Source: Dehalococcoidia bacterium
Lineage (GTDB): Bacteria; Chloroflexota; Dehalococcoidia; Lucifugimonadales; CBDFII01
Direction: 5' to 3'
Length of the DNA stretch: 64,000 nt
NCBI GenBank assembly: GCA_965248115.1
Contig: CBDFII010000005.1
Coordinates: forward strand, 275,123-339,122
The position numbers and the translations under genes were made by a program. A model generated the notes under the pieces. It had not been told where the DNA came from, ran no database searches, and saw only the letters and a list, made by a program, of their open reading frames with translations. The number at the start of each line of letters is the position of its first letter. Position 1 is the stretch's first letter. Of this stretch, positions 1 through 64,000 are shown one piece after another.

Positions 1-757
1 TGAGCTGGAGATCCTCTCGAATAAGCGACACCATCCTCTCCCGACCAACGGCCCCTAGCTCCTGTAAAGCATCCTCTTCAGATACGGCAAGGAATCGTTC
101 ACCATGCTCTTCGGCTATCTCTCTCGCAACGTCCACGAGATAATCGCCAACGTATCCCCCAGGGGGAAGCTCGGCGTTATGGCCCAGAGCCTGTTTGTAG
201 CGGGCGTATAGTGAGCGGTAGAAAGCCTCCATCTGGCTCCCGGCATCGTTGACGTAATACTCACGAGTGATCTGGTAACCCGCCGCAGCTAGGACAGAAG
301 CCAGAGTGCTGCCAAGTACAGCACCCCTGGTGTGGCCCACGTGGACTGGGCCGGTAGGGTTCACGCTGACGAACTCTACCATCACCCGTTGGCCCTTGCC
401 GATCTGGAGGGAGCCGTAGTCCTCGCCCGCCTGGCACACGGGCTCCACCTGCCTCCGTAGCCACTCGTCCCGTAGCTGGAAGTTGATGAACCCGGGAGGT
501 TCCACCCAGATGCGGTCGATTTCCTCTGATGCAGGTAAGTAGGCTACAAGGCGTTCGGCTATGACCATAGGGTTCATGTGGGCGGTTCGGGCCAGTCTCA
601 GGGGAAGACCGGTCGCGAAATCCCCGTGTTGGGGGTTGGCAGGATGCTCCACAGCGATTTCAGGCGATGAAGCCAAAGACACCACCCCCTCCTCACGTGC
701 CTGCTCTACAGCCAGTCGGATCTTCTCGACGATCAGGTCTCTAACGATGGGCACCAC
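1..757 (-). CDS. argS: Arginine--tRNA ligase (5' part; runs off window start)
   Basis: Manual translation of the minus strand: ..HGDFATGLPLRLAR..PGFINF..VEFVSVNPTGPVHVGHTRGAVLG..REYYVNDAG; HIGH-type motif (HVGH). GTG start near 757. Confidence 0.93.
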   Translation of the reverse strand, partial: MVPIVRDLIVEKIRLAVEQAREEGVVSLASSPEIAVEHPANPQHGDFATGLPLRLARTAHMNPMVIAERLVAYLPASEEIDRIWVEPPGFINFQLRDEWLRRQVEPVCQAGEDYGSLQIGKGQRVMVEFVSVNPTGPVHVGHTRGAVLGSTLASVLAAAGYQITREYYVNDAGSQMEAFYRSLYARYKQALGHNAELPPGGYVGDYLVDVAREIAEEHGERFLAVSEEDALQELGAVGRERMVSLIREDLQL

Positions 758-812
758 GGGGCTGTTGGCTACTCTCTGAAGTCTCTGATCACTCATGTGG
801 GGCTTAGCGAAC

Positions 813-1220
813 CTACTTGGGGTCTTCGGCGAGCTGGAACAAGATGCCAAGCGAATCTTTGATGTCGATGTTGGCAGTGTAGTAACCATGTGGGCTCTGA
901 GTGACGCCGTCCTCTCCCCGCAGAGTGTTACCCTTGGCCATCAGCTCCTGGGCTACCTCGTGGATGTTCTCCACACCCCAAGCTACATGGTAGACGCTGG
1001 GCCCGTTCTTTTGGAGAAATTCGCCGATGCCGCTGTCGGGCTTGGTGGGCTCGGTGAACTCGATGAGGGTCTGGCCTACACGGTAAAGGGCGTTCTTGGT
1101 CCCCAGGTTCTCGGCATGCTCCAGCTTATGGGGCTTCATCCCGAAGTTCCTATCCATGTAGGCTACCATCTCGTCCCGATCCCTCACGATGTAGTGGACA
1201 TGATGGACGAATTCGAACAC
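813..1220 (-). CDS. VOC/glyoxalase family protein (methylmalonyl-CoA epimerase-like)
   Basis: HHVHYIV..IEF..FLQKNGPSVYHVAW pattern of VOC fold. Confidence 0.8.
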   Translation of the reverse strand: MFEFVHHVHYIVRDRDEMVAYMDRNFGMKPHKLEHAENLGTKNALYRVGQTLIEFTEPTKPDSGIGEFLQKNGPSVYHVAWGVENIHEVAQELMAKGNTLRGEDGVTQSPHGYYTANIDIKDSLGILFQLAEDPK

Positions 1221-1323
1221 GGCTCCTCCTTTCTCAACTAGAGCTGCTTTAATAGTATATTTAAATGTGCCGCATCGCTGACGGCCAAATTCTATCCCAG
1301 GCCCAGATAGAGAGTCAACGTCT

Positions 1324-3834
1324 TTAGCTCACTTCGCCGCTCACCTGGTCGACGAAACGGGCTACCTCAATCGCGAGCCCTTTATGGGTAGGGTCTTGGA
1401 GGTGGGGATCGCTTTTAAGCAGTTCCTCAGCCTCCTCACGGGCCATCTTCAGCAGGTCCCGGTCCGAAAGGCGGGCCATTCTCAAAGTGGGTAGACCACT
1501 CTGGCGGGTGCCAAAGAAGTCCCCAGGCCCTCGGAGTCGCAGGTCCTCCTCGGCCAGTTGAAAGCCGTCGCGGATCTGCTCCACTGCACGAAGCCGTTCT
1601 CTTGCCTCCGGTGACGGGTCATCGGCCAAGAGAAAAGAGTAGCTCTTGTGGTCCCCTCGCCCCACCCGGCCTCGGAACTGGTGCAGTTGAGCCAATCCAA
1701 AGCGGTCGGCCCCCTCGACCACCATCACGGTGGCGTTGGGAACATCTATCCCCACTTCCACCACAGGAGTAGACACCAGCACGTCCAGTTCACCGTCTCG
1801 GAACCGCCGCATTACCGCCTCCTTGTCTCGCGATGCCATCCTGCCATGCAGCAGGGCTAGCCGCAGGTCGGGAAAAACCTCAACGGAGAGACGCTGATAC
1901 TCTTCGGTGGCCGCCCTGGTCTCCACCTTTTCAGACTCTTCTATCAGAGGGCAGACTACGAAAGCTTGGCGGCCCTGGTTCACCTGCTGCCGCACAAAGT
2001 CGTAAGCCTTTCCTCTCTGCGCCGGCGAGACCCACCGAGTAACCACCTGCTGACGCCCGGGGGGAAGCTCGTCTATGGTGGAGATGTCCAGGTCGCCGTA
2101 AAGGGTGAGGGCCAGAGTGCGAGGTATGGGGGTAGCCGACATCACTAGCACGTGGGGGGAAAGCTCCGTCTTCTGCCTGAGGGAAGCCCGCTGAAGCACC
2201 CCGAATCGCTGCTGCTCATCCACCACTGCTAGAGCTAGATTAGGAATCTCTACGTCTTCCTGAATGAGGGCATGGGTACCTACGACGATATCTAGCGTCC
2301 CCTCTGAGGTCCATTGTAAAAGCTCCCGTCTCACCGTAGCCCTGGTGCTGCCAGTGAGAAGCCCCACCGATATGGGTCGGGGATGAGGGGGTAAGTACGC
2401 CGTAATCACTCCCTCCTTCTGGACAGGGCGGGCAAGGCCAGATAGAAGGCTGGCAATGGTAGCGAAATGCTGCTCCGCCAGGAGTTCGGTGGGGGCCATC
2501 ATGGCACCCTGCTGCTCTCCAGCGGCTACTACCAGCAACGCCGCCAGAGCCACCACCGTCTTGCCACTTCCCACCTCGCCCTGGAGCAGTCGATTCATTG
2601 GCGGGGTGCCTCGTTCGAGGTTTCCCAAAACCTCCCTTAGGCACCGCTTCTGAGCCTTGGTAAGGGTGAAGGGCAGTGACTTAACGAAGTTGCGCACCAC
2701 TGTAGGCTGGCCTTTAATGGCCAGCCCCTGCTCCCCATCCTCCCACTGCTGGCGACGCATGAGCACCGCCGATTGGAGAAGGAACAGCTCATCGAAGGCC
2801 AGGCGCCAGCGTGCGGCCTCCCAGGCATTTTGGTCGTCAGGATAGTGGGCCTGTATGATAGCCTCGGGTAGGGGAATCAACCCTGCTCTTTCCACCACGC
2901 CTTGGGGCAGGAAGTCCTCTATTAAGGGAAGCCAACGCTCCAGGGCCTGCCAAGCGATTCGCCGCATGGTGCGGGAGGGTATTCCCTCGGTTAGGGGGTA
3001 TACGGGCACCAGTCTCCCCGTGTGTAAGGAGCTATGTTGCCTGTCCAGCAGTTCGTACTCCGGTGACTGGAACACCTTTTGGCTCTTGAACAGCTCCACC
3101 TTTCCGCTGACAGCGATTCTAGAATTGGTTCGAAGGTTGCGCGCCAGGTAGGGCTGACCAAACCACATGACTCGCACGTTGCCCGTCTCGTCGCTCAACA
3201 CAGCCTCGGTGGACTTGAGGCGTTTTTTACCTACAATAGTCTCGTGAGCCTCCCACACGGTGGCGATGATTGTCTGCTCTAGCTCGGGCACCAACTGGGC
3301 GATCTTAACCACCTTGGAGTAGTCGATATGTCGTCGAGGGAAGAGGTATAGGAGATCGCGGACGCTCTTCACCCCAAGGCGCTCCAGACGAGAGGCGAGG
3401 CGTGAGTTTACACCCGCTATTCGGTCAGCGGGGGAGTCCAGGGAGAGACCCTGGGGGGGTAGGATACGTTCAGTTACAAGTCTTTTCGATGTCGGTGCCG
3501 CCTTCTGCTGCCCTCCATCATCTTCTTCCTTGGATGCTGAGGATGTGGAAGTCTCTTCCCAAGCCGCGGTGAGAGGGCTATCCAGCAGAGCCGGCCATCT
3601 GGTCGCCCACTCCTCCCGCTCGCTTGGAGTCATACTGGAGTAGCTCTTCTCAAGCAGCTCAGTGGCCAAGACCGAGTCTTTCACGCCCTGACTGATTTCT
3701 GTCGTCCACCGCTGAAGGAGGCGATCCAATCCTCCCACGACGGCAGAATCTATGTAACCGCGCTCCTGTTCCAGCCTCAAAATCTTCTTTAATGTGTCGA
3801 GACTGAAGGAGGTAGTGGTTGTTCTGGAAGGCAT
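1324..3834 (-). CDS. recG: ATP-dependent DNA helicase RecG
   Basis: RLLQGEVGSGKT, VDEQQRFG, MSATPIPRTL, QFRGRVGRG, TRQSG motifs. Confidence 0.97.
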   Translation of the reverse strand: MPSRTTTTSFSLDTLKKILRLEQERGYIDSAVVGGLDRLLQRWTTEISQGVKDSVLATELLEKSYSSMTPSEREEWATRWPALLDSPLTAAWEETSTSSASKEEDDGGQQKAAPTSKRLVTERILPPQGLSLDSPADRIAGVNSRLASRLERLGVKSVRDLLYLFPRRHIDYSKVVKIAQLVPELEQTIIATVWEAHETIVGKKRLKSTEAVLSDETGNVRVMWFGQPYLARNLRTNSRIAVSGKVELFKSQKVFQSPEYELLDRQHSSLHTGRLVPVYPLTEGIPSRTMRRIAWQALERWLPLIEDFLPQGVVERAGLIPLPEAIIQAHYPDDQNAWEAARWRLAFDELFLLQSAVLMRRQQWEDGEQGLAIKGQPTVVRNFVKSLPFTLTKAQKRCLREVLGNLERGTPPMNRLLQGEVGSGKTVVALAALLVVAAGEQQGAMMAPTELLAEQHFATIASLLSGLARPVQKEGVITAYLPPHPRPISVGLLTGSTRATVRRELLQWTSEGTLDIVVGTHALIQEDVEIPNLALAVVDEQQRFGVLQRASLRQKTELSPHVLVMSATPIPRTLALTLYGDLDISTIDELPPGRQQVVTRWVSPAQRGKAYDFVRQQVNQGRQAFVVCPLIEESEKVETRAATEEYQRLSVEVFPDLRLALLHGRMASRDKEAVMRRFRDGELDVLVSTPVVEVGIDVPNATVMVVEGADRFGLAQLHQFRGRVGRGDHKSYSFLLADDPSPEARERLRAVEQIRDGFQLAEEDLRLRGPGDFFGTRQSGLPTLRMARLSDRDLLKMAREEAEELLKSDPHLQDPTHKGLAIEVARFVDQVSGEVS

Positions 3835-3871
3835 TTCAGGGAAAAGTTTAGCACGAACCAGGGAGCAAAAG

Positions 3872-4711
3872 TTAGTGGCCCGCTATGACTGCCATTCCCA
3901 CAGCCCCTGGCCCCAGGTAGGTCCCTAACACCGGGCCAAAGCGACATACCATGATCTCATCTCTGGGCACCAGTTCGCCCAGATGCTGGCAGAGGGCCTC
4001 GGCATCCTCGGGACTAGTGCTGTATGCAACGCAAAGCTCCTTTATTGACGCAAATTCCCTCGCCATCTGCTCCATCTTGGCCAGGCCCTGGGATCTTGTT
4101 CGAACTCGCCCCAACGGGTGAGCCTCTCCCTCCCTGACGGTAATAATGGGCTTTATCCGCAGAAGCGAGCCCAGAAAGGCCTGCGCCTTGCCAATGCGCC
4201 CACCCTTTTGAAGGTACTCCAGAGTATCCAGGAGACAGAAGCAGTGAGTATGGGGTAGGGAGCGTTCCACCCCCTCCACCACCTCTTGGCAGGAGGCGCC
4301 ACCCTGGACCATCTGAGCAGCTTCTTTGGCCACCAGTCCCAGCGCTATGGCAGCTTGCTGAGTGTCGATGATGTGAATGCGTCCCCCATCCCCAAGTGCC
4401 TCCCGTGCCTGGATCGCTGAGTTGAAAGTGCCGCTCAGCTTGGCCGAAATGTGTACAGAAACTATCTCGTCCCCTGCCTCAGCTAGCTCTCGATACACCT
4501 GGAGAAAATCGCCTACCGAGGGTTGGGAGGTAGTAGGCAGCTTAGGGGTGGAGACCAGGCGTTGGTAGAAATCGTCCGGAGTGATGTCGATACCATCTTT
4601 GTACACTTGGTCTTCAAAGTGAACGTTCAGAGGGACCACGGTTATATCCAATTCCCGGGCCATGTCTGGAGGCAGGTCCGAGGTACTGTCGGTCACAACC
4701 TTTACCGCCAT
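3872..4711 (-). CDS. DegV family fatty acid-binding protein
   Basis: VTDSTSDLP, TSQPS, SAKLSGT, LQKGGRIG; adjacent to DAK2 gene. Confidence 0.93.
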   Translation of the reverse strand: MAVKVVTDSTSDLPPDMARELDITVVPLNVHFEDQVYKDGIDITPDDFYQRLVSTPKLPTTSQPSVGDFLQVYRELAEAGDEIVSVHISAKLSGTFNSAIQAREALGDGGRIHIIDTQQAAIALGLVAKEAAQMVQGGASCQEVVEGVERSLPHTHCFCLLDTLEYLQKGGRIGKAQAFLGSLLRIKPIITVREGEAHPLGRVRTRSQGLAKMEQMAREFASIKELCVAYSTSPEDAEALCQHLGELVPRDEIMVCRFGPVLGTYLGPGAVGMAVIAGH

Positions 4712-4741
4712 GCTAAATCCTCCTCACACCTCTGAGTCTGG

Positions 4742-6421
4742 CTACTCCAAGGAAGCGATGTAATGATATAAAGGCTGCCCTCCCTCAACCACCTCGACCT
4801 CTAGCCCAGGGATGCGCTTTTGGAGCTGGGAGACAGATTGACGGATCTCTTTTTCTTGCACTTCGTTTCCCCAATACAAGGTTAATAGATTGCCAGCTGA
4901 GGCTTCCGCCTTTCGCAGGGTCTCCACCAGCACTCGGTGGAGGGACTCGCCAACCGCCACCACCTCTCCCTCTAATAGTCCCATTAATTGCCCTTTCTTG
5001 ATACTTAGCCCGGCCACCCTGGCTGCCCTGACAGCTCGAGTGACCTCAATGCTCTTCAGCGTGCCCAAGGCCCTCTGCATAGCCTCCAAGTTATGCTCTA
5101 TAGTCTCCTCCGGGTTAAAGGCCAGGAGGGCGGCGATCCCTTGGGGTAGAGAAGTAGAGGGAACTACGTGCACCTTCAATTCGGTCATAGAGGCCACCTG
5201 ACGGGCCGCTGGGAGGATGTTGGAGTTGTTAGGCAACATTATGACATTGGAAGCCCCGGTGGCATTAGCGGCGTCCAGAAGCTCCTTGGTGCTGGGGTTC
5301 ATGGTCTGGCCACCAGCTACCAGTCCTTTGCACCCTAGCTCCTCAAACAGATGAGCAAAGCCCTCCCCCCACACCACTCCGACCATCGCCACCTCGTGGG
5401 CTGCCCGCTGGCTGCGGTGGATGGATACGAACTCCTGGTGCTGATCATCGATGTTGTCAATTTTTACCTGGCTTATGGTGCCCAGGGAGACGGCATAGCT
5501 GATCAGGGATCCCGGGTCGAAGGTGTGGATGTGGACCTTCACCAGACGATCGTCGCCCACGGCCACCGTGGAGTCGGCCATGGTAGAGAGCTTCGGGCGT
5601 ATCTCGTCCAACAGCAGGCCCTGGCCCTGGATGAGAAACTGAACACAGTAGCCGTAAAGCTGCTCCTCTGTGGCGGCCAGGTATTCTTCCTGGACTTGAG
5701 GCATAGTTATAGGCTGACCCTGGGAGGGTGAGCACAGCTCAATCTGGGCCTCCTCCACATCCTTACCCATAAGCTCGCAAAGGGCACCCTCTAATAGAAT
5801 AGCCACCCCTTGCCCTCCGGCGTCCACTACCCCCGCCTCTCGCAATACGGGGAGCTGGAGGGGGGTGCGGGATACAGTCTCCTTGCTCGCCTTGACCACC
5901 ACCTGCATCAAGGTACCCAGATCATCGCAACCTGCATTGAGACACTCCTGAGCGGCCATTGAGAGCTCGCGAATGACGGTGAGCATGGTGCCCTCCACAG
6001 GCCTGCCCACCGCCTTGTATGTCGCCGACGAAGCTAGTTGTAAGCCCTTTCCTAAATCTTGAGCGCTTAGCTCAGTTTTCCCCTCAAATCCTTTAGCTAG
6101 GCCGTCAAGGAACTGGGAAAGGATGACACCGCTGTTGCCCCGGGCCCCCAGAAGGGCTCCGTAGGCCATGGCAGCCATGACCACCTCCGCCGAGGAGTCT
6201 GTCACCTTAGCGGCGTCTTCGTTGACGGAGCGCATGGTCAGGAGCATATTGGTCCCCGTGTCGCCATCTGGCACAGGGAAGACGTTCAGGGCGTTGACTG
6301 CATCTCGATGTCGCTCCAAGCAGCGGGTACCGGCAGCGAACATCCGCTTCAGATCGTCGCCGTTCAGGGAAGTTATCTTGGCTAAGTCCTGGCCAGGGAG
6401 CATGTCATTCCTTGCCAACAC
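4742..6421 (-). CDS. DAK2 domain fatty acid kinase subunit A (FakA/YloV-like)
   Basis: LNVFPVPDGDTGTNM, GARGNSG, DAGG, GGQTMNPS; start could be ATG at 6403. Confidence 0.93.
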   Translation of the reverse strand: MLARNDMLPGQDLAKITSLNGDDLKRMFAAGTRCLERHRDAVNALNVFPVPDGDTGTNMLLTMRSVNEDAAKVTDSSAEVVMAAMAYGALLGARGNSGVILSQFLDGLAKGFEGKTELSAQDLGKGLQLASSATYKAVGRPVEGTMLTVIRELSMAAQECLNAGCDDLGTLMQVVVKASKETVSRTPLQLPVLREAGVVDAGGQGVAILLEGALCELMGKDVEEAQIELCSPSQGQPITMPQVQEEYLAATEEQLYGYCVQFLIQGQGLLLDEIRPKLSTMADSTVAVGDDRLVKVHIHTFDPGSLISYAVSLGTISQVKIDNIDDQHQEFVSIHRSQRAAHEVAMVGVVWGEGFAHLFEELGCKGLVAGGQTMNPSTKELLDAANATGASNVIMLPNNSNILPAARQVASMTELKVHVVPSTSLPQGIAALLAFNPEETIEHNLEAMQRALGTLKSIEVTRAVRAARVAGLSIKKGQLMGLLEGEVVAVGESLHRVLVETLRKAEASAGNLLTLYWGNEVQEKEIRQSVSQLQKRIPGLEVEVVEGGQPLYHYIASLE

Positions 6422-6563
6422 TCAAGAGGTATGATATGGTAGCTAGACAGGATTCTACAAGAAGTGGGAAAGCCAGTCAAACGAGGCGATCAAACGCCTC
6501 GATGTTGTAAATAGGGGTTACACTTCCTACATCGATCCAGGGCACCTTGGGTGGAGTTACAAG

Positions 6564-6749
6564 ATGAAGTGCCAGGTCTGCGGCAAGGTTGGAATGTCAG
6601 GCAACAACGTGAGCCACTCTAAGCGGCGAACCAAGACTCGATTCCTGGGTAACACCCATAAGATGACACTTCAGGTGAACGGTCAAGCTGCAAGAGTCAA
6701 GATATGCACCCGTTGCCTCAGGACATTACACAAGCCCCCTCGGCGCTAA
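6564..6749 (+). CDS. rpmB: 50S ribosomal protein L28
   Basis: CQVCGK..GNNVSHS..CTRCLRT. Confidence 0.96.
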   Translation: MKCQVCGKVGMSGNNVSHSKRRTKTRFLGNTHKMTLQVNGQAARVKICTRCLRTLHKPPRR

Positions 6750-6761
6750 GAGAAACCAAAG

Positions 6762-7457
6762 TTAGGCGAAGCTGTCCCTCAGGTGCTTAAGGGCCTGTTC
6801 CAGAGTCTCTCCCTGATCGAATATTGCCGAGCCTGCTACCAGTACAGTGGCCCCTGCCTTTACCGCTGCTGGAGCAGTTTCGCTATTAATGCCTCCATCC
6901 ACCTGTAACTCTATGCCATAGCCCTTCTCGTCTAGCATGCCTCGAAGACGGGCAACTTTTTGTAGTGCTTCGGAGATAAGCTTTTGGCCTCCAAATCCGG
7001 GGTTAACGGTGGACACCAGCACAATGTCTACGTAGGGCAACAGCTCCTCCACGGCGGCAATGGGCGTTGCCGGATTAATGGCGATACCGGCCTTAAGCCC
7101 CTCCTTCTTTATCTGGTCAATTAACCGGTGCAGATGGAGTGAGGCCTCGCTATGGACAATGAGGTGACTGGCCCCCGCTCTAACGAAATCGGTGAGGAGT
7201 CGCTCAGGCTCTACGATCTGAAGGTGGACATCAAGGGGCAGTTGAGTGGAGGAGCGGATGCTTTCGATGACAATAGGGCCAAAGCTGAGGTTGGGGACAA
7301 ACTTCCCATCCATCACATCAATGTGGATGTAGTCTGCCCCGCCGCGGGTCAGCTCTTCCACCTGCTCCCCAAGCCGGCGGAAGTCTGCTGAGAGGATGGA
7401 AGGGGCGATCTTGACCCGCCTTTTAGAGGTCGTCTCACCCCGACTCGTTAAGGTCAT
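6762..7457 (-). CDS. rpe: Ribulose-phosphate 3-epimerase
   Basis: IAPSILSADF, HIDVMDGKFVPN, VNPGFGGQ, VDGGI. Confidence 0.96.
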   Translation of the reverse strand: MTLTSRGETTSKRRVKIAPSILSADFRRLGEQVEELTRGGADYIHIDVMDGKFVPNLSFGPIVIESIRSSTQLPLDVHLQIVEPERLLTDFVRAGASHLIVHSEASLHLHRLIDQIKKEGLKAGIAINPATPIAAVEELLPYVDIVLVSTVNPGFGGQKLISEALQKVARLRGMLDEKGYGIELQVDGGINSETAPAAVKAGATVLVAGSAIFDQGETLEQALKHLRDSFA

Positions 7458-8784
7458 TCCCTACCTCCAAATTGGTCCTGGCCTTCGTGAGAGCTTCTCT
7501 AACCTGAGAGGGGGCCGTTCCTCCCTTCACATTGCGGGCAGCCACCGAGCTAGATGGTGTTAGCTGGTACACCTCATCGCCAAAGAGAGGGGAGTGCCGG
7601 CGGTACTCCTCCAGAGTAAGCTGGCTGAACTCCTTGCCCTGTGAGATGGCGTATCGACAGAGCTTTCCCACAATACTGTGGGCTTCGCGGAAGGGTACCC
7701 CCTTCCCAACCAGGCAGTCGGCTAGATCAGTCGCCAGCATGTAGCCCAGGCCGGCGGCATTCTCCACTCGGTCAACGTTCACCTCCATGGTAGCTACCAT
7801 CCCAGCCATCACCTCTAGGGTGTCGAGGAGGGTATCTACCGTGTCGAAGAAACCCTCCTTGTCCTCCTGAAGGTCCCGGTTGTAGGCAAGGGGCAATCCC
7901 TTGAGCGTAGTGAGGATGCCCAGCAGGTGGCCGTAAACTCGGCCCGTTTTACCTCGGGAAAGTTCGGCGAAGTCGGGGTTTCGCTTTTGGGGCATGATAC
8001 TGCTGCCGGTGACGAACTCCTCCGCCAGCCTCACGAAGCCGAACTCTTGCGATGACCACAGTACCAGCTCTTCGGAAAGGCGGGAGAGGTGCATCATGTA
8101 GATGGCAGCGGCAGATTGGTAGTCCACCAGGAAGTCTCGATCTGAGACGGCATCCATGCTGTTGGTGCTTATTAAGGCAAACCCCAGCTCTTTGGCTAAA
8201 AACTCCCTATCAATGGGGTACGGTACACCAGCGAGGGCCCCGCTGCCCAGGGGAAGCACGTCGGCGCTGCTGTAGCTGTGGCGAAAGCGCTCGACATCCC
8301 GCTCCAGCATCTCAAAGTAGGCCAGCATATGGTGGGCGAAGAGCACCGGCTGGGCCCGTTGCAGGTGGGTGTAACCGGGCATCACTACCTTCTCATAGGC
8401 TTCCGCCCGATCCAAAAGGGCTTTTTGAAGCTCCCGAATACCCGCTATAGTCTTGTTAATTACATCTTTGGCGTACATCCGCATGTCTAGAGCCACCTGG
8501 TCGTTGCGAGAGCGCCCCGTGTGCAGTTTGCCCGCTGTGGGGCCGATCCGCTCCTGGAGGCGTGCCTCGATATTCATATGGATGTCCTCCAGCTCGTCGT
8601 GCCAGGGGAAGTCGCCCTTTCCTATCTCCTCAAGGATGGAGACCAGGCCCATAATGATGACCTCTGCATCTTTGTCGGTGATGATGCCCTGGTGGGCCAG
8701 CATGCGGGTGTGAGCTATAGAACCGGCGATGTCCTGTCGATATAGCCGCCGGTCGTAGTGGAGGGAAACGGTGTACTTATTCAT
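7435..8784 (-). CDS. argH: Argininosuccinate lyase
   Basis: HTGRSRNDQ, GYTHLQRAQP, GSSIMPQKRNPD. Confidence 0.97.
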   Translation of the reverse strand: MNKYTVSLHYDRRLYRQDIAGSIAHTRMLAHQGIITDKDAEVIIMGLVSILEEIGKGDFPWHDELEDIHMNIEARLQERIGPTAGKLHTGRSRNDQVALDMRMYAKDVINKTIAGIRELQKALLDRAEAYEKVVMPGYTHLQRAQPVLFAHHMLAYFEMLERDVERFRHSYSSADVLPLGSGALAGVPYPIDREFLAKELGFALISTNSMDAVSDRDFLVDYQSAAAIYMMHLSRLSEELVLWSSQEFGFVRLAEEFVTGSSIMPQKRNPDFAELSRGKTGRVYGHLLGILTTLKGLPLAYNRDLQEDKEGFFDTVDTLLDTLEVMAGMVATMEVNVDRVENAAGLGYMLATDLADCLVGKGVPFREAHSIVGKLCRYAISQGKEFSQLTLEEYRRHSPLFGDEVYQLTPSSSVAARNVKGGTAPSQVREALTKARTNLEVGNDLNESG

Positions 8785-8799
8785 GACGAGAACCCTTAC

Positions 8800-9999
8800 C
8801 TACCGGCCCGTCTCCTCCTCATGCTGCGCCTGGGCTTGAGTGCGAACGGGAAGGCCGTAGAGCGATATGAAGCCCTCGGCTGAGCGGTGGTCGAACCGGT
8901 CTTTTCGATCATAGGTAGCAAGCTCATGTTTATAAAGAGCGTAGGGAGAGCTCCTTCCTACTACGGTGCAGCTCCCTCGGTGGAGACGCAGACGCACGGT
9001 GCCGCTAACGAACCTTTGGGTGCTCTGTACATAGGCGTCCAGGTCACGGCGGTGGGCGGTGAACCAGAGGCCGTTGTAGACCACGTCGGCGTACTCCTGG
9101 GCTATGCGCATTTTCGTGCGTACCTGCTCCTTGCCCAGGGTTATGGTCTCCAAAGCCTTGTGAGCAGAGTGAAGCACAACCGCCGCCGGGGCCTCGTACA
9201 CCTCCCTGGACTTGATGCCCACCAGACGGTTTTCTACGTGGTCTATCCGGCCTACGCCGTGCTCACCTGCTACCCGGTTTAGATGCAGAATAAGGTCCAC
9301 CTCATTCATAGATTCGCCGTCCAGGGCTACCGGCAGCCCCCCCTCGAAGGCAACCTCCAGGTACAGAGGCTCCTGGGGTGTTGAAGCTATGCTTTGGGTC
9401 CAGGCATAGGCCTCCTCTGGAGGCTCCAGCCAGGGGTCTTCTAGATCTCCTGCCTCAACACTCCTTCCCCACAGATTCTCGTCTACCGAGTAGCGGCTGT
9501 CTCTCATCTGTAGGGGGATATTGCGGGCTCGGGCGTATTCTATTTCCTCTTCGCGGCTCATGCCCCACTCTCTAATGGGAGCGATGACCTTGAGGTCTGG
9601 GGCAAGAGCGGCCACGGAGACCTCGAAGCGCACCTGGTCGTTTCCCTTGCCGGTGCAGCCGTGAGCTACGGCGTCGGCCCCCTCTTTACGGGCCACCTCC
9701 ACCAGCTGGCGGGCAATGAGGGGCCGGCCCAATGCGGTAGCCAGGGGGTACTGATCCTCGTAGACAGCATCGGCCTGAAGGGCGGGAAAGACGAACTCGC
9801 GGACAAATTCATCCTTCCCATCGACAGCCACCGCCTTTTGGGCACCAATGTTAAGGGCCCTCTGTCGGCTCCCCTCTAGGTCAGAGCCGCCCAAATCCGC
9901 CGTGAGGGTTATTATCTGGGCATTGAAGCGCTCTTGAAGCCAGGGAATAGCTACCGAGGTATCCAGGCCACCGCTATAGGCGAGAACGATCCTCTCCAC
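8800..9999 (-). CDS. argG: Argininosuccinate synthase
   Basis: LAYSGGLDTS, HGCTGKGNDQVRF, ENRLVGIKSRE. Confidence 0.97.
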   Translation of the reverse strand: MERIVLAYSGGLDTSVAIPWLQERFNAQIITLTADLGGSDLEGSRQRALNIGAQKAVAVDGKDEFVREFVFPALQADAVYEDQYPLATALGRPLIARQLVEVARKEGADAVAHGCTGKGNDQVRFEVSVAALAPDLKVIAPIREWGMSREEEIEYARARNIPLQMRDSRYSVDENLWGRSVEAGDLEDPWLEPPEEAYAWTQSIASTPQEPLYLEVAFEGGLPVALDGESMNEVDLILHLNRVAGEHGVGRIDHVENRLVGIKSREVYEAPAAVVLHSAHKALETITLGKEQVRTKMRIAQEYADVVYNGLWFTAHRRDLDAYVQSTQRFVSGTVRLRLHRGSCTVVGRSSPYALYKHELATYDRKDRFDHRSAEGFISLYGLPVRTQAQAQHEEETGR

Positions 10000-10052
10000 C
10001 GTCTGTCTGTCCCTTTATGTCTGGTCAGATTGAGTCATTCTTGGTTGCGATT

Positions 10053-11237
10053 CTAAAGTCGCTTGAGCGCCGCCTCTAGGAGGCCTACTCCCTCGTCCAC
10101 CTCATCGGCGGTGATGGTTAGGGGAGGCATGAACCGAAGGGCGTTGGGCTTGAGTCCGTTCAACAGCAGCCCTTCCTCGTTGCAGATGGACACCACTTTC
10201 CCCGAGATATCGTCGCTAAAATCCAGGGCCAGCAGTAGCCCATTGCCCCTAACCTCGGTTATGGAGGGGAACTGGGATTTTAAGTCCTCAAGGCCCTTCA
10301 TTAACCGATGGCCCATGGCCACGGCGTTAGCCGGAACGTCATTATCGATAAGGTACTTGGCGGCAGCGTAAGACGCTGCGCAGGTGAGGGCATTGCCACC
10401 AAAAGTGGAACCGTGATCACCCGGCTCCAGCGCCATACATCCATCCTTGGACAGGAAGGCCCCAATAGGCACGCCACCTCCCAGACCTTTAGCCAGGGTT
10501 ATGACATCGGGCTCTACTTCGTATTGCTGGTACCCAAAGAGGGTTCCGAGTCGCCCCATCCCCGTCTGCACCTCATCCAGGATGAGGAGTAGCCCCTGGG
10601 CATCGCACCACGCCCTCACCTGTCTCAGGTAGTCATCGGAGGGGATGTTCACTCCACCCTCACCCTGCACCGGCTCCAGCATTACCGCTACGGTGCTCTC
10701 ACTAGTGGCGGAGACGATGGCTTCCACATCATTGTAATCCACATGAACGAATCCCGGCACGAGGGGCTTAAACGCTTCTTGGTAGTGAGGCTGGCCCGTG
10801 GCGGCCACCATCCCCATGGTGCGCCCGTGGAAGGAGTTATAGGCGGTTATGATTTTATAGGCCCCGTTTTTGTGCATTCTGCCATACTTGCGGGCCAGCT
10901 TTACGGCTCCCTCGTTGGCTTCGGCGCCACTGTTGGCGAAGAACACCTTGTCTAGGCAGCTATTCTCTACCAGCAACTGGGCCAGTAAAAGCTGGGGAAT
11001 GGTGTAGAACTGGTTGGAGGTCTGCATCAGGGTGGAAGCCTGCTCCACGATGCCCTGTGTGACCGCGGGATGGCAATGGCCAAGGTTGTTTACCGCCCAG
11101 CCAGCGGTGAAATCCAGATAGACCTTTCCGTTCACGTCCCACACCCTGCTCCCCTCACCACGTACAATAACCACAGGCTGCCGCCGCACTGTAAACATGT
11201 AGTAGCGTTTTTCCATCTCCATCCAGTCGGTGCTCAT
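10053..11237 (-). CDS. argD: Acetylornithine aminotransferase
   Basis: NSGAEANE, FHGRT, DEVQTG, LAKGLGGG, STFGGN; arg operon context. Confidence 0.93.
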   Translation of the reverse strand: MSTDWMEMEKRYYMFTVRRQPVVIVRGEGSRVWDVNGKVYLDFTAGWAVNNLGHCHPAVTQGIVEQASTLMQTSNQFYTIPQLLLAQLLVENSCLDKVFFANSGAEANEGAVKLARKYGRMHKNGAYKIITAYNSFHGRTMGMVAATGQPHYQEAFKPLVPGFVHVDYNDVEAIVSATSESTVAVMLEPVQGEGGVNIPSDDYLRQVRAWCDAQGLLLILDEVQTGMGRLGTLFGYQQYEVEPDVITLAKGLGGGVPIGAFLSKDGCMALEPGDHGSTFGGNALTCAASYAAAKYLIDNDVPANAVAMGHRLMKGLEDLKSQFPSITEVRGNGLLLALDFSDDISGKVVSICNEEGLLLNGLKPNALRFMPPLTITADEVDEGVGLLEAALKRL

Positions 11238-14005
11238 TGTGAATTGCCTCTAAGGGTGCTTTCCAGTCTGCTCAGAGCCTCCTCCAGGGCTGCAATAGCA
11301 TCCTTTACGCTCGTAATGGCCCCTTTTATTCCCTGGATCTCTTTCTCTGTTTCACTACGGGGGACCTCAGACTTCTCCTCTGGCGCAGTGATAGTGGGCG
11401 CAGTGGTCAAGGCCAGCTTCTCACCAACCAGCAGTTCCAGCCCTTCGGATAGAGTGTCGGCCATTATCACTTTAGTGGAGTCGGCTACGATGACCTTTTT
11501 GAGTTCGGGGAAATCCAGTGCCTGGGGCGAAATGAAGAGGGGCTCCACATAGAGGATGGAGTTGCCGATGGGGATCACCAGCAGATTGCCTCTGATGCAC
11601 AGCTTACCTTCGGGACAAAGGAGGGTTAACTCCCGGCCCAACGTCTCGTCGCTGGTGATGCGTGCTTCTACCTGTTCGGACCCATCCACCTGGGTGCCCC
11701 TAGGGAAGGTGAAGGTGAGGAGCTTGCCATAATTTTCGTCGTCGTTACGTGCCGCCATCCAGGACACCATCTTCTCCCCTACCAGAGGAGTGAAAGGGAG
11801 GATGAGCACGAACTCCTCCTCAGTCTCTCCGGGCAGAGTCATGATAACGTAGTAAGGCTTAACTGGCTGAGTCTGATCGAAGTCGTTCCCGAAGACCTCT
11901 TCTCCTACCTCCCACTGATCCTGCTTGTTAAAGAACACGTTGGGGTCCTTCATATGGTATTTGAGATTTATTTCTGCCTGGATACTAAAGAGGTCTTCGG
12001 GATAGCGGATGTGGGCCTTTAGCGAATCGGGCATGTCGTCGTAGGACTTAAAAAGGATGGTGAATGCCTTCTGATACATCTGAATCAGGGGATCCTCGGG
12101 CTCGATGACGAAGAAGTCTACGCTTCCGTTGTAGGCATCTATCACGATCTTAACGCTGTTCCGAATATAGTTGATCTTCTCTTCAAAGATGTCCTCGCCG
12201 GACCGAGTGGAATAGGCGTAGCGGTCGGTTACGGTGTAGCCATCTATCATCCACCATAACTTGTCATCGACGATAACTAAATAGGGGTCTCGGTCCAGAT
12301 TCAGGAAGGGCGCGATCGTATCCACTCGCTCCCGAATCTCGCGCCGGTAGAGTATCCGGCTCTGCGGAGTTATCTGTCCACTTATGAGGATGTTAAGGTC
12401 GGTGAACTCCCAGAAATAGGCTATGCGCCGAAGAAGGGAGCTCAGTTGGACGTCGCCCTTGCCCTCGTAGTTCTTGTAGACTGGATCGCCGTCAGGTGGC
12501 TGGTGATCAAACTCTGTCGTTTTGGAGTTAACAATGACGAAATCGGTGGTGTTTTCGCCGTAGTATACCTCGGGTCTTGCAAGTCCCAATTCCCCTTTGG
12601 GGGGAATATCATTCAAAAGAAAGAGGGGCCTTCCCTCGGTGGTGAAGTCGGTCACAGGGCTCGCGGCAGCTCCGAAGCCGTGGGTGTACTGGAGCTTTTG
12701 GTTGACCCAGTTCTGGTCTTCAGGATCCAGGTTTCTGGGGAAGAGCTCGCGGGCCGACAACATCACCTGGCGCTTCTCGCCGTCAAGCGTGTAACGGTCC
12801 ACGTCGGCGTCGACGAAGTTGTAGTATAGCTCGAAGAACTGTATCTGGTTGTAGACGGCCCTCAAAGGAGCGGGATCCCACAAACGCACATTCTTTATAG
12901 TTTGGGGGTTGTTTTGTACATCTTCGATGGTGAGGCGAGGCTGGTAATCGAATATCCTCTCTTCGATAGAGTCAATGTTGTAGGCCTCCAGGGTACTCTG
13001 GATGTTACGGCTTATGTACTCTGTCTCCGCCGTGAACTCGTTGGGGTTCACTCTAACCCGCTGGTATGCCTCGGGGAAGAAAAGTCCCGACGCCAACGCC
13101 AGCACCACCCACAGGCTAAAAGCGCCGACCATTAAACGCAGATGGCCAATGAAGATACTCACCCCAAAGCCCACTGCCGATAGAAAAGCGATTGTGGTAA
13201 GGAGATACAGGATGGGGATGCGGGCATTCACATCGGCGGCGGCGGCCCCAGGCGCCGCTCCCTTTTCGGAGAACACCAGCTCGAAGATGTCCAGATAATG
13301 AGCCAGGGAAATGGTAAGCATGAGAAACAGCCCCAGAATGGCAAAGTGGCCCAGTATCCTGGGAGTTAGGGTGAAACTAAGGCCCCTCAGAGCGTACCTC
13401 GCGCCGTATAAGACAGCCGTAGCCACCACAAGGGCCATCACAGCTCCCTGAAGCCATCCTTGAATGAAGTGGAGCACAGGAAGTGTGGCCACGTAAAAGG
13501 AGATGTCCCTGCCAAACTGAGGGTCAGCCACGTTGAAAGGTACCTTGTTGAAAAAGAGAATAAAGGTCTCCCACTTACTGGCCACCACCACTCCAAACAC
13601 CACGCTCGTGATCAAGGCCGCTAACACAGCCGCTGCCACGGTGCCCCTTTGCATCAGCCTGTATACATCCGCAGGGACGGGCAGGGTAGATTCGCCTCGC
13701 GATGAGCGGAATGCCATGTAGAGGGTGATGGTGATGAGAATGGCAAATAAGCTGAATCCTGCAAAAAAGAGCCAGATTCGTAGGCTTAAAATGGTCGTGA
13801 AGACGTTAAGGTAACCAAGCTGGTCGAACCAAAGCCAATCTGTGTAAATACTCCTCGCCACCCAGAGGACGATGAAGACCAGCACCAGGGCAAAGATAAC
13901 GACACCCCATCTGACCAGCAGGCGGATGTTAATGGGGATGGGTTCTCGGGCTATACCCTCTGGTGGTCCGCCTTCACCATTGTTGCCGCCGCCGAATGAG
14001 CTCAT
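11234..14005 (-). CDS. UPF0182 family membrane protein
   Basis: DWLWF, DPQFGRDISFY, VRLWD, YTHGFG, NYIRNSVK, HIRYP motifs; 923 aa with N-terminal TM helices. Confidence 0.92.
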   Translation of the reverse strand: MSSFGGGNNGEGGPPEGIAREPIPINIRLLVRWGVVIFALVLVFIVLWVARSIYTDWLWFDQLGYLNVFTTILSLRIWLFFAGFSLFAILITITLYMAFRSSRGESTLPVPADVYRLMQRGTVAAAVLAALITSVVFGVVVASKWETFILFFNKVPFNVADPQFGRDISFYVATLPVLHFIQGWLQGAVMALVVATAVLYGARYALRGLSFTLTPRILGHFAILGLFLMLTISLAHYLDIFELVFSEKGAAPGAAAADVNARIPILYLLTTIAFLSAVGFGVSIFIGHLRLMVGAFSLWVVLALASGLFFPEAYQRVRVNPNEFTAETEYISRNIQSTLEAYNIDSIEERIFDYQPRLTIEDVQNNPQTIKNVRLWDPAPLRAVYNQIQFFELYYNFVDADVDRYTLDGEKRQVMLSARELFPRNLDPEDQNWVNQKLQYTHGFGAAASPVTDFTTEGRPLFLLNDIPPKGELGLARPEVYYGENTTDFVIVNSKTTEFDHQPPDGDPVYKNYEGKGDVQLSSLLRRIAYFWEFTDLNILISGQITPQSRILYRREIRERVDTIAPFLNLDRDPYLVIVDDKLWWMIDGYTVTDRYAYSTRSGEDIFEEKINYIRNSVKIVIDAYNGSVDFFVIEPEDPLIQMYQKAFTILFKSYDDMPDSLKAHIRYPEDLFSIQAEINLKYHMKDPNVFFNKQDQWEVGEEVFGNDFDQTQPVKPYYVIMTLPGETEEEFVLILPFTPLVGEKMVSWMAARNDDENYGKLLTFTFPRGTQVDGSEQVEARITSDETLGRELTLLCPEGKLCIRGNLLVIPIGNSILYVEPLFISPQALDFPELKKVIVADSTKVIMADTLSEGLELLVGEKLALTTAPTITAPEEKSEVPRSETEKEIQGIKGAITSVKDAIAALEEALSRLESTLRGNSQ

Positions 14006-14035
14006 CAGACTGCCCTCACCTTCGTAATCTTCACG

Positions 14036-14845
14036 TTAGCTCCGCTCCGCTGCCATGATACGGGTGCCGCTACCCCTATCGCAGAGACAGTCCAAAAGAG
14101 CTGCCGGGCGTCGCCCATCTACAATCTCTGCCACAGGTACTCGTTCCAGCGCCTTTAGAGAAGCTTCCAGCTTAGGGATCATTCCACCCTTCACCACTCC
14201 TGAGTCGAGAAGGAGTCTGACATTCCGGGGTGTCAGACTCTGAATGAGCCTTCCTTCCGCATCCAGCACTCCCTCTACATCGGTAAGAAATATGAGCCTA
14301 TCGGCCTCAATGGCGTAGGCCATCTCCCCCGCCACCGTGTCGCCGTTGATGTTGAGCATGCTCCCGGCATGGGGAGAGCCGTCGTTGCAATGGATGCCTA
14401 CAGGGGCCACCAATGGCATATAGCCTGCCTCCATAGTTTTCAACAAAAGGTCAGGGTTGACCTGGGTGATCTCCCCCACAAAGCCCAGTTGGGGGTCAGC
14501 CATCCTGGCCTGGAGTAGACCGCCATCAACCCCGCTGAAACCTATCACTCTATTCCCCTTGGCCGACAGTGCAGCCACCAGTTGTTTGTTCACAAGGCCC
14601 GTAAGGACGGCCACCACTATCTCTAAACTCTCGGCGTCAGTGACTCGCAGCCCTCTCACGAACCGAGGTGTTGCTCCCTGGCGCTGCATCCATTGAGATA
14701 TAAGTTCGCCACCGCCGTGGACTACTGCGAGCTTTACACCGTCTCGCTGAAGGGTGCCCAGGTCTTGAAGAGCGGTGTCGTGGCTACCCAGGGTGGAACC
14801 TCCTATCTTGACTACTACAGGTCGCTGTGCCACCTCAGCCTCCAT
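14036..14845 (-). CDS. argB: Acetylglutamate kinase
   Basis: VVKIGGS, VHGGG, GLRVTD, NINGD, GGMIPK. Confidence 0.96.
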   Translation of the reverse strand: MEAEVAQRPVVVKIGGSTLGSHDTALQDLGTLQRDGVKLAVVHGGGELISQWMQRQGATPRFVRGLRVTDAESLEIVVAVLTGLVNKQLVAALSAKGNRVIGFSGVDGGLLQARMADPQLGFVGEITQVNPDLLLKTMEAGYMPLVAPVGIHCNDGSPHAGSMLNINGDTVAGEMAYAIEADRLIFLTDVEGVLDAEGRLIQSLTPRNVRLLLDSGVVKGGMIPKLEASLKALERVPVAEIVDGRRPAALLDCLCDRGSGTRIMAAERS

Positions 14846-14899
14846 AGCACCCGCCAGTCTTGAAAGAGTGCGCCTGAAGGTTCCATCGCATCCCTGAGC

Positions 14900-16117
14900 C
14901 TAAGTAGAATAGGCGCTGTTGATAGTTATGTACTCTTCGCTGAGATCACAGCCCCAAGCGGTGGCCCTCCCATCACCTATGTTTAGGTGTAGCTTAAATG
15001 ACACCTCATCCCTCTTCATGATGACTACCACTGCATCGCGGTGGAAGGGAATAGGCTTGCCTCCCTCCATGATACATATGTCGTTGACGTATAAAGCGAG
15101 CTTCTCCTCTTCTATTTCTGCGCCGCTGCGTCCCAGAGCGGCGATAATGCGTCCCCAGTTTGGGTCGCCACCGTGGACCGCTGACTTCACCAAGTTGGAG
15201 GCTACCACAGTCCTGGCGGCTTGACGAGCGTCCTCCTGGCTAGCAGCACCCTCTACTGTCACCTCTATTAATCGCGTGGCTCCCTCTCCGTCGCTAGCCA
15301 GATCCCTGGTAAGATGGACGCACAGTTGGGTGAGGGCTTCCTGAAAGAGGTGATGCTCAGACGAGCCCCCTTCTATAGGAAATGCTTCGGCTCCACCATT
15401 GGCTAGCAACAGGACAGTGTCGTTGGTGCTGGTGTCACCGTCGATGGATAGCATGTTAAAGGAGCTATCCACAACTTCCTTCAAGCTCTTACGAAGAAGA
15501 TCCTCCCTTATCTCGGCATCGGTGGTGATAAAGCAGAGGAGGGTAGCCATGCTGGGATGGATCATGCCAGATCCCTTGGCGATACCGCCCACTGTGACGG
15601 TGGTACCACCTATATCGAAGGCCACCGCCGATTCCTTGGGATGGCTATCGGTTGTAAGGATGGCCCTCGCCAAATAGTGACCTCCATCCTCTTGAGGCTG
15701 TATCTGGCCGACGCTTGTCCTAAGCAAAGCCATGGGTAGCTCACGACCGATGAGGCCGGTGCTGCACATCAGCACTGCTTCATGCTTCAGCCCCAGATGG
15801 TGGGCAGCCAGGGCTACCACCTCTTGGGCGTCTATAAGGCCCTGCTCGCCTACACCTACATTGGCGACACCGCTGTTAACCACGATGGCCCTTACCTCGC
15901 CCTTGGCCAGGTTCTTCTGAGTGACCAGAATCGAAGGAGATTTAATCGCATTGGTGGTGAAGACCCCAGCGGCAGAACATGGCCGGTGAGAAAGCAATAT
16001 GCCCAAGTCTAACTTGTCTTCGGTGTAGGTTTTTAGGCCAGCGAAGGTGGCTCCGGCGACGAAACCCTTGGGGCTGGTCACCGTACCTTGCTCTACAAAC
16101 CGTATCTCCCCCGCCAT
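14900..16117 (-). CDS. argJ: Bifunctional ornithine acetyltransferase/N-acetylglutamate synthase
   Basis: KGSGMIHPSMAT, DGDTSTND, DGEGAT, DPNWGR. Confidence 0.97.
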   Translation of the reverse strand: MAGEIRFVEQGTVTSPKGFVAGATFAGLKTYTEDKLDLGILLSHRPCSAAGVFTTNAIKSPSILVTQKNLAKGEVRAIVVNSGVANVGVGEQGLIDAQEVVALAAHHLGLKHEAVLMCSTGLIGRELPMALLRTSVGQIQPQEDGGHYLARAILTTDSHPKESAVAFDIGGTTVTVGGIAKGSGMIHPSMATLLCFITTDAEIREDLLRKSLKEVVDSSFNMLSIDGDTSTNDTVLLLANGGAEAFPIEGGSSEHHLFQEALTQLCVHLTRDLASDGEGATRLIEVTVEGAASQEDARQAARTVVASNLVKSAVHGGDPNWGRIIAALGRSGAEIEEEKLALYVNDICIMEGGKPIPFHRDAVVVIMKRDEVSFKLHLNIGDGRATAWGCDLSEEYITINSAYST

Positions 16118-16327
16118 ACAACCTGCCCTGTCTATACCATTAAAGCTGGAAAAGTAGGTTGGAGTATATCATAACCCCAAGCTAAATAGAAGGAACACCC
16201 TTAATGGGTAGTGGTTTAATTTCCTAGGGAACCCAATATCGCCCCCGCCTGACATGAACGAGGATGCCGTGATAGGCCATATCATTAGCGACACCCGTCA
16301 CTGTGTTGTAAAAGTGAAGGCAACCTT

Positions 16328-18306
16328 GATTCGTTCGTAAAAACCCCTCGCCAAGCTGGGGCAAGGCAGGGATAATGTGGGGAAGCGGCGAGGTGCTGCA
16401 CCTGGGCGGGGGAGGTGAGCATGTTCCGAGAGCGAGACCCACAGGTGAGCCTGTGGCAGTCCGAGTTCCTGGTTCCGCCGAAGAAGGCTAGGCGCTTGGA
16501 GCGGAGTTGGGCCGAGGTTTTCCGGAACGAGGCGCTCCCCCTGATTGACGAGGAGCGCTTTGCTCCGATGTACTGCGCGGACAACGGCCGTCCCAACCGA
16601 GCGGTGCAGACCGTCCTCGGGGTCCACCTTCTCAAAGAGATGTTCAACCTCACCGATGATGAAGCCCTAGAACAGCTGGAGTTCAATCTGCTCTGGCACC
16701 ACGCCCTGCGGCTGGATATGGAGGAGACCCACCTCCCCCAGAAGACGCTACACAACTTCCGAGTTCGCCTGATGCAGCACGACGGTGGCCGGCTGGCTTT
16801 CCAGGAGACCACGGAGCGGATCATCCAGGCGCTGGGTATACGCACCGGAAAGCAGCGGCTGGACTCCACCCACATCATGAGCAACATCGCCACCCTCACC
16901 CGCCTCGGCCTGTTCTGTGAGACGATGCGGTTGTTCCTTTGGGCCGTGAGCCAAGAGCACCCAGAGCTTCGCCGTGTGGTCCCAGAGGGCCTTGTGAGGC
17001 GCTACTTGAAGGAAGAAGCAGAAGCGACCGACTACGAGGACGCCCGCTCGGGGGAGGGTCGCCGAAGGCTTGGCGTGTGTGCCCGGGACCTCTACCGGCT
17101 GGTGGACGGCTTCCGTGGCACGGCTGCCGCCCAACTGGAGGAGTACCGGCTGCTGGAGAGGCTGCTGCGGGAGCAGTGTGTGGTGGGCAACAAGAGGGAC
17201 GGGCGCCCCGGAGAGGGCGATGACGACGCAGGGGAAGGGGCGGTGCCCATCACCCTCAGGGACCCGAAGGAGGTGCGGTCCGATTCCCTGCAATCGCCCC
17301 ACGACCCGGAGGCCACCTACAGCGGGCACAAAGGCAAGGGGTACGAGGTACAGGTGGCGGAGACCTGCCATGCGGAGAACGCCACCCAGTTGATCACTCA
17401 TGTAGAGGTGACCCCATCCAGCGGGAGCGACACCGACGTGACTGTGCCGCTGGTTGACGGGCTTGCGGAGCGGAAGGTCCGACCGGACGAGCTCTTCGCG
17501 GACACGGCGTATGGGTCGGGCCGCAACGCCTTCGAGGCCTCGCGCCGGGGGACGGAACTGGTGAGCCCGGTGGCGGGGTCGGCGCCGGGGAACTCCCACG
17601 AAGGAGAGGGAGACGGACCGCCGCCGCTCACTGGGGCGGACTTCCAGATCGACGTCACCGGGGAGCAGGCCACGGTGTGCCCCGCCGGGCACCGGTCCGT
17701 CGAGGAGTACGAGCTGGAGGATGCGCCGGAGCGGGTAGAGGTCCACTTTGCCAGGGCAACATGCGAGCCCTGCCCCTTGCGGTTCCGTTGCCCGGTGAAG
17801 CTGGACCGGCGTGCGGGGGCCTACGTCCTCAAGGCGGACCTGGTGAAGGTGAACATCGAGGGGCGGCGGCGGGCCGAGGCCACCGAGGAGTGGCGCAAGC
17901 GGTATGCCATAAGGGCCGGGATAGAGGGGACAAACTCCGAGCTGAAGCGCGCCCACGGGCTTGGGCGCTTGCGGGTGCGAGGGGGCCGTCGGGTGCGGCT
18001 TGCCGTCTACCTCAAGGCGTTGGCGTGCAACTTCAAGCGGATGGTCCATGCACGCCTGGTGGAGATGGAAAACACGGCTCAGCCGGAGGCCGGGACGGTA
18101 CCTGCGGTCGCAGCCGCGTGAGGGCCCCGCTCCATAACTTCCATCGGGCGCCCTGAGCCACGGAAGGGGTACTGCACGGGATACTGCTTGTCCTGAGCGC
18201 AGCCCCAAGGGCGGTGAGGTCAGCAGCCGACAGCCCGTGGCGCCTCCCTGCCAGACACCCTCGCACTCCAGGGTCCATCTCTAACAGGCCTTTCTACGAA
18301 GGAATC
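16328..18306 (+). mobile_element. IS1182-like insertion sequence (~1.98 kb)
   Basis: Imperfect terminal inverted repeats GATTCGTTCGTAAAAACCCCT / AGGCCTTTCTACGAAGGAATC; 6-bp direct repeat AACCTT at 16322-16327 and 18307-18312; visibly more GC-rich than its flanks. Confidence 0.85.
16415..18121 (+). CDS. DDE transposase (IS1182/IS5-like)
   Basis: N-terminal GRP..LTDDEA..NFR transposase segment, RLDSTH, ADTAYGS, C-terminal YAIRAGIEGTNSELKRAHGL (YxxRxxxExxxxxxK). Confidence 0.9.
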   Translation: MSMFRERDPQVSLWQSEFLVPPKKARRLERSWAEVFRNEALPLIDEERFAPMYCADNGRPNRAVQTVLGVHLLKEMFNLTDDEALEQLEFNLLWHHALRLDMEETHLPQKTLHNFRVRLMQHDGGRLAFQETTERIIQALGIRTGKQRLDSTHIMSNIATLTRLGLFCETMRLFLWAVSQEHPELRRVVPEGLVRRYLKEEAEATDYEDARSGEGRRRLGVCARDLYRLVDGFRGTAAAQLEEYRLLERLLREQCVVGNKRDGRPGEGDDDAGEGAVPITLRDPKEVRSDSLQSPHDPEATYSGHKGKGYEVQVAETCHAENATQLITHVEVTPSSGSDTDVTVPLVDGLAERKVRPDELFADTAYGSGRNAFEASRRGTELVSPVAGSAPGNSHEGEGDGPPPLTGADFQIDVTGEQATVCPAGHRSVEEYELEDAPERVEVHFARATCEPCPLRFRCPVKLDRRAGAYVLKADLVKVNIEGRRRAEATEEWRKRYAIRAGIEGTNSELKRAHGLGRLRVRGGRRVRLAVYLKALACNFKRMVHARLVEMENTAQPEAGTVPAVAAA

Positions 18307-18597
18307 AACCTTGATGTCGGCTTTCGGATAACTCTCTGGCGGTCAAATTCACGTGGGATGCGACCTAACTGTATACGTCAATGGTATCTGCCTCACCACC
18401 AAGGGAATGAAGCGCCGTTGTAATAGTCTCTCGCCAGAATCCTTTGTAGCGCATATTCAAGACCCTCGCTGTTCCTGAACGATAGCAGCCCTCACAGGGC
18501 GCCACAGGTAATAAAGAACCCTAAGACCCTTTCGGCTACCTCCTGCTTTCGCCACCAGGGTACGAAAGCCCAGACGTGGAATAAATCACACCGAGCT

Positions 18598-21117
18598 TTA
18601 CTTTACCACCACGTTCATCAGCCGCCCCGGTACGTACACCAACCGCACCACCCTCCTGTTGTTGACGTGGGCCTGCACCCGTGGGCTCTCCATGGCCAGC
18701 TGCTTGGCCTCCTCCTCTGTAATGCTTACAGGCACCAGGAGCCGCTCCCGCAACCGGCCGTTGACCTGCACCACCAGAGTTATCTCCTCCTCGGCAGCTA
18801 GCTGCTGGTCCCACTGGGGAAAGGATTGATTGTGGATACTGTAGGGGTGGCCAGTGCGCTCCCAAAGCTCCTCGGCAATGTGAGGGGCCAGGGGGGCCAG
18901 CATGAGCAGGAACTTTTCGACACACTCGTTCCACAGTTTGGGGTCCACGCCATCAGTTGGTTCCGGCGGATTGCTCCAGTCCTCCCATACCTTTGCAAGG
19001 TGGTTGGAGAACTCCATCAGGGTGGCCACAGCCGTGTTGAACTTGAATCTATCGATGTCATGGTAGACCTTTTGGATGGTCTGGTGCAGTTTTCGCCTTG
19101 TGGTTCTATCCCATGAATCCCAATATCTCACTACCTCAGGATCTTCAGTAGGTTGCCTTGGCCGGTTGGCTGGGTCCCGCTGGAAGAGCTGCCAAACCCT
19201 ATCCAGCCATCGAGCCACCCCGTTGATTCCTGCATCGCTCCACATCCCACCCTGCTCCCAGGGGCCAATGAACATGAGGTATGTGCGCACCACGTCGGCC
19301 CCCAGCCGTTGGACGTACTCGTCGGGGTTGACCACATTGCCCCGGCTCTTGCTCATCTTCTCGTGGTCCTCTCCCAGGATGATGCCCTGGTTGAAAAGGC
19401 GGAGAAAGGGCTCGTCGAAGTCCACCAATCCCATGTCCCGCAGCGCCTTGATGAAGAATCGAGAGTAGAGCAGGTGCATTACAGCGTGCTCAGCCCCACC
19501 AGTGTACTGATCCACTGGCATCCACTGCTTGAGGGCCTGGGGATCGAAGGGCCCCTGGTCGTACTTGGGGCTGGTGTAGCGCAGCATGTACCAGGAGGAA
19601 TCCACGAAGGTATCCATGGTGTCAGTCTCTCTCTTGGCGGGCCGACGGCAGCGAGGGCATGTGGTGTCGACGAACCCCTGATGACGAGCCAAGGGTGACT
19701 CTCCTGTTAGCTTAAAGTCGGCATCAGAGGGCAACAGCACCGGCAACTCCCGTTCAGGCACGGGCACGATACCGCACTCGGGACAGTAGATAATGGGTAT
19801 AGGTGTTCCCCAGTAGCGCTGTCGCGACACCAGCCAGTCCCGTAGCCGGTAGGATACAGTCCTCCTGCCCCATCCCTGACTCTCCACGAAGTCAGCGATG
19901 GCCTCCATTCCTTGGGGGCTAGGTAAGTCATTGAACTGGCCGGAGTTGACCATAGTGCCCTCTTCCAAATAGGCCATCTCCAGCTCCTGGCTTTGCCATC
20001 CCAGCGGAGCAACCACCACCTTGATTGGAAGGTCGGACCGTTTGGCGAAGTCGAAGTCACGCTGGTCGTGAGCGGGCACCCCCATCACGGCGCCGGTGCC
20101 GTAGGTCATCAGGGCATAGTCGGCGATTAAGATGGGGACTCTCTCCCCGTTTAGACGATTGATGGCGTAAGCCCCCAGTGGCACTCCCCTCTTCTCTTTC
20201 TCTATTGAGAGGCGCTCTATCTCTGTGGTTCTACGGGCCTCCTCTACGTAGGCCTCTACCTGACCGCGTTGCTCAGGAGTGGTGAGCTCGGGTACGAGGG
20301 GATGTTCTGGCGCTAGCACCAAAAATGTGACCCCGAAGATGGTATCGATGCGGGTGGTGAACGTGAGTATCTCTCTTTCCTCGAGGCCATAGTGAGATAT
20401 ATCGAAGGTGATCTCCACCCCCTCGCTGCGGCCGATCCAGTTACGCTGCATGATAAGGATCTTATCGGGCCAGTCGATGAGACCACTGAAGTCCAAAAGC
20501 TCGTCGGCGTAGTTAGTGATGCGCAAGAACCACTGCTCCAGGTCGCGGCGAGTGATGGGGGTGTCGCAACGCTCACAGCGGCCATTGAGCACCTGCTCGT
20601 TGGCCAGCACCGTCTGGCAAGAGGGGCACCACACGGCGGGTGCCTTGGCCCGATAAGCCAGGCCATTCTCGTAGAGCTTGAGGAAGAACCACTGGTTCCA
20701 CCTGTAGAACTCGGGGAGACAGCACACTATCTCACGGTCCCAGTCGTAGATGATCCCTATTGAGCGTAGTTGTTTACGCATGTTGTCGATGTTGGCCATT
20801 GTCCAGGTGAAGGGATGGATACCCCGTTGTATGGCGGCATTCTCGGCGGGGAGACCGAAGGCATCGAAACCCATGGGGTGGAGCACGTTGTACCCTTGCA
20901 TCCGTCGGAAGCGAGCGTGGCAGTCGGAAGGACCCATGGGGTACCAGTGGCCGATGTGCAGGTCTCCCGAGGAATATGGATACATGGTCATCTCGTACCA
21001 CTTGGGGCGTGGATCGTCGTCGCGCACACGGTAGATGTGGGTTTCCTCCCAACGCCGCTGCCACTTGCGGTCCAACTCCTCGGGGTTGTAGTGCAGTTGA
21101 ACTTGTCGAGTGGTCAT
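18598..21117 (-). CDS. leuS: Leucine--tRNA ligase
   Basis: PYSSGDLHIGH, KMSKS, editing domain GTGAVMGVPAHDQRD. Confidence 0.97.
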   Translation of the reverse strand: MTTRQVQLHYNPEELDRKWQRRWEETHIYRVRDDDPRPKWYEMTMYPYSSGDLHIGHWYPMGPSDCHARFRRMQGYNVLHPMGFDAFGLPAENAAIQRGIHPFTWTMANIDNMRKQLRSIGIIYDWDREIVCCLPEFYRWNQWFFLKLYENGLAYRAKAPAVWCPSCQTVLANEQVLNGRCERCDTPITRRDLEQWFLRITNYADELLDFSGLIDWPDKILIMQRNWIGRSEGVEITFDISHYGLEEREILTFTTRIDTIFGVTFLVLAPEHPLVPELTTPEQRGQVEAYVEEARRTTEIERLSIEKEKRGVPLGAYAINRLNGERVPILIADYALMTYGTGAVMGVPAHDQRDFDFAKRSDLPIKVVVAPLGWQSQELEMAYLEEGTMVNSGQFNDLPSPQGMEAIADFVESQGWGRRTVSYRLRDWLVSRQRYWGTPIPIIYCPECGIVPVPERELPVLLPSDADFKLTGESPLARHQGFVDTTCPRCRRPAKRETDTMDTFVDSSWYMLRYTSPKYDQGPFDPQALKQWMPVDQYTGGAEHAVMHLLYSRFFIKALRDMGLVDFDEPFLRLFNQGIILGEDHEKMSKSRGNVVNPDEYVQRLGADVVRTYLMFIGPWEQGGMWSDAGINGVARWLDRVWQLFQRDPANRPRQPTEDPEVVRYWDSWDRTTRRKLHQTIQKVYHDIDRFKFNTAVATLMEFSNHLAKVWEDWSNPPEPTDGVDPKLWNECVEKFLLMLAPLAPHIAEELWERTGHPYSIHNQSFPQWDQQLAAEEEITLVVQVNGRLRERLLVPVSITEEEAKQLAMESPRVQAHVNNRRVVRLVYVPGRLMNVVVK

Positions 21118-21276
21118 CAACGGCCTCCCATGCACAAAACGGCTTCGAACTCATATCCAGTGTAATACTCGAAGCGTCTAAATCAAAGTGGACGTAGCAA
21201 TAACACCGCAGTTTTTATTCTGCAAGTTTGTCATGCCAATGGGCTGGAGTCATAGGCAAAGGAAGATAACACCCAA

Positions 21277-21358
21277 CCAGTCGATGGTGAGAGTGTCGAA
21301 CCATGAGCGGACAAGATGATGCACTCCCTACACCTTTCGACAGGCTTAGGGTGAGGGG
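21277..21358. repeat. Degenerate inverted pair of REP-like palindromic units
   Basis: ATGGTGAGAGTGTCGAACCATGAGCGG and CACCTTTCGACAGGCTTAGGGTGAGGGG share an inverted (TGAGCC)TGTCGAA-like core with self-complementary flanks. Confidence 0.5.
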
Positions 21359-21377
21359 CGGTTTCTGAGAAGCGGGC

Positions 21378-21413
21378 GAAAAGAGAGGGGGCTGGCTTGA
21401 GCCAGCCCCCTCT
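21378..21413 (-). terminator. Intrinsic terminator downstream of the metalloprotease gene
   Basis: Perfect 13-bp stem AGAGGGGGCTGGC/GCCAGCCCCCTCT, 4-nt loop, followed by CTTTT on the minus strand. Confidence 0.8.
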
Positions 21414-21444
21414 TGGTTTTGACCGATGTATTTTTCAGACCTAT

Positions 21445-22476
21445 TTAATCAACCGTAAAGTCGGCGTGGCAAGTAGCCGAAGCCGCTAGGCGCACTTCGG
21501 AGAATTGGAGTTGGGCGGACAGGCACCCCCCCCCCCCACCGGCTTCAATGGTCACCGTGATTTCCTGAGAGTCAGCGAGGCCACCGTCGTCTAAACTGTG
21601 GGACCCCGTCACTGTGTAGTCGTCCGGCGTGGTTTCGCTGCTGGTGGTCCAGGTAAACCCGAAGTCCCTGGTTGCGCCCGAAGCCAGGGCCACGTCATTG
21701 TAGGACACGCTGCCAACGTCGCTCACAGTCAGCGTTACTACAAAGCCGCTCGCGTCGTTGCTCCCGTGGTTCGCCACGGTCACCGTAATGTCCACCACAT
21801 CACCCTGCGTGGCCGGATTGGGCGAGGCAGTGACCTCGGTTACCGTCACGTCATTCTCCGGAGTAGCCGGTGGAGCGTCACAGTCAACGCTGTCCGTGTC
21901 GGGAATTTCCGGTCCGACAACGGGGTCATCAACCAGCGCCCAACGCTGCGCTGCCAGCACCCCATTTATGTCGCAGATCGAGATGTCAGTGACACCACCG
22001 ACGAAGCGGTCCATCAGGTCATCGACAGTGGCGTGGCCGACGCCGAGGGCATGACCCGTCTCATGCCGAGCGACCTCAGCAAGGATCTCTTGGCCAACCT
22101 CTTCGCCAAGGAACTTGCCCGAGATGCTCAAGTCCACGAACTTGATAAAGTCCCCGTCGAAGCGCCTTTTCGCCGTCCCGGCGATAGGGCCGCCGCCTCC
22201 CCTCAACCTGACCTTGATGTCGGGACTCGTGCCCTCAGGCGCCGGAGTCAATAAAAGCCCTCCGACATCCTCCCAATCGTTTATGGCAGCATCAACGGTG
22301 GCCTGAGATAAAGCGTTTCCACCGGAGATCGTATAGGTGAGCTCGCCATCCGTCAGGCTGCTGTCCCAGGCGCAACAGACGTCCAGGTGGTTGTGGGTGG
22401 CCTGGGAAACCCCTATCGAAGCTATCAGACCCAGCAACGCCGCTAAGACAACAATTATCAGGTTTCTTCTAATCAT
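21445..22476 (-). CDS. Secreted matrixin-type (metzincin) zinc metalloprotease with C-terminal CARDB/Ig-like domain
   Basis: Signal peptide; HETGHALGVGH plus Met-turn (DDLM); NDVTVT..ITVTVANHG CARDB-like segment; C-terminus affected by a G12 tract. Confidence 0.8.
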   Translation of the reverse strand: MIRRNLIIVVLAALLGLIASIGVSQATHNHLDVCCAWDSSLTDGELTYTISGGNALSQATVDAAINDWEDVGGLLLTPAPEGTSPDIKVRLRGGGGPIAGTAKRRFDGDFIKFVDLSISGKFLGEEVGQEILAEVARHETGHALGVGHATVDDLMDRFVGGVTDISICDINGVLAAQRWALVDDPVVGPEIPDTDSVDCDAPPATPENDVTVTEVTASPNPATQGDVVDITVTVANHGSNDASGFVVTLTVSDVGSVSYNDVALASGATRDFGFTWTTSSETTPDDYTVTGSHSLDDGGLADSQEITVTIEAGGGGGCLSAQLQFSEVRLAASATCHADFTVD

Positions 22477-22491
22477 GCCGTACCTTTCCAG

Positions 22492-22967
22492 TGGTTAGTG
22501 GTTGCGCTTTTGGGTGTAGGTGCCGGCCTAATAGGATGGCGGTCGGGTACTATATGGGCCGCCGTAACACTGGAGGGGATAGTAGTAGGAGTTGTCCTCG
22601 CCAGCCGACTCACCGAGCAGGAGTCCCTCTCTTCTCCAATTTCATAGATAGCGAGAACGGCGCCCGTATAGCCAGCATTATCGCCGTCTTCGCTGTCATT
22701 ATGATCGGAACGGCTTTGGCCATTCGCCTTATGCGCACCGTGCTCCGCGGGTTGCTGCTGGGATGGGTGGACACCGCCGCTGGCCTCGCCCTAAGGGTAC
22801 TGGTGATGGGGGCTATTCTGTCTGCCGTATTTGCCGCCATTCAGAGCTTTCCCGTTCTTGGCCTTCATGACACCATCGAACATTCAGTATTGGGGCCCTT
22901 TTTAGCAGACAATTTCGACGTGCTTTTGAGGGTCCTTAAGTTGGTTCGCAGCGACTTCCGAATCTGA
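22492..22967 (+). pseudogene. cvpA: CvpA (colicin V production) family, frameshifted and 5'-truncated
   Basis: One frame gives WLVVALLGVGAGLIGWRSG..GIVVGVVLASRL and shifts near 22610-22620 into ..LLGWVDTAAG..IEHSVLGPFL; no start codon for the first frame. Confidence 0.65.
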
Positions 22968-23024
22968 CACCAATGGACTATCCCGCTAGCACATTTGCCA
23001 TCCCTCGTATATAATCGTAGCAAT

Positions 23025-23534
23025 ATGCTGAGCTTGCCAGTATTGGTACTTAACCTTAACTACGAGCCCATAAACGTCTGTAACGTCAGGCGGGCAGTGG
23101 TATTGGTGGGGAAGGGCAAGGCCGAGCCCCTGGAAAACGGTCGTGGGGAGATCCACACCACCACCACAGTGGTAGAGATACCTTCGGTGATTCGCTTGGT
23201 GTACCCGGTGAAGCGTCCCTTCGCCAGCCGTAAGCTATCCAAGAGGGAGGTGTTCCTCCGGGACCGCTATACTTGCCAGTACTGTGGTAAGCAGACCAGA
23301 GAGCTGACCCTGGACCACGTGATACCTCGGCGTCAGAACGGAAGCCACTCGTGGGACAACGTGATTAGCGCCTGCATCCCCTGCAATCGCCGCAAGGCAG
23401 GCAGCACCCCAGCAGAAGCGCATATGACCTTGCTTCGCCAGCCCAAGGCCCCCTACCCCAACCCCTACTACGTGCTCCGCCACCGAACCATCCTGGAGGA
23501 GTGGCGCCAGTATATCCCCTGGGAGACGGCTTAG
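23025..23534 (+). CDS. HNH endonuclease (McrA/HNH_5-like)
   Basis: VLVLNLNYEP, RDRYTCQYCG, TLDHVIPR, CIPCNRRK; TATAAT at 23010-23015 just upstream. Confidence 0.92.
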   Translation: MLSLPVLVLNLNYEPINVCNVRRAVVLVGKGKAEPLENGRGEIHTTTTVVEIPSVIRLVYPVKRPFASRKLSKREVFLRDRYTCQYCGKQTRELTLDHVIPRRQNGSHSWDNVISACIPCNRRKAGSTPAEAHMTLLRQPKAPYPNPYYVLRHRTILEEWRQYIPWETA

Positions 23535-23568
23535 ACCGCTCCTCAGGTACTCAGCAAGGATGCCACCT

Positions 23569-24615
23569 TCAGACCTTAGCCTGCAGGCGGCTTCGGCTGG
23601 GGAGGTTCAGCATTAAAACTTCCAACGCCAGGCGAGGATTGGCGTTTTGGTCTAGAGCTTCGAGAGTTTCCTGTATGCTTTCGATGACCCGTAGCGGCTG
23701 AAGCGCGGTCAACGTCCCCACCTGTTCTTGGAGAGTCTCAAGCCAGTTCATGTTATGGACATATTCCGTGGTTCCTTGGCTCAGCAATAGCAGGTCCCTC
23801 CACCACCCCAGCCAGAGGTATAGGATCGCGCGCACCTCATCGCGGTCTCTAAAATACAGGGAAGCCAGCTCCGAGGCGTAATCAAAGCGCTCTTCAAGGG
23901 TGGCAGCCGTAAGGGAAGATATGCGCTCCAATCGCTGGCGCCGTGTTTCCAGCACGCTAGGGTCGCTTAGAGTAGACAGGGCCCAGCCGAGACATCCTTG
24001 GGAGAGACGAGCCAGTTCCTCTGTCTCTTGCTGGGGAACGTCATGGTTGTGCAACAGTTCGCGGATAACCTCCTCCTTGGGCAAGTGGCGCAGCTCCAAT
24101 CGCTGGCAGCGAGAGCGAATGGTAGGAAGGAGGGACTCCTCCCATGAGGTGAGAAGGAGTATCAGAACCTGAGGAGGAGGCTCCTCCAGGGTTTTCAAAA
24201 GGGCGTTGGCCGCCTCCTCGCTCAAATGCTCTGCGCCGTCGAAGATAAACACCCGGTAGCTGCCCTCATAAGGTTTGAGACTAGCCTGATGCTGTACCTC
24301 CCGCACCGTGTCGATGCCGATCTCTTTGCGAGTGGAAGACCCCTGCTCCTGGCGGAGACCGATGATCCGCACGTCGGCGTGACGGGAAGCGCTGATACGC
24401 AGGCACTGCTGACACTCACCGCAGGACCCTTCTAGGGGGTTGAGACAGTTGACTGCCCGAGCCAAGTCTAGTGCGAGGGTACCCTTACCCACATGGGGTG
24501 GGCCCACGAGAAGGTAGGCATGGGAGAGGCGTTCTAGCCTGAGGCTCGCCTCCAGTGCGTGCACCAAGTGTTGTTGGCCCCTAATTTGCCACACAGAAGT
24601 TACACCACATCGCAA
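23569..24615 (-). CDS. holB: DNA polymerase III subunit delta'
   Basis: HAYLLVGPPHVGK, CGECQQC, AANALLKTLEEPP, TIRSRC. Confidence 0.94.
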   Translation of the reverse strand: MRCGVTSVWQIRGQQHLVHALEASLRLERLSHAYLLVGPPHVGKGTLALDLARAVNCLNPLEGSCGECQQCLRISASRHADVRIIGLRQEQGSSTRKEIGIDTVREVQHQASLKPYEGSYRVFIFDGAEHLSEEAANALLKTLEEPPPQVLILLLTSWEESLLPTIRSRCQRLELRHLPKEEVIRELLHNHDVPQQETEELARLSQGCLGWALSTLSDPSVLETRRQRLERISSLTAATLEERFDYASELASLYFRDRDEVRAILYLWLGWWRDLLLLSQGTTEYVHNMNWLETLQEQVGTLTALQPLRVIESIQETLEALDQNANPRLALEVLMLNLPSRSRLQAKV

Positions 24616-25937
24616 GCCATCATGTCCTGGAAGCTCTCGCGCCTTCGAATAAGCCTCGCACGACCCTCACTAACCAGTACAATGGCGGGCCTGCCATAAA
24701 GGTTGTAGTTGCTGGCCATGGCGGGACAGTAAGCACCGGAAGCGGGAATTGCAATAAGGTCATCGGGCTGTATGGGTGGAAACTGAACGTCCCTCACCAG
24801 CACATCCCCCGACTCGCAGTATTTGCCGGCAATGGTAATCAGCTCCGCAGGCTGCTGGTCCATCTTATTGGCGGCCACCGCCTCATAGGCAGCGTCGTAC
24901 AGAGCGGGGCGGATATTGTCCCCCATACCACCATCCACAGCTATGTATTTACGAACACCGGGTATCTCCTTTACCGCCCCCACCCGGTAAAGGGCTATAC
25001 CAGCGGGGCCGGCAATGGATCTCCCGGGCTCGATGATAAGCCTGGGGGGGTCCAATCCGAGTCTGCTGCAAGTGGTCAGCATGGAGGAGACCACCACCTC
25101 GGCAAAGTCGCCAATAGAGGGTGGGTACTGGTCCCGAGTGTAGGCAATACCCAAGCCCCCACCAGGGCTGATCTGCTGGAGAGCAAAACCCTCCTCACGG
25201 AAAGAGACCGCAAATTGTACTACCGTCTCCATAGCTATGCGATAAGGCTCCAGCTCGAAGAGAGAGGACCCCAGATGGAAGTGGAGGCCCACGAGCTGCA
25301 GAGTGGAAGACCTTATGGCAAAGCGGATGGCTTCGGCCGCCTGTCCCGTTTCCATAGGGAAGCCAAACTTGCTGTCTAGGATGCCGGTGGTGAGGTGGCT
25401 GTGGGTGTGAGGGTCCACCCCCGGGGAGACCCTAAGCAGGATATCTTGCGTCTTTCCAGCCTCTCCCGCTAAGCGTTCCAGAAGGGCCAGCTCTTGGAAG
25501 TTGTCCACCACCACATACGCCACCCCCATGGTCAGGGCCTGCTCCAGCTCCTCCTGGCTCTTGTTATTGCCGTGAAAGTAGATTTTGCTCCCTGGAAACT
25601 CCGCTCTGGCTGCCACCGCCAACTCGCCACCGGAGACCACGTCCAGTCCCAACTCCTCCTCTACAAAAATACGGGCCAGCGCAGGATTGATGTAGGCCTT
25701 GCATGCGTAAATAATGGAGGTGTCCTGATGGCGACTCTGGAATTCGGAGCAGAACTGGCGGCATCGCGCACGCAGGGTCTCCTCGTCGTATATGTAAAGG
25801 GGAGTGCCGAATCTCTGGGCCATCTCTGTAGTGTCGCAACCCCCAACGACAAGATGGCCCTGCTCGTTGACCCCCGCCGTATCGGGGAAGACTCTATAAG
25901 GGAACAACTTGTTCTCCCTGTCTGGACTGGCCCTCAT
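24600..25937 (-). CDS. lysA: Diaminopimelate decarboxylase
   Basis: GTPLYIYD, YACKA, HFHLGS, EPGRS, GKYCESGD. Confidence 0.96.
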   Translation of the reverse strand: MRASPDRENKLFPYRVFPDTAGVNEQGHLVVGGCDTTEMAQRFGTPLYIYDEETLRARCRQFCSEFQSRHQDTSIIYACKAYINPALARIFVEEELGLDVVSGGELAVAARAEFPGSKIYFHGNNKSQEELEQALTMGVAYVVVDNFQELALLERLAGEAGKTQDILLRVSPGVDPHTHSHLTTGILDSKFGFPMETGQAAEAIRFAIRSSTLQLVGLHFHLGSSLFELEPYRIAMETVVQFAVSFREEGFALQQISPGGGLGIAYTRDQYPPSIGDFAEVVVSSMLTTCSRLGLDPPRLIIEPGRSIAGPAGIALYRVGAVKEIPGVRKYIAVDGGMGDNIRPALYDAAYEAVAANKMDQQPAELITIAGKYCESGDVLVRDVQFPPIQPDDLIAIPASGAYCPAMASNYNLYGRPAIVLVSEGRARLIRRRESFQDMMACDVV

Positions 25938-26074
25938 GTTATGGTGGGTGCCCTAGAGTGTCAAGGCGAAGCCTCAGGCCTGAATTCTTGGCTACGAAAT
26001 CTATCGCATACCTTGGTCTTGAGGGACAGTTCTGTTAATATTGTTTTTACCACTTATCATCATGGAGAATTGAG

Positions 26075-26713
26075 ATGCCCCTGCATTACGACGGTGAGGT
26101 GAGCCTGGTCAAGGTAAACATGGGGCCTTACAACAACAACGGCTATATTCTGAGCTGCCCAACGACTCACGAGTGCATCATCATAGATACGCCTGCCGAA
26201 CCAGAAAAGCTACTCAATGAACTTGGAGGAGGTACCGTAAAGTCCATCCTCATCACCCACGGCCACCAGGACCACCTCCTGGGCTTCGCACAGATTAAGG
26301 AAAAGACTGGCGCCCCTGTGGGAGTGCACTCGGACGACGCCTCCATGCTACCCCAGCCTCACGACTTCCTTCTTAAAAACGGTGATGTAATACAGATAGG
26401 GACAGTAGCGTTAACGGTACTGCACACCCCTGGCCATACGCCTGGTGCGGTGTGCCTTCTCACAGGACGCCACCTCTTCACGGGTGACACCCTTTTCCCT
26501 GGCGGTCCAGGGAAGACCCATTCTCCAGAAGCCCTTCGCCAGGTGATTGAAAGCATCACCCAGAAGCTGCTAGTGCTACCGGAGGAGGTAGCTGTCTATC
26601 CAGGCCACGGCGCCGATACTACTATCAGCAAAGCCAAAGAGGAATACCAGATATTCGCCTCAAAGCCCCATCCTGAGGACCTTTGTGGGGATGTAGAATG
26701 GCTAAAGAACTAA
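26075..26713 (+). CDS. MBL-fold metallo-hydrolase (glyoxalase II-like)
   Basis: THGHQDH, HTPGHT, FTGDTLF, PGHG. Confidence 0.92.
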   Translation: MPLHYDGEVSLVKVNMGPYNNNGYILSCPTTHECIIIDTPAEPEKLLNELGGGTVKSILITHGHQDHLLGFAQIKEKTGAPVGVHSDDASMLPQPHDFLLKNGDVIQIGTVALTVLHTPGHTPGAVCLLTGRHLFTGDTLFPGGPGKTHSPEALRQVIESITQKLLVLPEEVAVYPGHGADTTISKAKEEYQIFASKPHPEDLCGDVEWLKN

Positions 26714-26724
26714 CCGAGATATCG

Positions 26725-27987
26725 ATGTATCAACGAACGGTACTGGAAAACGGACTACGAATTCTAACGTGCAACATCCCCCACAACCGCTCCGTTTCTA
26801 TGGCAGTGCTCGTCGGTGCAGGCTCTCGCTACGAGCCAGACGAGGTGGCGGGTGTCTCTCACTTTCTTGAGCATCTTTTGTTCAAAGGTACTCGCTACTG
26901 GCCTACCGCCAAAGCCGTGAGCGAGGAAGTGGAGGGAGTGGGAGGCATCATCAACGCCAGCACCGATCGAGAGATGACTGTATTTTGGTGCAAGGTGGCC
27001 AGCCCCCACTTTCAGCGAAATCTCTCCCTCCTGGCCGATATGGTGCTTCACCCTCTTCTGGACCCTGGGGAGCTAGAGAAGGAGCGGCAGGTGGTGCTGG
27101 AAGAGATTAACATGACCAATGATTATCCCAGCTACAGAGCAGACATGCTAATAGACCAGGCCCTCTGGCCCAACCAGCCAATGGGTAGAGACGTAGCGGG
27201 AACCCGAGAGTCGATTCTGGCCTTTACCCGGCAGCAGGTGGTGGACTATCGGGACCGACAATATACACCAGGTAACACGGTGGTGGCAGTGGCGGGCAAC
27301 ATCTCCCACCAGGAGGCGTTGAGCTTCCTAGAGGAACAGTTCGGGGAGTGGGTGCCGGGAGAGCCTCTAGCCATGAGGCCTGTGGAAATCCACAACGACG
27401 GCCCCCTGGTTCTAATGGAACAACGCAAAAGCGAACAGGCCCATGTGTGCATCGGCCTACCTGGCTTTCCCCTCAGTCACCCCCATAGATACGCCCTAAA
27501 CCTATTGAGTGTCATCCTAGGCGAAGGGATGAGCAGTCGCCTGCATCTGGAGCTAAGGGAGAACCAGGGCCTGGCCTACGATGTTCACAGTACCGTAGCC
27601 AGCTTCAGTGACTGTGGTGCTTTGGTGGTCTACTGTGGAGTGGAACCCAAAAACTGCCAGAGGGCCATAGGAGCCATCCTGAAGGAGTTAAACGGATTGC
27701 GGGATGGGGTTCCCCAGGAGGAACTAACCAAGGCCAAAGAGCTGTCAAAAGGCAGGCTTCTTCTGCGCATGGAGGATAGTAGAAGCGTAGCTATGTGGAT
27801 GGGAGGTCAGGAGATACTGTTGGGCGAGGTGCGCACCCCCGATGAGGTGGTGGAGATAGTCGACGCCATCACCCCTGAAGAGGTGAAGCAGGTCGCCCAG
27901 GAGGTGATCCGGGAGGAAAAGCTGAACCTGGTGATAGTGGGCCCCTACCGGAGCGAGGCCCGCTTCCGCAAGCTGCTCAAGTTTTAA
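26725..27987 (+). CDS. M16 (pitrilysin) family zinc peptidase
   Basis: Inverted zincin HFLEHLLFKGT; GMSSRL..ELRE..GLAY. Confidence 0.93.
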   Translation: MYQRTVLENGLRILTCNIPHNRSVSMAVLVGAGSRYEPDEVAGVSHFLEHLLFKGTRYWPTAKAVSEEVEGVGGIINASTDREMTVFWCKVASPHFQRNLSLLADMVLHPLLDPGELEKERQVVLEEINMTNDYPSYRADMLIDQALWPNQPMGRDVAGTRESILAFTRQQVVDYRDRQYTPGNTVVAVAGNISHQEALSFLEEQFGEWVPGEPLAMRPVEIHNDGPLVLMEQRKSEQAHVCIGLPGFPLSHPHRYALNLLSVILGEGMSSRLHLELRENQGLAYDVHSTVASFSDCGALVVYCGVEPKNCQRAIGAILKELNGLRDGVPQEELTKAKELSKGRLLLRMEDSRSVAMWMGGQEILLGEVRTPDEVVEIVDAITPEEVKQVAQEVIREEKLNLVIVGPYRSEARFRKLLKF

Positions 27988-28424
27988 GGCCCCTCCTCAT
28001 CTATGAGGAAGGAACTGGTAATTTGCGCCCGGGCACCGATGGTGGCCCCTACAGAGCAGTACTTGTTTTCCGATAGCTCTATGGCCCTCTTTACTGCCCC
28101 CTCTCTTAGAGCATAACCCCTAACGACATATTCCACATGGATCTCTTCGTAGGCCCACGGCTCGTGGGGCTGTTGGGTGCCTGTAACTCTGATCTCCAGG
28201 CCCGTAACCTTTTGGCGCTGCTTCTTTAATATATCTATCACGTCGATGCCGGTGCATCCAGCCAGGGAGGCCAGAAGCAAGTACGCAGGCATGAAGCCCT
28301 CAAAGGGATCATCCTTGCCGACCGGAGCGTCCGTCACTAGCTCATGGTCGTGGCCATCTCGGCTGGTGAACTTCATCCCACCCTGCCACTGGGCACTAAT
28401 AGTTATTGTGGGTTTGTCGGCCAT
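27984..28424 (-). CDS. OsmC family protein
   Basis: LAGCTGID..SENKYCSV; likely start MADKP at 28424. Confidence 0.88.
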   Translation of the reverse strand: MADKPTITISAQWQGGMKFTSRDGHDHELVTDAPVGKDDPFEGFMPAYLLLASLAGCTGIDVIDILKKQRQKVTGLEIRVTGTQQPHEPWAYEEIHVEYVVRGYALREGAVKRAIELSENKYCSVGATIGARAQITSSFLIDEEGP

Positions 28425-28673
28425 CTCTCTCTCACTTTCCCCTACTGCGACCCCTGTAGTCCAGGTGTCTAGGTTGAAACAATAGATACAAATCGCTTCA
28501 TTCGTCTTGGTAAGGGGGGGCGGCAACATCATAGGTTGGCATAGCTGGGGTGTCAATAGGAAAGCCCCGATAGTGGGACACGGGTCTGTCGTTGCCTACC
28601 GATACCGTTTCTGTGATAATGGAGCGCGTGCCTAGAGCCTAGGATACCTATTCCCAGAGCATAACAGAAATCT

Positions 28674-29828
28674 ATGAAAGTTCACGAGTACCAGGCAAAG
28701 GCCATATTCGCACGCTACAACGTGCCCGTGCCAAAGGGAGAGGTGGCTACAACCCCCGATGAAGCGGGAGATGCGGCCCAGCGACTGGGGGGACGGGTAG
28801 TGGTGAAAGCACAGGTACATGCAGGAGGGCGTGGTAAGGCAGGGGGAATACGGGTAGTGCAATCTGCTGAGGAGGCCCGGCGGGCGGCAGCCGCCTTGCT
28901 TGGTAATAACCTGGTCACCCACCAGACGGGTCCTTCCGGAGTGTCGGTGCTCAAGGTGCTGGTGGAGGAACCGGCGGAGGTGGTGACGGAACTCTATCTG
29001 GGACTTACCGTTGACGGTGCTCTTCGTGGGCCGGTGATGATCGCCAGCGCAGCCGGGGGAGTGGACATCGAGGAGATATCGGCCACCGATCCCGATCGTA
29101 TTCTGAGGGAGCACATAGACCCCTTAGTAGGCTTTATGCCCTTTCAAGGGCGCCGTCTTGCTGCCGGGTTGAAGGTGGAGACCAACGTGGTGAGGCCCAT
29201 GGCTCAGATCATGGAGAATATGTACAAGGTATTTGTGGACCTGGACTGCTCCCTTGTGGAGATAAACCCTCTCGCAGTGACTGGCAAGGGATCGGTGGTC
29301 GCCCTTGACGCTAAAGTGAACTTCGACGATTCAGCGCTGTTCCGTCACCCTGATCTCCAGGAGTTGAGAGACCCGGAGCAGGACGATCCTCTGGAGAGAG
29401 AGGCCTCTCGTTTGGATATTTCCTACGTGAGGCTGGAGGGAGACGTGGGTTGCCTGGTCAACGGAGCTGGGCTGGCTATGGCTACTATGGACGTCATCCG
29501 CAGCACAGGGGCAAACCCTGCCAACTTCCTGGATGTGGGCGGAGGAGCCAGTGAGGAGAAGGTGGCGCAAGCGGTGGGTATCATGCTCTCGGACCCCGGG
29601 GTGAAGAGGGTCCTGGTGAACATCTTCGGAGGCATCCTGCGCTGTGACGTAGCGGCACGAGGTATAGTTCGGGCCTTTAAAGAGCAGGGTGCCTCTCTGC
29701 CCATCGTGGCAAGGATGTTGGGAACCAATGTGGAAGAAGGAAAAGCCATCCTTGAGGATTCTGGGCTCGGCGTGACCTTCTCCCAGTCATTGGCTGAGGT
29801 GGCCGATAGGATAAAGCCCACTGATTAG
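28674..29828 (+). CDS. sucC: Succinyl-CoA ligase beta subunit
   Basis: HEYQAK, KAQVHAGGRGKAGG, NGAGLAMATMD, NIFGGI. Confidence 0.97.
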   Translation: MKVHEYQAKAIFARYNVPVPKGEVATTPDEAGDAAQRLGGRVVVKAQVHAGGRGKAGGIRVVQSAEEARRAAAALLGNNLVTHQTGPSGVSVLKVLVEEPAEVVTELYLGLTVDGALRGPVMIASAAGGVDIEEISATDPDRILREHIDPLVGFMPFQGRRLAAGLKVETNVVRPMAQIMENMYKVFVDLDCSLVEINPLAVTGKGSVVALDAKVNFDDSALFRHPDLQELRDPEQDDPLEREASRLDISYVRLEGDVGCLVNGAGLAMATMDVIRSTGANPANFLDVGGGASEEKVAQAVGIMLSDPGVKRVLVNIFGGILRCDVAARGIVRAFKEQGASLPIVARMLGTNVEEGKAILEDSGLGVTFSQSLAEVADRIKPTD

Positions 29829-29885
29829 GTACGTAAAGCGTTGCTCTGCCTCTGCGCCAAAGTACACTGAAAAAGTGCCTAATTC

Positions 29886-30770
29886 ATGAGCATTCTGATA
29901 AACACTGATACCCGCGTTATAGTCCAGGGCATCACTGGCAGGGAGGGGAGCTTCCACGCCCGCCGCTGTCTCGACTATGGGACCAAGGTAGTAGCGGGGG
30001 TAACTCCTGGAAGGGGAGGCCAACTATTCGATGAACGTGTGCCTGTTTTCGACTCAATAGAGGAGGCTGTTAGAGAGACAGGGGCCAACACCTCACTTAT
30101 ATTCGTGCCCGCCCCCTTCGTCAGCGACACCATCATCGAGGCGGCTACCTCCGGAGTAGAGCTGGTGGTGTGCATAACCGAAGGGGTGCCTGTTTTGGAC
30201 ACTATGAGGGTGGTCCACTATATGGATAATAAGCCCACCAGGCTTATCGGCCCTAACTGCCCTGGCATTATATCCCCAGGAGCGCACTGCAAGGTGGGCA
30301 TTATGCCCGGAGCTATACACCTCCCGGGACCGGTTGGGGTGGTCTCCCGCAGCGGCACTCTCACCTATGAGGCCGTCTCCCAGCTCAGTGATCTGGGCAT
30401 AGGCCAGACCACCTGCGTTGGCGTAGGGGGAGACCCATTGGTGGGCACAGGCTTTGTGGAGGTTCTACGCATGTTTGACCAGGACCCCGAGACAAAGCTG
30501 GTGGTGCTCATCGGCGAGATCGGCGGCACCATGGAGCAGGAGGCAGCTTCCTATATAGAGCGGGAGTTTTCCAAGCCTGTGGTGGCCCTGGTGGTGGGGG
30601 CCAACGCTCCTCCCGGTAAACGCATGGGTCACGCTGGAGCTATCGTTACCGGTGAGGCAGCCCGCGCCGACGCCAAGGCGGAGGCGCTCCGACAGGCGGG
30701 CGTTACCATTGTCTCCTCTCCTGCCGAGATAGGCGCAACTGTAAAGACGGTCATGGAACGTTTGAAGTGA
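29886..30770 (+). CDS. sucD: Succinyl-CoA ligase alpha subunit
   Basis: [30 protein letters not shown]. Confidence 0.97.
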
Positions 30771-30779
30771 AGCCTCCGC

Positions 30780-30807
30780 TTGACTTGCCTAGAATATTCG
30801 CTACACT
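30780..30807 (+). promoter_or_regulatory. Sigma70-type promoter of the selenoprotein array
   Basis: TTGACT-16 nt-TACACT upstream of AGGAGG RBS and ATG 30847. Confidence 0.6.
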
Positions 30808-30846
30808 ATATCCCAAGTCCTAGGTTCGAAATAGAGGAGGCAGGAT

Positions 30847-31125
30847 ATGGAAGGTAAGGTCCACATAGAGATTACCTATTGCGTACCTTGACAGCATCAT
30901 GCCACCGCCACGTGGATGGCGAATGAGTTCTTTCGAGCTTACGGAGCCGATGCCGCTATAACTCTCACCCCTAAAGGCGGAGGCATCATGGAGGTCTTCG
31001 TCGACGGCGAGAAGCTCTTCGATAGGAAGGGCGAAGGAAATATCTTCCCCGACCTAACTCGGGTCAGAGAAATGAAGAAGATCATCCAGGAGAAGCTGGA
31101 CTCCATCCCTGTCGGCGCCGACTGA
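30847..31125 (+). CDS. Rdx/SelW-like selenoprotein, copy 1 (92 aa, CxxU)
   Basis: AGGAGG RBS; MEGKVHIEITYCVP-TGA(30889-30891)-QHHATATWMANEF..GGGIMEVFVDG..FP; typical Rdx family layout. Confidence 0.88.
30904..30923 (+). promoter_or_regulatory. Candidate bacterial SECIS element (repeated in every copy)
   Basis: CGCCA/TGGCG stem with G-containing loop about 20 nt after the UGA; nucleotide-invariant in the diverged paralog. Confidence 0.55.
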
Positions 31126-31160
31126 AGTAGAGCTAAAGCGTCTTTCTAAGGAGGCAGGAT

Positions 31161-31439
31161 ATGGAAGGTAAGGTCCACATAGAGATTACCTATTGCGTAC
31201 CTTGACAGCATCATGCCACCGCCACGTGGATGGCGAATGAGTTCTTTCGAGCTTACGGAGCCGATGCCGCTATAACTCTCACCCCTAAAGGCGGAGGCAT
31301 CATGGAGGTCTTCGTCGACGGCGAGAAGCTCTTCGATAGGAAGGGCGAAGGAAATATCTTCCCCGACCTAACTCGGGTCAGAGAAATGAAGAAGATCATC
31401 CAGGAGAAGCTGGACTCCATCCCTGTCGGCGCCGACTGA
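31161..31439 (+). CDS. Rdx/SelW-like selenoprotein, copy 2
   Basis: Identical to copy 1. Confidence 0.85.
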
Positions 31440-31474
31440 AGTAGAGCTAAAGCGTCTTTCTAAGGAGGCAGGAT

Positions 31475-31753
31475 ATGGAAGGTAAGGTCCACATAGAGAT
31501 TACCTATTGCGTACCTTGACAGCATCATGCCACCGCCACGTGGATGGCGAATGAGTTCTTTCGAGCTTACGGAGCCGATGCCGCTATAACTCTCACCCCT
31601 AAAGGCGGAGGCATCATGGAGGTCTTCGTCGACGGCGAGAAGCTCTTCGATAGGAAGGGCGAAGGAAATATCTTCCCCGACCTAACTCGGGTCAGAGAAA
31701 TGAAGAAGATCATCCAGGAGAAGCTGGACTCCATCCCTGTCGGCGCCGACTGA
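31475..31753 (+). CDS. Rdx/SelW-like selenoprotein, copy 3
   Basis: Identical to copy 1. Confidence 0.85.
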
Positions 31754-31788
31754 AGTAGAGCTAAAGCGTCTTTCTAAGGAGGCAGGAT

Positions 31789-32067
31789 ATGGAAGGTAAG
31801 GTCCACATAGAGATTACCTATTGCGTACCTTGACAGCATCATGCCACCGCCACGTGGATGGCGAATGAGTTCTTTCGAGCTTACGGAGCCGATGCCGCTA
31901 TAACTCTCACCCCTAAAGGCGGAGGCATCATGGAGGTCTTCGTCGACGGCGAGAAGCTCTTCGATAGGAAGGGCGAAGGAAATATCTTCCCCGACCTAAC
32001 TCGGGTCAGAGAAATGAAGAAGATCATCCAGGAGAAGCTGGACTCCATCCCTGTCGGCGCCGACTGA
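31789..32067 (+). CDS. Rdx/SelW-like selenoprotein, copy 4
   Basis: Identical to copy 1. Confidence 0.85.
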
Positions 32068-32102
32068 AGTAGAGCTAAAGCGTCTTTCTAAGGAGGCAGG
32101 AT

Positions 32103-32381
32103 ATGGAAGGTAAGGTCCACATAGAGATTACCTATTGCGTACCTTGACAGCATCATGCCACCGCCACGTGGATGGCGAATGAGTTCTTTCGAGCTTACGG
32201 AGCCGATGCTGCTATAACTCTCACCCCTAAAGGCGGAGGCATCATGGAGGTCTTCGTCGACGGCGAGAAGCTCTTCGATAGGAAGGGCGAAGGAAATATC
32301 TTCCCCGACCTAACTCGGGTCAGAGAAATGAAGAAGATCATCCAGGAGAAGCTGGACTCCATCCCTGTCGGCGCCGACTGA
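32103..32381 (+). CDS. Rdx/SelW-like selenoprotein, copy 5
   Basis: One synonymous change (GCC>GCT at 32210). Confidence 0.85.
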
Positions 32382-32416
32382 AGTAGAGCTAAAGCGTCTT
32401 TCTAAGGAGGCAGGAT

Positions 32417-32695
32417 ATGGAAGGTAAGGTCCACATAGAGATTACCTATTGCGTACCTTGACAGCATCATGCCACCGCCACGTGGATGGCGAATGAGTTC
32501 TTTCGAGCTTACGGAGCCGATGCCGCTATAACTCTCACCCCTAAAGGCGGAGGCATCATGGAGGTCTTCGTCGACGGCGAGAAGCTCTTCGATGGGAAGG
32601 GCGAAGGAAATATCTTCCCCGACCTAACTCGGGTCAGAGAAATGAAGAAGATCATCCAGGAGAAGCTGGACTCCATCCCTGTCGGCGCCGACTGA
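32417..32695 (+). CDS. Rdx/SelW-like selenoprotein, copy 6
   Basis: One missense change (AGG>GGG, R>G, at 32594). Confidence 0.85.
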
Positions 32696-32730
32696 AGTAG
32701 AGCTAAAGCGTCTTTCTAAGGAGGCAGGAT

Positions 32731-33009
32731 ATGGAAGGTAAGGTCCATCTTGAGATAGTTTACTGCGTTACTTGACAGTACCATGCTACCGCCACGTGGA
32801 TGGCGAACGAGTTTTTCAGGGCTTATGGGCCCGATGCAGCCATAACCATCACTCCCACAGGTGGCGGCATCCTGGAGGTGTTTGTCGACGGTGAGAAGAT
32901 TTACGACAGGATAGGCGAGGGAAATCGCTACCCCGATCTGACTCGGGTTCAGGAGATGAAGAAGGTCATCCAGGAGAAGCTGGACTTAGCTACCGTAAGC
33001 GCCGACTGA
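32731..33009 (+). CDS. Diverged Rdx/SelW-like selenoprotein paralog (CVTU)
   Basis: MEGKVHLEIVYCVT-TGA-QYHATATW..; 19 of 92 residues differ from copy 1, UGA retained at the same codon. Confidence 0.88.
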
Positions 33010-33053
33010 AGCAGCGATAAAACAGCTTTCTCTACCGTCAATAACGTGCTGGT

Positions 33054-33671
33054 TTAGCCCCTTCTCTCTAGGAGGGGCTGAACTTTCCCCCAAACCTGGG
33101 CCGACAGCGCCCGCACAGGTAAAGAGGCGTCCACCACAAGCCATCGTTCTCGGTTAGCGGCAGCAAGGGCGAGATAGCCTTGCTGAACTCTGCTGTGGAA
33201 ATCCAAAGCCTGGGCCTCAAAGAGATCTGGACTGCTGCCTTTTTTGCGAGCCAGCCCGACTTCGGGGGCTATAGTAAGCAATATGGTTAGCTCTGCCTCA
33301 AGCCCTCCTGTGGCGGCCTTATTTACTCGCTCTATCAGCTCCAGCGACAGCCCTCTCCCATAACCCTGGTAGGCCACCGTAGAGGCGGTGTAACGGTCGC
33401 ATATGACGATCCGGTTCCGGCTCAGGGCTGGTGTGATAACCTCCTGCACCATCTGGGCCCTGGAAGCAGCAAACAGGAAAAGCTCTGCAACAGGGGTGAG
33501 GTGGTTATAGCCCTTCAACTGGCGCCTAAGAACTCTTCCGAGAGAAGTGCCCCCGGGTTCGCGGGTATGGATGGCACTGTAGCCGTGGTTAATGAGGCGC
33601 CGAAATAAGGCCCTCGCTTGAGTGCTCTTTCCCGCCCCATCGCCACCCTCAAAGACGATGAAGGTTCCCAT
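33054..33671 (-). CDS. tmk: Thymidylate kinase
   Basis: FEGGDGAGKSTQ, TREPGGT, DRY..STVAYQG. Confidence 0.96.
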   Translation of the reverse strand: MGTFIVFEGGDGAGKSTQARALFRRLINHGYSAIHTREPGGTSLGRVLRRQLKGYNHLTPVAELFLFAASRAQMVQEVITPALSRNRIVICDRYTASTVAYQGYGRGLSLELIERVNKAATGGLEAELTILLTIAPEVGLARKKGSSPDLFEAQALDFHSRVQQGYLALAAANRERWLVVDASLPVRALSAQVWGKVQPLLERRG

Positions 33672-33681
33672 TGCAGGGCTC

Positions 33682-35214
33682 CTAAGGCTTGTACAGGGTG
33701 ACGCGCCGATGAGGCTCCGATCCCTTGCTAGTGGATGCGAGGTTATATTTCTGGGCCAGGAGATGCTGGAGTCTGCGTATGTACGCTCGCTGGGGACTCA
33801 GCTCCGTCTCGTCACCGGTCTCAAGCACTTGCTGGGCCGCCTGGTGGGCCTCAGTAAGGGCCACGTTGAAGGCCTCCTGACCATCACTGCCATTAGCCAC
33901 GGCCTTAAGGAACTGCTGTACTTGGGGAAGGGAATTGCGCCGCATCACGTAAACTGGCTTACCCATATCTTCGGCCGCCCGTACCAGCTGGGTACCTCTT
34001 CTGTAGTGACTCTTCGTGGTAAGAACAATGTCGGCGCCCCTAAGCTCGTTAACCAGGTTCGCCGCAAGGCCAATACCTTTCGCCGCCTCCTGCACCTTCT
34101 CTCGACCCACTCCAAAGAGGAATACCTTGGGCTCTCGTATCCTCTCATCGTCGCCAAAGCTACTCCTGCCAATAGATGTTAGAGAAGCATTAGAAGATGA
34201 GGCCACCTCTCTGACCCTCTGAACCTGCCTCGCCTCGTCCAGCCATCGGGTCTCGGGGGCAATAGGGTAGCCCCGAAGCCACGTATCCACCACATCGGCT
34301 ACCTCTTGGTGGATGGCAACCTTTTCCCAGCTTTGGATCTCCACCACAATGTCAAAGGTTGGCGGTGCCTTGCGCTCCAGAATGCTCTTCTGAGTTCCCC
34401 TCCTACGCGCCTCCTCATCCCCCAGAGTAACTGTCTGGACGCCGCCCACCAGATCCGAGAGGGTGGGGTTGAGGATAAGGTTGTCCAGGGTCGTGCCATG
34501 AGCGGTACCGATAAGCTGTACTCCCCGTTCGGCGATGGTGCGAGCGGCCTCTGCCTCCAACGCAGTACCCATCTCGTCGATGATTATGACCTCAGGCATG
34601 TGGTTTTCCACCGCCTCGATCATCACCGCGTGTTGGAGGGTAGGGGTAGCCACCTGCATACGACGGGCGTGACCTATAGCTGGGTGAGGTATGTCTCCAT
34701 CTCCCGCTATCTCGTTAGAGGTATCTACTATCATCGCCCTCTTGTGACCGTCGTCGGCCAACACCCGTGCCACCTCTCGCAGCATGGTAGTCTTGCCTAC
34801 GCCGGGTCTCCCTAAAAGGAGAATGCTCTTGCCTGACAGCACCAGGTCTTCGATGATGCGGATGGTGCCGAAAACGGCCCTACCCACCCGGCAGGTGATG
34901 CCTACGATCTTACCTTTTCGGTTCCTGATGGCAGAGATTCGGTGGAGAGTGCGAGGTATGCCTGCTCGGTTATCATCGCCGAACTGACTCACACGGGTCA
35001 CTACAAAGTCCAGGTCCTCTTCGGACACCTCCCGACTATCCAGAACCACGTCGCGAGAGGGGAAACGACCCTCTGGAGGGCGTCCCAGATCTAGCACCAC
35101 CTCCAGTAGGTCGTGTAGCTCCTCCCTGGTCTTGAGGGGCTCGCTAATTCTGAGAGGCAAGACGTCCAGAAGGGCGTCGAGGTCGTCTTGAATCCACTTA
35201 CCGACCCCGTTCAA
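33682..35214 (-). CDS. SpoIIIAA/Ycf45-like AAA ATPase with C-terminal R3H domain
   Basis: GRPGVGKTT, VDTSNEIAGDGD, AVENHMP, RRLQH (R3H); start approximate (TTG overlapping upstream stop). Confidence 0.9.
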   Translation of the reverse strand: MNGVGKWIQDDLDALLDVLPLRISEPLKTREELHDLLEVVLDLGRPPEGRFPSRDVVLDSREVSEEDLDFVVTRVSQFGDDNRAGIPRTLHRISAIRNRKGKIVGITCRVGRAVFGTIRIIEDLVLSGKSILLLGRPGVGKTTMLREVARVLADDGHKRAMIVDTSNEIAGDGDIPHPAIGHARRMQVATPTLQHAVMIEAVENHMPEVIIIDEMGTALEAEAARTIAERGVQLIGTAHGTTLDNLILNPTLSDLVGGVQTVTLGDEEARRRGTQKSILERKAPPTFDIVVEIQSWEKVAIHQEVADVVDTWLRGYPIAPETRWLDEARQVQRVREVASSSNASLTSIGRSSFGDDERIREPKVFLFGVGREKVQEAAKGIGLAANLVNELRGADIVLTTKSHYRRGTQLVRAAEDMGKPVYVMRRNSLPQVQQFLKAVANGSDGQEAFNVALTEAHQAAQQVLETGDETELSPQRAYIRRLQHLLAQKYNLASTSKGSEPHRRVTLYKP

Positions 35215-36143
35215 GAAGACACCTCCAAAGTGACGGAAGCGGGCTTGCTGACCCTTGCCGCCACCCACTTTACGAATTGAAGATAGATACCCACCTGATG
35301 AAAGCCCTTATGGATTAGGAACTGTCGTGCCAGCTCTTGGTGCTCCGGTAGCAACCACGACTGAAACTGACGGCAGGCTAGAGCACGCTGCACCAGGCTT
35401 GACAGCACCTCCCCCTCACCTGCGCAAACCATAAGGTCTACGTAGCTAGCATTTCGGTGAGGGTGGAGGCTCAGCCAGCCAGTTATGTTACCATCCTTGG
35501 CGTAAACCCACTCAGCGGTACCATCAACGGACCATTCTCGGGCGTTCCTCCACTGGTCGAAGGTGATGCCCAGAGCGGAACGCACCGAGACCGGCGTAGA
35601 GGCGCAATATAGCTGAAAGAGCGCGAATTCCTCGTGGGGTTGTCGGGGGCGAAGGGAGTCCGGCTCCCTCAAAGGGGAGTATTCAAAACGAGATCCACCT
35701 GCATTCCCCTGAATCAAGTGCTCGCAGAGATAGGGAGCGAATCCTGCTAGGCGTGCTGGCTCAATCAGTGGACTACCTTTAGGCATGCTAAGAAAGATTC
35801 GCTCTGCCCCTCTCTGGCCGACGTACTGGCTAAGACGTTCCAGAAGCTCCACTGCCACCCCATCGTTATCATCATCACCGATGTGTATTCTCTCTATTTC
35901 CCATACCCCGGGATCGGAGCGGACTCTCACCAAGCCAAGGGTCTGCACTTGTAAACCTTTCCAGCGGATCAAGGTGCAATGGCGTCCTTGCTGGGGCAAA
36001 AAGGACTCTTTGAGCATACCGATCTTTGTTGCCAGGGAATGGTTGCCGATCACCAGAGGGTTCTTGCTGAATGCCAGATTGGGAGACTTGGGCGAGTTGA
36101 GAAGAAGGCACCTAAGGGCGTCGTCGGTGCGTAGGGGCCGCAT
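35211..36143 (-). CDS. Hypothetical protein, possible tandem GNAT-like fold
   Basis: 310-aa ORF coupled to neighbours; two repeats ending in xGF motifs. Confidence 0.6.
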   Translation of the reverse strand: MRPLRTDDALRCLLLNSPKSPNLAFSKNPLVIGNHSLATKIGMLKESFLPQQGRHCTLIRWKGLQVQTLGLVRVRSDPGVWEIERIHIGDDDNDGVAVELLERLSQYVGQRGAERIFLSMPKGSPLIEPARLAGFAPYLCEHLIQGNAGGSRFEYSPLREPDSLRPRQPHEEFALFQLYCASTPVSVRSALGITFDQWRNAREWSVDGTAEWVYAKDGNITGWLSLHPHRNASYVDLMVCAGEGEVLSSLVQRALACRQFQSWLLPEHQELARQFLIHKGFHQVGIYLQFVKWVAARVSKPASVTLEVSS

Positions 36144-36151
36144 TTTTTCCT

Positions 36152-36730
36152 CTAGTCTGAGCCTTCTATGAGATTGAGAAAGTAGCGGTGAAATCGGGTG
36201 TCCTGGGTGAGTTCGGGATGGAAAGAGGTGGCCAACAGGTTGCCTTGCCGTACCGCCACCGGACGTCCGTCTTCCAAACGTGCCAGCACCTCTACATTTT
36301 CCCCCACCCTGGAAATGACAGGGGCACGTATAAACACGGCATGGAATAGGGAAGTGCCAAGGGAAGGGATGTTAAGATCGGCCTCGAAGCTGTCCACCTG
36401 GCGACCAAAGGCATTGCGACTAACCTCGATGTCCATCAGACCTAACGGAGTGGGGATAGAGTCTGTCAACTCCTGGGCCATGATGATCATGCCAGCGCAG
36501 GTACCCCACATCGGCGTCCCCTGGCGGGCCATCTGGGCAATGGGTTCGCTAAGTCCGTAAATGTCCATCAGTCGGCGAAAGGTGGTGCTTTCTCCCCCGG
36601 GCATTATAAGCCCATCGAGCCCATCCAGATGCACAGCTACCCGTACCTCCTGAGCCTCCAAACCCAGGGTCTTCAGCACCGACACATGCTCGGCGAAATC
36701 CCCCTGTACCGCCAGAACTCCGACCTTCAC
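36152..36730 (-). CDS. pdxT: PLP synthase glutaminase subunit
   Basis: GVLAVQGDF, PGGEST, GTCAG, FIRAP, FHPE. Confidence 0.97.
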   Translation of the reverse strand: MKVGVLAVQGDFAEHVSVLKTLGLEAQEVRVAVHLDGLDGLIMPGGESTTFRRLMDIYGLSEPIAQMARQGTPMWGTCAGMIIMAQELTDSIPTPLGLMDIEVSRNAFGRQVDSFEADLNIPSLGTSLFHAVFIRAPVISRVGENVEVLARLEDGRPVAVRQGNLLATSFHPELTQDTRFHRYFLNLIEGSD

Positions 36731-36770
36731 TACCTTTTGCTATCTCGCTTAGGACCTCCTGGTGAGCTTC

Positions 36771-37673
36771 TTAGAGACCACGGGGGGCAAGGAGCTCCTC
36801 CTCCTTGAGGGTCCGGACACCGATACCCCTCATAGGCTCACCCAATTCAGCGGACACTTCCGCGATGATCTTCGGGTCTTTATAATTGGTCACTGCCTCG
36901 ACGATGGCCCTGGCCTGCTTGGGGGGATCGGTGGACTTATATACACCCGATCCTACAAAGACGCCGTCGGCGCCCAGCTGCATCATCAATGCGGCATCGG
37001 CCGGGGTGGCCACACCGCCGGCGGCAAAGTTCACCACGGGCAATCGTCCCAGCTTGCGGGTCTCAATAAGCAGGTCCAGATCCGCGCCCAAGGTTTTGGC
37101 CTCGGCCACTAGCTCGTCCTCGGGCATATTCTGGAGCCGCCGAATAGTGTCCATAACGGCGCGCATGTGGCGGACTGCCTCCACAATGTCTCCTGTACCC
37201 GCCTCACCTTTAGTGCGAATCATGGCAGCGCCTTCTGCAATACGGCGCAGCGCCTCTCCAAGGTCCCGGGCTCCGCACACGAAAGGAACCTTAAAGTCGT
37301 GCTTCCAGATGTGATGGGCCTCATCAGCAGGGGTCAGCACCTCTGATTCGTCGATGTAGTCTATACCGTGGCCGCCGTCGCTGGCCTGCAACGCCTCGAG
37401 AACCTGGGCCTCCACAAAGTGGCCGATGCGGCACTTGGCCATCACTGGGATGGTAACCGTGTCCATAATGGAAATGATCCGGGCAGGGTCAGCCATACGT
37501 GCCACTCCCCCAGCGGCTCGAATATCGGCCGGGACCCGCTCCAGAGCCATAACAGATACGGCGCCCGCTTCCTCGGCAATCTGAGCCTGCTCTGCATTGA
37601 CCACATCCATGATGACGCCACCCTTGAGCATCTGGGCCAGCCCCGCTTTCACCCTCCATGTCCCTTTGTCCAT
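36771..37673 (-). CDS. pdxS: PLP synthase lyase subunit
   Basis: [41 protein letters not shown]. Confidence 0.97.
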
Positions 37674-37929
37674 CGCGCTCCTCCAAGGGTATGACGTCAC
37701 GTTCCTAACTTGATATTATACACGATTCCTCAGTTATTTTGGGGTAGAAGCTTTCCCTGTCCAGCAGAGTGGCAGTTTCATCAAGGGTGCATTACAGCCC
37801 ATAGAGAACATTTTAGTGTGGTAACGGACGTTCTTCCGCCTAATCGGACTTTCAACGGGAAGATATTTCGGAGAAGGGACCAGTTTGAATCATCGGCATC
37901 ACCGGAAAGGAGGAGCAGGGCATGTGGCC

Positions 37930-38724
37930 CTACGGCTGGGATTTTAGGATTACGCCCGCTATCACGGGGCCTTCGGGCTGCGCCAAGCCTTTCCTCGATT
38001 CCAGGGTGATTTGCACTGCATCCATATCTTCCATTGTGTCAGGGATAATCAGCCACTTGCCCGAGTCCAAAGTCCACAAGTTGCCCGCACTGCTGGCAAC
38101 ACCCTCCTTGACGGTCCATCCCTGATAAAAGTTTCCCTCAGCTTGAGGAAGGCCCCACAGTACCAAGCACGATGCTGAGAGCTGTTTCGAACGGGCGAGG
38201 GCACCTGTTACATTGGGGCCGTCCTCGGCACCTGTAAAGTTCCACCACTTATCGGCCTGTGCCAGGATAGTAATTGCCTGGAACGACCTTGCTAGGCTTT
38301 TGGGGTCGGTCTCCATGGTGCTCTCAAGACGATTGTTTGTGTTCTGAATGCGGACATTCCAGACAGCCAATACAGCTACAGCAAGGATAAGCAGTGTCAT
38401 GGAAAACGCCGCTATTGCTTTATTTGTCCACAGTTGTCTTAGCTTGCCGAGGAAGAAAGGCTGTCGCAGCTCTTCGGCTCTTGGAGATGCAGCCCTCTCG
38501 GCCTGGGCAACGGTCAAGATCCGCTCCTTTAGTTGTGGCGACGGACTCTTCTCCTCCACTCCAAGGGACAGTAGCTGAGCGATGGCCATTATCTCAGCGA
38601 CCCTCTGGGTGCACTGGGTACAGGTTGTCAGGTGTTCTTCAAAGGCCTGACGTTCCTCTGGATCCAGGGCTCTGAGAACGTAACCGGGTGCTAGCGCCTC
38701 TAGCTCATTGTGACTCTGCATCAC
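37930..38724 (-). CDS. Anti-sigma factor (RskA-like, zf-HC2)
   Basis: HLTTCTQC, single TM helix, C-terminal YQGW..ITLE..GPV. Confidence 0.87.
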   Translation of the reverse strand: MMQSHNELEALAPGYVLRALDPEERQAFEEHLTTCTQCTQRVAEIMAIAQLLSLGVEEKSPSPQLKERILTVAQAERAASPRAEELRQPFFLGKLRQLWTNKAIAAFSMTLLILAVAVLAVWNVRIQNTNNRLESTMETDPKSLARSFQAITILAQADKWWNFTGAEDGPNVTGALARSKQLSASCLVLWGLPQAEGNFYQGWTVKEGVASSAGNLWTLDSGKWLIIPDTMEDMDAVQITLESRKGLAQPEGPVIAGVILKSQP

Positions 38725-39286
38725 TCTTCGCCAATCCCTCGTCTTTTAGTAAACCTCGTAGCTTTTCGATGCCCATGCGAAGCCGCCCTTTAACGGTGCC
38801 CAATTTAAGATTGATCAAATCGGCTATCTCGCGGTGGGTGTAGCCACCAAAATAGGCTAATTCAATTACCTTCCGCTGTCCCTCTGGAATTTGGGCAAGC
38901 GCCCTCTGGATGACCTGACTATCCAACGAACTGGCGACGGTATGCCAAACGTCTTCGGCTTCCGTGGCAAGATTATTGAAATTTGAAGGCTCAGCCAATA
39001 GTGGCTGTCCTCGGCGACGGCGCACGATGTCAATGGACCGATGGTGTACCATCGACAACAGCCAGGTGCGCACACTCCCCCGCTTGATGTCGAAGGACCA
39101 AACCTTGCGCCAGACATTTAGGAAGACTTCCTGCACGGCGTCTTCCGCATCAGTTCCATCTCCCAGAATTCGGTAGGAGAGGGAGTAGGCTAATGTTCCA
39201 TAGCGGTCATAAAAAAGTGCAAAGGCCTCCTCGTCCCTTGATACGATGCGCTGCAATAATATCTCGTCTGTAACTGATTCCATCAC
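38705..39286 (-). CDS. ECF sigma factor (SigK-like)
   Basis: DAEDAVQEVF, LAYFGGYTHREIA..GTVKGR; overlaps anti-sigma. Confidence 0.92.
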   Translation of the reverse strand: MMESVTDEILLQRIVSRDEEAFALFYDRYGTLAYSLSYRILGDGTDAEDAVQEVFLNVWRKVWSFDIKRGSVRTWLLSMVHHRSIDIVRRRRGQPLLAEPSNFNNLATEAEDVWHTVASSLDSQVIQRALAQIPEGQRKVIELAYFGGYTHREIADLINLKLGTVKGRLRMGIEKLRGLLKDEGLAKSDAESQ

Positions 39287-39425
39287 TTAGTACGGCTTAC
39301 TCGTGATATTAGATCATTACCATAATCATATTAAATCATAAGCGGCCGCCACAGATCATGCAACGACCACTCCAAAGTCTGCTGCTATTCTCTCACAGAT
39401 GGCTGTTTTGGGAATATGCTCCTCG

Positions 39426-40994
39426 CTATGTTGCCTCACTTTTCCTCTCTTGGGATACCACAATATGATGATCCCATTCTGGAGAACTTTTAGGGAAATC
39501 GGTTCGCCAGTGGGCACCCCTGCTCTCCTGGCGCATCAGTGCTGTCTCTACCATCAATCTCCCCACCAGCACCAGATTCCTTAGCTCGTAAGAGGGGCGG
39601 TCTGAGGGCTCGGGCAACTGACACTCCCAATAGGCTAGGCGGTGTGCTACCTCTTGGAGACCATCATCATTTCGCATAATCCCCGCATTCTCCCACAGCA
39701 CTTCCTGAAGGGCAGATAGACTTGCCGTAGGTGCTTCTTCCCATTCCGACCCTTGATACGTGGATAGTCTGGTGTGGACCTCCCTCCAGTCCAAGGCTTC
39801 CGATTCACCTGCTCCCTGAGTTCTTTGGACTACCAGCTTACCGAAGACCACGGTCTCCAGGAGGGAGTTGCTGGCAAGGCGATTGGCACCGTGGACACCC
39901 ACGCAGGCTACCTCGCCGCAGGCATACAAACCTGGGATAGAGGTTTCCCCCCATAGGGTGGTCTGAATACCGCCCATCATGTAGTGGGCCGCCGGGGCCA
40001 CAGGAATGGGGGTAGTGGTCATGTCCAGTCCATGATCTAGGCAGAAGCGATAGATGCTGGGAAAGCGGGCAGCCACCTGCTGAGAAGGCAGATGGGAGAT
40101 GTCCAGGAGAACGTGCTCGGCCCCAGTTCGGCGCATCTCCACCAGAATGGCACGAGCAACCACATCGCGAGGCGCCAGCTCCCGCTGGGGGTGATAGGCC
40201 TCCATAAAGGTCTCGCCACAGATATTGCGCAACACAGCTCCTTCCCCTCGCACCGCCTCAGAGATCAAGAAAGGAGTTGCACCTGCCAAACGAAGGGCAG
40301 TAGGGTGGAACTGATAGAACTCCATGTCAGCAATACGGGCCCCGGCTCGAAAGGCCAGCGCTACACCGTCTCCTGTGGCCACCTCAGAGTTGGTAGTGTA
40401 CTTGAAAAGCCTCCCTGCCCCTCCACTGGCCAGGATAATGAAGCGCCCATAGACATTCTGATAAACGCCCGTCCGAGTGTCTAGGGTTCGGACACCGATG
40501 GCCCGGCCACCCTCTGTAAGGATGTCGGTGGCCATGTAATACTCCCGTACCTGGACTGCCGACTGACTAATACTCTCCGCTAGGGTCAGCTCCGTGTATT
40601 TTCCAGTGGCATCACCACCAGCGTGGAGTACGCGAGGCACGCTATGGGCCCCCTCTCTCCCCAAAGCCACCTCCCCATGAGTAGTATCGAAGAGAACACC
40701 TATACGTATGAGGTCAGCGATACGGTCAGAGGCCTCCGAGGTGAGGATGTGCACCGCTTCTTTCTCACACAGTCCTGCGCCCGCTTTGATAGTATCCTCC
40801 ATATGCAGTTCGGGCGAGTCTCCCACTCCCACAGGGGCGGCGATACCACCCTGGGCGTGGAGAGTGTTACAGTCCTCAACGCTTCCTTTAGTGATAATGA
40901 GAACGCTTCCGTATTCTTGGGCCAGGAGTGCGGGGTATAGCCCTGCGATTCCACTACCGATGATTATGTAATCGTATTGCGGGTGTTGAGACAT
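39426..40994 (-). CDS. nadB: L-aspartate oxidase
   Basis: GSGIAG, AQGGIAA, EGAHS, QFHPT, HGANRLASNSLLE, ESRGAH. Confidence 0.96.
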   Translation of the reverse strand: MSQHPQYDYIIIGSGIAGLYPALLAQEYGSVLIITKGSVEDCNTLHAQGGIAAPVGVGDSPELHMEDTIKAGAGLCEKEAVHILTSEASDRIADLIRIGVLFDTTHGEVALGREGAHSVPRVLHAGGDATGKYTELTLAESISQSAVQVREYYMATDILTEGGRAIGVRTLDTRTGVYQNVYGRFIILASGGAGRLFKYTTNSEVATGDGVALAFRAGARIADMEFYQFHPTALRLAGATPFLISEAVRGEGAVLRNICGETFMEAYHPQRELAPRDVVARAILVEMRRTGAEHVLLDISHLPSQQVAARFPSIYRFCLDHGLDMTTTPIPVAPAAHYMMGGIQTTLWGETSIPGLYACGEVACVGVHGANRLASNSLLETVVFGKLVVQRTQGAGESEALDWREVHTRLSTYQGSEWEEAPTASLSALQEVLWENAGIMRNDDGLQEVAHRLAYWECQLPEPSDRPSYELRNLVLVGRLMVETALMRQESRGAHWRTDFPKSSPEWDHHIVVSQERKSEAT

Positions 40995-41290
40995 TTAATT
41001 TCCTGTCAGAGTCCAGGGGTGTAACGAGAAGAATCTAAACACCAGTCAAGTAGAGAACGTGCCAGCCGGAATCTTGCACCTCTTGGCAGGATAACTCAGA
41101 TGCGCAGGGTGGCGCCCCCGTCCACGGGCACGATGGCCCCAGCGTTGTTCACCAGGATGTCTACCCTGCCAAAACGGCTTACCGTCTCCTTCACCAGGGT
41201 GCTCACCCCCTCTACAGAGTTCAGACCTGCGGCCACCTGCAAAACCTCCACGCCGGTTTTTTCATTACGGAATGTCTTAGTTTACGGTAG

Positions 41291-41319
41291 TTGACAAACC
41301 CCAAAAGATATGCTACCAT
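41291..41319 (+). promoter_or_regulatory. Promoter directly inside the left TIR
   Basis: TTGACA-17 nt-TACCAT with TG extension. Confidence 0.65.
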
Positions 41320-41347
41320 ATATCTATCCTAGATTGTGGTAGGTGCC

Positions 41348-42232
41348 ATGAACATCGTTTCGATCTATCGCCAATGGCCTACTGAGGGTGATTGCGTGGC
41401 CCATTTGGAGCAAGTCCGTTGGGGTTCCAAGCCAACATGCCCATATTGCCAAGCTGGACAGTCCACGCCAATTCCCAATGAGCGCCGCCATCACTGTAAC
41501 GCCTGCAACACTACCTTTAGCGTAACAGTCCGCACAATCTTTCACCAGTCCCATACCCCACTGCAAAAGTGGTTTCTGGCAGTCGCCATTGTCCTGAACG
41601 CCAAGAAAGGCATTGCTGCCCGCCAGCTTGCTCGTGACCTTGAGGTGAATAAGAATACTGCCTGGCGAATGGCGATGAAGATTCGAGATGCCATGAATGA
41701 GTCTGACCAGCGCATTATCTTGAGCGGGCTTGTCGAAATGGATGAGACTTTTATTGGAGGCAAACCCCGCCCCGGAAGTGGGGGAGAATCGCCAAAGCGT
41801 GGACGTGGCACTAAAAAAACCCCCGTAGTTGGCATGGTAGAGCGTGGTGGCCGTGTAAAGGCTGGTATAGCAAAGAAAGATTCCTTGACTGCTCCCAAAC
41901 TCTCTGCCTTGGTGCGAAGGAACGTTGACATCGCCAACTCAATCCTCATCACAGATGAATACAAAGGCTACCTTGGAATCAAGTCATTTATGACCCATGA
42001 GACGGTTGTCCACTCGGACTGGTACGTTGACGGCTTCCGGCACACGAATAATGTTGAATCCTTCTGGGCATTGCTCAAGAGGGGCATCATTGGCCAGTAC
42101 CACAAGGTCAGTCTCCGCTATCTGCCGAGGTACATTGACGAGTTCTGCTATCGCCATAACCATCGCAAGGCTGAGGATTTGTTCGGACTAACACTGGACC
42201 GGAGCGCCGGAATCAACTCTACAAAGCTGTAA
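41348..42232 (+). CDS. IS1595 family transposase (Zn ribbon + ISXO2-like DDE)
   Basis: CPYC..CNAC, VEMDETFIGG, ITDEYKGY, HTNNVESFW, YIDEFCYRHN. Confidence 0.94.
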   Translation: MNIVSIYRQWPTEGDCVAHLEQVRWGSKPTCPYCQAGQSTPIPNERRHHCNACNTTFSVTVRTIFHQSHTPLQKWFLAVAIVLNAKKGIAARQLARDLEVNKNTAWRMAMKIRDAMNESDQRIILSGLVEMDETFIGGKPRPGSGGESPKRGRGTKKTPVVGMVERGGRVKAGIAKKDSLTAPKLSALVRRNVDIANSILITDEYKGYLGIKSFMTHETVVHSDWYVDGFRHTNNVESFWALLKRGIIGQYHKVSLRYLPRYIDEFCYRHNHRKAEDLFGLTLDRSAGINSTKL

Positions 42233-42242
42233 GAGGTGTGAC

Positions 42243-43121
42243 ATGACAGAGCCAGTACCAAAGGCAACGCATCGTGGGATTCTCCGGATCGGCGAGATGG
42301 AGATTCCCTGCTTCGTACTGGAAAATGGTACAAGAGTCATCTCCGGCCGTGGCATGACAAAGGCAATCGGGATGAGAGGACGTGGCCAAGGCGTTGAACG
42401 TGTAGCCACGCATCCCGCCCTCAAACCGTATCTAGGCGACAAACTTTCAGTGGCCATCAGAGACCCTATTCGTTTCGTGGGAACAACCTCTCGAAAAAGC
42501 AACCCGACGTCTGGTTACGAAGCGACAATCCTTCAAGAATTGTGTGATGCCATTCTGACTGCGGACGAGGCTGGCGTTCTGAAAACTGAGCAAGAACGGC
42601 GCTATGCTAAGTTTAGCTATGTCCTCATTCGTGCTCTCGCACGAGTCGGTATCATTGCCCTTGTCGATGAAGCGACGGGCTACCAGGAGGTACGGTCACG
42701 TCGTGCCCTTGAGGAAATCCTGGAACGGTATATCTCAAATGAACTCCTAGCATGGGCAAAGACCTTCCCAGACGCCTTCTACAAAGAGATGTTCAGGCTT
42801 CGGCATTGGAGGTACACTCCTTTCAGCGTGGCTCGACCTAGCTATGTCGGCACCTTAACCAACGATGTCGTGTATGCTCGTCTAGCACCTGGAGTCCTCG
42901 AGGAACTTCGTCGCATCACACCGAAAGACTCAAAAGGCCGACGAAAGCACAAATTCCATCAGCGCCTCACCGAAGATGTAGGCCATCCACGACTTAGGGA
43001 ACACCTTGAGGCCACTACCGCTTTGATGAGGGCCTCGAATGACTGGAATGGATTCAATCGGCTTCTCCAACGGGCATACCCAAAGGTCAATACCAATCTT
43101 GAACTACCACTTGAGGAATAG
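42243..43121 (+). CDS. P63C domain protein (IS passenger)
   Basis: IPCFVLENGTRV, ARVGIIALVDEATGYQ, WAKTFPDAFY, KFHQRLT..GHP. Confidence 0.88.
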   Translation: MTEPVPKATHRGILRIGEMEIPCFVLENGTRVISGRGMTKAIGMRGRGQGVERVATHPALKPYLGDKLSVAIRDPIRFVGTTSRKSNPTSGYEATILQELCDAILTADEAGVLKTEQERRYAKFSYVLIRALARVGIIALVDEATGYQEVRSRRALEEILERYISNELLAWAKTFPDAFYKEMFRLRHWRYTPFSVARPSYVGTLTNDVVYARLAPGVLEELRRITPKDSKGRRKHKFHQRLTEDVGHPRLREHLEATTALMRASNDWNGFNRLLQRAYPKVNTNLELPLEE

Positions 43122-43133
43122 CTAAGGAGTAAA

Positions 43134-43358
43134 ATGCAAGCTACTGAGCAGAACTGGCCCGACTGGTTTAGCGATGTTATTAAGGACGCCGACGGACTGC
43201 TACGCACTTTTTTCGAGATAATGGCTCCACGTTACCAGCGCACCATCATGTTAATTCTAGAGCCAGAGCAGAAAGCAGGAGCGTCTCATCAAAGCCTTGT
43301 AGCTCGGTTCAATGAAAAGGTCCAAAAATATAAGGATGCGGGCATTTGGAGTGAATGA
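43134..43358 (+). CDS. Small hypothetical protein (IS passenger)
   Basis: TAAGGAG RBS, 74 aa, ends just before the right TIR. Confidence 0.55.
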   Translation: MQATEQNWPDWFSDVIKDADGLLRTFFEIMAPRYQRTIMLILEPEQKAGASHQSLVARFNEKVQKYKDAGIWSE

Positions 43359-43433
43359 AAGATAGCTACCGTAAACTAAGGCATTCCGTTTCATTAATGC
43401 CCACCGCCACCTGCTCCAGCAGCTCTTGGATTT

Positions 43434-44585
43434 CTACCGCAGAGGCCGGAAAAAGGCGCGTATATCCTCGACAAGTAGCTCGGGCTCTTCCAGAGCGGGA
43501 AAGTGGCCCCCTCTGGGCATCTCCGTCCAGCGTTGCACGTTGTAGGAGCGCTCGGCCCACTCCCGGGGTGGGAAGCTACTCTCTTGTGGAAAGAGGGCCA
43601 CAGCACAGGGTACCCGAATCCGTTCCCCATCATTAAAGCTCCAAGGGCTGTGGAAGTGCTCGTAGTAGACGTAGAAGGAAGAGTAGATGGTCTGGGTTAC
43701 CCAGTAGATGGTAACGTTGGTGAGAAGCTCATCCTTAGTGAAGCGCCGTTCCACATCGCCATGACAGTCGCTCCAGGTGCGAAACTTCTCAACAATCCAT
43801 GCCGCCAGACCTGCCGGTGAGTCGTTTAGGCCATAGGAGAGTGTCTGGGGCTTGCTCCCCTGGATATGGGTGTATCCACCTTCGGCCTGCTGCCAGCCCT
43901 CCCGATCCGCAAGCATAGCCTGCTCCGTTTTCGATAGATCACGAGCCCCCGCGCCCAAGTAAGGGGAGGCCCCAGAAGCCGAGGTCACGTGAACACCCAC
44001 CATTTGGTCGGGGTAAGCGAAACCGAGACGTGCGCTGATAACAGCCCCCCAGTCGCTGCCATGGGCGCCAAAGCGCTGGTAGCCCAGTCCTTCCGTCATT
44101 AGCTGTGCCCATAGATCCGCTGTCCTGGAGATGCCCACTCCCTGCTGTGTAGGCCTGTCCGAAAACCCGTACCCTGGCATAGAGGGTACAACCACGTCGA
44201 AAGAGTCCGCCGGGTCTCCACCGTGGCTTGCAGGGTCGGTAAGGAGAGGTATGATCTTTAGCATCTCCGAAAAGGAGCTGGGCCATCCGTGGGTGACGAT
44301 CAGTGGCAGGGCGTTGGAACCCCTCCCACGTTCGTGGATAAAATGGATGCCAAGTCCATCTATGTTGGCGCGAAAGTTGGCGAAGGAGTTGATAGCCTCC
44401 TCCTGAGCCCGCCATTCAAACTGTGTCCGCCAGTAATCTACCAGCTCCTTGATATATGCCAGGTTGGAGCCATAGTCCCAGCCTGAATCTAGAATCTCAT
44501 CGGGCCAGCGGGTGCGGGCCAGGCGGTCTTTCAGGTCTTGGAGGGTCGCTTCTGGGATTTGCACTTTGAAGGGTTTTACATCCAT
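43434..44585 (-). CDS. Epoxide hydrolase (EHN + alpha/beta hydrolase)
   Basis: HGWPSS, GSDWG nucleophile, GGHFPALE. Confidence 0.93.
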   Translation of the reverse strand: MDVKPFKVQIPEATLQDLKDRLARTRWPDEILDSGWDYGSNLAYIKELVDYWRTQFEWRAQEEAINSFANFRANIDGLGIHFIHERGRGSNALPLIVTHGWPSSFSEMLKIIPLLTDPASHGGDPADSFDVVVPSMPGYGFSDRPTQQGVGISRTADLWAQLMTEGLGYQRFGAHGSDWGAVISARLGFAYPDQMVGVHVTSASGASPYLGAGARDLSKTEQAMLADREGWQQAEGGYTHIQGSKPQTLSYGLNDSPAGLAAWIVEKFRTWSDCHGDVERRFTKDELLTNVTIYWVTQTIYSSFYVYYEHFHSPWSFNDGERIRVPCAVALFPQESSFPPREWAERSYNVQRWTEMPRGGHFPALEEPELLVEDIRAFFRPLR

Positions 44586-44804
44586 TGTGATCTTCTCTTC
44601 CTACGATGTGTCTTGCTGTCAGTGGCAGTAGTATAGCACAGCATATTGTCCTAAGGAGAATCCTTCCAGTGGCAACGTCCTCTGGAGAGCCTCGCTTACG
44701 CGATTACCGTAATTACCGAAGAGAACTTCTCTAATCCGGGTGTTATCCAAACCTGTATAGGGAAATGCTACCTTAAACGAGAGAGTCTCGCCTGGCCCAG
44801 AGGC

Positions 44805-44833
44805 TTGACACAGGAGATTAGTAAAGATAGGCT
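44805..44833 (+). promoter_or_regulatory. Sigma70-type promoter
   Basis: TTGACA-17 nt-TAGGCT upstream of the ABM gene. Confidence 0.5.
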
Positions 44834-44946
44834 GCCCACATCTGATTGCCGCTTTTATTCCCTGGGGACCTATTACAAACGCAGCCAGGTCAGACTAAAA
44901 AGAAGGGGCTTTTTCAGCGGCGAATACGGTTTGGAGAGGAGCAACC

Positions 44947-45246
44947 GTGTTTTTGGTCATAAGTCAATCGAAGCTCAAGCCGAACACATGGGGAAAATTC
45001 CGCGAAATTAACACTGAAAAGTTGACGATGGCTATGAAAGATGTGAAGGGTTTGATTAGCCGCCACATAGCGAGGGGGACAGAGAACTCCAGTGAGGTTG
45101 TTACTCTCTCCTTCTGGGATTCGAAGGAGTCCTGGCTAGAGTGGTTTGGAAGTGAACTTCGAGAAGAGGCTATTAGACCCGCGGATGATCTTTTAACAGG
45201 GGATCTATGGCTCAGATACTATGACGTAGAGTTTTCCTCGCCTTAG
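44947..45246 (+). CDS. Antibiotic biosynthesis monooxygenase (ABM)-like protein
   Basis: GGAGAGGAG RBS; KGLIS..VTLSFWDSKES pattern. Confidence 0.75.
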   Translation: MFLVISQSKLKPNTWGKFREINTEKLTMAMKDVKGLISRHIARGTENSSEVVTLSFWDSKESWLEWFGSELREEAIRPADDLLTGDLWLRYYDVEFSSP

Positions 45247-45467
45247 GCGTCAGCAGCGCTCACCCAATCAGATCACTTAACTCATCTCTTTTCTTGATGA
45301 TCTCTCACAACTACTACAGATGAGAGGGATCTAATGGGCACATTTCAGTTCGATTCTAAGACCAATCTATCCTGAAAATGTCTGGAAGCCGTGGAAAATG
45401 TTGCGGCTTGATGGGCTGAAAAATCCCGAAACAATCTGTGACTTCGCTGCTGTGATGTCTAAGAAGC

Positions 45468-46076
45468 TTAAGAAGGTAGCTCCGTGAAGCGTGCCTCGAG
45501 GGATGTCAGCAAGTTGCACTCGTTAGGAGTCAGAACTCGAGCCATCCAGTCTATTATCCAGCGAGGGTCTTCAGAATCCTCGTCTATTAGCAGACGCTTG
45601 GCAAATTGCACCTGTTCCAGTTCGGTCATCCGCTCACGGACCAGGGGTAGGACAAACGCCTCCTCCTCTTCCAGATGATCGTTTTGGGCGATGCGCAACA
45701 TAATTGTATTTCCGGTCAGGTGACGTTTGGTTCGATAAACCAGGGAGGTTCTCCCAATCTCCTCATTCAGGCACGTCAAGACTGCTTCCAGCCTCTCCTC
45801 CAACCTTCTGTGCCCCTCCTCATTGTCCCTAGCTTCCTTGAAATCTGCCAGAGAGGGTGTCATGTAGTTGTCTTCCTGTTCGGCATGGTAGGCTAGGACC
45901 GATGCCCAGAAGTCGAAGGCTGCCCTAAAGGGCTGGAAGCTGCCGCCTATCTCCAACTGCTCGGATATCTCTACTACCCGGACTGCCTCGGTCCTAAAAG
46001 CCTTGTGAATCAGGTACATGACGTCTATTGGACTGTCAAATTTAGTGGACTCCGACCAAATATCGCTGGAGCGCAA
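45468..46076 (-). CDS. Hemerythrin/HHE domain protein
   Basis: IHKAFR, HAEQED, GH, HLEEEE metal-ligand pattern. Confidence 0.8.
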   Translation of the reverse strand: MRSSDIWSESTKFDSPIDVMYLIHKAFRTEAVRVVEISEQLEIGGSFQPFRAAFDFWASVLAYHAEQEDNYMTPSLADFKEARDNEEGHRRLEERLEAVLTCLNEEIGRTSLVYRTKRHLTGNTIMLRIAQNDHLEEEEAFVLPLVRERMTELEQVQFAKRLLIDEDSEDPRWIIDWMARVLTPNECNLLTSLEARFTELPS

Positions 46077-46256
46077 CGGAAACCTCCTTGCCTACCGACA
46101 TACCGTATGACACAGCTAGGCAACTCTGCCATCCGGCGACATATCCAGCTTAGAGTGTACCTTGAGAAGCAGCGGACGTCAAGAATATCAGGAACAGGGC
46201 TTTACAGTAAAGCTTTGGATCGCCAAAGGTACGTATCGTGGCGTACTGGGGAACCC

Positions 46257-46520
46257 TTAATTGCGCCGTAGCAAAACCTGGAACTCCAGCCATCCGATGT
46301 TTCTCTCCTGGCGGATGCAGACTACGGCATACTCCACGGCCATGCGGGCGAATCCGGGGTATTTAAGAACCCCAGATCCTAATGTCACCCAAGGTACGGG
46401 GCCGGACAGCTCAACGGCAAGTTGGGATTCCTCTGTCTGGCTGATATCGAGCTGGATATCCTTCCCGGTCAGCCGCTCGATCTTTTCCCTTATGCGGTAC
46501 TGAAACTCTTGATCGTCCAT
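46257..46520 (-). CDS. Hypothetical protein
   Basis: 87-aa ORF co-oriented downstream of the SDR gene. Confidence 0.55.
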   Translation of the reverse strand: MDDQEFQYRIREKIERLTGKDIQLDISQTEESQLAVELSGPVPWVTLGSGVLKYPGFARMAVEYAVVCIRQERNIGWLEFQVLLRRN

Positions 46521-46574
46521 GACAGGTGTCCCGAAGGAATTTTTCTCGCTCTAACCATCCTCGGCCGTTCCTGT

Positions 46575-47522
46575 TTACCCCACTCCCTCATACCATTTGT
46601 ACTTGGCATCGCCTGTGCCCGGCTGGGAGAGCTCGGCGCCTACAGTATGCGGGAAATGTTCTCGAAGATCTTCGAATGACCAACCATCGGGCCTGAACGC
46701 CAATCGCCACTCCGGCTGATGCATGAGCGCCAAGGTATCGCCAGACAGAAATATAACCTGGCCGGTGATCCAGCGGCTCTCATCACTGGCCAGATAGACC
46801 ACTAGCGGCGCAACCGTCTCTCCCCTGGGTGCCCCGCTGCTGGCCTGCTGTTTGCTGGTTTCCTCCATGGTGCCTGGCTGCGGGGAGCCCGCCATTGTAG
46901 GCTCTTTACGCCACTCAATACGCATGGTGGGCTTGGTGAGGTCGGGGTCCTCGCGAGAATCCAGGGCACGGGGGCTGAGGCAGTTCACTCGTACGCCGTA
47001 ATCCGCCAGCTCCAGCGCCCAAGTCCAGGTAGCCCCCACAATTCCGGCCTTCACAGCAGCATAGGGAGACATACCCGGATGCCCCTGGAAGGCACGAGAT
47101 GTAATGGTGATTATACTGCCACTGCGTTGTTTTACCATGCGCTGAGCCGCATGGTGAGTCACGGCAAAGTGCCCTTTGAGATGCACCGCAGCGGTCACGT
47201 CCAGCCCCTCCTCCGTCATCTCCCAAATAGGAAGTCGTCGGAACTGCTGGGCCCCGTTCACCAAGCAATCTATACGCCCAAAAGCGTCGCAGCAGGCATC
47301 GACGATGCGGCCGGCACTGCCCCACTCCGCCACACTGTCGGTGTTACCTATTGCCTCTCCCCCCGCTGCCTTTATCTCCGCCACCACTCGGTCCACTCCT
47401 TGGGCGTTAATGTCGCTGACCAGCACACGGGCCCCCTCTTTGGCCAGCGCCTTGGCGAAGGCCGAGCTCAAAGGGCCAGCGGCGCCGATTACCACAGTGG
47501 CTTTGCCTTCAAGTACTCCCAT
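46575..47522 (-). CDS. SDR family oxidoreductase
   Basis: Atypical GAAGPLS Rossmann motif, YAAVK, GVRVN, WITGQ. Confidence 0.88.
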   Translation of the reverse strand: MGVLEGKATVVIGAAGPLSSAFAKALAKEGARVLVSDINAQGVDRVVAEIKAAGGEAIGNTDSVAEWGSAGRIVDACCDAFGRIDCLVNGAQQFRRLPIWEMTEEGLDVTAAVHLKGHFAVTHHAAQRMVKQRSGSIITITSRAFQGHPGMSPYAAVKAGIVGATWTWALELADYGVRVNCLSPRALDSREDPDLTKPTMRIEWRKEPTMAGSPQPGTMEETSKQQASSGAPRGETVAPLVVYLASDESRWITGQVIFLSGDTLALMHQPEWRLAFRPDGWSFEDLREHFPHTVGAELSQPGTGDAKYKWYEGVG

Positions 47523-47711
47523 AAAAGCCTCCCTGTGTGATGGAATTCTTGCCCAAGAGGAAAAGTCGCTCCCTCGAAGAGGAGCATTATCGGGAAATTC
47601 TCACATTAGGCCACGGCAGGTGTCGCGGGACTAATTTTTGCAAAGACAGCCTATGCTTGCCAATATGCCCTGTCAAGGCCCCAAGAAACGGGCAGAACAA
47701 GTTGTATTCAT

Positions 47712-48752
47712 TTACAGTGGCAGCGAAACAGCCCGGCCAGTCTCGGCGCTGCGAGCGACGGCCTCAGTGAACTCCATGTATTGGACTCCAACCTCAAAGG
47801 GAGTCAGGGTCACCTGCTCCTTCCCCCGTATGGCGTTGATGAACTCCTCCTCCACCCGCCAGGCCCCTTGCTTGTCTGACGGAATAAGTATCTCCGTCAG
47901 GTTCTTTTCACCTCTTCTGGCCCTATGAAGGGTCATCGCGGTCGCATCCAGTCGTAGAGTACCCTGGTCACCAAAGAGCCACACCTCATTATCGGGGGCC
48001 ATACCTGCGACAGCACTAAAGCGCAAGTGGGCCCGGGCACCACAGGCCATCTCGCAAAGGATGTCCGCATGGTCGGGTACCGTTACTGACCGAAAGCTAC
48101 CACTAGCATCGCGTCGCTTCGGCACCCACACTTTAGTCATGGCCAGAACCCTAGTGGCGGAGCCCACCCATCGCATCAGCGATTCGTACCAGATCCCCAT
48201 TGTGAGGGTATTGTACCCGCTTAACTCTTGGTCCTGTCGCCAATTGAGGGGACCCTCGTAATCTACAAACTCCTTCCCAGTGGCTCGCAGCTCAATAACC
48301 AGCAAACCACCGAGGTAACCTTCGGCAATAAGCTGCTGAATAGTGCTGTCCACCTTGAAAGTGAAGGGCGAAGGAACTAGCTGGGCCACCAGATGGGGTC
48401 GGCTGCGAGCGGCCTCCAGCATGACGTGGGCCTCTTTGGCGTTGAGAGCCATTCGAGCCTCGCATAGCACGTGTTTATCGTTCTCCAACGCGGCCAAGGT
48501 AACAGGGCAGTGCATATAAGGCCAGGTTCCGATGCAGATGGCATCGGTGTCATTTGCCTTGACCAGCTCCAGCCAGTTGTCGTACACCTTTGGGATGTTG
48601 AACTCGTCGGCCACTCGCAGGCTGGACTCGCGGCTACGATTGCAGACGCTGATTATCTCCACCCCATCGTTGGCCCTTAGTCCAGGGATATGGCGCAGTC
48701 GGGTGTTGTTGCCCGCGCCGACTATGCCCACTCGAATGGTCCCCTCGCTCAT
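47712..48752 (-). CDS. Gfo/Idh/MocA family oxidoreductase
   Basis: VGIVGAG, KHVLCEARMA; start MSEG at 48752. Confidence 0.9.
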   Translation of the reverse strand: MSEGTIRVGIVGAGNNTRLRHIPGLRANDGVEIISVCNRSRESSLRVADEFNIPKVYDNWLELVKANDTDAICIGTWPYMHCPVTLAALENDKHVLCEARMALNAKEAHVMLEAARSRPHLVAQLVPSPFTFKVDSTIQQLIAEGYLGGLLVIELRATGKEFVDYEGPLNWRQDQELSGYNTLTMGIWYESLMRWVGSATRVLAMTKVWVPKRRDASGSFRSVTVPDHADILCEMACGARAHLRFSAVAGMAPDNEVWLFGDQGTLRLDATAMTLHRARRGEKNLTEILIPSDKQGAWRVEEEFINAIRGKEQVTLTPFEVGVQYMEFTEAVARSAETGRAVSLPL

Positions 48753-49030
48753 TATTCTCCCTTCTAGCAAGCCCCATTTCGACATTAATGCAGGAGCACA
48801 CGATCAGCTCAGTGCCAGAAACGCGGTTTCGATTATAGGCTGGGCTCAGAGGCCAGTCCAGATGTGCTTGCGTGGGAGAAGGTCAGAACTCAGCGGATCT
48901 CCAACTCGGTTTAGTTCTGTGACCACAACGGCATAACATTGAGCTGCTTGATACTTAACGGCTGACCACTCACTCCTTTTGTCCATTTGGAGTGTACCAG
49001 GAAAGGAGCCCGTTTGTAGGATGTGGTGCC

Positions 49031-49417
49031 CTATCCACCCCGCATCAGGCACCAGAGCACCACGGTTATATCGGTGGTGGTGGGAAGAAAACCGGAGGTG
49101 GTGCTCACCACCACCTCTAAGAGATCTCCTTCCGCCAGATCCAGGATCCCCTGAAAGTATTTACCCTCCCGTCGGAAGTTGTTAGCGGAGTCCAGGACAA
49201 CCTGGGGGAAGGCCTTGATTTCGCCGTTGAGCACAACCTTGAAGGTTGCGTTACCCGCAGGTATCCCCTCAGAAGCGGATACCTGCATCAGCACGATGTC
49301 GCTGGGCCAGGGAACGATGTACTCATCGGCACCGCCGGCAGAGGAGAGAAAGGAGTTGACCAGGCTTGCTGCCAGGTCGGTGCGGGTATACACCAGCGAA
49401 TAGAGTCGAGTAGCCAT
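49031..49417 (-). CDS. Hypothetical beta-rich protein, last gene of the capsid operon
   Basis: 128 aa, GGAAGG RBS, co-oriented with capsid cluster. Confidence 0.6.
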   Translation of the reverse strand: MATRLYSLVYTRTDLAASLVNSFLSSAGGADEYIVPWPSDIVLMQVSASEGIPAGNATFKVVLNGEIKAFPQVVLDSANNFRREGKYFQGILDLAEGDLLEVVVSTTSGFLPTTTDITVVLWCLMRGG

Positions 49418-49463
49418 ATTTATCCTTCCTATCCTGAACCGTTAAAAGGATCAACGGGCACTG

Positions 49464-50105
49464 TTATGGCCCTACTACCTCTGTCTGGCTATGGCTGCCT
49501 CGGGCCGATGTATATAACCTTCTCGCCCTTAGAGAGCCGCGGCGGCTCAGTTTGGCCAGCCGCCCGTGGAAGTAGGAGAGTCTCTCCTGGCCCCAAGTTA
49601 GATAGCCCTGCCAGGTATCCTCTCCTCCTACGTTGACTCGATTGGTGGCGAAGCTAGACCACTCCAGAGACGCGTAGCCCTCCCCTCCCGCGGCCACCAG
49701 ATCCTCCAGGTGGGAGGGGACAGTGGAGGTGGTGGCATCCAGGGTGTGAAGGGTTCCGTGGTACACCTTGACCTGCTCCCCTCCCCCGGGCGCCTGATCC
49801 ACAAGCAAGGCTAGGGTGCTCTCCCACACGCTGAAAGGCACATAGGCGGGTGGATATTTGCCGGTGGGGTGCTCTACTGCCTCTACGTGTACTAGGTCAG
49901 TGATGGTGGAAAGGGAGAGGTCTCTGCTGCCCGCAGTGGTAGTGAGAGTGGTGGTCTGCTGTCGAGATACCGCCATACTCAGCTCTCTCACGGCGTGGTC
50001 TATGTGGCGGTCCAGCTCAGCGTCGCTCCACCGCAAATTGGCAGTGTCCTCGTCATGGAGGTCACGCCGCACTCGAGTACGCATTTGACTAAGGTCCAAC
50101 GTCAT
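49464..50105 (-). CDS. Putative phage head-completion/adaptor protein
   Basis: MRTRVRRDLHD..WSDAELDRHIDHAVRE N-terminus typical of head-tail adaptors; position after capsid. Confidence 0.65.
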   Translation of the reverse strand: MTLDLSQMRTRVRRDLHDEDTANLRWSDAELDRHIDHAVRELSMAVSRQQTTTLTTTAGSRDLSLSTITDLVHVEAVEHPTGKYPPAYVPFSVWESTLALLVDQAPGGGEQVKVYHGTLHTLDATTSTVPSHLEDLVAAGGEGYASLEWSSFATNRVNVGGEDTWQGYLTWGQERLSYFHGRLAKLSRRGSLRARRLYTSARGSHSQTEVVGP

Positions 50106-50403
50106 CCCTCTCCGAACTTAATGAAGCTCTTTTCATCTTTTGTGGTTCGCCATCGCTAAGTGGGAGGTCTTCACTGTTCCCATTGGGCGATGCTGCTCTT
50201 GTTATCCTTCCAGTATGGATGTCCAAGGACGCCTCTTGTCCCAGCAGGTTGTATAGACGCTCCAGCTCCAGAACTATCTCCTTCAGGTTCTGCTGTGCCA
50301 GCTCTGCCCGCAACTGGGCCCTCTGGGCTACACAGGTGGCTCGCCTGAGTCGGTAAAGGTCTTTGGGGGAGAGCTGCTTGATCTGGTCGAGAGGAACTCC
50401 CAT
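50089..50403 (-). CDS. Hypothetical coiled-coil protein (capsid cluster)
   Basis: AAGGAG RBS; overlaps next gene. Confidence 0.6.
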   Translation of the reverse strand: MGVPLDQIKQLSPKDLYRLRRATCVAQRAQLRAELAQQNLKEIVLELERLYNLLGQEASLDIHTGRITRAASPNGNSEDLPLSDGEPQKMKRASLSSERDDVGP

Positions 50404-50432
50404 GGCGGAATCTCCTTCTTGTCCTAAGTGGA

Positions 50433-50678
50433 TCAGATTCCCCTTTCCGTTCTTACCCGAGTGTCCATCAGAGAGGCAAGGGCAGATACGCCCTGTCTCT
50501 GAGAAGAGGACCCCATGGTGCTGAAGTCCACTCCATCAAGCTGGAGCATCTCCTGTTTCTGCACCGCACCCAGGCTGTCCAGAACATCCACGAGGAGAGT
50601 GACGGTCGTGATGTTGCTCCGCTCATCCCAGTTGACAATCATCTGACGCTTGCGTGTGGAAATTAGAGATATAGGCAT
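50433..50678 (-). CDS. Hypothetical protein (capsid cluster)
   Basis: AGGAGGAG RBS, 81 aa. Confidence 0.6.
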   Translation of the reverse strand: MPISLISTRKRQMIVNWDERSNITTVTLLVDVLDSLGAVQKQEMLQLDGVDFSTMGSSSQRQGVSALASLMDTRVRTERGI

Positions 50679-50687
50679 TTCTCCTCC

Positions 50688-51327
50688 TTAAGGCACGTCG
50701 CCCCAAGCCGTGCCGTCAAAGACTTGGACGCTGTTGGTGGTGGTGTTGTAGATCATTAGGCCAGCAGGAGGGCTGGCAATAGCATCTCGTTGGGTTGTGG
50801 TCATTCTTGGCGGTAGAAACCCTTTGGTAGTAGAGACAACATCCAACTCGGCAGCAGCGTTAGGAGCCGCACTAGAACCCACCATAAGTTCATTGACTAT
50901 AATTGACTATAGATGTAGGAGGATTGGTCTGATTAGGCCACAGGATGACAGATGCGCCACCTCGACGAAGCTGTAATCCTTTGTCCGAATCCAGGTAATT
51001 GCTTCCTCCTGTAGCTCCATATTTCAGAATACCCTGACCGCTACGCTCAAACCTCACCGGCTCCAGTGATGTGGAGAGAACCTGAAAAGCAACAGTCGGG
51101 ACAACACCTATGCCGACATTTCGTGCTTCTGGAAAGACGATATGGCTATTGTCCAGGGCATAAAGAATGCTGGTGCCACCGTCCTGGAAGTCGAAGATGC
51201 GGCCCGTGCCCTGCTGGTTCACCTTTAGCCCGGGGCTACTGTCGTTGGCCTTGATGTCCCTCAGCCAGCCATCGTAGTCCAGGCCTTGCACAATGCTGAA
51301 CTCTTCTCCTGCCAGTCTTAACGCCAT
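50688..51327 (-). pseudogene. Fibre-like virion protein split by a 10-bp tandem duplication
   Basis: NVGIG repeat and STTKGFLPPRMTTTQRDAI..GLMIYNTT motif; ATTGACTATA x2 at 50892-50911; removing one copy fuses both ORFs (209 aa). Confidence 0.72.
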
Positions 51328-51338
51328 GGTTGTCTCCT

Positions 51339-51719
51339 CTACGAAAGAAGATAGTCAACATCCAGGGAAAAGGAGGTGCCCGAGAAGGCCGTTACCTTCA
51401 GGAAGATAATCGCTCCCTGGGCATCTACCACAAGAGCGTGGTTGCCGGTAGCCACCAGCTGCCTTGACGCTCCCCCGTGCCACTGATTGAGTCGGGAGTT
51501 ATAGAAGATGACCTGCACATCCAGGGATTGAAAGCCCGTGCCGCTCAAAGTAATGTCGAAGCGGCACTCCTTGTATCCGGTGCAGTCTACCGCCCCCGAG
51601 GTGTCCGCTGGGTTCGAGGTATCCACCGCAGTGACACTGCTCCTATGGGCTGCAGGGGCTGTGGGTTCATACACAAAGCCTTTGGGCAGGCCGTTGGCGT
51701 CTATTCTTACGTTTGCCAT
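51339..51719 (-). CDS. Hypothetical beta-rich protein directly after the capsid (possible decoration protein)
   Basis: TAAGGAG RBS, 126 aa; function inferred from position only. Confidence 0.6.
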   Translation of the reverse strand: MANVRIDANGLPKGFVYEPTAPAAHRSSVTAVDTSNPADTSGAVDCTGYKECRFDITLSGTGFQSLDVQVIFYNSRLNQWHGGASRQLVATGNHALVVDAQGAIIFLKVTAFSGTSFSLDVDYLLS

Positions 51720-51781
51720 GGTTCACTCCTTATTAGGAAGCCTCACTTGCGTCCTTGCTGAGCACCATAGGGTTACCCCGC

Positions 51782-52672
51782 CTAGTCCCTGACGCCGGTG
51801 AGCTTAGCGAGCTTGAGGGAGTTGAACACAGCTATAGCCACGTACCACTTCACCCGTACCCGGCTAGCGTCCTTTACCTCCAGGCTGCCTACACGCTCAG
51901 CCTGGAGACCCCCAGGGGCGGTGAGACCCTCCACTGCCCCCTCTCCCCACTGGAGGGCGTAGATGGTGGAGCAGTCGGTGCTGCTGCCCACAGTCTTGGC
52001 ATCAGAGATATAGTCGTTGAAACCGATTGGTGTACCGTCGTAGAAGTCCACCATGCCACCGAACTCGTTGCGCTCCGATACGATAAGCCCGCTCCCCGTG
52101 GCCCCGGAGAGGGAAGAGAGCTTTCGACGGCTGCGGCGGCTCATCAAGAGCATATGGGGCTTGCCCGCTTTGACCTTATCTATCACCTCGTCCAGCTTTT
52201 CCAAGGTGAGGGTGCCTCCGTTGGCACCCATAGATACCGTCTGGCCCGAGGTGGCCAGCTTGTCGATACCATCGAAAGCGTTGGCATCGACGGCGGTGTC
52301 ACCCGTGATGAAGGTGTCATCGAACTTTTGTTGAACCGCCTTGGCCTTCAGCTCCACCACAGTGGCCTCCAGGTCCTGAAGGTTGGAGCGAGTGGACTTG
52401 AGGAAGTTGTCCACGTCGGCATCGCCGCCCAGGATCTTCAGATTGGCAGTAACCTGGGTGAAGGTGGGAGTGGACTCGGTCCAGGTGTCACCCACGGCGA
52501 AAAAGGCGGCGGAGGGCAGTGTATTCTCCTGGTTATAGGTGAGGCCGTTGCCTACTACCTCGATGAAGGGCATCGTTTGCAAAACCGGGCTCTCCTTGAT
52601 TATGGTCTCGATGACACCTGTGAGAAGTATATCCTGAGAGAGCTTGGAAGCCTCGGCTAGGGTTAGAGCCAT
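51782..52672 (-). CDS. Phage major capsid protein (HK97-fold type)
   Basis: MALTLAEASKL..ESPVLQTMPF..ILGGDADVD..AFDGI..RVKWY; 296 aa; AAGGAGG RBS. Confidence 0.88.
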   Translation of the reverse strand: MALTLAEASKLSQDILLTGVIETIIKESPVLQTMPFIEVVGNGLTYNQENTLPSAAFFAVGDTWTESTPTFTQVTANLKILGGDADVDNFLKSTRSNLQDLEATVVELKAKAVQQKFDDTFITGDTAVDANAFDGIDKLATSGQTVSMGANGGTLTLEKLDEVIDKVKAGKPHMLLMSRRSRRKLSSLSGATGSGLIVSERNEFGGMVDFYDGTPIGFNDYISDAKTVGSSTDCSTIYALQWGEGAVEGLTAPGGLQAERVGSLEVKDASRVRVKWYVAIAVFNSLKLAKLTGVRD

Positions 52673-52686
52673 TTGATTGTCCTCCT

Positions 52687-53001
52687 TTAGTTTTGATTAT
52701 TTGCCGGCGTTTTTTCGTTGGTGCTAATTGGATGGGTGGCCAAAATGTAGGCGATAAGAGGATTGTTTTTGTCGGGGGAGGAATGGAGGATATCCAGAAT
52801 GGTCTGGCGGGCGATCCGGGCGGCCTGGCGCTCCTAACGGAGCTGGCGACGGCGGACCTCGTTGAGGAATTTGCGGAGCTCGGGGACGCGGGCCAGGGAG
52901 GTAAAGATGTGCTTGAGGCGAGGGGAATGGCGGCCAGACTTGAGGGCGTTGAGGTTGCCCTTTGGAGCACCAGCACCGGGCCTTTTGCCGCCACGGGACA
53001 T
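52687..53001 (-). pseudogene. Terminase small subunit-like gene with in-frame TAG
   Basis: AGGAGG RBS; MSRGGKRPGAGAPKGNLNALKSG; TAG at 52834-52836, frame stays open 48 more codons to TAA abutting the capsid RBS. Confidence 0.6.
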
Positions 53002-53035
53002 TTTGACCTCCTGGATCAGTATGCAAAGAGAGTGC

Positions 53036-53049
53036 AGAACATATGTACT
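53036..53049. promoter_or_regulatory. Putative LexA (SOS) box upstream of the TerS-like/capsid operon
   Basis: AGAACATATGTACT, one mismatch to AGAAC-N4-GTTCT. Confidence 0.65.
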
Positions 53050-53067
53050 GTTACACACAAGGGGGAG

Positions 53068-53352
53068 ATGGCGGTTTTGGGGATTGGCGCTTTCTTGGGT
53101 CTATCCGCCGGGGACTTCTGGGGTAGCACCAAGGCCGCCCGCGACAGCGCCGCGGCGGGGTCAACTCTGCTCGTCACAGGTGGCAGAGTAGCGGCAGTCT
53201 CCGCATGGCTGGAGCCCTTCAAGTTCGTGGGTCTAGCCCTCTTTTTCGCCGGCATCGGCGTGGCCCTTTCGGCCATCATCCCACGGATTGAACTGCGGGC
53301 CCAGGCCATGGCCACGGTGATTCCACTACTGAAACAGCGTACTCAGGGATAA
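53068..53352 (+). CDS. Single-repeat (possibly 5'-truncated) paralog of the downstream membrane protein
   Basis: GDFWGSTKAARD..AWLEPFKFVGLALFF..I..ELR matches both repeats in 53393-54121. Confidence 0.6.
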   Translation: MAVLGIGAFLGLSAGDFWGSTKAARDSAAAGSTLLVTGGRVAAVSAWLEPFKFVGLALFFAGIGVALSAIIPRIELRAQAMATVIPLLKQRTQG

Positions 53353-53392
53353 CAATGTGTATCCCTTTAGCAACCAAGAAGGAGGAACAATC

Positions 53393-54121
53393 ATGGCAGC
53401 AGTAACAGGTGCAGGAGCGGCAGCCGGCAGGGTCACAAGTACCTCGGATATGACGGGTATGCAACGCATGGCCTCCAAGATGTGGGCGCCATGGGTCATC
53501 ATGGGGCTGATGATAGTGGCTATCTCTTTCATCATCTCCCTGTTTGTCCAGAACGCCGAGGCCGATTGGTGGAGCTTCCCCAAGGCGGTCCGGGACGTGG
53601 CTCCCACAGGCAGCGACATAGTCAATGATAGGCAATTTGCTGAGACCACCAAAGCTTGGCTCCCCGGGTTCAAGTTCTTCGGCCTTGGCATGATGCTAGG
53701 CGGCATTAGCTTTTTGCTAGCCACTATCCTCGGCAACCTTCGCGCCGGTGGCGCAGCGGTCCAGCGCTCTCTGGGCTTTACTGTTCAGTTCCCCAAGCCG
53801 CCTATGACTGCCATGCTCTTCCCCATGCTCATGATGATGGGGATGATAGTCCTCATAGCCGCCCTGGTGATCAGCATTATCCTTGGGTTCCAGGCCAACG
53901 ACCTCTGGAGCAATTCCATCGCCACCATTGACGGCGCCCCTGCGGGCTCTGAGATACTGCCCCAACTCGGGCGTATCGCCGCCATCAAAGCGTGGTTGGT
54001 GCCCTTCAAGTTCGTGGGCATGGCCATCCTCTTCTCCAGCATCGCCCTTGCCCTGGTAACCATAGTGTCAGTCCTCCGGTGGCAGAGTCGCCGGCTGGTG
54101 GAACTGGTGGAGAGCAAGTAG
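53393..54121 (+). CDS. Uncharacterised membrane protein with internal duplication
   Basis: AAGGAGG RBS; two repeats with AWLPGFKFFG / AWLVPFKFVG, four hydrophobic helices. Confidence 0.75.
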   Translation: MAAVTGAGAAAGRVTSTSDMTGMQRMASKMWAPWVIMGLMIVAISFIISLFVQNAEADWWSFPKAVRDVAPTGSDIVNDRQFAETTKAWLPGFKFFGLGMMLGGISFLLATILGNLRAGGAAVQRSLGFTVQFPKPPMTAMLFPMLMMMGMIVLIAALVISIILGFQANDLWSNSIATIDGAPAGSEILPQLGRIAAIKAWLVPFKFVGMAILFSSIALALVTIVSVLRWQSRRLVELVESK

Positions 54122-54306
54122 CCACCTCGCTAGCGGTTTTGTGGCACAGAACGCACACCGCCCGCAGAGGTCCTGAACCCTTACCAGGAATCCTGCGGGC
54201 GGTGATGTCTTAGGGACAGGGGAAGACGTTAACTTAAAGGGCCTTGCCCTGGTCTCTTCTCTGTCCAGAGGCTACAATAGAGGCAGCAGGTTTCTTCAGA
54301 GGGATC

Positions 54307-54789
54307 ATGGCAGATCAAGAGACATCGCTGGCACAAAAGCTACGTGACTATGTGGACACCGTGCGCAGTACAGACACCCTCGATAAGCTACGAGTCCACT
54401 GCATGGATCTACTGCTCTCCCTTCCGGACATGCAGCTAGCCGACTTTAAGGTGGAGAAGGATGTGTACGAGGGCCGGGTATATACCCTACTGGGGAACCT
54501 GGTGTTCGATTTTGAGCGGAACCTCCACTGGCAACTGAAAGACATGGAGATTCATATCAAGCACTACATCAACGATCTCCAAACCCGCAGGCCCCTGACC
54601 AGCTATGTCGTTATAGCTACTGACGGCCTGAGCTTCCACGTTTATATGCCACAATACGATGAGAGCGGTAAGGTGATGGAGTTGGAGAAAATCCACGGCC
54701 TGAACTTGGCCAGCCCTATGATGACCCCAGAACGGGCCATGGATGAACTGGGCATGGTCTTCCTCAAATTGCACCGCCCGGCCCCTTAG
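54307..54789 (+). CDS. Hypothetical protein resembling a degenerate restriction-endonuclease-like domain
   Basis: GRVYTLLGNLVFDFERNL..Y..VIATDGLSFHVY. Confidence 0.55.
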   Translation: MADQETSLAQKLRDYVDTVRSTDTLDKLRVHCMDLLLSLPDMQLADFKVEKDVYEGRVYTLLGNLVFDFERNLHWQLKDMEIHIKHYINDLQTRRPLTSYVVIATDGLSFHVYMPQYDESGKVMELEKIHGLNLASPMMTPERAMDELGMVFLKLHRPAP

Positions 54790-54827
54790 GGTGAGGCCTG
54801 AGAGCCTCTGAGGATGAGTGGTTGGCG

Positions 54828-55133
54828 CTATCTTTCGTGGCTCATCGCCAGGGCACCCCAGGAGGCCACCAGGAAGGGCACCAGGTAGGTCAAGGGGACC
54901 TTCCATAGTAACGTCGCCGTCAATGACCCCGAGAACAGCACGTCTCCCTGGTTAAGCAGGGTGAGCACGGTACCCACTACCAGGCATGCCATTAGTGAGC
55001 GACGCAGCATGGGCCGGTGGCGAAGGGCGCAAGTCAAGCACTTAACCACCTCCAACCCTCCCCCCCTGAAACGAAATCTTCGCACCTGATCCAAGGCCTG
55101 GTTGCAGCTTTGACAGCGCTCGTTGCTCGCCAT
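54828..55133 (-). CDS. NrtS-like small nitrate/nitrite transporter with CxxC..CxxC N-terminus
   Basis: LVVGTVLTLLNQGD..WKVPLTYLVPFLVASWG. Confidence 0.7.
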   Translation of the reverse strand: MASNERCQSCNQALDQVRRFRFRGGGLEVVKCLTCALRHRPMLRRSLMACLVVGTVLTLLNQGDVLFSGSLTATLLWKVPLTYLVPFLVASWGALAMSHER

Positions 55134-55158
55134 TACACATCCAGTCAAAGAGGCTTCT

Positions 55159-56310
55159 TCAGGGACCCTCGTGGCGCGGTCCGATGAAGCGTTCGAGGGA
55201 GAAGGGAGATATGTCGATTTGAGTGTGGCCCTGGGTAACCAACTCCGCAGCGGCCTGACCCATTAGGGGACTCACAAGGATCCCCTTGCGTCCACCACCG
55301 GTAGCCAGGAAGACGCCCTCCCACCCTGGCACCTGGCTAATGACGGGTAGCCTATCAGGGGAGATAGGTCGAAGGCAAGCCGTCTGCAGCACCAGCTTGG
55401 CATCAGCTATCGTGGGCATAATCTTTACCGCATCCTTCATAATAGCCTGCCGGGCCTCCAGAGTTGGCTCACAGTCAAATCCTACCTCCTCCTCGGTGGT
55501 GCCTGCCCAGATAAGTCCGTCGGGTTTGGAGGCTACGTAGCTGCCGTGGTGGTACACCACGTGCTTCAGTGGCGGCCCGGGTAACTCCATGCGCAATATT
55601 TGCCCCTTTAGAGGGCCGATGGGCACCGGCACCCCCAGCCACCGCTCTGCCTCTCCGCTCCATGGCCCCATGGCAATTACCACCTTGTCACAAGCTATCT
55701 CGCCGCTCTTTAGTACAACGCCAGACACCCGACCGTTATCTCCTATAAGCCCTTCGACCTCACCATGGTGCAACGTAGCTCCGTAATGCTCGGCGGCCTT
55801 TTGTAGTGCCAGAGTATACCGATAGCTGTCCAGAGCCCCGATTCCTGAGAGATAGAGGGCGTTGGTGACCTGGGGCGAAACCCTTGGCTCCAGAGACATC
55901 ACCTCCTCCCCCGTAAGCCAACGTATGGAGAACTGCTCGACAAACCCCGGCACCTGCTGGCATGATTGATAAAGGTGGCGAAGCTCCGCCACATCCTCCT
56001 CATCGAAGGCTACCCGTAGCAGGTGGAGCTGCCGGCCATGGAAGTCGATTCCCGACTCCTCCTTGAGCTGGTCCCACAAGTTTATATGCGTCCTAAGCCC
56101 CTCCAGGGCCCAAGGCCCTAAGGGGCCGGGCATGCCATCGCTTTCTAGAGGGTGCAGAGTACCGGCAGCGAAACCGGAGGCCTGGCTGGCCACATTCACT
56201 TTTTCGATGATGGTGGGTTTTACCCCTTGCTTGGCCAGAAAATAGGCGGTGGCGCACCCTGCCGCTCCAGCCCCAACTATTACAACATCGCTACTCTTGT
56301 CCAAAGGCAC
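55159..56310 (-). CDS. FAD-dependent oxidoreductase (DAO/glycine oxidase-like)
   Basis: VGAGAAG, ASGFAAG, KGQ, CLRP..D, ATGGGRKGI. Confidence 0.88.
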   Translation of the reverse strand: MPLDKSSDVVIVGAGAAGCATAYFLAKQGVKPTIIEKVNVASQASGFAAGTLHPLESDGMPGPLGPWALEGLRTHINLWDQLKEESGIDFHGRQLHLLRVAFDEEDVAELRHLYQSCQQVPGFVEQFSIRWLTGEEVMSLEPRVSPQVTNALYLSGIGALDSYRYTLALQKAAEHYGATLHHGEVEGLIGDNGRVSGVVLKSGEIACDKVVIAMGPWSGEAERWLGVPVPIGPLKGQILRMELPGPPLKHVVYHHGSYVASKPDGLIWAGTTEEEVGFDCEPTLEARQAIMKDAVKIMPTIADAKLVLQTACLRPISPDRLPVISQVPGWEGVFLATGGGRKGILVSPLMGQAAAELVTQGHTQIDISPFSLERFIGPRHEGP

Positions 56311-56466
56311 CCCCGTGTAGACACGTCATCGTAATGTTAGCGCATCAGAAGGCAAACTTAAACGCCCAGCACCTTAGGGGCGCCTCTCTACTAGAATTGT
56401 AAGGCCCATTGCCATTCACCACCGGCTCTGGTAAAAAGGAGCGACATCAAAGAAGTGGAGTAAGAG

Positions 56467-57690
56467 ATGAACGTCGCCAGAAGGATGCTGAACCTGGGCA
56501 CCGAGACCGCCTTCGAGATGCTGGCCAAGGCTAGAGTACTGGAGGCCCAGGGTAGGGAGGTTGTTCACCTAGAGATAGGCGAGCCTGACTTCGATACCCC
56601 TTCCCATATTGTGGAAGCAGGGGTGGAGGCGCTGCGTCAGGGCTACACTCACTATGGCCCCACTGCAGGGTTGCCCGAACTCCGGGAGGCCATCGCCCGT
56701 AACGTGGGCAAGACTCGGGGAATCGCCGTGAACTCCGATCAGGTGGTGGTGACCCCAGGAGCCAAGCCCATCATGTTCTTTACTATCCTTGCCCTGGCCC
56801 AGCGAGGCAGGGAGGTCATATATCCCAACCCTGGGTTCCCCATCTTCGAGTCCATGATCCGCTACTGCGGTGCAAAGCCGGTGCCCATGCCCCTTCTGGA
56901 AGAGCGAGGCTATCACCCCGACCTCGAGGACTTGGCGCTGAAGATCAACCGGCGCACCAGCCTCGTGATTCTCAACTCGCCCCACAACCCCACAGGCTCG
57001 TTGCTCTCCCATGCTGAGCTGGAGGCCATAGCAGATATGCTTAAAGGACGGGAGGACCTGTACGTTCTCTCCGACGAGATCTACAAGGATATCATCTACC
57101 CACCGCAGGGATCAGGTCAGGTCAAGGGAAAGCATCACAGCATAGCATCCCTACCTGGAATGGCTGAAAAGACCATCATCCTCGACGGTTTCTCCAAGAG
57201 CTACGCTATGACGGGATGGCGCTTGGGCTATGGGGTATTCCCCCAGTTGCTAGTGCCCTACATAATCAAGCTGGCCGTCAACAGCGTCTCCTGCGCCGCC
57301 TCTTTTACCCAGAGAGCCGCCCTCGAAGCTATAGAGGGGCCTCAGGACAGCGTGAGAGAGATGGTGGAGGAGCTACGTCGTCGCCGCGACCTTATCACGG
57401 AAGGGCTAAAAAGCATACCAGGCATAAACTGCCCCTGGCCCGAGGGTGCTTTCTATGCTTTCCCTAGCGTCAGAGAGACAGGAATCGGCAGTCGGGATTT
57501 CCAAGAGCGGGCACTTACCGAGGCTGGGGTTGCCCTGCTGGATGGCCAGTCCTTCGGCCGCTTTGGGAGGGGCTACGTGCGAATCTCCTACGCCAACTCC
57601 CAAGAGAACCTGGCCAAGGCCGTGGACCGGTTGGCTTCCTTCGTGGCTAAGGCCTCCAAGAAAAGAGTTTACCGGCGCGCAAGGGCGTAA
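56467..57690 (+). CDS. Class I/II PLP aminotransferase (aspartate aminotransferase-like)
   Basis: GEPDF, NSPHNPTG, SDEIY, GFSKSYAMTGWRLG. Confidence 0.93.
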   Translation: MNVARRMLNLGTETAFEMLAKARVLEAQGREVVHLEIGEPDFDTPSHIVEAGVEALRQGYTHYGPTAGLPELREAIARNVGKTRGIAVNSDQVVVTPGAKPIMFFTILALAQRGREVIYPNPGFPIFESMIRYCGAKPVPMPLLEERGYHPDLEDLALKINRRTSLVILNSPHNPTGSLLSHAELEAIADMLKGREDLYVLSDEIYKDIIYPPQGSGQVKGKHHSIASLPGMAEKTIILDGFSKSYAMTGWRLGYGVFPQLLVPYIIKLAVNSVSCAASFTQRAALEAIEGPQDSVREMVEELRRRRDLITEGLKSIPGINCPWPEGAFYAFPSVRETGIGSRDFQERALTEAGVALLDGQSFGRFGRGYVRISYANSQENLAKAVDRLASFVAKASKKRVYRRARA

Positions 57691-58205
57691 GCAATCTTCT
57701 CCCGGGCCGACAGGGTCGAGAGGGCGGCGGAGCCCCTGGTGGGTGCACCGGTGGGTACCCGATCCTGGGACTTTTGAGCCTCCAGTTGATTCCTCACTCG
57801 CTCCACCATCTGTTTTGCACTAGCAAAGGACTCATCCACCTCAGATAGCGTCTCGCCCTGTACAAGCTCCTCGGGGACCTCTGGAGCAGAGGATAAAAGA
57901 AGGCTGCGGTACTGGTTGACGGCCTGTGCCACTTCCTGCCGAAGAGCCTCTGCCTCCTCCTCCCGCTGCGCCAGGCTGGTCTCAAGCTGTTGGTTAATAC
58001 CCTCCAGCTCGCTAACGCGCTGGGACTGGAGGATCATGGCGACCTCCATCTCCTCGATACGAGCCTCCCCCTGGGCCTGAGCCTCCTCCACAAGGGAGGG
58101 CACCTCGGCCTCAGGGGCCTCCTCGGGAGCTTCGGATTCCTGGGAGGACTCTTCATCGCCGCTGTTGTGTTCCTCTTCCACAGTCTCCATCTCTTTTACA
58201 TCCAT
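57669..58205 (-). CDS. Putative capsid scaffolding protein
   Basis: Acidic N-terminus, long coiled coil, C-terminal LSAREKIAYAL helix; directly downstream of the portal. Confidence 0.65.
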   Translation of the reverse strand: MDVKEMETVEEEHNSGDEESSQESEAPEEAPEAEVPSLVEEAQAQGEARIEEMEVAMILQSQRVSELEGINQQLETSLAQREEEAEALRQEVAQAVNQYRSLLLSSAPEVPEELVQGETLSEVDESFASAKQMVERVRNQLEAQKSQDRVPTGAPTRGSAALSTLSAREKIAYALARR

Positions 58206-58235
58206 AAAGTCATCCTCTCTTTCAAGGTCTTTTTA

Positions 58236-59601
58236 TCAGCTGGCTCCATTAGTACTTAAAGGTCTGGCACTAATCTGCCCCTCTTCGCCAATTCTCCCAA
58301 GCTCCATCTCGGGGTCCTCGATGCCCAGGTTATCCATGGCCCGCCGGCGGCTGTGGAGCCCCATCTCCACCAGAGTCCGCTCCTGCTGTACCAGACGGCT
58401 GACGTCCTGGGGCAGGATTGGGCCCCAGATGATGCGGATGCGCAGGGGGCCGTAGCTCACCCCTGTCCGCTGCTCCAAGATGCGCAAAATCATCTTGATG
58501 CGGTCACGGTAAACCCGGGAACGGGTCCGCCGCTTTCTCTGTATCCGCTGGAGCAGGGGGTGCATCTCCATCTCTAGAGCCACCCCTGAGAGACTGCGAG
58601 GGTTGTCTCCAAAGCTAATCTTGGGCGCCTCAGAGAGGTCGTGGATGATCTTAGCGAGGATATTAATGTAGTCGGTGTGCAGCTTCACCCCGCCACCCTG
58701 GAGCAGGTCTAAAAGATAAGCGCGAGCCTTTTCAGGAAGCTCCCACACTGCTCCAGGTTCTACAGCTATATCCCGTGCCTCCTCCACTCCCTCCAGAACG
58801 GCAATGGGGTTCCCCGAAAGCTCCAGGATGGTGGAGAGTTGAGAGATGGCCCGGTTTAGCTCCCGGCTGGGCTCAATCAATATGGGAATATCACTGGTGC
58901 CCCAGAACTTTTTGGGCTCCCGCAGGTTGGGAAAGATGATGAAAGGTATAAATCCGTAAGGATTAAGCCTCTCATCCAGCAACACATCGTCGGCCCATAG
59001 CTGGAAGAGCTGCCGGCGTCCAGCCCTCTACTACCGTGACCTCTTGTCGGGGATGGGCTGGGTTAATACCGTAGAGGGTCTCAGCCGCTTCTGCCGAAAG
59101 GACGTACCGGCTGGCCACCCGCCACACCTGCGACGGATCGTCGCCCACCCACCAGGCGTAGATGCCCTGAACATCGGGAGAGGTAATCCGCACCCTCTCT
59201 TCTTGGGGGTCCCAGGTCAGCTTGTAACAGCCATCTCCCAGGATGGCCGTATCCAGCTCAGTCTCGAAATCCAACTCCTCAAGACCATTGGCCTCGTATA
59301 CTTGGCGAACAGCCCTTTCTGATTCCCGCGCTCTCTCCTCCCGGGACCCTCCATCTAATGGGTCCAGGGGCTCGATGGAGAAGGATGTGCCAGAGACCAG
59401 GTAAGAGGTGAGCTTCTCCACCAATAGCTTGGCGTAGTTGAATGTGAGACGCCTTTCCCCTCTACGTGGCGTCCCCTGCCACTGGACTCCGCCATAAAAT
59501 TCCAGGTTCTCTCGGTAGGCTCTCTGTCTATCCAGGTCCAGGCGGGTGAGCTGTTGGGGAAGACTCAGGGTATCGGTAGAGGGAATGTTGAGAGTGGTCA
59601 T
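58236..59601 (-). pseudogene. Phage portal protein, split by a frameshift near 59010-59017
   Basis: TFNYAK..AILGDG (ORF1) and NPYGFIPF..FPN..WGTSD..SGVAL (ORF2); removing one base gives ..WTPQLFQLWADDVLLDE.. Confidence 0.8.
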
Positions 59602-59876
59602 GCCGCTGCCCTCCGGAGGATGCGGAAGATAGTACGCTGGCTCAGTGCGAAGCGCGCAGCCAATTGGGGCACGGGCAATCCCTCGGTCTGCTGCACCTTT
59701 AGCACCTCCTGATCCCTTCGGCTGCGTATCTCTCGCTGGTACCAGGATGGGTCGTCATACTTGCATTGGGGTAAGGGGCATTTGAGACAGGAAGGGGACA
59801 CTTCGCATCCGTCATCGCGAAAGTGGTAGTACTCCGGGTAGGTATCCAGCATCACGCTTCCCCTCTGTCTTACCAT
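59598..59876 (-). CDS. Cys-cluster + C-terminal HTH (Mor-like) regulator
   Basis: CEVSPSCLKCPLPQC then LAARFALSQRTIFRIL; stop overlaps portal start (ATGA). Confidence 0.78.
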   Translation of the reverse strand: MVRQRGSVMLDTYPEYYHFRDDGCEVSPSCLKCPLPQCKYDDPSWYQREIRSRRDQEVLKVQQTEGLPVPQLAARFALSQRTIFRILRRAAA

Positions 59877-59904
59877 AGTCTCCTCTCCACCCATTGTTCT
59901 GCCG

Positions 59905-59934
59905 AGTATAGAACATATATTCTAATAGAGTCAA
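59905..59934 (-). promoter_or_regulatory. Sigma70 promoter with LexA-type box in the spacer
   Basis: Minus strand TTGACT-18 nt-TATACT; AGAACATATATTCT at 59910-59923. Confidence 0.75.
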
Positions 59935-59977
59935 GGCAATGATGACATTCCTAATCCTTCACTACCCTCTATCACAT

Positions 59978-60006
59978 TTGACGCCCCAGAGGCCCGCTGC
60001 TATATT
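59978..60006 (+). promoter_or_regulatory. Sigma70 promoter of the GTPase gene
   Basis: TTGACG-17 nt-TATATT with TG extension. Confidence 0.55.
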
Positions 60007-60071
60007 TTGAATAGACGTACCCTCACAATGCCACGGCATATCCAACAAGGGAAAGAACGAAGAGGCTGAGG

Positions 60072-61058
60072 ATGCCGGCTAATCTGCCTGCCCAGTACTA
60101 CGTAATCGAGGAGAGGTACAGGCGGGAGAAGAGCGTCCCCGCCAAAGTGGCCGCCCTTCAAGAGATGCTGGCCGTCATGCCCAAACACAAGGGCACCGAC
60201 CACCTCAAGGCCGACCTTCGAGCTAAGATCGCTCGCCTTCTCGAGGAACTGGAACGCCCCAAGACTACAAGCAGTGGCCCCCAACCCTTCGCCCTTCGGC
60301 GGGAAGGTATAGGCCAGGCGGTGCTCGTGGGCCTGGCTAACTCCGGCAAGTCTCAGCTAATAGCCAGCTTTACCAGCGCCCCTACCAAGGTGGGCGACTA
60401 CCCCTTTACTACCCAGGTGCCCCAGCCCGGTATGATCTCCTTCGAAAACGTACAGATTCAGCTAGTGGATACTCCCGCCATCAACGACCGGGAGATGCAG
60501 ACCCGCCTCTTCAGCCTACTGAGGCAAGCCGACCTTCTGGTCATCGTCATAGACCTCTCTCAGGAACCTCTTGCCCAGGCCAAGGAGGTCTTTGATGAGC
60601 TGGAGCGGTGGGGCTATATTTTGCTGGGTAAGGACGAAGGACCTAATCCAGAGGAGCCACGGGTTCAAAAGAGCGTTATCATGGTGGGCACCAAGGCTGA
60701 CGAAGAGGGCGCTCTGCAAGGTTTCAAGCAGCTGGAGGCCGCCTACAGCCACCAATTCCTCGCCGTGATGATTTCTCCCCTTGAGGAGTTGGGCGAGGAA
60801 GAGCTCAAATGCGCCATCTTCCAGGCCCTGAAACGAGTGCGGGTGTACACTAAGGCCCCTGGTGGCCAGCCCGACTTCCATGAGCCCATCGTTCTACCCC
60901 AGGGAAGCAAGCTCGTGGATGCCGCACAGTCCCTTCATAAGGAGTGGCGCTCAAGACTGAAGTATGCCCTTCTGTGGGGATCAGCAAGGTTCGACGGCCA
61001 GCGGGTTGGGCGTGACTACGTCCTCTCTGACGGCGACGTAATCGAGTTCCGCGGCTGA
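60072..61058 (+). CDS. DRG/Obg-family GTPase with TGS domain
   Basis: MPANL, PKHKGT, GLANSGKS, YPFTT, DTPA, RVYTK, GQRVG..L.DGD. Confidence 0.9.
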   Translation: MPANLPAQYYVIEERYRREKSVPAKVAALQEMLAVMPKHKGTDHLKADLRAKIARLLEELERPKTTSSGPQPFALRREGIGQAVLVGLANSGKSQLIASFTSAPTKVGDYPFTTQVPQPGMISFENVQIQLVDTPAINDREMQTRLFSLLRQADLLVIVIDLSQEPLAQAKEVFDELERWGYILLGKDEGPNPEEPRVQKSVIMVGTKADEEGALQGFKQLEAAYSHQFLAVMISPLEELGEEELKCAIFQALKRVRVYTKAPGGQPDFHEPIVLPQGSKLVDAAQSLHKEWRSRLKYALLWGSARFDGQRVGRDYVLSDGDVIEFRG

Positions 61059-61107
61059 CAAGCCGGCTGGTGCCCCAGATAAAGAGCTGAACCTGCATTG
61101 ACACCAC

Positions 61108-61614
61108 ATGGAGAGCAAAGTGCCCAAGGTAGAAGCCGACACTCACATTCCCCTTCCTCCCGACCAACTCTGGGAGTTGATGCGCGACCTAACACTCAGA
61201 CCACGTTGGGACCTGACCGTACGAGAGGTGGTGCGCGACGATGGAGCTGTGCCTGGCACCACGACCCGCCTGTACTACGTAGCGCCCCTCCCTCTGCGTC
61301 TCCGGTGGAGATGGGAGGGAGAGTACGTCTCCTTTCAGGCACCGCATACAACCTCAGTCAGGATGGTCCGCGGTTCCCTTTTTAGGCCATTCAGGAGTTT
61401 GGTGGGCACATGGCTGCTTCGCTCCGAGGGGGACGGGACCCTGTTGAAAATGGTGGTGAGTTTTGAACCAAGGTTCACCTTCCCTTTCTTGGGGCCATTG
61501 ATGATTCGATCCGTGAGGATGCTTCTGCACAAGAGTCTTTACCGTCTTCGCTTGTTGGCCGTTCAGTGGGCGGAGAACGGGCACGCTGACCAAAAGGGAG
61601 AGTCCGATGTGTAG
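61108..61614 (+). CDS. SRPBCC/START (polyketide cyclase-like) protein
   Basis: LPPDQLWELMRD..RWD pattern. Confidence 0.72.
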   Translation: MESKVPKVEADTHIPLPPDQLWELMRDLTLRPRWDLTVREVVRDDGAVPGTTTRLYYVAPLPLRLRWRWEGEYVSFQAPHTTSVRMVRGSLFRPFRSLVGTWLLRSEGDGTLLKMVVSFEPRFTFPFLGPLMIRSVRMLLHKSLYRLRLLAVQWAENGHADQKGESDV

Positions 61615-62323
61615 CTTGACTGGATCCATTGATTCTCTGGAGGAGCTAAACAGTGAGATCATTGCCTGTACTAGGTGCCCTCGTCTGGTGGAGCACAGGC
61701 AAAAGGTGGCTTCCATCAAACGACGGATGTATATGGACTGGGAGTACTGGGGGCGACCTATTACCGGCTTCGGCGACCCCAAAGCTCGGGTGCTAGTGGT
61801 CGGTCTAGCCCCAGCGGCCCATGGTGGAAACCGCACGGGGCGCATCTTCACAGGAGACCGCAGCGGCCAGTGGCTCTACGAAACCCTATATAAGTTTGGC
61901 TTTGCCAACAGCCCCCACTCTCTTCATCGAGATGACGGCCTAGCCCTTCACGACGTTTACATCACCGCCGCCCTCCGTTGCGCCCCGCCGGCCAACAAGC
62001 CTCTGCCCACAGAGCGGGCCAACTGCCGCCCCTACATGTTAAGAGAGCTAGCTTTGCTTAAATGTATGCGGGTAGTAGTAGCTTTGGGAAAGATCGCCTT
62101 CGATACCTATCTCACCTGTCGGAGGGAGCGTGGAGAGGCTGTTCCCTCCCCTCGGCCTAAGTTCGGCCACCGGGCATCTTGCATGCTACCTGAAGGAGTT
62201 ACGTTGCTGGCTTCCTACCACCCCAGCCAGCAGAACACCCTCACCGGGAGGCTCACACGTGAGATGTTCGAGGGGGTATTTGCCGACGTGCGCCGTGTTC
62301 TGGAAGCAAGCGACAGAGAGTGA
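61607..62323 (+). CDS. Uracil-DNA glycosylase, family 5 (UdgB-like)
   Basis: CTRCPRL, GLAPAAHGGNRTGRIFTGD, RCAPPANKP, YHPSQQNT. Confidence 0.92.
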   Translation: MCSLTGSIDSLEELNSEIIACTRCPRLVEHRQKVASIKRRMYMDWEYWGRPITGFGDPKARVLVVGLAPAAHGGNRTGRIFTGDRSGQWLYETLYKFGFANSPHSLHRDDGLALHDVYITAALRCAPPANKPLPTERANCRPYMLRELALLKCMRVVVALGKIAFDTYLTCRRERGEAVPSPRPKFGHRASCMLPEGVTLLASYHPSQQNTLTGRLTREMFEGVFADVRRVLEASDRE

Positions 62324-62366
62324 GAGGCCGAAAGGTACACGGAGAGGATGCCGTAAATATAGCCAG

Positions 62367-62954
62367 CTATTTCCCCGTTATAACCTTAATCACCTCATTG
62401 GCTGTGGTTATCGTGGCATACCTTGGGAAGATGCGCTCCAGTAGGAAGTCGTGTACTCCCAGCTCAGGCTCAACGCAGCAGTCTTCCACCAACACCACAT
62501 GATAGTCGGCGTCGGCCCCGTAGCGGACGATAGAGAGCACACAACCACTAGTGGATGTGCCAGCTAGCACCAGGGCCTCAATGCCGTTGGCTCTCAGTAT
62601 CATATCCAGATCGGTGCCAATAAAGGGGTTCACTCTGTGCTTTCCTATTACAACTTCTCCAGGCCCGGGCGCCATAGAGGGATGAATGCGTTCGGCCGGA
62701 TTGCTGACCACCATCTGGCCTGAGGATTTGATCCGGCTGAAAATCCTGTTATTCGGACTGACCTCTGGGAATCCCTCTCTAAAGACGGTTGCACAGTATA
62801 GCACCGGTATACCCACCCCTCGTGCCGCCTCCCGTAGCGCCTGGGCATTCTTTAACACGTTCCTTTCGGTAGCATGGGGAACATCGAAGGCGTGAGCGTA
62901 GTAGTCGGCGAATAGCAACGCCGTCTTCTGGGGGTGTAATGTAAAATCGGCCAT
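62367..62954 (-). CDS. Isochorismatase family cysteine hydrolase
   Basis: TALLFAD, KHRVNPF, GTSTSGCV; likely start MADF at 62954. Confidence 0.87.
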   Translation of the reverse strand: MADFTLHPQKTALLFADYYAHAFDVPHATERNVLKNAQALREAARGVGIPVLYCATVFREGFPEVSPNNRIFSRIKSSGQMVVSNPAERIHPSMAPGPGEVVIGKHRVNPFIGTDLDMILRANGIEALVLAGTSTSGCVLSIVRYGADADYHVVLVEDCCVEPELGVHDFLLERIFPRYATITTANEVIKVITGK

Positions 62955-63098
62955 CGGCTTTTCCTCCCTAGAATCTGCCATCCTTCTACAGCGCCGACAA
63001 GGATAAGCTCTGAAGGCATTGGTGGTCAAGGAAGACAAAATGTGTGTACCTAATGACTCAGGTGTATAATGGGGCAACATTTTACCAAGGAGTAGCGA

Positions 63099-64000
63099 AT
63101 GAAAGCCGTGAGAATCCACTCGTTCGGTGGCCTGGAGGTTTTGCAGTACGAAGATATACCTCGCCCAACGCCTGGAGAAGGGGAGGTGTTGGTCAAGGTG
63201 GCTTCTGCCGGGGTCAACTTTGCTGACACGATGAAACGTCAGGGCAACTATGGTAGCAAGGATCTGCCTTCCACCCTGGGGCTGGAGGGGGCGGGCACCA
63301 TCGAGGAGATCGGCAGACGTGTATTGGGTTTCTCCCCAGGCCAACGGGTCGTAGTACGCACCCCTAGTGCCGGTGGCCAGGCAGAGTACGCTGCCGTGGA
63401 TTCCTCTTACGTCTATCCCTGCCCCGATGCCATCGACTCGTTGGAAGCCGGTGGTATGAGCGTCACCTTCTTGACCGCCTACCACCTGCTTAAGTCCAAG
63501 GCAAATATCCAGGCTGGGGAGACGGTGCTGGTGCAAGCGGGTGCTTCAGGGGTGGGCACTGTCGCCATTCAGCTTGCCAAGCTGTGGGGCGCCAAAGTTA
63601 TCGCTACCGCTTCTACCGAGGACAAGCTCGATCTAACCAAGTCCCTCGGTGCCGACATCACCATTAACTACCTAACTCACGACTTTGAAGAGGAGATTAA
63701 AGGCCTGACCGATGGCGGAGGGGTGCAGGTGGTTCTGGAGTGTGTCGGTGGCGAGGTACGGGAGAAAAGCCTTCGCACCCTAGCGCCTCATGGCCGAATG
63801 GTAACCTTTGGTAACGCCAGCGGTAAGCCCTCCTCCCTGCCGGCGCCGGAGGACCTCCCAGACAACCGCACTATCATCGGCTTCAGCCTGAGCGGCTCAC
63901 CTCAGGGGGTTCTAGACCATAAGGCCGCCATGGCCGATCTCTTGGCCCTTGTAGAGGTAGGGAAGCTTCGGCTGGTGGTGGACCGCATTATGCCCATGGC
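63099..64000 (+). CDS. NADPH:quinone oxidoreductase (MDR family), runs off window end
   Basis: Manual translation MKAVRIHSFGG..AGVNFAD..GLEGAG..QAGASGVG; AAGGAG RBS. Confidence 0.9.
   Translation, partial: MKAVRIHSFGGLEVLQYEDIPRPTPGEGEVLVKVASAGVNFADTMKRQGNYGSKDLPSTLGLEGAGTIEEIGRRVLGFSPGQRVVVRTPSAGGQAEYAAVDSSYVYPCPDAIDSLEAGGMSVTFLTAYHLLKSKANIQAGETVLVQAGASGVGTVAIQLAKLWGAKVIATASTEDKLDLTKSLGADITINYLTHDFEEEIKGLTDGGGVQVVLECVGGEVREKSLRTLAPHGRMVTFGNASGKPSSLPAPEDLPDNRTIIGFSLSGSPQGVLDHKAAMADLLALVEVGKLRLVVDRIMPM

Follow-up and report, generated by a model that had tools for sequence, protein, structure and literature searches.

Based on analysis of a 64,000-nt stretch of an uncultured Dehalococcoidia genome (hereafter the window), we found that positions 30835-33009 carry seven head-to-tail genes of 279 nt, arranged in a 314-bp tandem repeat of 6.9 copies and each predicted to encode a SelW-like (Rdx family) selenoprotein. 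We consider the array to be a real, lineage-specific tandem amplification of this selenoprotein gene, with a probability of roughly 80%. Tandem Repeats Finder (TRF) reported one array here (30835-32986, plus strand, period 314, 97% matches, no indels, score 3943), in which the unit consists of a Shine-Dalgarno site, the 279-nt coding sequence and a 35-nt spacer. The open reading frames of 69 aa that are called in this region begin at 30916 + 314*i. An upstream ATG is located at 30847 + 314*i, which is 69 nt 5' of the 69-aa start, and it is preceded by AGGAGG at a distance of six bases in every unit. When TGA is read as U, each unit gives a product of 92 aa with C12-x-x-U15. Codon 15 is an in-frame TGA in all seven genes and the motif is CVPU, but CVTU in copy 7.

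All the genes are on the plus strand. Copy 1 (30847-31125) has its UGA-Sec codon at 30889-30891 and a terminal stop that is likewise TGA, and copies 2 (31161-31439), 3 (31475-31753) and 4 (31789-32067) show no differences from it. Copy 5 (32103-32381) has one synonymous change, C to T at unit position 120, and copy 6 (32417-32695) has one replacement, R60G, resulting from A to G at unit position 190. The diverged copy 7 (32731-33009) differs from copy 1 in 19 of the 92 residues and in 28 synonymous codon changes, yet it retains the TGA at codon 15. Counted over the 314 nt, units 1 to 7 thus have 0, 0, 0, 0, 1, 1 and 68 differences; in copy 7 the preceding spacer and the first 29 unit positions match the other units exactly, and the divergence begins after them. 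A preliminary description of this DNA had claimed a seven-unit array with a Shine-Dalgarno site and start codon upstream of the called frames, 92-aa CxxU products, six near-identical copies and a seventh differing at 19 residues with its UGA in place, and our analysis agreed with it on each of these points. Among the 40 TRF rows for the 2.49-Mb genome, no long-period array other than the selenoprotein array had near-identical units. The second-best repeat (C1:7504-8745, period 318, score 1163, 72% matches) was found to be a domain repeat within one large protein and was rejected as a gene array.

The Pfam profile PF10262 matched copy 1 with 54.8 bits and copy 7 with 51.2 bits (E 1e-14, cut-off 22.6), and in a scan of the genome all seven copies scored above the cut-off. 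With TIGR02174 (CXXU_selWTH) copy 7 reached 39.5 bits, above the cut-off of 34.2, and copy 1 was just below it with 33.0 bits. The equivalog NF041051 (SelTWH_Campy) has a cut-off of 88 bits, which was not reached (40.2 and 41.2 bits), indicating that the proteins are related to this group and no members of it. The AF2 model (pLDDT 94.1, pTM 0.84) showed the order beta-alpha-beta-beta-beta-alpha, with C12 and U15 placed between the strand at 5-12 and the helix at 18-35. The best Foldseek matches of the model were 2OKA, 2OBK, 2FA8, 2OJL, 3DEX and 2P0G (E 1e-7 to 2e-6), followed by mouse SelW 2NPB (6.5e-5) and then by thioredoxins. An HMM score above a curated cut-off, a CxxC/CxxU motif in the loop and a thioredoxin-like fold, as expected of the Rdx family, were all found. 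Judged by profiles and predicted structure, the array product is therefore a SelW-like (Rdx family) protein with a thioredoxin fold, and the family that had initially been proposed for it stands.

The solved bacterial proteins of this family, including 2FA8 from Agrobacterium tumefaciens and 2OKA from Pseudomonas aeruginosa as well as 2OBK, 2OJL, 3DEX and 2P0G, have the same fold (TM 0.67-0.77, 28-34% identity) and carry the CxxC/U motif between strand 1 and helix 1, as does the array protein. However, these solved proteins are Cys forms, whereas the array protein, likened to them by HMM and fold, is a Sec form encoded in seven tandem cistrons. To our knowledge, the bacterial SelW-like family has no known biochemical function. 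Mammalian selenoprotein W (2NPB; E 6.5e-5, TM 0.67) also has the same fold and the same CxxU position, but it shows 15% identity to the array protein, has a eukaryotic SECIS in the 3'-UTR and is encoded by a single gene. A shared superfamily of the two is supported and orthology is not.

The genome encodes the machinery for selenocysteine, with selA (560 bits), selB (360 bits), selD (380 bits) and tRNA-Sec (68.5 bits) all scoring above the curated cut-offs; selD itself carries an in-frame TGA that is followed by an 8-bp hairpin. A search for these genes and for Cys-containing homologs had been suggested beforehand, and both were found: at the aligned codon, 27 of 29 same-order orthologs have U and the other 2 have Cys. 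The motif was CVPU at 80/80 named Dehalococcoidia/Chloroflexota loci and either CVPU (44) or CVSU (36) at 80 metagenome loci, and an alignment of 31 rows had I9, Y11, C12 and U/C15 invariant. Comparison of copies 1 and 7 gave an overall dN/dS of 0.09 with a dS of 1.29, and in the first 14 codons dN was 0.13 and dS 2.1. These values show both copy types to be under purifying selection, and they mark the codons 5' of the UGA as part of a coding frame. We infer from these sequence data that UGA15 is read as Sec in the array genes and that insertion actually takes place. Standard ORF calling does yield the 69-aa frames, and one could argue that UGA15 stops translation and that the true products start from the internal ATG, so that the genes are not selenoproteins at all. 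This is extremely improbable, since the upstream ATG has a Shine-Dalgarno site and none was found before the internal one, the 14 codons 5' of the UGA are under purifying selection and conserved across the order, and the 69-aa form would be without the family-defining CxxU centre. Moreover, the Cys in place of U in some orthologs and the complete Sec machinery of the genome also argue against it.

A SECIS-like hairpin begins 14 nt 3' of the UGA. In copy 1 it is located at 30906-30921 on the plus strand, with a 5-bp stem (30906-30910 with 30917-30921), a loop of 6 nt that includes GU and a stability of -7.4 kcal/mol when folded alone, and it recurs every +314 nt in all copies, including copy 7. 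In 86 sequences (66 distinct) the stem was paired in 100% of the cells (66/66 distinct sequences). At the pair 18-33, C-G was found 62 times, U-A four times and a half-changed pair never, which makes this one compensatory pair; the four U-A rows are split over two separate clades of the tree. The hairpin, of only 5 bp, falls within the codons of the conserved T-A-T-W-M-A, and 4/5 pairs are invariant and hence uninformative either way. RNAalifold on 29 wider-order sequences gave 3 consensus pairs only, because a distant clade has its hairpin in a different register (GGCC/GGCC, loop UGGAU), and therefore the clade of the window was tested separately. Folding of the 62 nt that follow the UGA gave no stability beyond that of shuffled sequences (copy 1, z -0.96; copy 7, z 0.03). 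Rfam gave no match at gathering scores in the whole window and none at E <= 1 in 30700-31500. In the mechanism that we propose, decoding of UGA15 to selenocysteine would proceed via SelA, SelB, SelD and tRNA-Sec together with this short hairpin, placing a C12-x-x-U15 redox centre where helix 1 of the thioredoxin-like fold begins; the terminal UGA of each gene, which has no such hairpin, would act as a stop.

A promoter-like site (TTGACT, 16 nt, TACACT) is present at 30780-30807 on the plus strand and is the single sigma-70-like match 5' of copy 1, outside the repeated unit. The pattern TTGAC[A/T]-16-TAnnnT, 66-77 nt 5' of the ATG, occurs in the window and in 30/81 relatives. The claim that one promoter precedes the array is thus supported only in part: the same spacing recurs in relatives, but the count of such matches (one) is no higher than in shuffles. 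A strong 15-bp hairpin (33051-33084, -24.3 kcal/mol, z -3.96) occupies the gap that separates copy 7 from the convergent tmk, and 0/200 shuffles were as stable. Transcription of the unit likely ends at this hairpin, which lacks a T run and for that reason was missed by the scan for consensus terminators. The spacer between the units is unstructured. We conclude that the seven cistrons are most likely transcribed as one mRNA, because the repeated unit excludes the promoter and the single strong hairpin comes only after copy 7. Twelve minus-strand terminator-like matches within the array were discarded, as they are two motifs that are each repeated six times by the array and no features. In the window the array is flanked by sucD and tmk. 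Downstream of the homolog, 66 of 109 loci from relatives have tmk together with an ATPase-like ORF of 528 aa, in convergent orientation. Upstream of the homolog, sucCD was found at 0/109 of these loci, and synteny among the 109 pointed to no operon partner.

No comparable array was found in relatives. Among 60 same-order genomes a homolog was present in 47, with at most three scattered matches each, and of 400 genomes of the class, 21 had a homolog at E <= 1e-15, with at most two each. Exactly one copy was found at 80/80 named genome loci (approximately 4 kb on either side) and at 80/80 metagenome loci (approximately 4 kb on either side or to the contig end). The array-bearing genome is the sole member of its family in the searched collection. 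In the best relative (G024) the homolog lies 227 nt from the contig start, and we considered a collapsed array at this position; the contig start was a normal promoter region with no partial unit. By their record titles, the relatives are mostly marine and sponge Dehalococcoidia or SAR202 MAGs. SelW-like selenoproteins have been described in marine metagenomes (Zhang and Gladyshev 2008, PMC2398784), and in the parts of that paper that we consulted they have the same CxxU motif as the array protein, but they are single genes on short reads as opposed to an array of seven cistrons, and duplicated or tandem genes are not mentioned in this text. In the literature, as far as it was accessible to us, we came across no description of bacterial selenoprotein genes arranged in tandem, and multi-copy cases could sit in supplementary tables (PMC1794560, PMC2398784 and the BSepDB paper). 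As far as these searches reach, the seven-cistron array is new within the literature and the genomes that were searched. Neither the protein family nor the mechanism of recoding is new, and tandem amplification is likewise a known process.

The copy number of near-identical tandem repeats is a known weak spot of assemblies. It is thus conceivable that there are truly one or two copies, which a long-read assembler has inflated to seven units, and the contigs from runs X1-X4 cover the array in pieces, with no read or contig that spans it as a whole. These runs are stored as k-mer contigs that are unable to resolve the array, and stretches of it that no such contig covers are uninformative, so the copy number is based on the assembly and a depth ratio; they come from one sample in one study and are possibly the data from which the genome itself was assembled, and they serve as a check of the assembly and no independent replication. 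In run X1, exact-match unit contigs of 93 bp and 276 bp had depths of 34 and 31.6 compared to 5.9 for the upstream flank, and the 276-bp contig crosses a unit-to-unit junction (31845-32120). In run X2 the unit depth was 17.1 and 17.4, with flanks at 2.89 and 2.7. The ratio of unit to flank in k-mer depth was thus approximately 5.4-6.3 in the two runs, which fits six near-identical copies, and the array was not collapsed to one or two copies when the copy number was checked with reads as had been advised; the X1 downstream flank had a depth of 3.7, against which the ratio would be 8.5, and the estimate based on depth is rough. Together with the private single-base changes in units 5 and 6 and the lack of any other near-identical long-period array in the genome, these depths and the contig over the junction make an assembly artefact very unlikely. 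Head-to-tail units, identical junctions, a contig that crosses a junction and a depth indicating more than two copies were all found, as expected for tandem amplification.

Concerning the origin of this amplification, the ancestral unit would have been a stand-alone gene with its own promoter, Shine-Dalgarno site and 92-codon frame. An old duplication may have given two copies, the ancestors of copies 1-6 and of copy 7 (dS about 1.3), and very recently the upstream copy may have expanded, through unequal recombination or slippage, into six near-identical units. A quick tree of 112 rows and 94 columns placed copies 1/6 and copy 7 basal to a clade of 82 rows but not as sisters, and the order of the duplication events proposed here is therefore tentative. 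The dS of 1.29 indicates that the two copy types are old, and the match of copy 7 to the other units in the spacer and the first 29 positions fits a conversion or crossover boundary. Both would also fit an old multi-copy array that had been homogenised by concerted evolution (gene conversion), with copy 7 escaping at the edge. However, the opposite edge is occupied by copy 1, which does not differ from copies 2-4, and two adjacent orthologs were found in no relative (160 loci), though the family has this genome alone in the collection. We consider such homogenisation unlikely compared to a recent amplification.

On a single mRNA, each cistron would be translated from its own ribosome-binding site and the selenoprotein output per transcript would be approximately seven-fold. 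Selection-driven tandem gene amplification occurs in bacteria; there, as in the array, head-to-tail identical units are joined from 3' flank to 5' flank and the promoter lies outside the unit, so that the copies lengthen the operon. The array differs from such cases in that its units are only 314 bp and in that the gene needs UGA recoding, so that each copy would add a SECIS that draws on SelB. The array may be a selected and maintained dosage amplification, in which seven independently initiated cistrons, each with its own SECIS, on one mRNA are used instead of a stronger promoter against slow and inefficient Sec insertion at UGA. We propose this reading tentatively, and an adaptive effect, namely a selective benefit of higher dosage, is inferred rather than shown. 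The preliminary description had likewise suggested, as possible reasons, compensation for poor UGA recoding or a role in redox or selenium handling. The array may just as well be real and yet neutral or transient, the result of a recent unequal-crossover expansion in one population with no dosage benefit, and this too we regard as possible and short of probable. Differences among copies 1-6 amount to at most 1 nt, which indicates a very young expansion or uniformity through conversion, and nothing similar in relatives or metagenome contigs provides a recurrent pattern that would argue for selection. However, unselected tandem duplications are quickly lost in bacteria through homologous recombination, and the depth ratios of two runs, close to 6, point to about six units being present population-wide and not in a minority. 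Similarly, the private substitutions in units 5 and 6 would imply some persistence, unless they are consensus errors.

If the reading as a selected dosage amplification is true, the array would be the first natural example of polycistronic selenoprotein genes, and seven SelB-binding hairpins on one abundant transcript should change how SelB and Sec-tRNA are shared out among the remaining selenoproteins of the cell. Selenoprotein P also has several UGA-Sec decoding events per mRNA, but there the UGAs are in one frame and the SECIS is in the 3'-UTR, whereas the array has seven cistrons with one UGA and an in-frame hairpin each. The seven-fold amplification suggests that the SelW-like protein is needed in quantity by one lineage, and the array may serve as a rare natural test of the limits of gene dosage for a protein that is constrained by UGA recoding. 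The array is of value as a striking natural case that raises a testable question; it is no new kind of system. Such arrays escape standard gene calling, which gives seven 69-aa ORFs from which the active site is missing. Dehalococcoidia selenoproteomes can be large, and BSepDB includes MAGs with 46 and 49 selenoproteins (PMC13326102).

Repeat analysis with Tandem Repeats Finder (TRF) gave a single tandem array at 30835-32986, with a period of 314, 6.9 copies, 97% matches and no indels, and standard ORF calling placed seven 69-aa frames in it at a spacing of 314 nt. In all seven units an upstream ATG (30847 + 314*i) lies 69 nt 5' of the called start, with AGGAGG six bases ahead of it, and the reading frame opened by this ATG has one internal TGA, at codon 15, and terminates with TGA at codon 93. 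When TGA is read as U, the product is a protein of 92 aa with the motif C12-V-P-U15, which is C-V-T-U in the diverged last gene (copy 7). This extension of the 69-aa frames into a 92-aa CxxU protein had been proposed in the preliminary description and was seen in every unit, each of which is a full translation unit with a Shine-Dalgarno site, ATG, UGA15 and hairpin (7/7). No difference was found across the 314 nt of units 1-4, and units 5 and 6 carry a single synonymous change and a single replacement (R60G), respectively, in agreement with the six near-identical copies described before. Unit 7 differs at 68 positions and has 47 changed codons (28 synonymous and 19 nonsynonymous); the earlier count of 19 different residues out of 92 was exact by codon comparison, and the UGA is indeed kept at the same codon. 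The observation of a seven-gene array is confirmed.

All the array genes also have TGA as their terminal stop (31123-31125 in copy 1 and the equivalent position elsewhere), and TGA would have a double role in one 279-nt gene, as Sec at codon 15 with a hairpin and as stop at codon 93 without one. Upstream, the array is flanked by sucC and sucD, and downstream by a convergent dTMP kinase gene (tmk), followed by a 528-aa ORF (33685-35268, minus strand) with a weak match to a SpoIIIAA-like ATPase (66 bits versus a cut-off of 281). Of 109 relative loci, 64 keep this ORF beside tmk.

The genome has a size of 2.49 Mb in five contigs, with the window in contig 5, and is 89.6% complete. Four public runs from one sample and one study cover the region and are stored as k-mer contigs, which are unable to bridge identical 314-bp units but still have a usable per-contig depth. 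In run X1, the contigs with an exact match to the unit had a depth of 34 (93 bp, 30835-30927) and 31.6 (276 bp, 31845-32120, spanning a unit-unit junction), and the flanks had a depth of 5.9 upstream (9.5 kb and 350 bp) and 3.7 downstream. In run X2, these values were 17.1 (276 bp) and 17.4 (95 bp) for the unit, 2.89 upstream and 2.7 downstream. The unit depth was 5.4-5.8 times that of the upstream flank in X1 and 5.9-6.3 times that of the flanks in X2, which is what is predicted for six near-identical units; the ratio to the X1 downstream flank was 8.5, and the depth-based copy estimate is therefore rough. Even as a rough value, 5.4-6.3 times the flanks does not correspond to one or two copies, the outcome that would have spoken against the preliminary description. 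As the runs are possibly the source data of the genome, this is an assembly check and not a replication, and none of the reads was found to extend across the array. Genome-wide TRF analysis (40 rows) gave no other near-identical long-period array in the genome. The runner-up in that list, C1:7504-8745 (318-bp period, 3.9 copies, 72% matches), was considered as a second gene array and rejected, being an ordinary domain repeat in one large, probably surface-exposed protein.

In a genome profile search all seven copies, each with one in-frame TGA, scored above the cut-off of Pfam Rdx (PF10262), with protein scores of 54.8 bits for copy 1 and 51.2 bits for copy 7 at a cut-off of 22.6. Copy 7 also passed NCBIfam TIGR02174 (CXXU_selWTH), copy 1 was narrowly below its cut-off, and the array proteins did not reach that of the Campylobacter-type equivalog NF041051. 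An AlphaFold2 model based on 31 aligned sequences (pLDDT 94.1) has a strand-helix-strand-strand-strand-helix order and places CxxU between strand 5-12 and helix 18-35. The top structural matches in the PDB were bacterial SelW-related proteins (2OKA, 2OBK, 2FA8, 2OJL, 3DEX and 2P0G), followed by mouse SelW (2NPB) and then thioredoxins. By sequence and predicted fold, the assignment to the Rdx (SelW/SelT/SelH) family that had been made at the outset is established, and the array protein adds one new member to a family already known.

The genome encodes the Sec machinery for which the preliminary description called, with selA (560), selB (360), selD (380) and tRNA-Sec (68.5 bits) all above curated cut-offs. 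TGA is not reassigned genome-wide, as the array genes and sucD themselves end in TGA. Comparison of copies 1 and 7 gave a dN/dS of 0.09 with a dS of 1.29, and for the first 14 codons a dN of 0.13 and a dS of 2.1; I9, Y11, C12 and position 15 were invariant in a 31-row alignment. Judged from these sequence comparisons, the frame upstream of UGA15 is coding. Among 29 same-order orthologs the aligned codon was TGA in 27 and Cys in two, and U or C at this position is what had been anticipated for homologs.

Starting 14 nt downstream of the UGA is a 5-bp helix with a 6-nt loop containing GU (in copy 1, 30906-30910 pairs with 30917-30921). Among 86 aligned sequences from the window's clade, 66 of them distinct, all five pairs were standard in every cell. 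The outermost pair was C-G in 62, U-A in four and half-changed in none, and since the U-A rows (L032 and L064/L068/L070) belong to two separate clades of the tree, at least two events are indicated. When the partner was shifted by 1-3 columns, pairing fell to 19-60%. Third synonymous positions were fixed within the hairpin and freely variable next to it. The hairpin is short and lies on conserved codons, and four of its pairs show no variation; longer folds after the UGA were no more stable than shuffles. The bSECISearch work is reportedly the source of the bacterial SECIS geometry used as comparison. The hairpin is likely, not proven, to be a SECIS element. In a distant same-order ortholog clade (L034-L057) the register of the post-UGA hairpin differs, with a GGCC/GGCC stem, a UGGAU loop and a lower CGG/CCG stem, and L055 has compensatory changes in it; the structure seems to be kept while the pairing partners shift.

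When 185,579 species genomes were scanned, 292 relatives were obtained, of which the best 80 were all MAGs of Dehalococcoidia, Chloroflexota/Chloroflexi or SAR202 with 67-77% identity; no other genome in the collection belongs to the family and genus of the window's genome. The best metagenome contig had 75% identity over the full length of the protein, and two partial matches had 76%. The gene stands singly in relatives; of 109 loci, 66 have a convergent tmk on the downstream side and none has sucCD upstream. In the 80 named genome loci, many of them on complete long-read chromosomes, exactly one CVPU gene was present within about 4 kb per side; 14 additional regex matches in 13 of these loci were unrelated frames. 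The 80 metagenome loci also had one copy, many being short-read contigs that could not accommodate an array. A homolog was present in 47 of 60 same-order genomes, with at most three matches per genome and no locus with more than one close homolog, and, at E <= 1e-15, in 21 of 400 class-wide genomes, with at most two, on different contigs. The only adjacent pair in the 60 genomes (G029, C10:159853-160083 and 160205-160426) consists of distant Rdx paralogs, only one of which has an in-frame TGA, and looks like a Sec/Cys pair. The SelW-like family itself is well known and has a single entry, without copy number, in the selenoproteome lists of Zhang et al., 2006 (PMC1794560). Literature searches outside supplements turned up no description of bacterial selenoprotein genes arrayed in tandem.

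A promoter-like site is present ahead of copy 1 only, external to the repeated unit; the window shares with 30 of 81 relatives a TTGAC[A/T]-16-TAnnnT pattern located 66-77 nt upstream of the ATG. The spacer of 35 nt lacks structure (-6 kcal/mol, z 0.5), and a 15-bp hairpin (-24.3 kcal/mol, z -3.96) follows copy 7 only. Twelve minus-strand terminator-like matches (31044-32671) were rejected as independent features, being two motifs found six times through the array repetition. The array would be transcribed as a single polycistronic mRNA with seven translation sites, and SelW-like protein output may be about seven-fold per transcript. From the family fold and motif, the protein is predicted to be a thiol/selenol oxidoreductase in which Sec15 would attack and Cys12 resolve, giving a selenenylsulfide recycled by cellular reductants.

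Direct reading showed that the inter-unit spacer is homologous to the 3' flank behind copy 7, and in the first duplication, therefore, the ribosome-binding site of the gene was joined to its own 3' flank. Because dS is as high as 1.29 between the two copy types, whereas copies 1-6 have zero to one difference, the duplication appears to be old and the six-fold expansion of the upstream copy, which came later, very recent. Homogenisation of an older array by concerted evolution is the weaker alternative, as copy 1, although also an edge copy, is not diverged. The expansion may have been selected. The population-level depth ratio argues for selection, as does the instability of unselected tandem repeats; the single case without recurrence argues against it. 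In E. coli, UGA recoding is inefficient and SelB-limited, and if the expansion was selected, this would be a plausible reason, added cistrons then being one way to more output. Seven SECIS elements per transcript should compete for SelB with the other selenoproteins of the cell. The interpretation as a SelW-like selenoprotein array is supported, and what is new in the seven-cistron array is how genes of a known kind are arranged; the process that made it is known, and it is not a new mechanism. It is a striking natural example in which dosage versus recoding efficiency becomes testable.

Elsewhere in the genome, selD (C4:94045-94965, minus strand, L018) has one in-frame TGA in the context C-A-G-U and an 8-bp hairpin with a GUA loop about 20 nt past it, and is a selenoprotein gene itself. 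An eighth, distant Rdx paralog (C4:604257-604484, minus strand, L006) scored over the PF10262 cut-off and has an in-frame TGA in C-H-D-U; it has about 34% identity to the array protein and a 5-bp hairpin with the loop UGGAU after the UGA.

What the first reader, a model, noticed from the sequence alone, without database searches (positions are those of the whole stretch)
49031..59934. Domesticated, SOS-controlled phage-head module (GTA-like or capsid-only system) embedded in the core chromosome
Seen in sequence: the minus strand carries HTH regulator > portal > scaffold-like, then TerS-like > major capsid > beta-rich protein > fibre-like > two small ORFs > head-completion protein > beta-rich protein. 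The window shows no integrase, att repeat, replication gene, large terminase, tape measure/sheath or lysis gene. The flanks and the interior are ordinary host metabolic genes. Established: gene transfer agents are phage-derived structural modules that lack replication and integration genes, are often split across loci, and are wired to host regulators. Inference: this is a domesticated particle system of a Chloroflexota lineage, either a short-tailed or tailless DNA-packaging agent or a repurposed capsid, rather than a recent prophage.
Basis: partly seen in the sequence, partly recalled or inferred. Interest (0 to 1): 0.88.

Follow-up and report, generated by a model that had tools for sequence, protein, structure and literature searches.

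The report
Inherited phage-head genes in Dehalococcoidia
These are pieces of an old phage head-building and DNA-packing gene set that Dehalococcoidia bacteria pass down like their own genes and seem to switch on after DNA damage, though this genome's copy is partly broken.

Summary
On the minus strand lie a Mor-like HTH gene, a portal, a scaffold-like gene, then 5 kb of host genes, then a small TerS-like ORF, an HK97-fold major capsid protein (MCP), a beta-sandwich protein, fibre-like ORFs and an SU10-type adaptor. The window holds no integrase, tRNA or terminase.

The domestication reading is well supported.
- The large terminase (TerL) sits on another contig.
- The MCP is found in 72 of 401 genomes of the order and 217 of 401 of the class, by family and genus.
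- MCP and GyrB distances co-vary in 21 genomes (Mantel r 0.93, 0 of 5000 permutations).
- dN/dS is 0.08-0.38 with saturated dS.
- Host genes are inserted between the modules.
- LexA-type boxes sit in the promoters of all three operons and recur in relatives.

The full relatives carry TerL-HTH-portal-scaffold-MCP-adaptor plus a hub-like 661-aa protein and a 70-aa ORF. None has a tail tube, lysis, replication or integration gene conserved nearby.

This genome's copy is eroded. The hub and 70-aa genes were not found. The portal has a 1-nt frameshift. The TerS-like ORF has an in-frame TAG.

A gene transfer agent (GTA)-like function is inferred, not shown.

The parts
59598..59894 (-). HTH98: small Cys-rich protein with a C-terminal HTH, like a phage late activator (Mor-like). 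It lies between TerL and portal in relatives.
   Evidence: phrog_836 1.9e-5; weak Pfam HTH_23 and Mor hits. Homologs at 39-59% identity directly upstream of the portal in relatives.
59911..59922 (.). LexA-type box (GAACATATATTC, 1 mismatch to GAAC-N4-GTTC). It lies between putative -35 TTGACT and -10 TATACT hexamers of the HTH-portal operon.
   Evidence: The genome's own lexA promoter carries GAACATCCGTTC.
58972..59601 (-). Portal, N-terminal part (209-aa ORF).
   Evidence: phrog_156 portal 1.1e-6. 52-65% identical to the N-terminal half of single-ORF portals of 435-459 aa in relatives.
59010..59016 (-). Frameshift site in the portal. Seven bases (CCGGCAG on the gene strand) stand where relatives have 2-3 codons, so there is one extra base.
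   Evidence: A 249-nt contig of run X2 leaves out 1 base at 59015. A Logan contig of run X1 reproduces the window exactly.
58236..58985 (-). Portal, C-terminal part (249-aa ORF).
   Evidence: Pfam SPP1_portal 1.2e-14; phrog_64 3.6e-26.
57669..58205 (-). Scaffold-like acidic coiled-coil protein. It precedes the MCP directly in compact relatives.
   Evidence: phrog_1793 head scaffolding 2.4e-3. The C-terminal ~100 aa are 31-55% identical to the ORF just upstream of the MCP in the relatives listed; that ORF family clusters in 41 of 70 loci.
53357..57690 (.). Host genes inserted between the scaffold and MCP modules: membrane protein, two unknown ORFs, DAO-family FAD oxidoreductase (55159-56310, minus strand), class I/II aminotransferase (56467-57690, plus strand).
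   Evidence: The same aminotransferase/oxidoreductase pair sits between scaffold and MCP in L043, L044, L047, L048, L051 and L063.
53037..53048 (.). LexA-type box (GTACATATGTTC on the gene strand, 1 mismatch), about 35 nt upstream of the ATG of the TerS-like ORF.
52690..53004 (-). c17: small TerS-like ORF (MSRGGKRPGAGAPKGN...) interrupted by an in-frame TAG at 52834-52836.
   Evidence: relatives and an intact paralog read R, M or A at the TAG, and the sequence after it still aligns. A longer homolog gives phrog_1889 small terminase 5.6e-3. No Pfam or PHROG hit for the window ORF.
51782..52672 (-). Major capsid protein, HK97 fold, intact.
   Evidence: phrog_212 7.6e-73; Pfam Phage_capsid 7.3e-10 and GP7 6.2e-10. 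1 change at 97 near-invariant sites, the family median.
51339..51719 (-). p126: beta-sandwich protein right after the MCP. Possibly a decoration or binding protein.
   Evidence: 45-71% identical in 12 relatives. AF2 pLDDT 87.5, all-beta. Weak fold hits to XepA/YomS, the lambda tail tip and carbohydrate-binding modules.
50890..51327 (-). p145: conserved N-terminal domain of the fibre-like c6 family, followed by a divergent tail.
   Evidence: Residues 1 to about 65-111 match c6 proteins of relatives. A 327-aa c6 gives tail-fibre phrog_28766 at 2e-9.
50688..50885 (-). p65: carries the C-terminal YNTT..G..W motif of c6 proteins, in another frame than p145. It is probably the split-off end of the same gene.
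   Evidence: phrog_1325 6.8e-9; tail-fibre phrog_30742 1.4e-7..
50433..50678 (-). p81: small ORF with no homolog found in the related loci.
   Evidence: No Pfam or PHROG hit. No tblastn hit in 10 + 70 loci.
50089..50403 (-). p104: small conserved ORF just upstream of the adaptor.
   Evidence: 44-57% identical over about 36-69 aa in 7 of 10 related loci.
49464..50105 (-). Portal adaptor of the SU10 type, intact.
   Evidence: Pfam SU10_adaptor 1.1e-8 (36.2 bits, cut-off 27); phrog_399. Full-length 53-61% matches in relatives.
49031..49417 (-). p128: lineage-specific ORF in the position where relatives carry the 661-aa hub-like gene c35.
   Evidence: No family hit. No homolog in the related loci. 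The c35 profile does not match it.

Best explanation
The window carries two of this genome's three scattered pieces of an ancient phage-derived head-assembly and DNA-packaging gene set. The set is fixed in the chromosome and inherited vertically in Dehalococcoidia.

The compact form in relatives is about 10.5 kb. Its order is: small ORFs, TerL, Mor-like HTH, portal, scaffold, HK97-fold MCP, SU10-type adaptor, a 661-aa protein and a 70-aa ORF. The 661-aa protein (c35) has a beta-propeller plus a gp27/Mu gp44-like hub domain. No tail tube, lysis, replication or integration genes are conserved around it.

Shown:
- the identity of the genes;
- their dispersal among host genes;
- co-divergence with the host;
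- purifying selection;
- LexA-type boxes placed between or just after -35/-10 hexamers of each operon.

Inferred mechanism in intact relatives:
1. DNA damage leads to LexA self-cleavage.
2. The TerL operon, the HTH-portal-scaffold operon and the MCP operon are de-repressed.
3. Scaffold-assisted procapsids form on the portal.
4. TerL fills them with DNA.
5. The adaptor, plus the hub and small protein where present, closes them.

The genes lie up to 350 kb apart and no replication or excision genes exist. Such particles therefore could not carry their own blueprint. That makes the system GTA-like rather than a virus.

In this genome the set is eroded:
- TerL is on another contig.
- The hub gene and the 70-aa gene are not found.
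- The portal has a one-base frameshift.
- The TerS-like ORF has a TAG.
- The fibre-like gene looks split.

This copy has probably just lost, or is losing, the ability to make DNA-filled particles. MCP, adaptor and TerL are still intact.
For: Gene identities.

TerL:
- It lies at G000:C1:129048-130472, flanked by TatD, HD and HIT host genes.
- Its Walker A, Walker B and nuclease motifs are conserved.

Ancestral linkage in G008, G038, G006 and G028:
- The order is p125-p115-p103-TerL-HTH-portal-(insert)-scaffold.
- This block lies 45-350 kb from the MCP module.

Compact contiguous form: L060 and L064.

Core conservation over 70 loci:
- MCP 70
- adaptor 60
- c35 59
- the 70-aa ORF 45
- scaffold 41
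No further conserved gene was found on either strand.

Taxon range:
- All 70 loci are Chloroflexota, mostly Dehalococcoidia MAGs.
- Order 72/401.
- Class 217/401, and 171/299 among high-quality genomes.
- There is one copy per genome as a rule. Presence is near-universal inside positive genera: g7 10/10, g150 22/22.

Co-divergence:
- Mantel r is 0.933 over 210 pairs (0/5000 permutations). It is 0.844 within families.
- Both trees place G000 next to family f52.
- f52 also shares the aminotransferase/oxidoreductase insertion.
- f52 keeps an intact TerL in 5/5 genomes.

Conserved host neighbours:
- An HD gene lies within 7 kb upstream of the small ORFs in 6 genomes.
- gyrB lies within 8 kb of the MCP module in 6 genomes.

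Selection:
- MCP dN/dS 0.08-0.17
- adaptor 0.16-0.38
- scaffold 0.22-0.34
- TerL 0.17-0.19
- dS 0.96 or more

LexA boxes:
- lexA's own promoter serves as the positive control.
- A perfect box lies between TTGACA and TATTAT upstream of p125.
- One-mismatch boxes lie upstream of HTH98 and c17.
- The 2.49-Mb genome holds only 31 perfect and 632 one-mismatch boxes.
- Boxes lie about 50 nt upstream of the p125 homolog in 4/4 relatives.
- Boxes occur in 6/8 loci upstream of p115, against 0.23 expected per locus.
- Boxes occur upstream of the MCP in 22/69 loci, 6 of them perfect. Background is 0.032 perfect per kb.

Hub fold of c35: AF2 pLDDT 90.9. Foldseek gives E 3e-15 to 1e-10 against CIS/Mu/T4/VgrG hubs.

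Erosion here.
Against: - No particle, transcript or packaged DNA has been seen. No RNA run was listed.
- No lysis gene and no tail tube were found, so release and delivery are unexplained.
- An adaptor-plus-hub tail without a tube has no solved precedent known to me.
- LexA binding is predicted from motifs only. recA of this genome has no such box within about 350 bp.
- The MCP is absent from the families nearest to G000 by GyrB identity: f14 0/24, f5 0/5, f25 0/24. Many losses must therefore be assumed.
- Several relatives are pseudogenised. G028 has a TerL frameshift, a portal stop and an MCP frameshift. G039, G019 and G018 hold fragments only.
- The MCP is more conserved than GyrB (between-family p-distance 0.241 against 0.346). 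This is unusual for a phage-derived gene and is not explained.
- The co-divergence test used 20 genomes that I picked, from five families only.
- In this genome TerL and portal carry more changes at near-invariant sites than the family median: 11/153, and 2/55 plus 3/101.
Confidence: 0.6

Rival explanations
1. It is a plain cryptic prophage remnant: an old phage head module that has no function for the cell and is slowly decaying, here and in its relatives.
For: Lesions in this genome: a portal frameshift, a TAG in c17, c35 and the 70-aa ORF not found, and a split fibre-like gene. Several relatives hold only fragments or pseudogenes. No MCP was found in most families of the order.
Against: - Synonymous sites are saturated (dS at or above 0.96) while dN/dS is 0.08-0.38. 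Neutral decay over that distance would not leave open frames.
- Intact single-copy MCPs occur in 10/10 and 22/22 genomes of two genera.
- The MCP diverges more slowly than GyrB and in step with it.
- Promoter boxes are conserved.
- TerL catalytic motifs are intact.
Confidence: 0.12
2. It is a capsid-forming satellite-like element (like cf-PICIs). It makes its own small heads and relies on a helper phage for tails, lysis and perhaps induction.
For: It has head genes only (TerL, portal, scaffold, MCP, adaptor), with no tube or lysis gene. Lineages without the hub gene keep intact head genes: family f7 (G006, G064).
Against: - No integrase, excisionase, primase or replication gene lies in or near the conserved loci.
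- The genes are scattered over 45-350 kb with host genes between them, so the element cannot be packaged as a unit.
- Co-divergence with GyrB is strict, where satellites move between strains.
- Most members carry their own hub-like tail-tip gene.
Confidence: 0.1
3. It is a repurposed capsid system. The shell and its partners were kept for a cellular role other than DNA transfer, for example SOS-linked sequestration or export of DNA or protein, or defence against related phages.
For: In this genome the MCP is the best-kept gene (1/97 changes at near-invariant sites), while TerL and portal have more. The MCP evolves more slowly than GyrB. Variants without a hub persist.
Against: TerL and portal are retained intact in most relatives examined. 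G008, G038 and G006 are intact and G028 is broken. f52 has an intact TerL in 5/5 genomes. This points to DNA packaging. Hypervariable fibre-like proteins and a beta-propeller on the hub protein point to contact with cell surfaces.
Confidence: 0.1
4. It is part of an active or recently integrated temperate phage.
For: It consists of phage structural genes with SOS-type control, as many prophages have.
Against: - No integrase, att repeat or tRNA lies in the window.
- Host metabolic genes lie inside and around it.
- TerL is on another contig.
- The nearest phage MCP is at most 41% identical.
- It co-diverges with the host.
- Composition does not stand out: GC is 0.55-0.59 across the region, as in the flanks.
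Confidence: 0.02

Closest known systems
Gene transfer agents (RcGTA of Rhodobacter capsulatus and relatives; also BaGTA, VSH-1, Dd1, VTA).
   Same: - Phage-derived structural genes are fixed in the chromosome.
- There are no replication or integration genes.
- Genes are spread over several loci.
- Inheritance is vertical, under purifying selection, across a large clade.
- Control runs through a host regulator. For RcGTA a LexA link is reported (recalled).
   Different: - It is an independent origin: the MCP belongs to phrog_212, with nearest phages at most 41% identical.
- There is no tail tube, tape measure or head-tail joining set. It has only an SU10-type adaptor plus a hub-like protein.
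- No lysis genes were identified.
- LexA-type boxes sit directly on the structural operons.
- Packaging and transfer are untested.
[quoted passage not shown] I saw only the search listing and abstract start of 10.1101/2025.02.11.637232; the rest is recalled.
   Same: They encode their own terminase, portal, capsid and connector genes but no tail.
   Different: cf-PICIs are compact mobile islands with integrase, regulators and replication genes, and they spread between species. This set has none of those. It is scattered among host genes and co-diverges with the host.
Siphophages with phrog_212 capsids (Xanthomonas phage Xp15, Pseudomonas phages PaMx11/Ab18, Gordonia phage Ewald).
   Same: The MCP family is shared, at 38-41% identity over the full length. 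The head module has a separate scaffold.
   Different: Those are complete 42-60 kb phages with long tails. Here only the head genes, an adaptor and a tail-tip hub remain.
Central hub proteins of contractile and long-tailed systems (Mu gp44, T4 gp27, VgrG, Tal N-terminal domain).
   Same: The C-terminal half of the relatives' c35 protein has this fold. Foldseek gives E 3e-15 to 1e-10, with TM up to 0.74 on the target.
   Different: c35 has an N-terminal beta-propeller. It follows the adaptor gene directly, with no tube, sheath or baseplate genes. It is not found in this genome.

Membership tests
Gene transfer agent | Phage-type structural genes resident in the host chromosome without replication, integration or lysogeny-control modules | tested here: met
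   Only head genes, the adaptor, the hub-like gene and the 70-aa ORF are conserved over 70 loci.
Gene transfer agent | Vertical inheritance with the host lineage | tested here: met
   MCP against GyrB gives Mantel r 0.933, 0/5000, over 21 genomes. Presence is structured by family and genus. Host-gene insertions and neighbours are shared.
Gene transfer agent | Purifying selection on the structural genes | tested here: met
   dN/dS is 0.08-0.38 with dS at or above 0.96. These are pairwise Nei-Gojobori estimates and dS is saturated.
Gene transfer agent | Particles package more or less random host DNA and cannot transmit their own full gene set | not testable with these tools
   Only indirect: the gene sets lie 45-350 kb apart or on different contigs.
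Gene transfer agent | Expression governed by host regulators | tested here: inconclusive
   LexA-type boxes lie in promoter positions of three operons and recur in relatives. No binding or expression data exist.
Gene transfer agent | A complete delivery particle (tail) and a release (lysis) function | tested here: not met
   No tube, tape-measure, sheath or lysis gene is conserved near the loci. This genome also lacks the hub-like gene. Genes elsewhere in the genomes were not searched for.
Integrated prophage | Integrase and attachment-site repeats, often next to a tRNA | tested here: not met
cf-PICI / phage satellite | Integrase, regulator and replication module in a compact mobile island | tested here: not met
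   The genes are dispersed.
Encapsulin nanocompartment | HK97-fold shell without portal or terminase, with a cargo protein | tested here: not met
   Portal and TerL are part of the conserved set.
HK97-fold major capsid protein (Pfam Phage_capsid, PHROG 212) | Profile match above the family threshold over the full length | tested here: met
   Phage_capsid 39.1 bits (cut-off 24.2); phrog_212 7.6e-73 over residues 1-295.
SPP1-type portal | A single open frame of about 430-460 aa matching the portal profile | tested here: not met
   The profile matches (54.6 bits, cut-off 25.5), but the frame is broken into 209-aa and 249-aa ORFs.
Large terminase | ATPase Walker motifs plus an RNaseH-like nuclease domain | tested here: inconclusive
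   Terminase_6C scores 19.4-21.7 bits, below the 22.6 cut-off. TerL PHROGs score 5e-6. GGKNE, DE and Asp motifs are conserved in the family alignment; I assigned them from recall.

The most novel reading that the evidence does not exclude
More than half of the sampled Dehalococcoidia carry a previously undescribed, LexA-controlled gene transfer agent of independent origin. Its particle would be minimal: an HK97-type head closed by an adaptor and a hub-plus-propeller tip, with no tail tube. It would turn DNA damage into DNA export and exchange. In lineages such as this one, which have lost the tip, the head module would persist as a tailless capsid system.
Probability: 0.3. Interest if true: 0.9.

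Novelty: new variant of a known kind. Interest (0 to 1): 0.74.

Why it matters
Domesticated phage particles are known from only a handful of lineages, and none is reported in Chloroflexota. Five literature searches found no such report.

Dehalococcoidia are abundant in sediments, aquifers, soils and the deep ocean, and are hard to grow and to manipulate.

A vertically inherited, damage-inducible DNA-packaging system in over half of the sampled class would:
- give a mechanism for gene exchange in these slow-growing organisms;
- add an independent case for how viruses are tamed;
- possibly offer a minimal capsid-plus-tip architecture for structural study.

The many natural states would let the order of loss, and the parts under selection, be read directly. 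These states are compact, split by host genes, lacking the hub gene, and pseudogenised.

Tried and rejected
- A TerS call for the ORF upstream of the MCP: no Pfam or PHROG hit for the window ORF. There is only a 5.6e-3 hit for a longer homolog. I keep it as 'TerS-like' only.
- p115 as TerS: the Atlas gave only weak leads (T5 small terminase 0.81, DUF1804 0.80, DUF5681 0.77). Not claimed.
- p126 function: the profile search of the PDB found nothing useful. The Atlas pointed to XepA at 0.93. Foldseek hits are weak, with TM at most 0.59. I conclude only that it is a beta-sandwich.
- c35 by sequence: no Pfam, PHROG or PDB sequence hit. Only the fold search identified the hub domain.
- Genes downstream of the adaptor in some relatives looked like possible tail genes. 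They are host genes: CorC/CNNM, histidine phosphatase, TilS and GyrB.
- A multi-copy 441-aa ORF next to one relative's module looks like an insertion sequence. I did not run it against any family library.
- recA of this genome has no LexA-type box within about 350 bp. The box definition therefore rests on lexA's own promoter and on recall of the Gram-positive-type box.
- No RNA holder was listed for the stretch.
- Parts of the laid stretch without cover in runs X3 and X4 carry no meaning.
- Direct repeats around the region are short chance-level pairs, or an internal duplication of the membrane gene.
- My first MCP/GyrB comparison was wrong for G232 and G395. The script picked an open antisense frame. 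I corrected this, and only one search is used.
- No paper was read. I saw only search listings and abstract starts. Supplements were not consulted.
- Statements about RcGTA, cf-PICI gene content, the Dehalococcoides LexA box and the terminase motif names are recalled.

Full report
WHAT IS IN THE WINDOW

Profile searches give these identities:
- 51782-52672: an HK97-fold major capsid protein (MCP). phrog_212 7.6e-73; Pfam Phage_capsid 7.3e-10.
- 49464-50105: an SU10-type portal adaptor, 36.2 bits against a cut-off of 27.
- 50688-50885: a fibre-like 65-aa ORF (phrog_1325 6.8e-9).
- 57669-58205: a weakly scaffold-like acidic protein (phrog_1793 2.4e-3).
- Portal in two pieces: 58972-59601 (phrog_156 1.1e-6) and 58236-58985 (SPP1_portal 1.2e-14; phrog_64 3.6e-26).
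- 59598-59894: a small HTH protein resembling phage late activators (phrog_836 1.9e-5).

Between scaffold and MCP lie host genes:
- a class I/II aminotransferase (8.3e-70);
- a DAO-family FAD oxidoreductase (1.5e-71);
- a duplicated membrane protein;
- two unknown ORFs.

The flanks are host metabolic genes.

The window has no tRNA. None of the genome's six tyrosine-recombinase matches lies in the window or near the terminase locus. Base composition does not set the region apart.

THE MISSING TERMINASE IS ELSEWHERE

Terminase_6N and TerL_ATPase found nothing in the 2.49-Mb, 5-contig, 89.6%-complete genome.

Terminase_6C gave a sub-threshold match in a 474-aa ORF on contig C1. PHROGs call this ORF a large terminase at 5e-6. 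It is preceded by three small ORFs (p125, p115, p103). It is flanked by TatD, HD and HIT host genes. In a family alignment its GGKNE, DE and conserved Asp motifs are all present. I assigned these motifs from recall.

RELATIVES SHOW THE ORIGINAL LAYOUT

The MCP was found in 12 of 41 genomes, counting G000. Each of the 41 represents a different family of the same order. Identity was 72-83%.

In G008, G038, G006 and G028 the order is p125-p115-p103-TerL-HTH-portal-(insert)-scaffold. The portal there is one ORF of 435-459 aa. This block lies 45 to 350 kb from the MCP module.

A scan of one genome per species found 70 loci. All are Chloroflexota and nearly all are labelled Dehalococcoidia MAGs. MCP identity is 54-82%.

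Some loci are compact and contiguous. In L060 and L064 about 10.5 kb reads p115-TerL-HTH-portal-scaffold-MCP-adaptor-small ORF-c35-70-aa ORF.

Conservation over the 70 loci:
- MCP 70
- adaptor 60
- c35 59
- the 70-aa ORF 45
- scaffold 41

No other gene on either strand is widely conserved beside them. The large minus-strand clusters are antisense shadows of these genes. Candidates downstream of the adaptor turned out to be host genes: CorC, a histidine phosphatase, TilS and GyrB.

The relatives' c35 gave a confident model (pLDDT 90.9). It has an N-terminal beta-propeller. Its C-terminal half has the fold of central tail hubs: Mu gp44, T4 gp27, VgrG and CIS baseplates, at E 3e-15 to 1e-10.

So the family encodes a head, a packaging motor, an adaptor and a tail-tip hub. 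It has no tube, tape measure, lysis, replication or integration genes nearby.

VERTICAL INHERITANCE

Order sample: the MCP occurs in 72 of 401 genomes, almost always once per genome, in a pattern that follows families and genera.
- Present: f7 11/13 (genus g7 10/10), f24 14/21, f31 4/4.
- Not found: f12 0/11, f14 0/24, f17 0/15, f23 0/24, f25 0/24.

Class sample: 217 of 401, and 171 of 299 high-quality genomes. Examples are g150 22/22, f76 22/25 and f81 11/12. One positive, G632, is flagged unpublished.

Phylum sample: 15 genomes outside the class have matches at 49-57% identity. I did not examine them.

For 20 genomes with listed coordinates, from families f46, f52, f45, f30 and f31, plus G000, I compared MCP and GyrB. 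After I corrected a frame error of my own, the results were:
- Pairwise distances correlate at r 0.933 over 210 pairs (0 of 5000 permutations as high).
- Within families r is 0.844 over 58 pairs.
- The two trees share their sub-clades.
- Both place G000 next to family f52.

That family also shares the aminotransferase/oxidoreductase insertion between scaffold and MCP (L043, L044, L047, L048, L051, L063). It keeps an intact TerL 12-17 kb from the MCP in 5 of 5 genomes.

Host neighbours recur across families:
- An HD gene lies upstream of the small ORFs in six genomes.
- gyrB lies within 8 kb of the MCP module in six genomes.

dN/dS against nine relatives is 0.08-0.17 for the MCP, 0.16-0.38 for the adaptor, 0.22-0.34 for the scaffold and 0.17-0.19 for TerL. 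Synonymous sites are saturated.

Known phages are far away. The best MCP identity is 41%, to siphophages of 42-60 kb. IMG/VR holds only three short contigs with the same gene order.

SOS WIRING

lexA lies on contig C4. Its own promoter carries GAACATCCGTTC. The genome has only 31 perfect and 632 one-mismatch GAAC-N4-GTTC sites.

Sites linked to the element:
- One perfect site lies between TTGACA and TATTAT just upstream of p125, at the head of the TerL operon.
- A one-mismatch site lies between TTGACT and TATACT upstream of the HTH gene.
- Another one-mismatch site lies about 35 nt upstream of the TerS-like ORF.
- A perfect site lies next to an intact paralog of that ORF at C5:440933.

Recurrence in relatives:
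- Such boxes lie about 50 nt upstream of the p125 homolog in 4 of 4 genomes.
- They lie within 700 bp upstream of p115 in 6 of 8 loci, against 0.23 expected per locus.
- They lie upstream of the MCP in 22 of 69 loci, 6 of them perfect, often at position -51. Background is 0.032 perfect and 0.296 one-mismatch sites per kb.

recA has no such box. Binding has not been tested.

STATE OF THIS GENOME'S COPY

- Relatives read ...VVEGWT-(2-3 residues)-FQLW... in the portal. The window has seven bases there, that is one extra base at 59010-59016.
- A Logan contig of run X1 matches the window without any difference over 58400-59500. X1 may be the source sample.
- A 249-nt contig from another study (X2) has 11 differences and lacks exactly one base at 59015. 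A near relative therefore has the intact frame.
- The TerS-like ORF has a TAG at 52834-52836. Three homologs read a residue there, and the downstream part still aligns.
- The fibre-like family c6 has a conserved N-terminal domain (here p145). In some members it has a C-terminal YNTT..G..W motif, which here lies in the next ORF (p65) in another frame.
- Profiles of c35 and of the 70-aa ORF find nothing in the six-frame translation of the assembly.
- c35 is also missing from G006, G064, G038, G030, G028 and G039. It is present in G029, G008 (split by an insertion sequence), G351 and G232.
- G006 still has an intact TerL and portal. Head-only variants therefore persist.
- At near-invariant sites the MCP of G000 has 1 change in 97, the family median. 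TerL has 11 in 153. The portal pieces have 2 in 55 and 3 in 101, the highest of their sets.
- G028 is clearly dead, with a TerL frameshift, a portal stop and an MCP frameshift.

READING

The evidence fits an old domestication of a phage head and packaging module in Dehalococcoidia. The module was kept by selection, placed under LexA-type control, and broken up by host-gene insertions and rearrangements.

The most likely working mode in intact members is damage-induced assembly of DNA-filled particles that cannot carry their own scattered genes. That is a GTA-like system. Release, delivery and even particle formation are inferred.

The copy in this window keeps an intact capsid, adaptor and terminase. 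It has recent lesions in the portal and the TerS-like ORF, and it lacks the tip genes. It is probably a recently disabled member.

Literature searches found no description of such a system in Dehalococcoidia or Chloroflexota. I saw only listings.

Noticed in passing
window 41336-43121: An IS1595-family transposase (DDE_Tnp_IS1595 7.9e-34 plus zinc ribbon) is followed by a P63C-domain protein (3e-36). They lie 6 kb from the element's end. It looks like a separate mobile insertion.
   Followed up: partly
G000:C5:440511-440945 (L034:4470-4945): An intact 110-aa paralog of the TerS-like ORF sits divergently from a DUF5131 (phage Gp37/Gp68-type) gene. A perfect LexA-type box (GAACAAGTGTTC) lies between them.
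   Followed up: partly
G000, eight places on contigs C1, C3, C4 and C5, e.g. C4:58789-59838: A multi-copy 441-aa ORF, presumably an insertion sequence, is 82-88% identical to one that splits the c35 gene in G008, a genome of a different family.
   Followed up: no
window 51755-52660 (+): A 301-aa open frame runs antisense across the whole MCP gene and is also open in relatives. It misled my own frame picker. It is probably a codon-bias shadow, not a gene.
   Followed up: partly
L021:3322-5823, L028:5260-7767: GyrB of some relatives is about 830 aa against about 640 aa in others. In families f24 and f7 the GyrB match came in two pieces or with a lower score, which suggests an intein-like insert.
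   Followed up: no
window 53203-53267 and 53990-54054: A 65-nt direct repeat at 78% identity reflects an internal duplication of the membrane-protein gene inserted next to the MCP module.
   Followed up: no
L021:12267-13149, L022:13905-14760, L095:9057-9800: An HTH_17 regulator and a PemK/MazF-like toxin pair lie divergently upstream of the MCP module in several relatives, but not in this genome.
   Followed up: no
phylum sample, e.g. G929:C1:1642600-1643475: Fifteen genomes of other Chloroflexota classes have MCP matches at 49-57% identity. In L097 (labelled Thermomicrobiales) the portal follows the MCP. Whether these are phages or older branches of the same element is open.
   Followed up: no
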